NCBI GenBank assembly: GCA_964493715.1
Contig: CAZBPC010000104.1
Span: 1 to 10,637 of the forward strand
DNA length: 10,637 nucleotides
Direction: 5' to 3'
Source: an uncultured archaeon
GTDB taxonomy: Archaea; Asgardarchaeota; Lokiarchaeia; Sigyniarchaeales; SOKP01
In this document: one piece after another, positions 1 through 10,637 of the stretch
How positions within the stretch are numbered: the stretch's first letter is position 1
How the letters are laid out: every line of letters starts with the position of its first letter
Program-made: the position numbers and the translations under genes
Notes under the pieces: model-generated
Databases searched by the model: none
What the model saw: the letters and a program-made list of their open reading frames with translations, nothing else
What the model was told of the DNA's origin: nothing

Positions 1-32
1 CTTCCTAGTTTTCTATAATTCATATCTGTCAT
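1..32 (-). CDS. 5' fragment of a probable aldo/keto reductase (runs off the left edge)
   Basis: The reverse strand reads ATG ACA GAT ATG AAT TAT AGA AAA CTA GGA AG = MTDMNYRKLG(R/S), with an alternative ATG at 23. MxYRKLG is the typical aldo/keto reductase N-terminus. Only about 10 codons are visible. Confidence 0.6.
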   Translation of the reverse strand, partial: MTDMNYRKLG

Positions 33-275
33 CCATTAAAGAGCTTTATATAAGAATTAATACCATTAAATTAGTAAATTATTAAAAAATTTAATTCTTT
101 TTCACAAAGAATAATATTAGACTTTTTCCAATCCAACAATTAGTTCGTATTCAAATAGGGAGTATTTTTATTTCATTAGAAAATTTGGCAGATTAATTTT
201 AACAGACGTGTAAAATTTACTTTAGTGTAATATTTCTTACTAATTTTTAAATAAGAAAAGAGACATGACTATTAC

Positions 276-401
276 ATGGAAAAAAACCCTTTTAGTGCAA
301 TAGATTTTAGAGAATTAGTCCAAAGTGTTAAAGAAATTGTATCAGAACTTAAAAAATTGAATTCAAAACTAGACAAACTCGATATACGTAAAAAAGACTA
401 A
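276..401 (+). CDS. Small coiled-coil protein, 41 aa (not in the ORF track)
   Basis: Hand translation gives MEKNPFSAIDFRELVQSVKEIVSELKKLNSKLDKLDIRKKD*. Hydrophobic residues follow a 3-4 heptad (F11, L14, V18, I21, L25, L28, L32, L35). It fills an otherwise empty gap and is followed by T-runs at 414-430. Confidence 0.65.
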   Translation: MEKNPFSAIDFRELVQSVKEIVSELKKLNSKLDKLDIRKKD

Positions 402-413
402 TTCTCTTAAAAT

Positions 414-463
414 ATTTTTAATTTTTTTTTACATTTCTAGAAATTTTAAAAAAAAGAAAAAAA
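414..463. terminator. Oligo-T tracts on both strands between convergent genes; probable archaeal terminators
   Basis: T-runs at 414-430 on + lie downstream of the 41-aa ORF. A-runs at 448-463 (T on -) lie just after the stop of 468..1406. Confidence 0.4.
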
Positions 464-467
464 CATG

Positions 468-1406
468 TTATTTTTTAGATCTGGCATATATTTCTTGTGA
501 GAGATACAATAATATTTCTGGAATAGTACAATCGTTATTTTTAGAGATGTCAAATCGCTTCGCTCCCATTTCTTCAACAATGGAACTTATATCTTCATTT
601 GGAATAACTTCTGAATCTCCAATCACCATAAGAGCTACAGGCAATTTAATAAACTTGTTTTCACGTTTTCTTGTATTGAATACCAAATTTGTTTTTTCTC
701 TTATCTCCGTGATATAAGTTTTAATTTTTTCAAAAGAATTCCGATTTTCTTTATTTAAAACTAAGATTATTCCAGCAGATCCTAGAAAATATTGATTTCT
801 AATAGATTCAAATCTTTTATTATCGGATACTCTCCAAATTTGGAGTAATACAGAAGATTTATCAAATATTTCAAGTACATGCGTATAAAAATCAACGCCA
901 ATGATCTCAATGGAAGATTCACTTGTTTTAGTTAATAAAGAGAGCATTTTGTCAGAATATTCTTCGTCTAGTCCTAGCAAGATGATTTTAAATCGTTGAT
1001 CGTAATCCTTTCCCCATTTTCCAAAACTATCTAGAAACCGTTCATATCTTTGCACTTTCTTACGCAATTCATGCAATTGACTACGTTCTGTGCTCGTCAG
1101 TGTAATGCCTAATTCGCGTTTTATAATTGCTTGAACTTGCCCTTGACTTATCGTTTTTTCAAATTGCTGGAAAATGTGAGAAGAAAGATATGAGATGATC
1201 CAATTGATATCATACTGTTGACTGATTTGAAAAACAATTTCTTCCAATGATAATAGGGATTTTTGATATTGTTCTTTCTCAGGAAAGACATCTAATGTAG
1301 ATTCTAGCAAATCATCCACTAAATTAACTTTAGAGTATTTAATTTGTTTTAGAAATTTTAAAAGCTTATCACATTGTACATCTGTGAGCAAATTTTTTTC
1401 TAACAT
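468..1406 (-). CDS. Fusion of an N-terminal helical/winged-HTH-like region with a C-terminal degenerate Rab-like small GTPase domain (pseudo-GTPase)
   Basis: Residues ~135-312 carry FKIILLG, IGVDF, LLQIW, RFESIR, YFLGS, IILV and SFEKI in Rab order, but GxxxxGK[ST], DxxG and NKxD are absent. Residues 69-101 (WIISYLSSHIFQQFEKTISQGQVQAIIKRELGI) resemble a winged HTH. An SD-like GAGGT lies at 1419-1415. Confidence 0.8.
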   Translation of the reverse strand: MLEKNLLTDVQCDKLLKFLKQIKYSKVNLVDDLLESTLDVFPEKEQYQKSLLSLEEIVFQISQQYDINWIISYLSSHIFQQFEKTISQGQVQAIIKRELGITLTSTERSQLHELRKKVQRYERFLDSFGKWGKDYDQRFKIILLGLDEEYSDKMLSLLTKTSESSIEIIGVDFYTHVLEIFDKSSVLLQIWRVSDNKRFESIRNQYFLGSAGIILVLNKENRNSFEKIKTYITEIREKTNLVFNTRKRENKFIKLPVALMVIGDSEVIPNEDISSIVEEMGAKRFDISKNNDCTIPEILLYLSQEIYARSKK

Positions 1407-1430
1407 TTTTTAATACCTCTTCATATTTTG

Positions 1431-1490
1431 TGGACGTTAGTGATAAAAATGGACGTCCAATATATGAATGGATATTTTCATATTTAAATA
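1431..1490 (-). promoter_or_regulatory. Putative promoter (TATA TTTAAATA at 1488-1481) with three 19-bp-spaced TGGA[C/T][G/A]T repeats downstream of it
   Basis: On +, TGGACGT occurs at 1431 and 1450 (the latter within the palindrome TGGACGTCCA, 1450-1459) and TGGATAT at 1469. Confidence 0.5.
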
Positions 1491-1654
1491 TTTGTGATCA
1501 GCAAATACTGAAATTTTCCAAGACCTAAAATGTTAGTCTAAAAAGAGTTTAACTCTCCATAACCTCTTTATCAATCAAAACTATTTATGGATTTATCGAT
1601 TTTCAAGTAATAAGGAGCTAAGAAAACCATATAAGAAGATTTAATATCCAAGAA

Positions 1655-1978
1655 GTGTATAGAAACATGGATAAAAAAGGACTTGTTATCAAGTTAGAGA
1701 AAGATGGTTCTGTCTTAAAATTAGGTTTGATACTAGATATTGATGATTTCGATTTCATTTGGTATGATTTCATAAAAAAATTAAAATGGTATGAAGATGA
1801 ATTTGACCAGTTATTTGGTTCAAAAACTCATTGCTTTTCCACAGGAAAAATTAAATTAGTTAACGAAATTTTAGATCAACTTTCTGAAATGATTAATGAA
1901 TATCGAGATGAAGTATTTCTTTTTAAGGTAGTGTCCACTTTAAACAATATTGAGGAAAACCATCCCGAATTTTTTTAA
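1655..1978 (+). CDS. Hypothetical small acidic protein
   Basis: 107-aa ORF from GTG; the ATG at 1667 (MDKKGL...) is the more likely start. Composition is protein-like but no motif was recognised. Confidence 0.7.
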   Translation: MYRNMDKKGLVIKLEKDGSVLKLGLILDIDDFDFIWYDFIKKLKWYEDEFDQLFGSKTHCFSTGKIKLVNEILDQLSEMINEYRDEVFLFKVVSTLNNIEENHPEFF

Positions 1979-2065
1979 AAGTCTCAAATGACACTAAAAT
2001 CTTAATTTTTCATTTACTTATTTCAAGAAATAAACATAAATATATGAAAAGTGGGAACCGAGGGA

Positions 2066-2096
2066 ATTTCCTCGGCGTTTGGCATTCAAACGCCGT
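2066..2096 (-). other. tRNA intron 3 (31 nt, T-loop, about position 59/60)
   Basis: It contains a perfect 9-bp stem CGGCGTTTG/CAAACGCCG and a relaxed BHB (TTCA/GGAA, bulges AAA and ATT). Removal restores the T-loop TTCAAAT. Confidence 0.8.
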
Positions 2097-2118
2097 TTTG
2101 AACCCCCGACCTACAGGT

Positions 2119-2147
2119 ATCCGCGCGCAATAAGTTGCTTATAGGAT
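2119..2147 (-). other. tRNA intron 2 (29 nt, canonical 37/38)
   Basis: ATCCTATAAGCAACTTATTGCGCGCGGAT lies between G37 and A38. The 3' bulge ATA is closed by a pair between C32 and intron G(-3). Confidence 0.85.
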
Positions 2148-2162
2148 CTGGAGCCTGTTGCG

Positions 2163-2192
2163 TTCGGCTATTAGGTTTAACGTTCACTCTAT
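2163..2192 (-). other. tRNA intron 1 (30 nt, D-arm, about position 22/23)
   Basis: Bulge-helix-bulge-like geometry: 4-bp helix CGGT/GCCG followed by 3-nt segments ATA and AAC; cutting after the second bulge nucleotide gives 22/23. The junction could shift by 1-2 nt. Confidence 0.75.
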
Positions 2193-2337
2193 ATACCGGG
2201 CTACGCTAGGTCCCCATGTGGGAATAAGTTAATAAAATATTTCATGAAATTTATATTTTAAGATTAAAGTAGTTTCCCTTCATTAATCGACCAATTCTAA
2301 AGTAAAATAAATATGATTTGAAAGATTAGTAATTACA

Positions 2338-2934
2338 ATGAAAAAACTGGGGCAACTAAATTTAAAGTCAATAACATTGATTCAGATCATTGTTGCAGTG
2401 ATAATTTCGTTAATATTCCAATTCATCATTCCCCTTGCTTGGCAGCCACTTGATGCATTTGAAGCGGGAAAGTTGATCCATCATGGTGATGAGGGAACAA
2501 ATATCATAATTTTTACTGTAAGTCAATGGTATTTCTCTTTTTCCGTATCTTGGCATCTTAAGCGTGATAATAAATACATAAATAATTTTTTAATATATTC
2601 AATTCCGGGATTAACTTCTATAGTTTTCATAGAATTCTTCATTTATGGATTGTATTACGATTACATTCACCTACTAACTTTGGTAACAGCAATATATATT
2701 ATCATAAAGAAAAAGTACACTCTAATTCCCATACAAGCAATACCAAATTTTATACTTATAACTTTCTGGTTATTTTCTGTATATTTCTTAAGATTAGCTT
2801 ATTTTAATACTCCATTTACTGATTACTTTCTCAGATTTGTGGTTACTTCAATTGCTAATTTTGGAATATGGTGTTATATTATAATCATACATAGAAAGAG
2901 AAAAGAAACGGATGGAATTTCAAGTAAGTTTTGA
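2338..2934 (+). CDS. Integral membrane protein (about 6 TM), function unknown
   Basis: 198 aa with multiple hydrophobic stretches and several His residues near the TM segments (IHHGDEG, WHL, YDYIHL). Confidence 0.85.
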   Translation: MKKLGQLNLKSITLIQIIVAVIISLIFQFIIPLAWQPLDAFEAGKLIHHGDEGTNIIIFTVSQWYFSFSVSWHLKRDNKYINNFLIYSIPGLTSIVFIEFFIYGLYYDYIHLLTLVTAIYIIIKKKYTLIPIQAIPNFILITFWLFSVYFLRLAYFNTPFTDYFLRFVVTSIANFGIWCYIIIIHRKRKETDGISSKF

Positions 2935-3432
2935 ACCACAAAATTCACAAAATCGCAAATTTTCTGTATTTTTTAGATTTGAACCGCATGTAGGACAGAA
3001 ATTGGCTTTTCCAGGAAGGGGTGCTCCCTCTTGAATAACAATGTAATCTTGTGTATCCTTTTCTCTTGGTGGTGCAGTAAGAGGAGTTCTACAATTCTTG
3101 CAAGCAAAGTTTTCAGTTCGTTGTAGTTTATCACAGTTTGGACACCGAATTAATAGATCCAAACCACAATTCTTACAATATTCAGCATAATCACTAACGG
3201 GGTAATTACAACGCTGACATCTTTTCTGTGAAGGTCCTGAAATTCGGTTTATAATTAGCCAAAGTAAGGGTAAAATTATTAGAAATATGAAGATACCAAT
3301 CAAGATGTTAAACATCAAATCGGAACTAACATAATCCAGCAAGAATAGCAACACGAGAATAAATATTACGAAGATTGCACTCGCAAATATGATTATTATT
3401 CCAGTTCGGTTGCGATGGTTTCTAATACTCAT
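2920..3432 (-). CDS. Membrane-anchored (2 TM) double zinc ribbon plus C-terminal zinc ribbon protein
   Basis: Two N-terminal hydrophobic helices, then six CxxC pairs: CQRC, CKNC, CPNC, CKNC, CPTC, CEFC. Confidence 0.9.
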   Translation of the reverse strand: MSIRNHRNRTGIIIIFASAIFVIFILVLLFLLDYVSSDLMFNILIGIFIFLIILPLLWLIINRISGPSQKRCQRCNYPVSDYAEYCKNCGLDLLIRCPNCDKLQRTENFACKNCRTPLTAPPREKDTQDYIVIQEGAPLPGKANFCPTCGSNLKNTENLRFCEFCGSKLT

Positions 3433-3503
3433 TATTATAATGATAGTGTTTGGTTATTTTTATTGCTTCATATCTTTATAATTATCTTTTAAAATTATAG
3501 AGA

Positions 3504-3656
3504 TTAATCTAGTTCTACATGACAATAGGGACAGATTAAGGTACCGGGATCAATTTTTTCGCCGCACGCAAAACAAACTACTTTATCTTTACCAAAATGT
3601 ATTTTTCCGTTTTTTACAACTTCTGGTTTCTCATCAGCATTCTCATTTTCTGACAT
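3504..3656 (-). CDS. Small zinc-ribbon protein, 50 aa (not in the ORF track)
   Basis: Hand translation gives MSENENADEKPEVVKNGKIHFGKDKVVCFACGEKIDPGTLICPYCHVELD*, with a CxxC-x10-CxxC ribbon. It is co-oriented with, and 71 nt upstream of, 2920..3432. Confidence 0.85.
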   Translation of the reverse strand: MSENENADEKPEVVKNGKIHFGKDKVVCFACGEKIDPGTLICPYCHVELD

Positions 3657-3831
3657 GATTCCAACTCATTATATTTTATCATATTACTTATCTAGGTAAA
3701 ATAGGATTATGACTTTAAAAGAAACGGAGACCGATTTTTGATTTAAAATAAGTAAAATTTAAGTTATTAGAATGATTTTTACTATATAATCAACTGAAAT
3801 ATATAAGAGTTATCAATAATTGTGAATAAAA

Positions 3832-4035
3832 ATGCCAGGAAGTCATGGTAGCTTAACTAAAGCTGGAAAAGTAAGGCAACAAACTCCCAGAATAGATAGA
3901 TCTGGAGTAAATTCTGTTAAGAAAAAACCTCCAAGAATGCGCTATAGAAAACTCTATGAAAAGCGAGTGGGAAAAGGGAAATACTCTGGTCAAACTGATA
4001 GTATTGGAGCCAAGAGAGCCTCGTTCTCTCGTTGA
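3832..4035 (+). CDS. rps30e: 30S ribosomal protein S30e (eS30)
   Basis: Signature [16 protein letters not shown], then the basic [16 protein letters not shown]. Stand-alone archaeal form with no ubiquitin-like fusion. Confidence 0.96.
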
Positions 4036-4045
4036 TACTCAAATC

Positions 4046-4098
4046 ATTCTTTTTTTAATTCATTGTACAAATGGTTTTTCTTCTTTCATGTAAAAAAA
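4046..4098. terminator. T-rich tracts between convergent rps30e and 4099..4665
   Basis: A T-run at 4050-4057 and TTTTTCTTCTTT at 4075-4086 on +; an A-run at 4092-4098 reads as T on -. Confidence 0.4.
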
Positions 4099-4665
4099 TT
4101 AACTTATTTTATTTACTGATTTAATTTGGCTTAGTTTTGATTCAAACTTCGGGAGCATCTTACGGATATTTTTTTCCACTTTTTCTTCTTTCCCAAACCA
4201 AGGCATATTTTCTAGGTCCTTTTTATTGTAGAAGTCTAAGTCTTCTTTGTGAGCTTCTATATATCTCAGATGTTCCTTCTGACTCTCAATAATGTATGGA
4301 AGTATTTTCTTCTGGAATTCCAACCAACGCTCCTTAAACTCACTCTTGCTCTCACCGGATTTATCATTATATTGAGGCCGAAAATCCAAATACGAGATAT
4401 AGACGTGCTTATAGTTATTAAAAACATGAGTTTTATAGAGGGGTATTTTAAAAAATCCCTCCATTTTATTTTGATGATGTATTTGAAAGAAAACAACGTG
4501 CTTATTAGTGAAAATAAATGGGGTCTTCCATCTATAAACAATTTTTCCAACCATATGTGCGATTAGACCATAAGTAGCATAAACTACATCCTCATCAGAA
4601 GGAATAAACTTTTTAAAAATATCCAAATCGTTACTTGTAATATATATATCTGACATTTTGACCAA
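4099..4665 (-). CDS. Hypothetical protein with a probable PH-like (bPH/GRAM-type) N-terminal domain
   Basis: The pattern IPSDEDVVY...WKTPFIFTNKHVVF...IPL followed by a C-terminal helix resembles PH-like folds. The track start is TTG; the ATG at 4656 is a plausible alternative. Confidence 0.7.
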   Translation of the reverse strand: MVKMSDIYITSNDLDIFKKFIPSDEDVVYATYGLIAHMVGKIVYRWKTPFIFTNKHVVFFQIHHQNKMEGFFKIPLYKTHVFNNYKHVYISYLDFRPQYNDKSGESKSEFKERWLEFQKKILPYIIESQKEHLRYIEAHKEDLDFYNKKDLENMPWFGKEEKVEKNIRKMLPKFESKLSQIKSVNKIS

Positions 4666-4753
4666 TTTGAATTTTTTTTTGATATTTTTTTAAAATTGCA
4701 GTTTAAATTTTTCTTAATTAAACTTTACCTTTCTTGTATTTAATGCTAGCGTT

Positions 4754-6643
4754 TTAATTCATTGCTCCAATCTTCTTGAATTGGTTAATTAAAATTTGTC
4801 CTTGTTTGTAGTAATAACCAGCATTTTTGCTGTCTTTAACAAGAATATCGAAAAAATCACTCATTAAAAGATTCCATCGAATTGCTCTTTTAATTCCTGA
4901 AATTTCTTTCATATTTAGAGGGATACGATTTTCAAGGCTTTTTAATAAGAATAATGCTTTCCTTGAGTCGATTCTTTGATGGATATAAAATTCTGCTAAT
5001 TCTAATACTAAATCAAAAAAGATTAATTGATTTTTCTGATCATCAAAATCTATTCCTACTGCATCAATTCCAGCTTTAAGGAGTTTTTGAGAATGGGAAA
5101 GATTACCTTTATCTTTAAACTGCTTCGCTCGTAAAAGAAAATAAGTTAATTTAACTTTTATCGATGAATTCGCTAGCTGAAAAGCTTTCTTATATTCACT
5201 TTTAGCAAGTGCCAGTTGACTCTGCTCATCATGAATTAATCCCATATATAAAGTTGCCAATCCTATGTATTCTTCTTTATTAATTGAATGTTCCTCTTTT
5301 TCAAGGAAATTTACGATTACATTGAAATGGTTGAGAGCTTGAGGCATATTTTTTCTTTTAAAAAAATATTTTCCTAATTTATATTGTATTTTTAATATAT
5401 AATCAACTGGAACTTCTCCTGATTTTGCAATACCAAGAGCAGTTTGTAAGTAATTAAGTGCAATTTCATCCTGATTTAAAAGAGAGGCAATGTGATATAG
5501 CTTTAAAAGAATCGATACTACGATTTTCTTCTGACGATTTTTGTTAAATACTTTCAGGGATTGATTTAAGAGTTCGGTAGCGTCATCGAAACGATAATTT
5601 TTAATAAATTCCTCAGCTTCAGTATATAAATTTATTGTTTCCAGAACTTCGAAGTTCATTGGAGGTGAATTGAATAGATCATTATGAATTTGAAAAAGTT
5701 CTCCTTTCTTTATTAGACTCTCATAATGAAGTGCTGAAAACGCAAAATTATTGACATTTCCCTCAAATTCATTATTCTGTAATTCCCTTTCTACATTAAA
5801 TTGTATGAGATCGTGTTGATTAATTTCTGCTAAATCAATAATTTCTATCATTGAATTCAACATCATTCTAGCAAATTTAATCCAATTATCAACTAGAAGC
5901 TCCAAATTAACGCTCGTAGAGTTTAACAACCGATAAATAACATAAGGGGTGTAAGTATCAAATCCAGAACGAATATAAAATTTTTTGTAATCTAAATCTT
6001 TAAAATACGTGAAAAACCCCTTCTCAATAATAAAAAATTCATCAATTGGTTCATCATTCGAGAAAAATAATGTTTCTGATGCTCTAATTTTTGGCACTCC
6101 ACTTTTTAATTCCCAGGGTAACTTAAATGTTGGAAATAACCCGGATTTATTTACAGCAGGCAATAATTGATTAACAATAGATTGTTCTTCTTTTTGGAAC
6201 TCATCCCGTTTGGACATGAGAGAGATCCTAATTTTATTTTTCCACGAATTTTCATTTTCGCCTTTGATATATTCTGGGATTATCATATTAAGTAGATTTA
6301 CTATCTCAATTTCTCTTCCCTCTACAGGAAACGAATGTTCAATGGAGATTTGGATGGCTAAATCTCTCAACATCTTTAAAAGATAAAGTATTAATTTGTT
6401 TGTCGTTTGATTTAAATCCCAGATTTTAAAGACCAAAGATAATCTAAAATTAACAATTTCTAATGGAACATTAATCCTTAAAGGAAAGGCAACTGGAAAT
6501 TTTATATTGAATATGATAACTTTATTCTTATTTAGACTATACCTGAAATTGTTCTCTAATGACGCATTTCTTTGCCATCCATTCTTTTCAATAACCGTTT
6601 GTAGATTTTCTATTTCATTTTCAGAAAAAGGTCTTAGTGACAT
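4754..6643 (-). CDS. Large protein with C-terminal tetratricopeptide-like repeats and an unrecognised N-terminal alpha/beta region
   Basis: From about residue 335 there are TPR-like units: FDDATELLNQSLKVF, DEIALNYLQTALGIA, YKLGKYFFKRKNMPQALNHF, LYMGLIHDEQSQLALAKSEYKKAFQL. Confidence 0.85.
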   Translation of the reverse strand: MSLRPFSENEIENLQTVIEKNGWQRNASLENNFRYSLNKNKVIIFNIKFPVAFPLRINVPLEIVNFRLSLVFKIWDLNQTTNKLILYLLKMLRDLAIQISIEHSFPVEGREIEIVNLLNMIIPEYIKGENENSWKNKIRISLMSKRDEFQKEEQSIVNQLLPAVNKSGLFPTFKLPWELKSGVPKIRASETLFFSNDEPIDEFFIIEKGFFTYFKDLDYKKFYIRSGFDTYTPYVIYRLLNSTSVNLELLVDNWIKFARMMLNSMIEIIDLAEINQHDLIQFNVERELQNNEFEGNVNNFAFSALHYESLIKKGELFQIHNDLFNSPPMNFEVLETINLYTEAEEFIKNYRFDDATELLNQSLKVFNKNRQKKIVVSILLKLYHIASLLNQDEIALNYLQTALGIAKSGEVPVDYILKIQYKLGKYFFKRKNMPQALNHFNVIVNFLEKEEHSINKEEYIGLATLYMGLIHDEQSQLALAKSEYKKAFQLANSSIKVKLTYFLLRAKQFKDKGNLSHSQKLLKAGIDAVGIDFDDQKNQLIFFDLVLELAEFYIHQRIDSRKALFLLKSLENRIPLNMKEISGIKRAIRWNLLMSDFFDILVKDSKNAGYYYKQGQILINQFKKIGAMN

Positions 6644-6787
6644 GAATTAACTGATGAAAAAGTATAATATATGTTAAAAATCTAATAATAGTCCACATTA
6701 TTAACTTTTAACAAAACCATATCAATTTTAAATAATTGGTTTTACTTGTAGAAGATATAAACAATTAAAATCGGATTTATTTCAAAT

Positions 6788-7444
6788 ATGGACATTTCTA
6801 AATTTAATAAAGAATTAGGCTATCGGGTTGCGAAAGCTCAAGGATTAGAAAAAAATAATAGGATAAAAGAGGCTATTAAGGAGTGGTTAGGCATTTCAGA
6901 TTTAGTGTTAAAAGTCACAAAAACCCCTAATCTGAATTTTTCATACAAATCGATGCTAATTGAGAAAATGACACAGATAATGGAACATGTGAAGATGCTA
7001 AAAGCTCAAATATACGTTCCTAAAACTGAACCGATTAACCTTGAAGAAGAAGTTCCATCCGAAGACTTGATAACTTTAACACGAGAAGATAAAGAGAAAT
7101 ATCTATTGGAACCAAGCCTCTCTATAAAAAAGTCTAAGACTGAAAAACCTAAGGTCATTGATGACAGTGAATTTAAAAACATTCCTAAAGGTTTTAAGGA
7201 GATTGAAGCCCCAAAAGATTTTAAAATCATTACACCTCACGATGAGGATTTTATTAAAAATATCCTAAAAGTGGATGTTGATATGAATGGTTCAGAACAT
7301 GATGACCAAAAAAATGTTATGCAAAATTCTCGAACCCCATTTGAACCATCTAAAGATGGTAAATCAGAATTTTGTTTTGCTTGTGGTGCAGAAATATCAC
7401 CAAAACAAAAAACTTGTCCATCCTGTGGAACCAAACTTAAGTGA
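6788..7444 (+). CDS. MIT-like three-helix domain, acidic/Pro-rich linker and C-terminal zinc ribbon
   Basis: The N-terminus VAKAQGLEKNNRIKEAIKEWLGISDLVL...LIEKMTQIMEHVKMLK matches the MIT pattern (A..E......EA...Y/W; K...Y......LK). The C-terminus is CFACG-x9-CPSCG. Confidence 0.8.
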   Translation: MDISKFNKELGYRVAKAQGLEKNNRIKEAIKEWLGISDLVLKVTKTPNLNFSYKSMLIEKMTQIMEHVKMLKAQIYVPKTEPINLEEEVPSEDLITLTREDKEKYLLEPSLSIKKSKTEKPKVIDDSEFKNIPKGFKEIEAPKDFKIITPHDEDFIKNILKVDVDMNGSEHDDQKNVMQNSRTPFEPSKDGKSEFCFACGAEISPKQKTCPSCGTKLK

Positions 7445-7458
7445 ATGAATCAGATTAT

Positions 7459-8142
7459 TTAAAAATTATAGAATTTATTTGCGTCTTCAAGGTAAAAAAC
7501 TCCAAACCGTTCTTTCCTCCTTCTCTTTAGTGTTTCACGCCCCATACTTGAATCTTTCAGGCATAATTGCGTTTTATATAACCCCATTATGTCATATAAT
7601 CTATCACGATATCTTGCCATTTCTATTTTTATTTGTTTATCCATTGAGACTTTTAGGACATTATAAATAGCATAAACATAGAACTCAACTTGTTCTAATC
7701 CTAAAAGAATAGCAGCATTTTTTGCTATAATATGAGTTGCTTGATGATCGACATGGTTGTTATTATTACTTGGTAAAACAATCCGATTAGCATCCTTAAT
7801 AATATTAACTGCCAATTTAACACCATCGTCAATTCGGTTTGAAGCTCCTTGATCATAAAATTTAAACAGATGAGTATTTTCTTTTTTGAATCCAAATGAT
7901 TTCGCAACTTCCTCGGCTTCTTTAAGACCTATTTCAGCAATTTCATCTTCATTTAAATTAGAATATGGTTTTGCCATCTCCTCGATCAATTGATCATGAG
8001 CTCGGCCCCAAGAAATCAACACGCGATTATCAGTAACATATATTATATGGACCTCATGACCTTCATCCATCCATTTTAAAATACTTCCCCCACATCCATA
8101 AATTTCATCATCTGGATGTGGAGCAAAAATGATAATTTTCAT
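7459..8142 (-). CDS. PIG-L/LmbE family N-acetylhexosamine deacetylase
   Basis: Zinc-binding motifs FAPHPDDE(x)YGCGG and HVDH (HxDH), with a beta-strand HIIYVTD between them. Confidence 0.93.
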   Translation of the reverse strand: MKIIIFAPHPDDEIYGCGGSILKWMDEGHEVHIIYVTDNRVLISWGRAHDQLIEEMAKPYSNLNEDEIAEIGLKEAEEVAKSFGFKKENTHLFKFYDQGASNRIDDGVKLAVNIIKDANRIVLPSNNNNHVDHQATHIIAKNAAILLGLEQVEFYVYAIYNVLKVSMDKQIKIEMARYRDRLYDIMGLYKTQLCLKDSSMGRETLKRRRKERFGVFYLEDANKFYNF

Positions 8143-8187
8143 AATCAGCTAAATATCTCCTTGGGATTTATTTTATCATATTTTTAA

Positions 8188-8883
8188 TTATAAAAATTTG
8201 ATGTTTATATCGAAATAAGAATCCTTTTTATCTTCCGCGACATAAATTTCCTTGATATTACAAGATACTTCAGATTTTAACGCTCTAGATAAAATTCCTT
8301 CAGTTATGCCACATATAATATAAATGTGATAAGTATAATCCTCTGAATCTTCTAAAAATGAAGAATTATTAAATCTAAACGTCGCTCTCTTACCTTTCAA
8401 GTCACTATCAATTATCGAGATTTCAATATTTGGTTGAAAAATATCATAGACGGGATAAAAATTTTTGAAACTCTCCAAATGAATTCGTGAAATGGGAACA
8501 TCCTTTAGACTTTTAAGTTGTTTGTAAACATTAGGGCCAAATGTAAATTTAATTTCCTTTACTGCTTCGCGACCTACTTTTTTAGCTAATTCTTCAGTTC
8601 CAGGCAAGTATTGTTTAAATCTTTTAATTAATGCCTTATAATATGAAACTGCGAAGTCTAGTGGAATATAGCTATTTTTTGTTGTAAAGTAAAGATTATA
8701 CACTCCAATTTTTTTTTGAAATATTTCTTTCTTGACTTCCATAATGGAAACATACTTTGATATAGTATTTCTTGAAAAACCAGTGAATTTAGCTATATCT
8801 GACACCGTTATTCCTCCAGGATGGTTTCTAATGCATTCTAAGACTTCCTTTTCATAATTAATCTTTTGATCTTTAATTGAAAT
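8188..8883 (-). CDS. Winged-HTH plus V4R-like transcriptional regulator
   Basis: HTH: YEKEVLECIRNHPGGITVSDIAKFTGFSRNTISKYVSIME...KKIGVYNLY. C-terminal V4R/HNOB-like features: AKKVGREA and ICGITEGILSRAL. The track starts at GTG 8805, but the frame is open up to a TAA at 8901-8899; the start proposed here is ATT 8883 (uncertain). Confidence 0.85.
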   Translation of the reverse strand: MSIKDQKINYEKEVLECIRNHPGGITVSDIAKFTGFSRNTISKYVSIMEVKKEIFQKKIGVYNLYFTTKNSYIPLDFAVSYYKALIKRFKQYLPGTEELAKKVGREAVKEIKFTFGPNVYKQLKSLKDVPISRIHLESFKNFYPVYDIFQPNIEISIIDSDLKGKRATFRFNNSSFLEDSEDYTYHIYIICGITEGILSRALKSEVSCNIKEIYVAEDKKDSYFDINIKFL

Positions 8884-8917
8884 TGTGTTTCCACCTTTTT
8901 ACATTTAAATTTTACCT

Positions 8918-8965
8918 ATGATCATCACGACTGATCATTAGTAATTGATAGTATTTTTATTTAAA
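8918..8965 (-). promoter_or_regulatory. Putative promoter of the regulator (TATA TTTAAATA at 8965-8958) with operator-like site 1
   Basis: The inverted repeat ATGATCA-N7-TGATCAT at 8918-8938 lies downstream of the minus-strand TATA. Confidence 0.55.
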
Positions 8966-9051
8966 AAAACTATTAGGAAACAAAAAATAAATAATTTTTA
9001 ACTTTTTTCTTAAAAATCTCAATTCTTTTATATGAGGATTAGGAATGATAA

Positions 9052-9091
9052 GAAAAGATTTATATACGAAATCATCAAAATTGATCATTAG
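9052..9091 (+). promoter_or_regulatory. BRE-TATA (GAAAAGA TTTATATA) with operator-like site 2
   Basis: A purine-rich BRE directly precedes TTTATATA (9059-9066). ATCATCAAAATTGATCATTAG at 9071-9091 matches 8921-8941 at 18 of 21 positions. Confidence 0.6.
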
Positions 9092-9131
9092 ATGTAATCA
9101 ATACTGCTCAAATCTAAAAAAGTGAAAAAAA

Positions 9132-10637
9132 ATGTCGAGAAGGGGTACAATCACTCTGGTTTGTCTTTTAGCAATTGGATCAGGAGTAATACCAGCTGGA
9201 TTGCTTATCAACAATACTATTTTAAATGAAGTTGCAAATTCGATTGATGAAGGTCTTTTAGGAATTCAAGAAGAAGCTCTCCCAATGATTGAATCAATGA
9301 TCGCGGAATCGGGAATACCCAGAGCACTAAGAGATATTAAAATGATAGGATTGAGCGAAACTGAAGCTATTGTAAATGCTACCTTTTTCATGTTTGTTTT
9401 AAACATGACACTAAATGAACCTGCTGTTCTTGGAGTAGTCCCTATTAATTTATTTTTTGATCGCTGGATTCAGTGGATCCTAATCATACCAGTGACTTTC
9501 AGTTCAGCGATGCAAAATATGGGATATCCTCCTATAAAAGGGATTTCAGAATATTTCCAACAAGATTTATGGTATGGAAATGCGAAATATATTTTGATGG
9601 AGGGAACAAATACTCTTCCTGGACTGATAGGAAATACTACTTTAGGAACAGGTGTATTAAATTTCCTTAATTTATATGATCGTGCTATTGGTAATATAAC
9701 CCTTGAACAAGCATTATCAATTGGATACAATACTACTTGGAATAAATTGACAAAATTGACTGAATATTATCGGAACTATTTTGTACCAATAGCAATTCCA
9801 ATGATTGTAGCACAATTAGATATTTTAATGCCAGAATATTCTGGAATGGACACAAAATCTATAGCTGAAATGTATTACTTTGCTCAATGGGCAAATTGTT
9901 CGATGTTTGAAGATGGAATTAATTTAGGTGATATGGTAGATGATCTGAATGAGCCAGTTTATGGATTCGAACTCGATAGATCCATTCCTTCAAATATTAC
10001 CAAATTATCATGTGAATTATTATGGGAGGATAATCATCCTTATTCACTTACAAATGATACAGGAATTAATGAATGGATAAAAGCAAGAGATAATAAGACT
10101 AAATTAGAAGAATTAAGAACAGAATTCTTTCTGGAATATTATCAAGTTAAAATGATCGATCAATGGTTATGGAATGCATCATTTAAATGGGATATCATGC
10201 CTATCCTCATCACACTTCCACCTCCTTTAGGAGAGGGAATGAAGCTTGAAGATTTTGCATTAGTTATTTTTTTAGAAGTATGGACAAATGGTACTGCAGA
10301 TGGTAGAAAGTTATTTCCTTACGGATTTCCTCTTGAAATGCAAGCAACAACAGCTTATGGGTTTGAAATCGGATATCAGAGTCAAACAAAACCAGTAATT
10401 TCAACAAATATCTCACTTTCTTCAGCAAGATCTTTATGGAACACCTCAAGTCCATTTTCACTTATCACAAAAAATGGTGTAAAAGAATGGTTTAAAGCTG
10501 TTGATGATCCCAATTCGGCAACTGCTTATGGATTAAAAATAGCAAATGGCTTGGAGGATGAACAATTGCTAATGGTTTTATCTTGGTTACCTCGATTTAA
10601 AAATAATGTCATGCCATTTTTAGCTCAAGAGGAAATG
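9132..10637 (+). CDS. Large exported or membrane-anchored repeat glycoprotein, 3'-truncated (at least 502 aa; not in the ORF track)
   Basis: Hand translation is open from ATG 9132 to the window end. MSRRGTITLVCLLAIGSGVIPAGLLI is a signal/anchor segment. Internal ~130-aa repeats are present and 14 N-x-S/T sequons were counted. Confidence 0.9.
   Translation, partial: MSRRGTITLVCLLAIGSGVIPAGLLINNTILNEVANSIDEGLLGIQEEALPMIESMIAESGIPRALRDIKMIGLSETEAIVNATFFMFVLNMTLNEPAVLGVVPINLFFDRWIQWILIIPVTFSSAMQNMGYPPIKGISEYFQQDLWYGNAKYILMEGTNTLPGLIGNTTLGTGVLNFLNLYDRAIGNITLEQALSIGYNTTWNKLTKLTEYYRNYFVPIAIPMIVAQLDILMPEYSGMDTKSIAEMYYFAQWANCSMFEDGINLGDMVDDLNEPVYGFELDRSIPSNITKLSCELLWEDNHPYSLTNDTGINEWIKARDNKTKLEELRTEFFLEYYQVKMIDQWLWNASFKWDIMPILITLPPPLGEGMKLEDFALVIFLEVWTNGTADGRKLFPYGFPLEMQATTAYGFEIGYQSQTKPVISTNISLSSARSLWNTSSPFSLITKNGVKEWFKAVDDPNSATAYGLKIANGLEDEQLLMVLSWLPRFKNNVMPFLAQEEM

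What the first reader, a model, noticed from the sequence alone, without database searches (positions are those of the whole stretch)
468..1004. Rab-like pseudo-GTPase: Rab family motifs kept, all nucleotide-binding motifs lost
Seen: RabF1 IGVDF is exact, and RabF2-4-like LLQIW, RFESIR and YFLGS are correctly spaced. In contrast G1 reads GLDEEYSDKM, the G2 Thr is replaced by Ile, G3 reads WRVSDNK, G4 reads VIGDSE and G5 reads DISKN. Established: RabF motifs cluster around the switch regions that bind effectors and regulators, and G1-G5 are needed for GTP binding. Inference: the intact ORF encodes a nucleotide-free Rab mimic acting as a decoy, scaffold or sensor for partners of true Rab-like GTPases.
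Basis: partly seen in the sequence, partly recalled or inferred. Interest (0 to 1): 0.78.

Follow-up and report, generated by a model that had tools for sequence, protein, structure and literature searches.

The report
Conserved Asgard Rab-like pseudoGTPase family
This archaeal gene encodes a Rab-like protein that has kept the Rab partner-binding surface but lost the parts needed to hold GTP. It belongs to a conserved family that in some relatives is fused to a working GTPase, so it is probably a fixed, non-switching partner of such a GTPase.

Summary
ORF 468-1406 (-), 312 aa, passes Pfam Ras (E 3.6e-12) and folds as a Rab-type G domain. It lacks the P-loop Lys-Ser/Thr, DxxGQ, NKxD and SAK, while IGVDF, LLQIW and RFESIR remain. 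This is not local decay. In 104 of 104 retrieved relatives the G-like domain behind the N-terminal module has no GxxxxGK[ST], and dN/dS against an orthologue is 0.22. The RabF positions are the conserved ones and the former G loops the variable ones.

First, residues 1-135 form a separate all-helical module with no Pfam family, and it is the most conserved part (Q90, R108 and K117 in 58 of 58). Second, 36 of the 104 relatives carry the same module plus dead G domain fused to a further G-like domain, P-loop-bearing in nearly all. In the search that reported Pfam domains, 22 of 61 also had a CDC48 N-domain in front. Sources name them as Loki-, Thor-, Hermod-, Hod-, Heimdall- and Odinarchaeota.

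Best reading: a nucleotide-free subunit or regulator of a canonical small GTPase. The decoy idea is untested. I found no paper describing it. It is a new variant of the pseudoGTPase kind.

The parts
468..1406 (-). Whole gene, 312 aa plus stop codon: N-terminal helical module followed by a Rab-like pseudoGTPase domain
   Evidence: ORF list. 40 full-length family members at 40-85% identity. dN/dS 0.22 against the L001 orthologue.
1002..1406 (-). N-terminal module, aa 1-135: seven helices, the last (aa 105-133) a long connector running into beta-1 of the G-like domain. No Pfam family.
1044..1157 (-). Most conserved block of the protein, aa 84-121 (KTISQGQ...LTSTERSQLHELRKK...Y), with invariant Q90, R108 and K117
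   Evidence: Mean column entropy 0.76 bits, against 1.91 for the G-like domain. Q90, R108 and K117 in 58 of 58 rows. This block is what the 31 distant hits share.
471..1001 (-). Rab-like pseudoGTPase (G-like) domain, aa 136-312
   Evidence: Pfam Ras and Roc above cut-off. PDB Rab1A E 7.4e-13. Foldseek Rab hits with TMt 0.7-0.8. dN/dS 0.37.
945..974 (-). G1 (P-loop) equivalent GLDEEYSDKM: first Gly kept, acidic loop, Lys-Ser/Thr missing
   Evidence: Alignment to Rab1A. G145 in 58 of 58 rows, but the second Gly position is never G. No GxxxxGK[ST] in 0 of 104 relatives.
888..905 (-). Switch-I equivalent: Ile168 at the G2 Thr position, then RabF1 IGVDF (contains triad Phe173)
   Evidence: F173 in 55 of 58 rows. 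Position 168 is I in 27 and T in 22 of 58.
816..848 (-). RabF2-like LLQIW (triad Trp191) running into the G3 equivalent WRVSDNK (Asp, Gly and Gln all replaced here)
   Evidence: W191 in 57 of 58 rows. The Gln position is Q in 1 of 58.
777..815 (-). RabF3-like RFESIR and RabF4-like YFLGS (triad Tyr206)
   Evidence: Y206 in 54 of 58 rows. Family majority is RFESIR / YYRGA.
609..626 (-). G4 (NKxD) equivalent VIGDSE: guanine-specificity motif lost
   Evidence: The Asn position is G in 44 of 58 rows and N in 3 of 58. The Lys position is K in 5 of 58.
537..551 (-). G5 (SAK) equivalent DISKN
   Evidence: The region is among the most variable, at 2.41 bits.
1415..1419 (-). Shine-Dalgarno-like GAGGT, 8 nt upstream of the ATG
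   Evidence: Read directly from the sequence. Not tested.

Best explanation
What it is. The gene encodes a two-domain protein of Asgard archaea. Residues 1-135 are a highly conserved, uncharacterised all-helical module. Residues 136-312 are a Rab-like G domain that can no longer bind guanine nucleotide. It has no P-loop Lys-Ser/Thr, an acidic loop in its place, no NKxD and no SAK. That makes it a pseudoGTPase of the nucleotide-binding-deficient kind.

What is kept. The domain retains, under purifying selection, the Rab switch/interswitch surface: RabF1-4 and the Phe-Trp-Tyr triad. So it presents a fixed, nucleotide-independent Rab-type interaction face.

How it most likely works (inferred). 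Many relatives carry exactly this module plus dead G domain covalently followed by one or two canonical Ras/Rab-like G domains, and often preceded by a Cdc48-type N domain. The stand-alone protein here therefore most likely works as a non-switching subunit or regulator of a separately encoded canonical small GTPase. Candidates are the six own-genome paralogues that are about 50% identical to the fused G domain. The N-terminal module would provide the second, family-specific binding or regulatory activity.

Shown: fold, motif loss, family-wide conservation, and the existence of the fusions. Inferred: absence of nucleotide binding, and partnership with a GTPase.
For: Fold and family:
- Pfam Ras E 3.6e-12, with only profile positions 25-160 matched.
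- PDB Rab1A E 7.4e-13, with the P-loop Lys at a gap.
- AF2 pLDDT 79.
- Foldseek top hits are all Rabs, TMt 0.7-0.8.

The loss is family-wide:
- 40 orthologues at 40-85% identity.
- Among 127 proteins gathered by three searches, 122 carry the module and 104 have a G-like domain directly behind it. 0 of those 104 have GxxxxGK[ST] there.

Selection and conservation:
- dN/dS against L001 is 0.22 overall, 0.08 for the module and 0.37 for the dead G domain.
- RabF1, F2 and F4 columns have 0.69, 1.10 and 1.35 bits of entropy. The G1, G3, G4 and G5 equivalents have 2.14, 2.13, 1.89 and 2.41 bits.
- Triad residues: F173 in 55 of 58 rows, W191 in 57 of 58, Y206 in 54 of 58.

Fusions:
- 36 of the 104 have a further G-like domain. 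30 of these have both P-loop and NKxD.
- Examples: P0047 is CDC48_N + CDC48_2 + module + dead G + G. P0053 is module + dead G + G. P0054 is module + dead G + G + G.
- 22 of the 61 hits carry PF02359.
- Sources name Prometh-, Thor-, Hermod-, Hod-, Heimdall- and Odinarchaeota.
- In the genomes sampled there is mostly one module gene per genome, either about 285-335 aa or about 670-684 aa.

Own genome:
- The module is single copy.
- Six canonical paralogues are 46-54% identical to the fused G domains.
- Nearly all of about 99 Ras-like ORFs keep a P-loop, so this gene is an exception in its genome.
Against: - No biochemical test exists. Some proteins with aberrant G motifs still bind nucleotide, and the G3 Asp (26 of 58 rows) and Gly (14 of 58) survive in part of the family.
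- No GTPase gene is a conserved neighbour. Synteny is with eS30, zinc-ribbon, membrane and TPR genes, only in L001, L002, L006 and L007 and not in L003-L005.
- The six candidate partners are equally similar to the fused G domain, so none is singled out.
- The own genome has no stand-alone CDC48_N protein. All 4 matches lie in 753-785 aa frames.
- The family is patchy: the module was found in 28 of 299 sampled genomes of the phylum, 13 of 90 high-quality ones.
- 18 of the 122 module proteins have no G-like domain at all, so the module can work without a GTPase-like part.
Confidence: 0.6

Rival explanations
1. Decoy or competitive mimic. The nucleotide-free Rab look-alike titrates effectors, GEFs or GAPs away from true Rab-like GTPases.
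For: The switch/interswitch RabF surface and the Phe-Trp-Tyr triad are conserved while the nucleotide loops drift. The genome holds about 99 Ras-like ORFs whose partners could be competed for.
Against: Nothing here shows competition. The covalent fusion of the same unit to a live GTPase in 36 of 104 relatives fits cooperation better than competition. The very conserved N-terminal module is unexplained by a pure decoy.
Confidence: 0.12
2. The N-terminal module is the working part, for example an assembly or adaptor domain of death-fold-like shape, or a nucleic-acid- or phosphate-binding helical domain. The dead G domain is then only a structural scaffold, and the function has nothing to do with GTPase signalling.
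Confidence: 0.15
3. A non-canonical but still functional nucleotide-binding protein. It would bind ATP, GTP or another ligand through residues outside the classical G1-G5 positions, possibly contributed by the N-terminal module's invariant Ser, Thr, Arg and Lys residues.
For: The first P-loop Gly is invariant in 58 of 58 rows, and 13 of 58 rows have Lys one position after the gap. The module holds an invariant S/T-rich turn followed by Arg and Lys.
Against: No GxxxxGK[ST] in 0 of 104. The loop is acidic. NKxD and SAK equivalents are among the most variable columns.
Confidence: 0.1
4. A recently decayed paralogue or pseudogene with no function.
For: Loss of catalytic motifs alone would fit this.
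Against: The frame is intact. There are 40 full-length orthologues down to 40% identity. The same losses occur in all relatives. dN/dS is 0.22.
Confidence: 0.01

Closest known systems
Eukaryotic Rab GTPases (Rab1, Rab8, Rab11/Ypt32, Rab35) and the Asgard 'Thor-Rab' of PMC10933270
   Same: Best sequence and fold matches. RabF1 is exact, and the family majority is KLQIW and YYRGA. Like Thor-Rab, it has no C-terminal prenylation extension (passages of PMC10933270; protein end).
   Different: Those proteins bind GDP/GTP through an intact P-loop; Thor-Rab was crystallised with GDP. Here G1, G4 and G5 are gone, and a 135-aa module precedes the domain.
CENP-M and the pG1/pG2 domains of p190RhoGAP (nucleotide-binding-deficient pseudoGTPases of eukaryotes)
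   Same: A G-domain fold with lost nucleotide-binding motifs, used as a scaffold or interaction domain. Passages of PMC10211241 say that CENP-M supports kinetochore assembly and that two p190RhoGAP pseudoGTPase domains do not bind nucleotide.
   Different: No detectable specific sequence relationship was seen; the nearest PDB hits are true Rabs. The domain context differs, the lineage is archaeal, and the Rab family motifs are retained.
Rnd1/Rnd3-type pseudoGTPases
   Same: Members of the Ras superfamily that act without cycling and regulate another GTPase's regulator (passage of PMC10211241).
   Different: As I recall, Rnd proteins still bind GTP. This protein lacks the binding motifs altogether.
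Fused Asgard relatives: CDC48_N + CDC48_2 + module + dead G + live G (e.g. P0047, P0080, P0082) and module + dead G + G(+G) (P0053, P0054, P0108, P0109)
   Same: Same module and same dead G domain. The module is 38-60% identical, and the dead G domains of the fused forms score 96-146 bits against the pseudoG HMM built from this family.
   Different: The window's protein lacks the Cdc48-type N domain and the C-terminal canonical G domain. Sources annotate the fused forms only as 'GTP-binding protein'.
TBC-domain RabGAPs (dual Arg/Gln finger) - functional analogy only, recalled
   Same: A regulator that could supply Arg and Gln in trans. The module has invariant Q90 and R108, and 22 of 27 fused live G domains lack their own catalytic Gln.
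   Different: No sequence or fold similarity to TBC domains was found or tested. This is pure analogy.

Membership tests
Ras superfamily small G domain (Pfam PF00071) | Sequence match above the curated cut-off | tested here: met
   46.6 bits against a cut-off of 21.6, E 3.6e-12, with only profile positions 25-160 of 162 matched.
Ras superfamily small G domain (Pfam PF00071) | Alpha/beta G-domain fold | tested here: met
   AF2 model has pLDDT 79 with alternating strands and helices. Foldseek against PDB gives Rab chains at E ~1e-10 and TMt 0.7-0.8.
Rab family | RabF1-RabF5 family motifs (consensus recalled: IGVDF, KLQIW, RFrsiT, YYRGA, LVYDIT) | tested here: inconclusive
   This protein has IGVDF 5 of 5, LLQIW 4 of 5, RFESIR 4 of 6, YFLGS 2 of 5, and ILVLNK weakly matched. 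The family majority is IGVDF, KLQIW, RFESIR, YYRGA.
Rab family | Intact G1-G5 guanine-nucleotide-binding motifs | tested here: not met
   P-loop Lys-Ser/Thr absent. 0 of 104 relatives have GxxxxGK[ST] in this domain. NKxD and SAK equivalents lost.
Rab family | C-terminal Cys prenylation motif | tested here: not met
   The protein ends ...EIYARSKK without Cys. Canonical Asgard Rabs also lack the extension (PMC10933270 passages).
PseudoGTPase, nucleotide-binding-deficient class | G-domain fold with loss of the residues needed to bind nucleotide, conserved in orthologues | tested here: met
PseudoGTPase, nucleotide-binding-deficient class | No measurable nucleotide binding by the purified protein | not testable with these tools
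   Needs mant-nucleotide, ITC, DSF or native mass spectrometry.
Death-fold superfamily (PYD/CARD/DD/DED), for the N-terminal module | Six-helix bundle superposable on solved death-fold domains, well above background | tested here: inconclusive
Known anti-phage defence proteins (PADLOC-DB) | Match to a defence-system model | tested here: not met
   0 families for the full protein. There is one weak hit (E 2.6e-4) for the module alone that the full-length protein does not reproduce.

The most novel reading that the evidence does not exclude
The module plus dead Rab-like domain is a built-in regulator (GAP-like or lock-like) of a partner GTPase. The dead G domain would dock on the live G domain as a pseudo-dimer. 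The N-terminal module would then insert its invariant Gln90 and Arg108 (58 of 58 rows) as trans-acting catalytic fingers. This would explain why the covalently attached live G domain keeps its P-loop (27 of 27) but has lost its own catalytic Gln in 22 of 27 fused relatives. It would be a previously unknown type of GTPase regulator, built from a pseudoGTPase, in the archaeal lineage from which eukaryotes arose.
Probability: 0.15. Interest if true: 0.85.

Novelty: new variant of a known kind. Interest (0 to 1): 0.62.

Why it matters
Asgard archaea hold the largest prokaryotic sets of Ras/Rab-like GTPases, about 84-99 in this genome. Their regulators are almost unknown. As far as my searches reach, pseudoGTPases have been described only in eukaryotes: 0 papers with 'Asgard' and 'pseudoGTPase', and 2 with 'pseudoGTPase' and 'archaea', neither about an archaeal one.

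A conserved archaeal Rab-like pseudoGTPase would show that 'dead' GTPase subunits and multi-GTPase modules existed before eukaryotes. This one has an intact Rab interaction face and a new companion domain, and in relatives it is fused to live GTPases and to a Cdc48-type substrate-binding domain. It also gives a concrete handle, a partner hunt, on what Asgard Rab-like proteins do.

Tried and rejected
Searches and predictions that gave nothing usable:
- Complex prediction of the whole protein (alignment A4) with the best candidate partner GTPase, C100:3923-4477 (alignment A3): no verdict, score 0.00 in two runs, controls not run. This is not evidence either way.
- The search for homologous proteins with lengths 'longer': none among 2798 candidates. 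This was a false blank, because fused forms appeared.
- ESM Atlas on aa 1-135: no usable hit.
- Foldseek PDB on the module: 0 matches at E <= 0.001.
- NCBIfam: only a far-below-cut-off hit.
- PADLOC: nothing consistent.
- The look-up of sequencing runs: 24 DNA holders (salt-marsh and sediment metagenomes), no RNA holder listed.

Tests of specific ideas:
- Conserved gene neighbourhood: no GTPase or other functionally telling gene is kept next to the orthologues in L001-L007.
- Stand-alone CDC48_N protein in the own genome: none. All 4 matches are in 753-785 aa Cdc48-like frames.
- Weak Pfam hits of single module proteins (IQUB, Rpb1_7, RNase H2 wHTH, DUF1002) differ from protein to protein and were dismissed.

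Calls that did not run:
- The search of earlier findings was not open.

Limit of the literature check: supplements of the Asgard GTPase papers were not read. A listing of this family there cannot be excluded.

Full report
1. What is in the sequence.

The window is AT-rich, with GC 0.22-0.36 per 500 bases. It is contig C104 of a 3.68-Mb, 160-contig genome. The finding lies inside an intact minus-strand ORF, 468..1406, of 312 aa. A GAGGT sits 8 nt upstream of its ATG (read).

A script placed every quoted motif:
- G1-equivalent GLDEEYSDKM: aa 145-154
- IGVDF: aa 169-173
- LLQIW: aa 187-191
- WRVSDNK: aa 191-197
- RFESIR: aa 198-203
- YFLGS: aa 206-210
- VIGDSE: aa 261-266
- DISKN: aa 286-290

2. 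Is it a small GTPase fold, and of the Rab kind?

- Pfam Ras matches at E 3.6e-12 (46.6 bits, cut-off 21.6) and Roc at 2.4e-7. The Ras match begins only at profile position 25, behind the P-loop.
- phmmer against PDB sequences finds 207 distinct chains at E <= 0.01. The best are all Rabs (Rab1A 7.4e-13, Ypt32, Rab35, Rab8, Rab11).
- The printed alignments put G145 on the first P-loop glycine, D-E-E-Y where Rab1 has S-G-V-G, a gap at the P-loop lysine, and Ile168 on the switch-I threonine.
- An AlphaFold2 model on 30 family sequences has mean pLDDT 79.1 and pTM 0.54, with the expected strand and helix order from residue 137.
- Foldseek against the PDB returns at least 500 matches at E <= 0.001, headed by Rab1, Rab11, Rab8 and Ypt32 (E ~1e-10, target-normalised TM 0.7-0.8).

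3. Is the motif loss a local accident?

No.
- A word-indexed search found 40 full-length relatives at 40-85% identity. Two are named by their sources as Promethearchaeota and Thorarchaeota. In the 30-sequence alignment A1 none has GxxxxGK[ST] or NKxD.
- After two more searches I had 127 proteins. Of these, 122 carry the N-terminal module, and 104 have a G-like domain directly behind it. In 0 of those 104 does that domain contain GxxxxGK[ST]. Seven of them contain an [NT]KxD string somewhere, which I did not place.
- These 127 were gathered with this protein and one relative as queries and include fragments. They are a family census, not an unbiased sample.
- Against the L001 orthologue (68% identical), Nei-Gojobori dN/dS is 0.22 overall, 0.08 for aa 1-135 and 0.37 for aa 136-312. 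With L002, dS is saturated.

Within the dead G domain the conservation pattern is telling. The RabF positions are the conserved ones:
- Mean column entropy over 58 rows is 0.69 bits for RabF1, 1.10 for RabF2 and 1.35 for RabF4.
- It is 2.14, 2.13, 1.89 and 2.41 bits for the G1, G3, G4 and G5 equivalents.
- The family majority at the RabF positions reads IGVDF, KLQIW, RFESIR and YYRGA.
- The three aromatic residues that I recall as the Rab 'hydrophobic triad' are nearly invariant: F173 in 55 of 58 rows, W191 in 57 of 58 and Y206 in 54 of 58.

Against a clean story, the G2 position is Thr in 22 of 58 rows, the G3 Asp position is D in 26 and the G3 Gly position is G in 14. Only G1, G4 and G5 are lost family-wide.

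4. How unusual is this in its own genome?

Pfam Ras rings 84 times in the genome. A profile built from 24 canonical own-genome paralogues finds 101 domains in 99 ORFs. By strict regular expressions 38 have canonical G1, G3 and G4, and nearly all the rest still have a P-loop.

The full-length ORFs failing all three are this gene, C118:3480-4538 (352 aa) and, partly, C28:27975-28553 (sequences). The gene is thus a rare exception among many live paralogues.

Residues 1-135 have no Pfam or NCBIfam family, yet hold the most conserved block of the protein. Residues 84-121 have 0.76 bits mean entropy, and Q90, R108 and K117 are invariant in 58 of 58 rows.

Modelled alone on 50 sequences, the module is confidently all-helical: pLDDT 86.8, pTM 0.80, seven helices, the last spanning aa 105-133 and running into beta-1.

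- Foldseek finds nothing in the PDB (0 matches at E <= 0.001).

6. Relatives with other architectures.

phmmer with aa 1-135 against 1.84 billion representatives gave 31 hits at E <= 0.001. Pfam scans and motif checks of these, and of the 61 hits of a search with P0053 residues 1-343, show three recurrent architectures:
- module + dead G, as here;
- module + dead G + one or two further G-like domains: 36 of 104, of which 30 have both P-loop and NKxD, 5 only NKxD by my regex, and 1 is a partial. 22 of the 61 proteins also carry a CDC48_N (and mostly CDC48_2) domain in front;
- module without any G-like domain: 18 of 122, several ending in CxxC...HC strings, and one (P0063) again behind CDC48_N.

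Sources name the fused forms only as 'GTP-binding protein', 'small GTP-binding protein' or 'ADP-ribosylation factor-like'. They place them in Prometh-, Thor-, Hermod-, Hod-, Heimdall- and (stand-alone) Odinarchaeota.

In a sample of 299 genomes of the phylum, a six-sequence profile of the module found it in 28 genomes. That is 13 of 90 high-quality genomes, 16 of 26 in the own genus and 20 of 66 in the own family. Most have one gene per genome, in frames of either about 285-335 aa or, in two genomes of a sister genus, 670-684 aa (the single-sequence query gave 26 of 299). The family is broad but patchy. Only 17 candidates per genome were scored, so some may be missed.

7. From anatomy to mechanism.

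The domain fusion is the strongest functional clue. The same module + dead G unit is repeatedly found covalently upstream of a live Ras/Rab-like domain, with a linker of only about 6-9 residues (coordinates). That argues the unit works together with such a GTPase.

The own genome has the module only once and no fused form. The live G domains of the fused relatives are 46-54% identical to six own-genome stand-alone GTPases, none of which stands out.

In the fused relatives the live domain keeps its P-loop in 27 of 27. At the position of the catalytic Gln, however, it has Q in only 5 of 27 (S in 11, G in 9, R in 2), while 5 of 5 own-genome stand-alone paralogues have Q.

My best reading (confidence 0.6) is that the protein is a nucleotide-free, constitutively 'shaped' Rab-like subunit. 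Through its conserved switch/interswitch face and its N-terminal module, it partners with or regulates a canonical small GTPase.

The boldest reading the data allow (probability 0.15) is that the module's invariant Gln and Arg act in trans on the partner's active site, by analogy with dual-finger RabGAPs (recalled). The Cdc48-type N domain in the longest forms suggests a link to protein-substrate or adaptor binding. The own genome has that domain only in four 753-785 aa Cdc48-like frames.

8. What does not fit or was not obtained.

- No GTPase is a conserved neighbour. The synteny that exists (TPR protein, eS30, zinc-ribbon and membrane proteins) holds in L001, L002, L006 and L007 but not in L003-L005.
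- The one complex prediction gave no verdict (see Tried and rejected).
- No RNA run holds the stretch (see Tried and rejected).
- Nucleotide binding, partner binding and the orientation of the two domains (whole-model pTM is only 0.54) remain untested.

9. Literature.

- Full-text searches gave 0 papers with 'Asgard' and 'pseudoGTPase'.
- They gave 2 papers with 'pseudoGTPase' and 'archaea'. In the one I opened (PMC10211241, passages) the pseudoGTPases discussed are eukaryotic (Rnd1/3, CENP-M, p190RhoGAP). The other I saw only in the listing.
- I read passages only, by term search, of three papers and found no mention of motif-dead or tandem forms: PMC10933270 (Asgard Rab, roadblock and TRAPPC3 structures), PMC4915359 ('Are there Rab GTPases in Archaea?') and bioRxiv 10.1101/2024.02.28.582541 (Asgard Arf family).
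- PMC11188069 (ESCRT systems, passages) mentions Cdc48 N-domains only in Vps4-like ATPases.
- Two further searches listed nothing relevant.
- Supplements were not read. The family may be listed there without comment.

10. Verdict.

The 'decoy' mechanism is untested and less likely than a partner or regulator role.

The thing is a conserved, apparently undescribed Asgard family: a new helical module plus a Rab-like nucleotide-dead G domain, in relatives fused to live GTPases and Cdc48-type N domains. It is a new variant of a known kind (pseudoGTPases). Interest is 0.62.

Noticed in passing
own genome G000, C118:3480-4538 (-), held as L031: A second candidate pseudoGTPase of different architecture, 352 aa. 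The Rab-like domain is at the N-terminus, the G1, G3 and G4 regexes all fail (SISIKF, WNLSVD, CPKVA at the motif columns), and a long low-complexity C-terminal tail follows.
   Followed up: partly
own genome C28:27975-28553 (-); L002:7510-8028 (-): A 192-aa Ras-like ORF with a degenerate P-loop and GNNID in place of NKxD. A similar 172-aa ORF, also with a degenerate P-loop, lies about 570 bp downstream of the pseudoGTPase orthologue in L002, convergent.
   Followed up: partly
own genome, about 17 Ras-like ORFs (e.g. C8:68850-69365, C27:23959-24525, C28:24869-25399): A large paralogue group has G[SGAC]KxD instead of NKxD, together with SSK instead of SAK, while P-loop and DxxG are intact. The replaced Asn might change base specificity.
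   Followed up: no
proteins P0053, P0072-P0106 (fused relatives), alignment A3: The live G domain of the fused forms keeps its P-loop in 27 of 27. At the catalytic-Gln position it has S, G or R in 22 of 27, whereas 5 of 5 stand-alone own-genome paralogues have Q.
   Followed up: partly
window 2338-6643 and 3832-4035: The gene order is TPR-like 629-aa protein (4754-6643 -), ribosomal protein eS30 (3832-4035 +), 50-aa zinc-ribbon ORF (3504-3656 -), 170-aa membrane protein with double zinc ribbon (2920-3432 -) and 198-aa membrane protein (2338-2934 +). This order is kept next to the orthologue in L001, L002 and L007, and partly in L006.
   Followed up: partly
window 9132-10637 (+), runs off the window end: An open frame of at least 502 aa with an N-terminal hydrophobic stretch, many N-x-S/T sites and no Pfam match. 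Possibly a secreted or surface protein.
   Followed up: no
window 7459-8142 (-): A PIG-L family de-N-acetylase, 227 aa (Pfam E 3.1e-21). It is conserved at 70% identity in L006.
   Followed up: no
proteins P0059, P0061, P0063, P0065: Module-bearing proteins without a G-like domain end in CxxC...(P)xHC strings that look like a zinc ribbon. P0063 also has CDC48_N + CDC48_2 in front.
   Followed up: partly

What the first reader, a model, noticed from the sequence alone, without database searches (positions are those of the whole stretch)
2052..2215. tRNA-Trp(CCA) interrupted by three introns, one in each arm
Seen: a 164-nt gene in which introns of 30, 29 and 31 nt (about 22/23, 37/38 and 59/60) must all be removed to give a 74-nt cloverleaf, so 90 of 164 nt are intron. 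Established: multi-intron and non-canonical-position tRNAs are rare and best known from Thermoproteales (Pyrobaculum, Thermofilum), where broad-specificity splicing endonucleases process them. Inference: this apparent Asgard lineage has a relaxed-specificity EndA, standard annotation may miss or mis-call this tRNA, and the T-loop intron could block integration of elements targeting the tRNA 3' half.
Basis: partly seen in the sequence, partly recalled or inferred. Interest (0 to 1): 0.85.

Follow-up and report, generated by a model that had tools for sequence, protein, structure and literature searches.

The report
Three-intron tRNA-Trp gene, Asgard archaeon
This is a real tryptophan tRNA gene broken by three short introns, a striking layout that has already been described for Asgard archaea and that varies from zero to three introns among this organism's relatives.

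Summary
Confirmed. The gene lies on the minus strand (window 2215..2052, 164 nt). Removing 30, 29 and 31 nt leaves a 74-nt cloverleaf that ARAGORN calls tRNA-Trp(CCA). ARAGORN and Rfam find nothing on the unspliced DNA. The strongest proof is comparative. Sister genomes carry the same gene with one insertion precisely missing: G001/G006/G022 lack the T-loop insert, G023 lacks the D-arm insert, G014 lacks the anticodon-loop insert. Of 72 family orthologs, 71 become tRNA-Trp after splicing, and 10 of 67 distinct genes carry three inserts. No second trnW was found in the 100%-complete genome. Boundaries fit bulge-helix-bulge motifs: canonical for intron 1, relaxed (3 of 4 central pairs) for introns 2 and 3. 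The genome encodes a catalytic EndA alpha subunit with the Crenarchaea-specific-loop lysine, a beta-like paralog lacking the catalytic His, and RtcB. No RNA data exist, so splicing itself is inferred. Multi-intron Asgard tRNAs and their (alpha-beta)2 EndA are already published. This is a new member of a known kind; interest is modest.

The parts
2052..2215 (-). whole tRNA-Trp(CCA) gene, 164 nt, from G1 (2215) to discriminator A73 (2052); no encoded CCA
   Evidence: re-found blind by the genome scans
2193..2215 (-). exon 1 (gene index 1-23): acceptor 5' strand, U8 A9, D-stem 5' strand, D loop AGCCCGGUA, U22
   Evidence: BLAST of this exon against the genome hits only itself
2163..2192 (-). intron 1, 30 nt, D arm, Sprinzl 22/23 (alternative register 2164-2193 = 21/22)
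   Evidence: Best BHB register has central helix 4/4, h' 2 bp and h 1 bp. It is absent from G023 and G021, and G023 reads GGTATCGC as that register predicts. G023's spliced product is 100% identical to this one.
2148..2162 (-). exon 2 (index 54-68): D-stem 3' strand, A26, anticodon-stem 5' strand, loop CUCCAG (anticodon CCA, G37)
   Evidence: only a self hit in the genome
2119..2147 (-). intron 2, 29 nt, canonical position 37/38
   Evidence: Relaxed BHB: anticodon stem as outer helix (5 bp), central helix 3/4 with C34 unpaired, no inner helix. It is absent in G014 and 11 other genus-g1 genomes, which read GGCTCCAGACTTGT.
2097..2118 (-). exon 3 (index 98-119): A38, anticodon-stem 3' strand, variable loop AGGUC, T-stem 5' strand, T loop UUCAAA
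2066..2096 (-). intron 3, 31 nt, T loop 59/60, with a 9-bp internal hairpin (index 121-129/135-143)
   Evidence: It is precisely absent in G001, G022 and G006, which are otherwise 97-98% identical. Relaxed BHB. The hairpin covaries across 32 orthologs.
2052..2065 (-). exon 4 (index 151-164): U60, T-stem 3' strand, acceptor 3' strand, A73
   Evidence: only a self hit
2249..2255 (-). TATAAAT, likely archaeal TATA box 34-40 nt upstream of G1, preceded by an A-run
   Evidence: Read from the sequence. TATAAATTT stands upstream of the gene in 10 of 12 ortholog loci printed. Its role as a promoter is inferred.
2046..2051 (-). CUUUUC directly after A73, likely oligo-U termination signal
   Evidence: Read from the sequence. 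T-runs follow the gene in most of the orthologs printed. The function is inferred.

Best explanation
This is the genome's working, and apparently only, tRNA-Trp(CCA) gene. It is transcribed from the minus strand as a precursor of about 170-180 nt. Three short introns are cut out by the archaeal splicing endonuclease EndA: a two-subunit alpha/beta enzyme whose alpha subunit carries the Crenarchaea-specific loop that widens substrate range. EndA cuts at bulge-helix-bulge (BHB) or relaxed BHB motifs formed between exon and intron. The four exons are joined by RtcB, the ends are trimmed and CCA is added, giving a normal 74-nt tRNA. Shown here: gene structure, exact insertion boundaries, conservation of the spliced product, BHB-like geometry, and presence of the enzymes. 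Inferred: transcription, the cuts themselves, their order, and the ligation. The three-intron state is one point in a family-wide polymorphism in which each site is independently occupied or empty.
For: (1) In-silico splicing gives ARAGORN tRNA-Trp(cca), 74 nt, 62% G+C against 31% for the genome.
(2) Natural alleles lack each insertion precisely. G001/G022/G006 lack the 31 nt, G023 and G021 lack the 30 nt, and G014 lacks the 29 nt. Intron-free orthologs (L173, L185, L151) score 57.9-60.1 bits on Rfam tRNA and are called tRNA-Trp by ARAGORN.
(3) Of 72 family orthologs, 71 give tRNA-Trp after splicing; the miss is cut by a contig end. In 34 distinct 74-nt products, 708 of 714 stem cells pair, with two-sided changes at 4:70, 5:69, 7:67, 11:25, 12:24 and 52:64.
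(4) BHB classes across orthologs: 22/23 site 12 of 19 canonical (shuffled-intron null 1%); 59/60 region 16 of 32 canonical (null 10%); 37/38 site 53 of 54 relaxed, 51 of them at the exact site (single shifted sites 4%). For this gene, intron 1 is canonical and introns 2 and 3 are relaxed. The T-loop intron hairpin shows compensatory changes at 8 of its 8 pairs.
(5) EndA alpha (207 aa) matches A. pernix 3P1Z_B at 1e-36 and keeps Tyr, His, Lys and the KPR lysine aligned to K44. The second paralog (205 aa) has Ser in place of the catalytic His (K44 and the CSL per PMC5829648). RtcB is present.
(6) No other trnW was found. ARAGORN -i finds 27 tRNAs, none Trp. A relaxed scan for any CCA-anticodon cloverleaf puts this locus first of 102,973 parses (39 against 33 for the next). 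Exons 1, 2 and 4 hit only themselves.
Against: There is no RNA evidence. None of the 24 listed sequencing runs is on record as RNA, so no junction, intermediate or circular intron has been seen.
Introns 2 and 3 meet only the relaxed BHB class. That class arises by chance at about half or more of boundaries once a +/-3 window is allowed (the preprint makes the same point). Intron 1's outer helix is 1 bp.
In the unconstrained minimum-free-energy fold, intron 2 prefers an AUCC/GGAU helix that competes with the BHB register. That helix is not conserved in the orthologs.
Orthologs are related, so the counts overstate independent support.
My trnW search covers cloverleaves with at most one insertion each in the D region, anticodon loop and T loop. 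A split, permuted or stem-interrupted second copy, or one in unassembled DNA, would be missed.
tRNAscan-SE and SPLITS could not be run.
Confidence: 0.9

Rival explanations
1. The locus is a decaying relic. The cell's working tRNA-Trp is encoded elsewhere: in unassembled DNA, as a split or permuted gene, or with introns inside stems.
For: The genome is a 160-contig draft. My scans cannot see split, permuted or stem-interrupted genes. Several other isotypes also remain unfound, so the scans are not exhaustive.
Against: Completeness is 100%. No paralog of exons 1, 2 or 4 exists. The spliced product is identical to G023's and pairs perfectly apart from a U13:U22 mismatch that G023's intron-free D arm also has. 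An identical TATA-box stretch lies upstream in the orthologs. An independent contig carries the gene unchanged.
Confidence: 0.04
2. Same gene, but intron 1 is cut one base upstream (Sprinzl 21/22). The mature tRNA would then have A22 pairing with U13 rather than a U13:U22 mismatch.
For: This register gives a Watson-Crick 13:22 pair and is also called tRNA-Trp by ARAGORN. With the cloverleaf stems enforced, RNAfold also forms the U13-A pair (index 13-53) of this register.
Against: The BHB central helix is 4/4 only in the 22/23 register; no +/-4 variant that ends the 5' exon at 21/22 scored among the six best. The intron-free allele in G023 reads U at position 22. G014's intron at the same site forms a 4/4 central helix plus a 6-bp inner helix in the same register (sequence, read by eye).
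Confidence: 0.25
3. The insertions are not EndA introns. They would be retained expansions, self-splicing introns or mobile-element scars.
For: Introns 2 and 3 lack a textbook BHB.
Against: At 29-31 nt they are far too short for group I or II introns, and no Rfam family matches the window. Thirty-nucleotide inserts in the D arm and T loop are incompatible with the tRNA L-shape (established knowledge). No copies of any of the three occur elsewhere in the genome. BHB classes are enriched over nulls.
Confidence: 0.02

Closest known systems
[quoted passage not shown] 2024, PMC11291895, passages read; Goswami et al. 2026 preprint, 10.64898/2026.10.13.758758: abstract, Introduction, Results 2.1-2.4 and 2.6 read)
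   Same: Multiple short (about 20-30 nt) introns per tRNA gene at D-arm, 37/38 and T-arm positions. D-arm inserts are missed by standard callers. BHB enrichment, repeated gain and loss among relatives, and two EndA paralogs are all reported.
   Different: Those papers centre on Atabeyarchaeia and Jordiarchaeia/Freyarchaeia. The main text of the preprint names neither Lokiarchaeia/Promethearchaeia nor tRNA-Trp.
Multi-intron tRNAs of Thermoproteales/Crenarchaeota (Sugahara et al. 2007, 2008; cited in PMC4090602, passages read; the papers themselves not read)
   Same: Up to three BHB introns per gene at non-canonical positions, processed by (alpha-beta)2 EndA with the Crenarchaea-specific loop.
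   Different: A different phylum, from hot habitats. There, related introns recur in different genes (transposition). Here, none of the three introns has another copy in the genome.
Haloferax volcanii tRNA-Trp intron (PMC4090602, passage read)
   Same: The same isotype, with an intron at 37/38.
   Different: Per that passage the Haloferax intron acts as a guide RNA for 2'-O-methylation of C34 and U39. This 29-nt intron is too short for that (box C/D size requirement recalled) and I saw no such boxes by eye.
(alpha-beta)2 EndA of Aeropyrum pernix (PDB 3P1Z, 3AJV)
   Same: The alpha subunit matches at 1e-36 over nearly its full length, with the catalytic triad and the loop lysine K44 conserved.
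   Different: The beta-like paralog here is closest to the M. jannaschii homotetramer subunit 1A79 (8.6e-21), not to a crenarchaeal beta chain. Assembly and substrate range are untested.

Membership tests
Archaeal EndA-spliced (BHB) tRNA intron | Removal of the insert restores a canonical cloverleaf | tested here: met
   ARAGORN calls tRNA-Trp(cca), 74 nt, after removal of all three.
Archaeal EndA-spliced (BHB) tRNA intron | Two 3-nt bulges on opposite strands of a 4-bp helix at the boundaries, with a flanking helix | tested here: inconclusive
   Intron 1: central helix 4/4, inner helix 2 bp, outer 1 bp (canonical by the rule of 4/4 plus one flanking helix of 2 bp or more). Introns 2 and 3: 3/4 central pairs only. 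Intron 3's 9-bp inner helix is offset by one unpaired A.
Archaeal EndA-spliced (BHB) tRNA intron | Insert absent, to the base, from orthologous genes | tested here: met
   Each of the three is precisely absent in at least one genus-mate.
Archaeal EndA-spliced (BHB) tRNA intron | Spliced RNA product and excised intron observed | not testable with these tools
   No run on record as RNA holds the window.
tRNA-Trp | Anticodon CCA in a 7-nt loop with U33 and a purine at 37 | tested here: met
   The loop is CUCCAGA. Orthologs without the 37/38 intron read the same loop contiguously.
(alpha-beta)2 EndA with Crenarchaea-specific loop (L1) | Two paralogs, one catalytic (Tyr/His/Lys) and one not | tested here: met
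   The C5 protein keeps all three residues. The C58 protein has Ser at the His position.
(alpha-beta)2 EndA with Crenarchaea-specific loop (L1) | Loop insert with the conserved lysine (K44 of A. pernix) | tested here: met
   ISKPR aligns with VEKPR of 3P1Z_B, residues 42-46. The role of K44 is per PMC5829648.
(alpha-beta)2 EndA with Crenarchaea-specific loop (L1) | Heterotetramer assembly and cleavage of relaxed motifs | not tested
   No complex prediction or assay was run.
Split or permuted tRNA gene | Exons at separate loci or in permuted order | tested here: not met
   The four exons are colinear on one strand within 164 nt.
Group I / group II intron | Ribozyme core of hundreds of nucleotides | tested here: not met
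   The inserts are 29-31 nt, and no Rfam family matches the window.

The most novel reading that the evidence does not exclude
tRNA introns in this salt-marsh Asgard family may be turning over now, one site at a time. Genomes 97-98% identical around trnW differ by the exact presence or absence of a single intron. The same three or four BHB-competent sites are also occupied in different lineages by unrelated intron sequences. That would point to a site-directed insertion and removal process, for example reverse splicing by EndA/RtcB followed by copying back into DNA, or conversion by partly spliced intermediates, rather than one ancient burst. This gene family (0 to 3 introns in 67 distinct orthologs) would then be a natural system to catch the mechanism.
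Probability: 0.25. Interest if true: 0.6.

Novelty: new member of a known kind. Interest (0 to 1): 0.3.

Why it matters
The gene is a clean, fully bounded example of a tRNA that standard finders miss. In this 100%-complete genome, ARAGORN and Rfam find only 26-27 tRNAs and none for ten amino acids. Annotation pipelines would therefore report a false lack of tRNA-Trp. The ortholog series with 0, 1, 2 or 3 introns gives base-exact junctions without RNA data. It also offers a compact test set for intron-aware tRNA callers and for the substrate range of Asgard EndA. It does not change what is known: multi-intron Asgard tRNAs, their BHB bias, their repeated gains and the (alpha-beta)2 EndA are all in print.

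Tried and rejected
RNA evidence: the look-up of sequencing runs listed 24 holders, none on record as RNA ('no RNA holder listed'), so expression and junctions could not be examined.

DNA contigs: in X3, X4 and X6 the assembly graph breaks at window 2096-2125, within one or two bases of the 5' edge of intron 3. Depth is higher on the exon side. The other branch was not shown, so I do not claim a co-occurring intron-less allele.

Intron mobility: BLAST of the three introns against the genome gave only self hits below E = 0.5, so there is no sign of copying between tRNA genes.

G+C islands: 1205 islands at 54% or more, too many to be useful.

Full tRNA census: my scans add about seven hidden genes but still leave several isotypes unfound, so I give no intron burden for the genome.

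Raising the Rfam E-value to 10 gave 34 hits, none at this locus.

A competing AUCC/GGAU helix in intron 2 was rejected as the functional fold because it is not conserved.

Supplementary tables of the preprint and of PMC11291895 were not available and may list this lineage.

tRNAscan-SE, SPLITS and R2DT are not among the tools. Natural intron-free orthologs were scored instead.

Full report
OBSERVATION. Window 2052-2215 read on the minus strand is a 164-nt stretch. It begins GGGGACC and ends GGTTCCC-A. Its G+C is 52%, in a genome of 31%. ARAGORN finds no tRNA in the window and no Rfam family reaches its gathering score. I use gene index i, where window = 2216 - i. Taking out index 23-52, 69-97 and 120-150 leaves 74 nt. 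ARAGORN draws these as a complete tRNA-Trp(cca) cloverleaf with U8, A14, G18G19, U33, G37, U54U55C56 and A58. The unspliced 164 nt gives nothing, even with ARAGORN's intron option. Only the strand was left unsaid.

NOT CHANCE, NOT AN ARTEFACT. I wrote an intron-tolerant cloverleaf scan. It requires four helices and allows one optional insertion of 10-130 nt in each of the D region, anticodon loop and T loop. I ran it on both strands of the whole genome. The locus was recovered blind at score 55. The top of 326 parses scored 57, 22 parses scored 41 or more, and the bulk lay at 20-34. A stricter first version gave 18 for this locus; among the other loci, scores of 14 or more all looked like tRNA genes and the rest scored 9 or less. 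A contig from an independent metagenome run (X5, record 10) covers 1800-2365 with no difference and no gap.

COMPARATIVE PROOF. BLAST of the locus against 40 relatives matched 13 of them. In G001, G022 and G006 the match is 97-98% identical but skips exactly the 31 nt of the T-loop insert. The T loop there reads TTCAAAT contiguously. G023 and G021 lack the 30-nt D-arm insert. G014 lacks the 29-nt anticodon-loop insert and reads the loop CTCCAGA in one piece. So each of the three inserts has a natural allele that shows the spliced junction.

I widened this with a pattern search over 149 genomes of the order, of which 83 matched, and fetched the flanks. That gave 72 family loci. After removing the inserts, 71 are called tRNA-Trp by ARAGORN; the one miss is cut by a contig end. 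Among 67 distinct full-length genes, 2 have no insert, 21 have one, 34 have two, 9 have three, and one was parsed as four. That last one is most likely three, with the D insert split by the aligner. Insert sites are 15/16, about 22/23, 37/38 and the 57-60 region, with single cases at 8/9 and 42/43. The pattern needed an intact stretch from position 30 to 58, so genes interrupted there, or with a longer anticodon-loop intron, are not counted.

Three intron-free orthologs score 57.9-60.1 bits on Rfam tRNA and are tRNA-Trp by ARAGORN. An ortholog with only the D insert (L011) is missed by both tools. Two other interrupted orthologs (L155, L002) were given to ARAGORN only and were also missed. In 34 distinct 74-nt spliced products, 708 of 714 stem cells pair. 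Several pairs change on both sides. G023's product is 100% identical to this gene's.

BOUNDARIES AND SPLICING MOTIFS. For intron 1 the only register with a full 4-bp central helix (index 18-21 with 48-51) puts the cuts after index 23 and 53. This register leaves U at position 22, which is what the intron-free G023 allele has. The 21/22 register gives A22 and cannot be excluded without RNA.

Intron 2 has the anticodon stem as outer helix. Its central helix has 3 of 4 pairs: C32-G, U33-G, C35-G, with C34 unpaired. It has no inner helix. Across orthologs the base opposite U33 switches between G and A, while the competing AUCC/GGAU helix of the free-energy fold is not kept.

Intron 3 has the T stem as outer helix, a clean 3-nt 3' bulge, 3 of 4 central pairs, and a 9-bp inner hairpin set off by one extra A.

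Across orthologs, canonical BHB (4/4 plus a flanking helix) holds as follows:
- 22/23 site: 12 of 19, against 1% with shuffled introns.
- 15/16 site: 8 of 13, against 4%.
- T-loop site: 16 of 32, against 10%.
- 37/38 site: never canonical. It is relaxed in 53 of 54, 51 of them at the exact site, against 4% for single shifted sites.

The relaxed class is common by chance once a window is allowed, and the orthologs are kin, so these figures are support, not proof. RNAalifold on 32 T arms with the intron predicts the inner hairpin. All 8 of its pairs show sequences changed on both sides (4 to 16 each); over all 12 predicted pairs, 10 show such changes.

ENZYMES. The genome has two tRNA_int_endo loci. 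The C5 protein (207 aa) matches the A. pernix catalytic subunit 3P1Z_B at 1e-36. It keeps the Tyr, His and Lys of the active site and the KPR lysine that aligns with K44 of the Crenarchaea-specific loop. The literature passages say that loop and lysine give broad substrate range, and that Asgard archaea carry the (alpha-beta)2 type with this L1 loop (PMC5829648). The C58 protein (205 aa) is closest to M. jannaschii 1A79 (8.6e-21) and has Ser where the catalytic His should be. That fits a structural beta subunit. RtcB is present. Assembly and activity were not tested.

ONLY COPY. ARAGORN with introns finds 27 tRNAs and Rfam finds 26. Neither finds Trp, nor tRNAs for nine further amino acids. 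A relaxed scan for any cloverleaf with a CCA anticodon ranks this locus first of 102,973 parses. It scores 39; the next scores 33 and is a 327-nt parse with a poor T loop. The 99.9th percentile is 25. Exons 1, 2 and 4 have no other hit in the genome. Exon 3 hits only the shared T-arm sequence of two other tRNAs. Split, permuted or stem-interrupted copies would escape these searches.

CONTEXT. TATAAAT lies 34-40 nt upstream of G1, and TATAAATTT recurs upstream in 10 of 12 orthologs printed. CUUUUC follows the discriminator. CCA is not encoded. Neighbours are a Ras-family GTPase, zinc-ribbon proteins and a PIG-L deacetylase. I saw no integrase among the ten window ORFs scanned against Pfam.

The Asgard label rests on two things. 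One is an ortholog locus whose record title reads 'Promethearchaeota archaeon' and which has the same three insertion sites. The other is the Ras-family GTPase. I did not place the genome more finely.

WHAT IS KNOWN. Valentin-Alvarado et al. 2024 reported that 92-95% of tRNA genes in three Asgard genomes have introns, over half of them several, often at non-canonical sites. A preprint of October 2026 covers 90 Asgard genomes. It reports up to five inserts per gene, D-arm inserts missed by tRNAscan-SE, BHB enrichment, 129 repeated gains and two EndA paralogs in 44 of 60 genomes. Three-intron tRNAs in Crenarchaeota are older still. The integration-blocking idea is Randau and Soll's. Here three near-identical relatives lack the T-loop intron, so it is at least dispensable.

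VERDICT. This is a real, probably essential, three-intron tRNA-Trp gene, and it is a new member of a known kind. The local point of interest is the base-exact intron presence/absence series among close relatives. Intron 3 of G000 is visibly homologous to that of G023 (22 of 31 by eye). Its absence from the much closer G001/G006/G022 therefore looks like a precise loss, but I built no species tree.

Noticed in passing
G000:C26:18127-18302 (minus strand): A second candidate tRNA gene with three insertions (D region 35 nt, anticodon-loop insert 45 nt, T-loop insert 31 nt), scan score 52. The anticodon reads UAU or UAA depending on where the loop intron is cut. The isotype is not settled.
   Followed up: partly
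G000:C11:62432-62538 and G000:C10:54210-54312: ARAGORN calls these Ser(act) and Lys(ttt) with odd anticodon-region introns. A parse with a D-arm insertion of about 30 nt instead gives Glu(ctc) and Ala(ggc). So standard tools seem to mis-call isotypes here, not only miss genes.
   Followed up: partly
G000:C2:62179-62281, C23:5062-5200, C1:91233-91361, C83:2267-2387, C84:11436-11583: Further tRNA candidates that ARAGORN did not list (C2:62179-62281 has only a weak partial Rfam hit, 20.2 bits): Val(tac) with a D insert, an initiator-like Met(cat) with two inserts, Gln(ctg) with two, Arg(cct) with two, and His(gtg) or Tyr(gta) with two. Several isotypes (for example Phe, Asp, Asn, Cys) remain unfound.
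   Followed up: partly
G000:C2:10967-12309 (minus strand): The RtcB match comes in two pieces in separate open frames (profile 1-47 and 48-426) about 30 nt apart. This could be a frameshift, a sequencing error or a small insertion.
   Followed up: no
window 2136-2147 (first 12 nt of intron 2) and orthologs: The 5' end of the 37/38 intron (AUCCU, three variable bases, then RGCA) is kept across at least three genera, while its 3' half varies freely. I found no pairing partner that explains this.
   Followed up: partly
window 2096-2125 and 2237-2266: In three of four independent metagenome runs the contigs break at these two places, and the piece between them has higher depth. This suggests co-occurring strains that share exons 1-3 and introns 1-2 but differ from about the 5' edge of intron 3 onward.
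   Followed up: partly
G000:C26:15797-15889: ARAGORN calls a tRNA-SeC(tca); Rfam tRNA scores the same place at 31.8 bits.
   Followed up: no
window 468-1406 (minus strand): A 312-aa protein with a C-terminal Ras/Roc-type small GTPase domain lies about 650 nt downstream of the tRNA's 3' end. This gene type is common in Asgard archaea (recalled).
   Followed up: no
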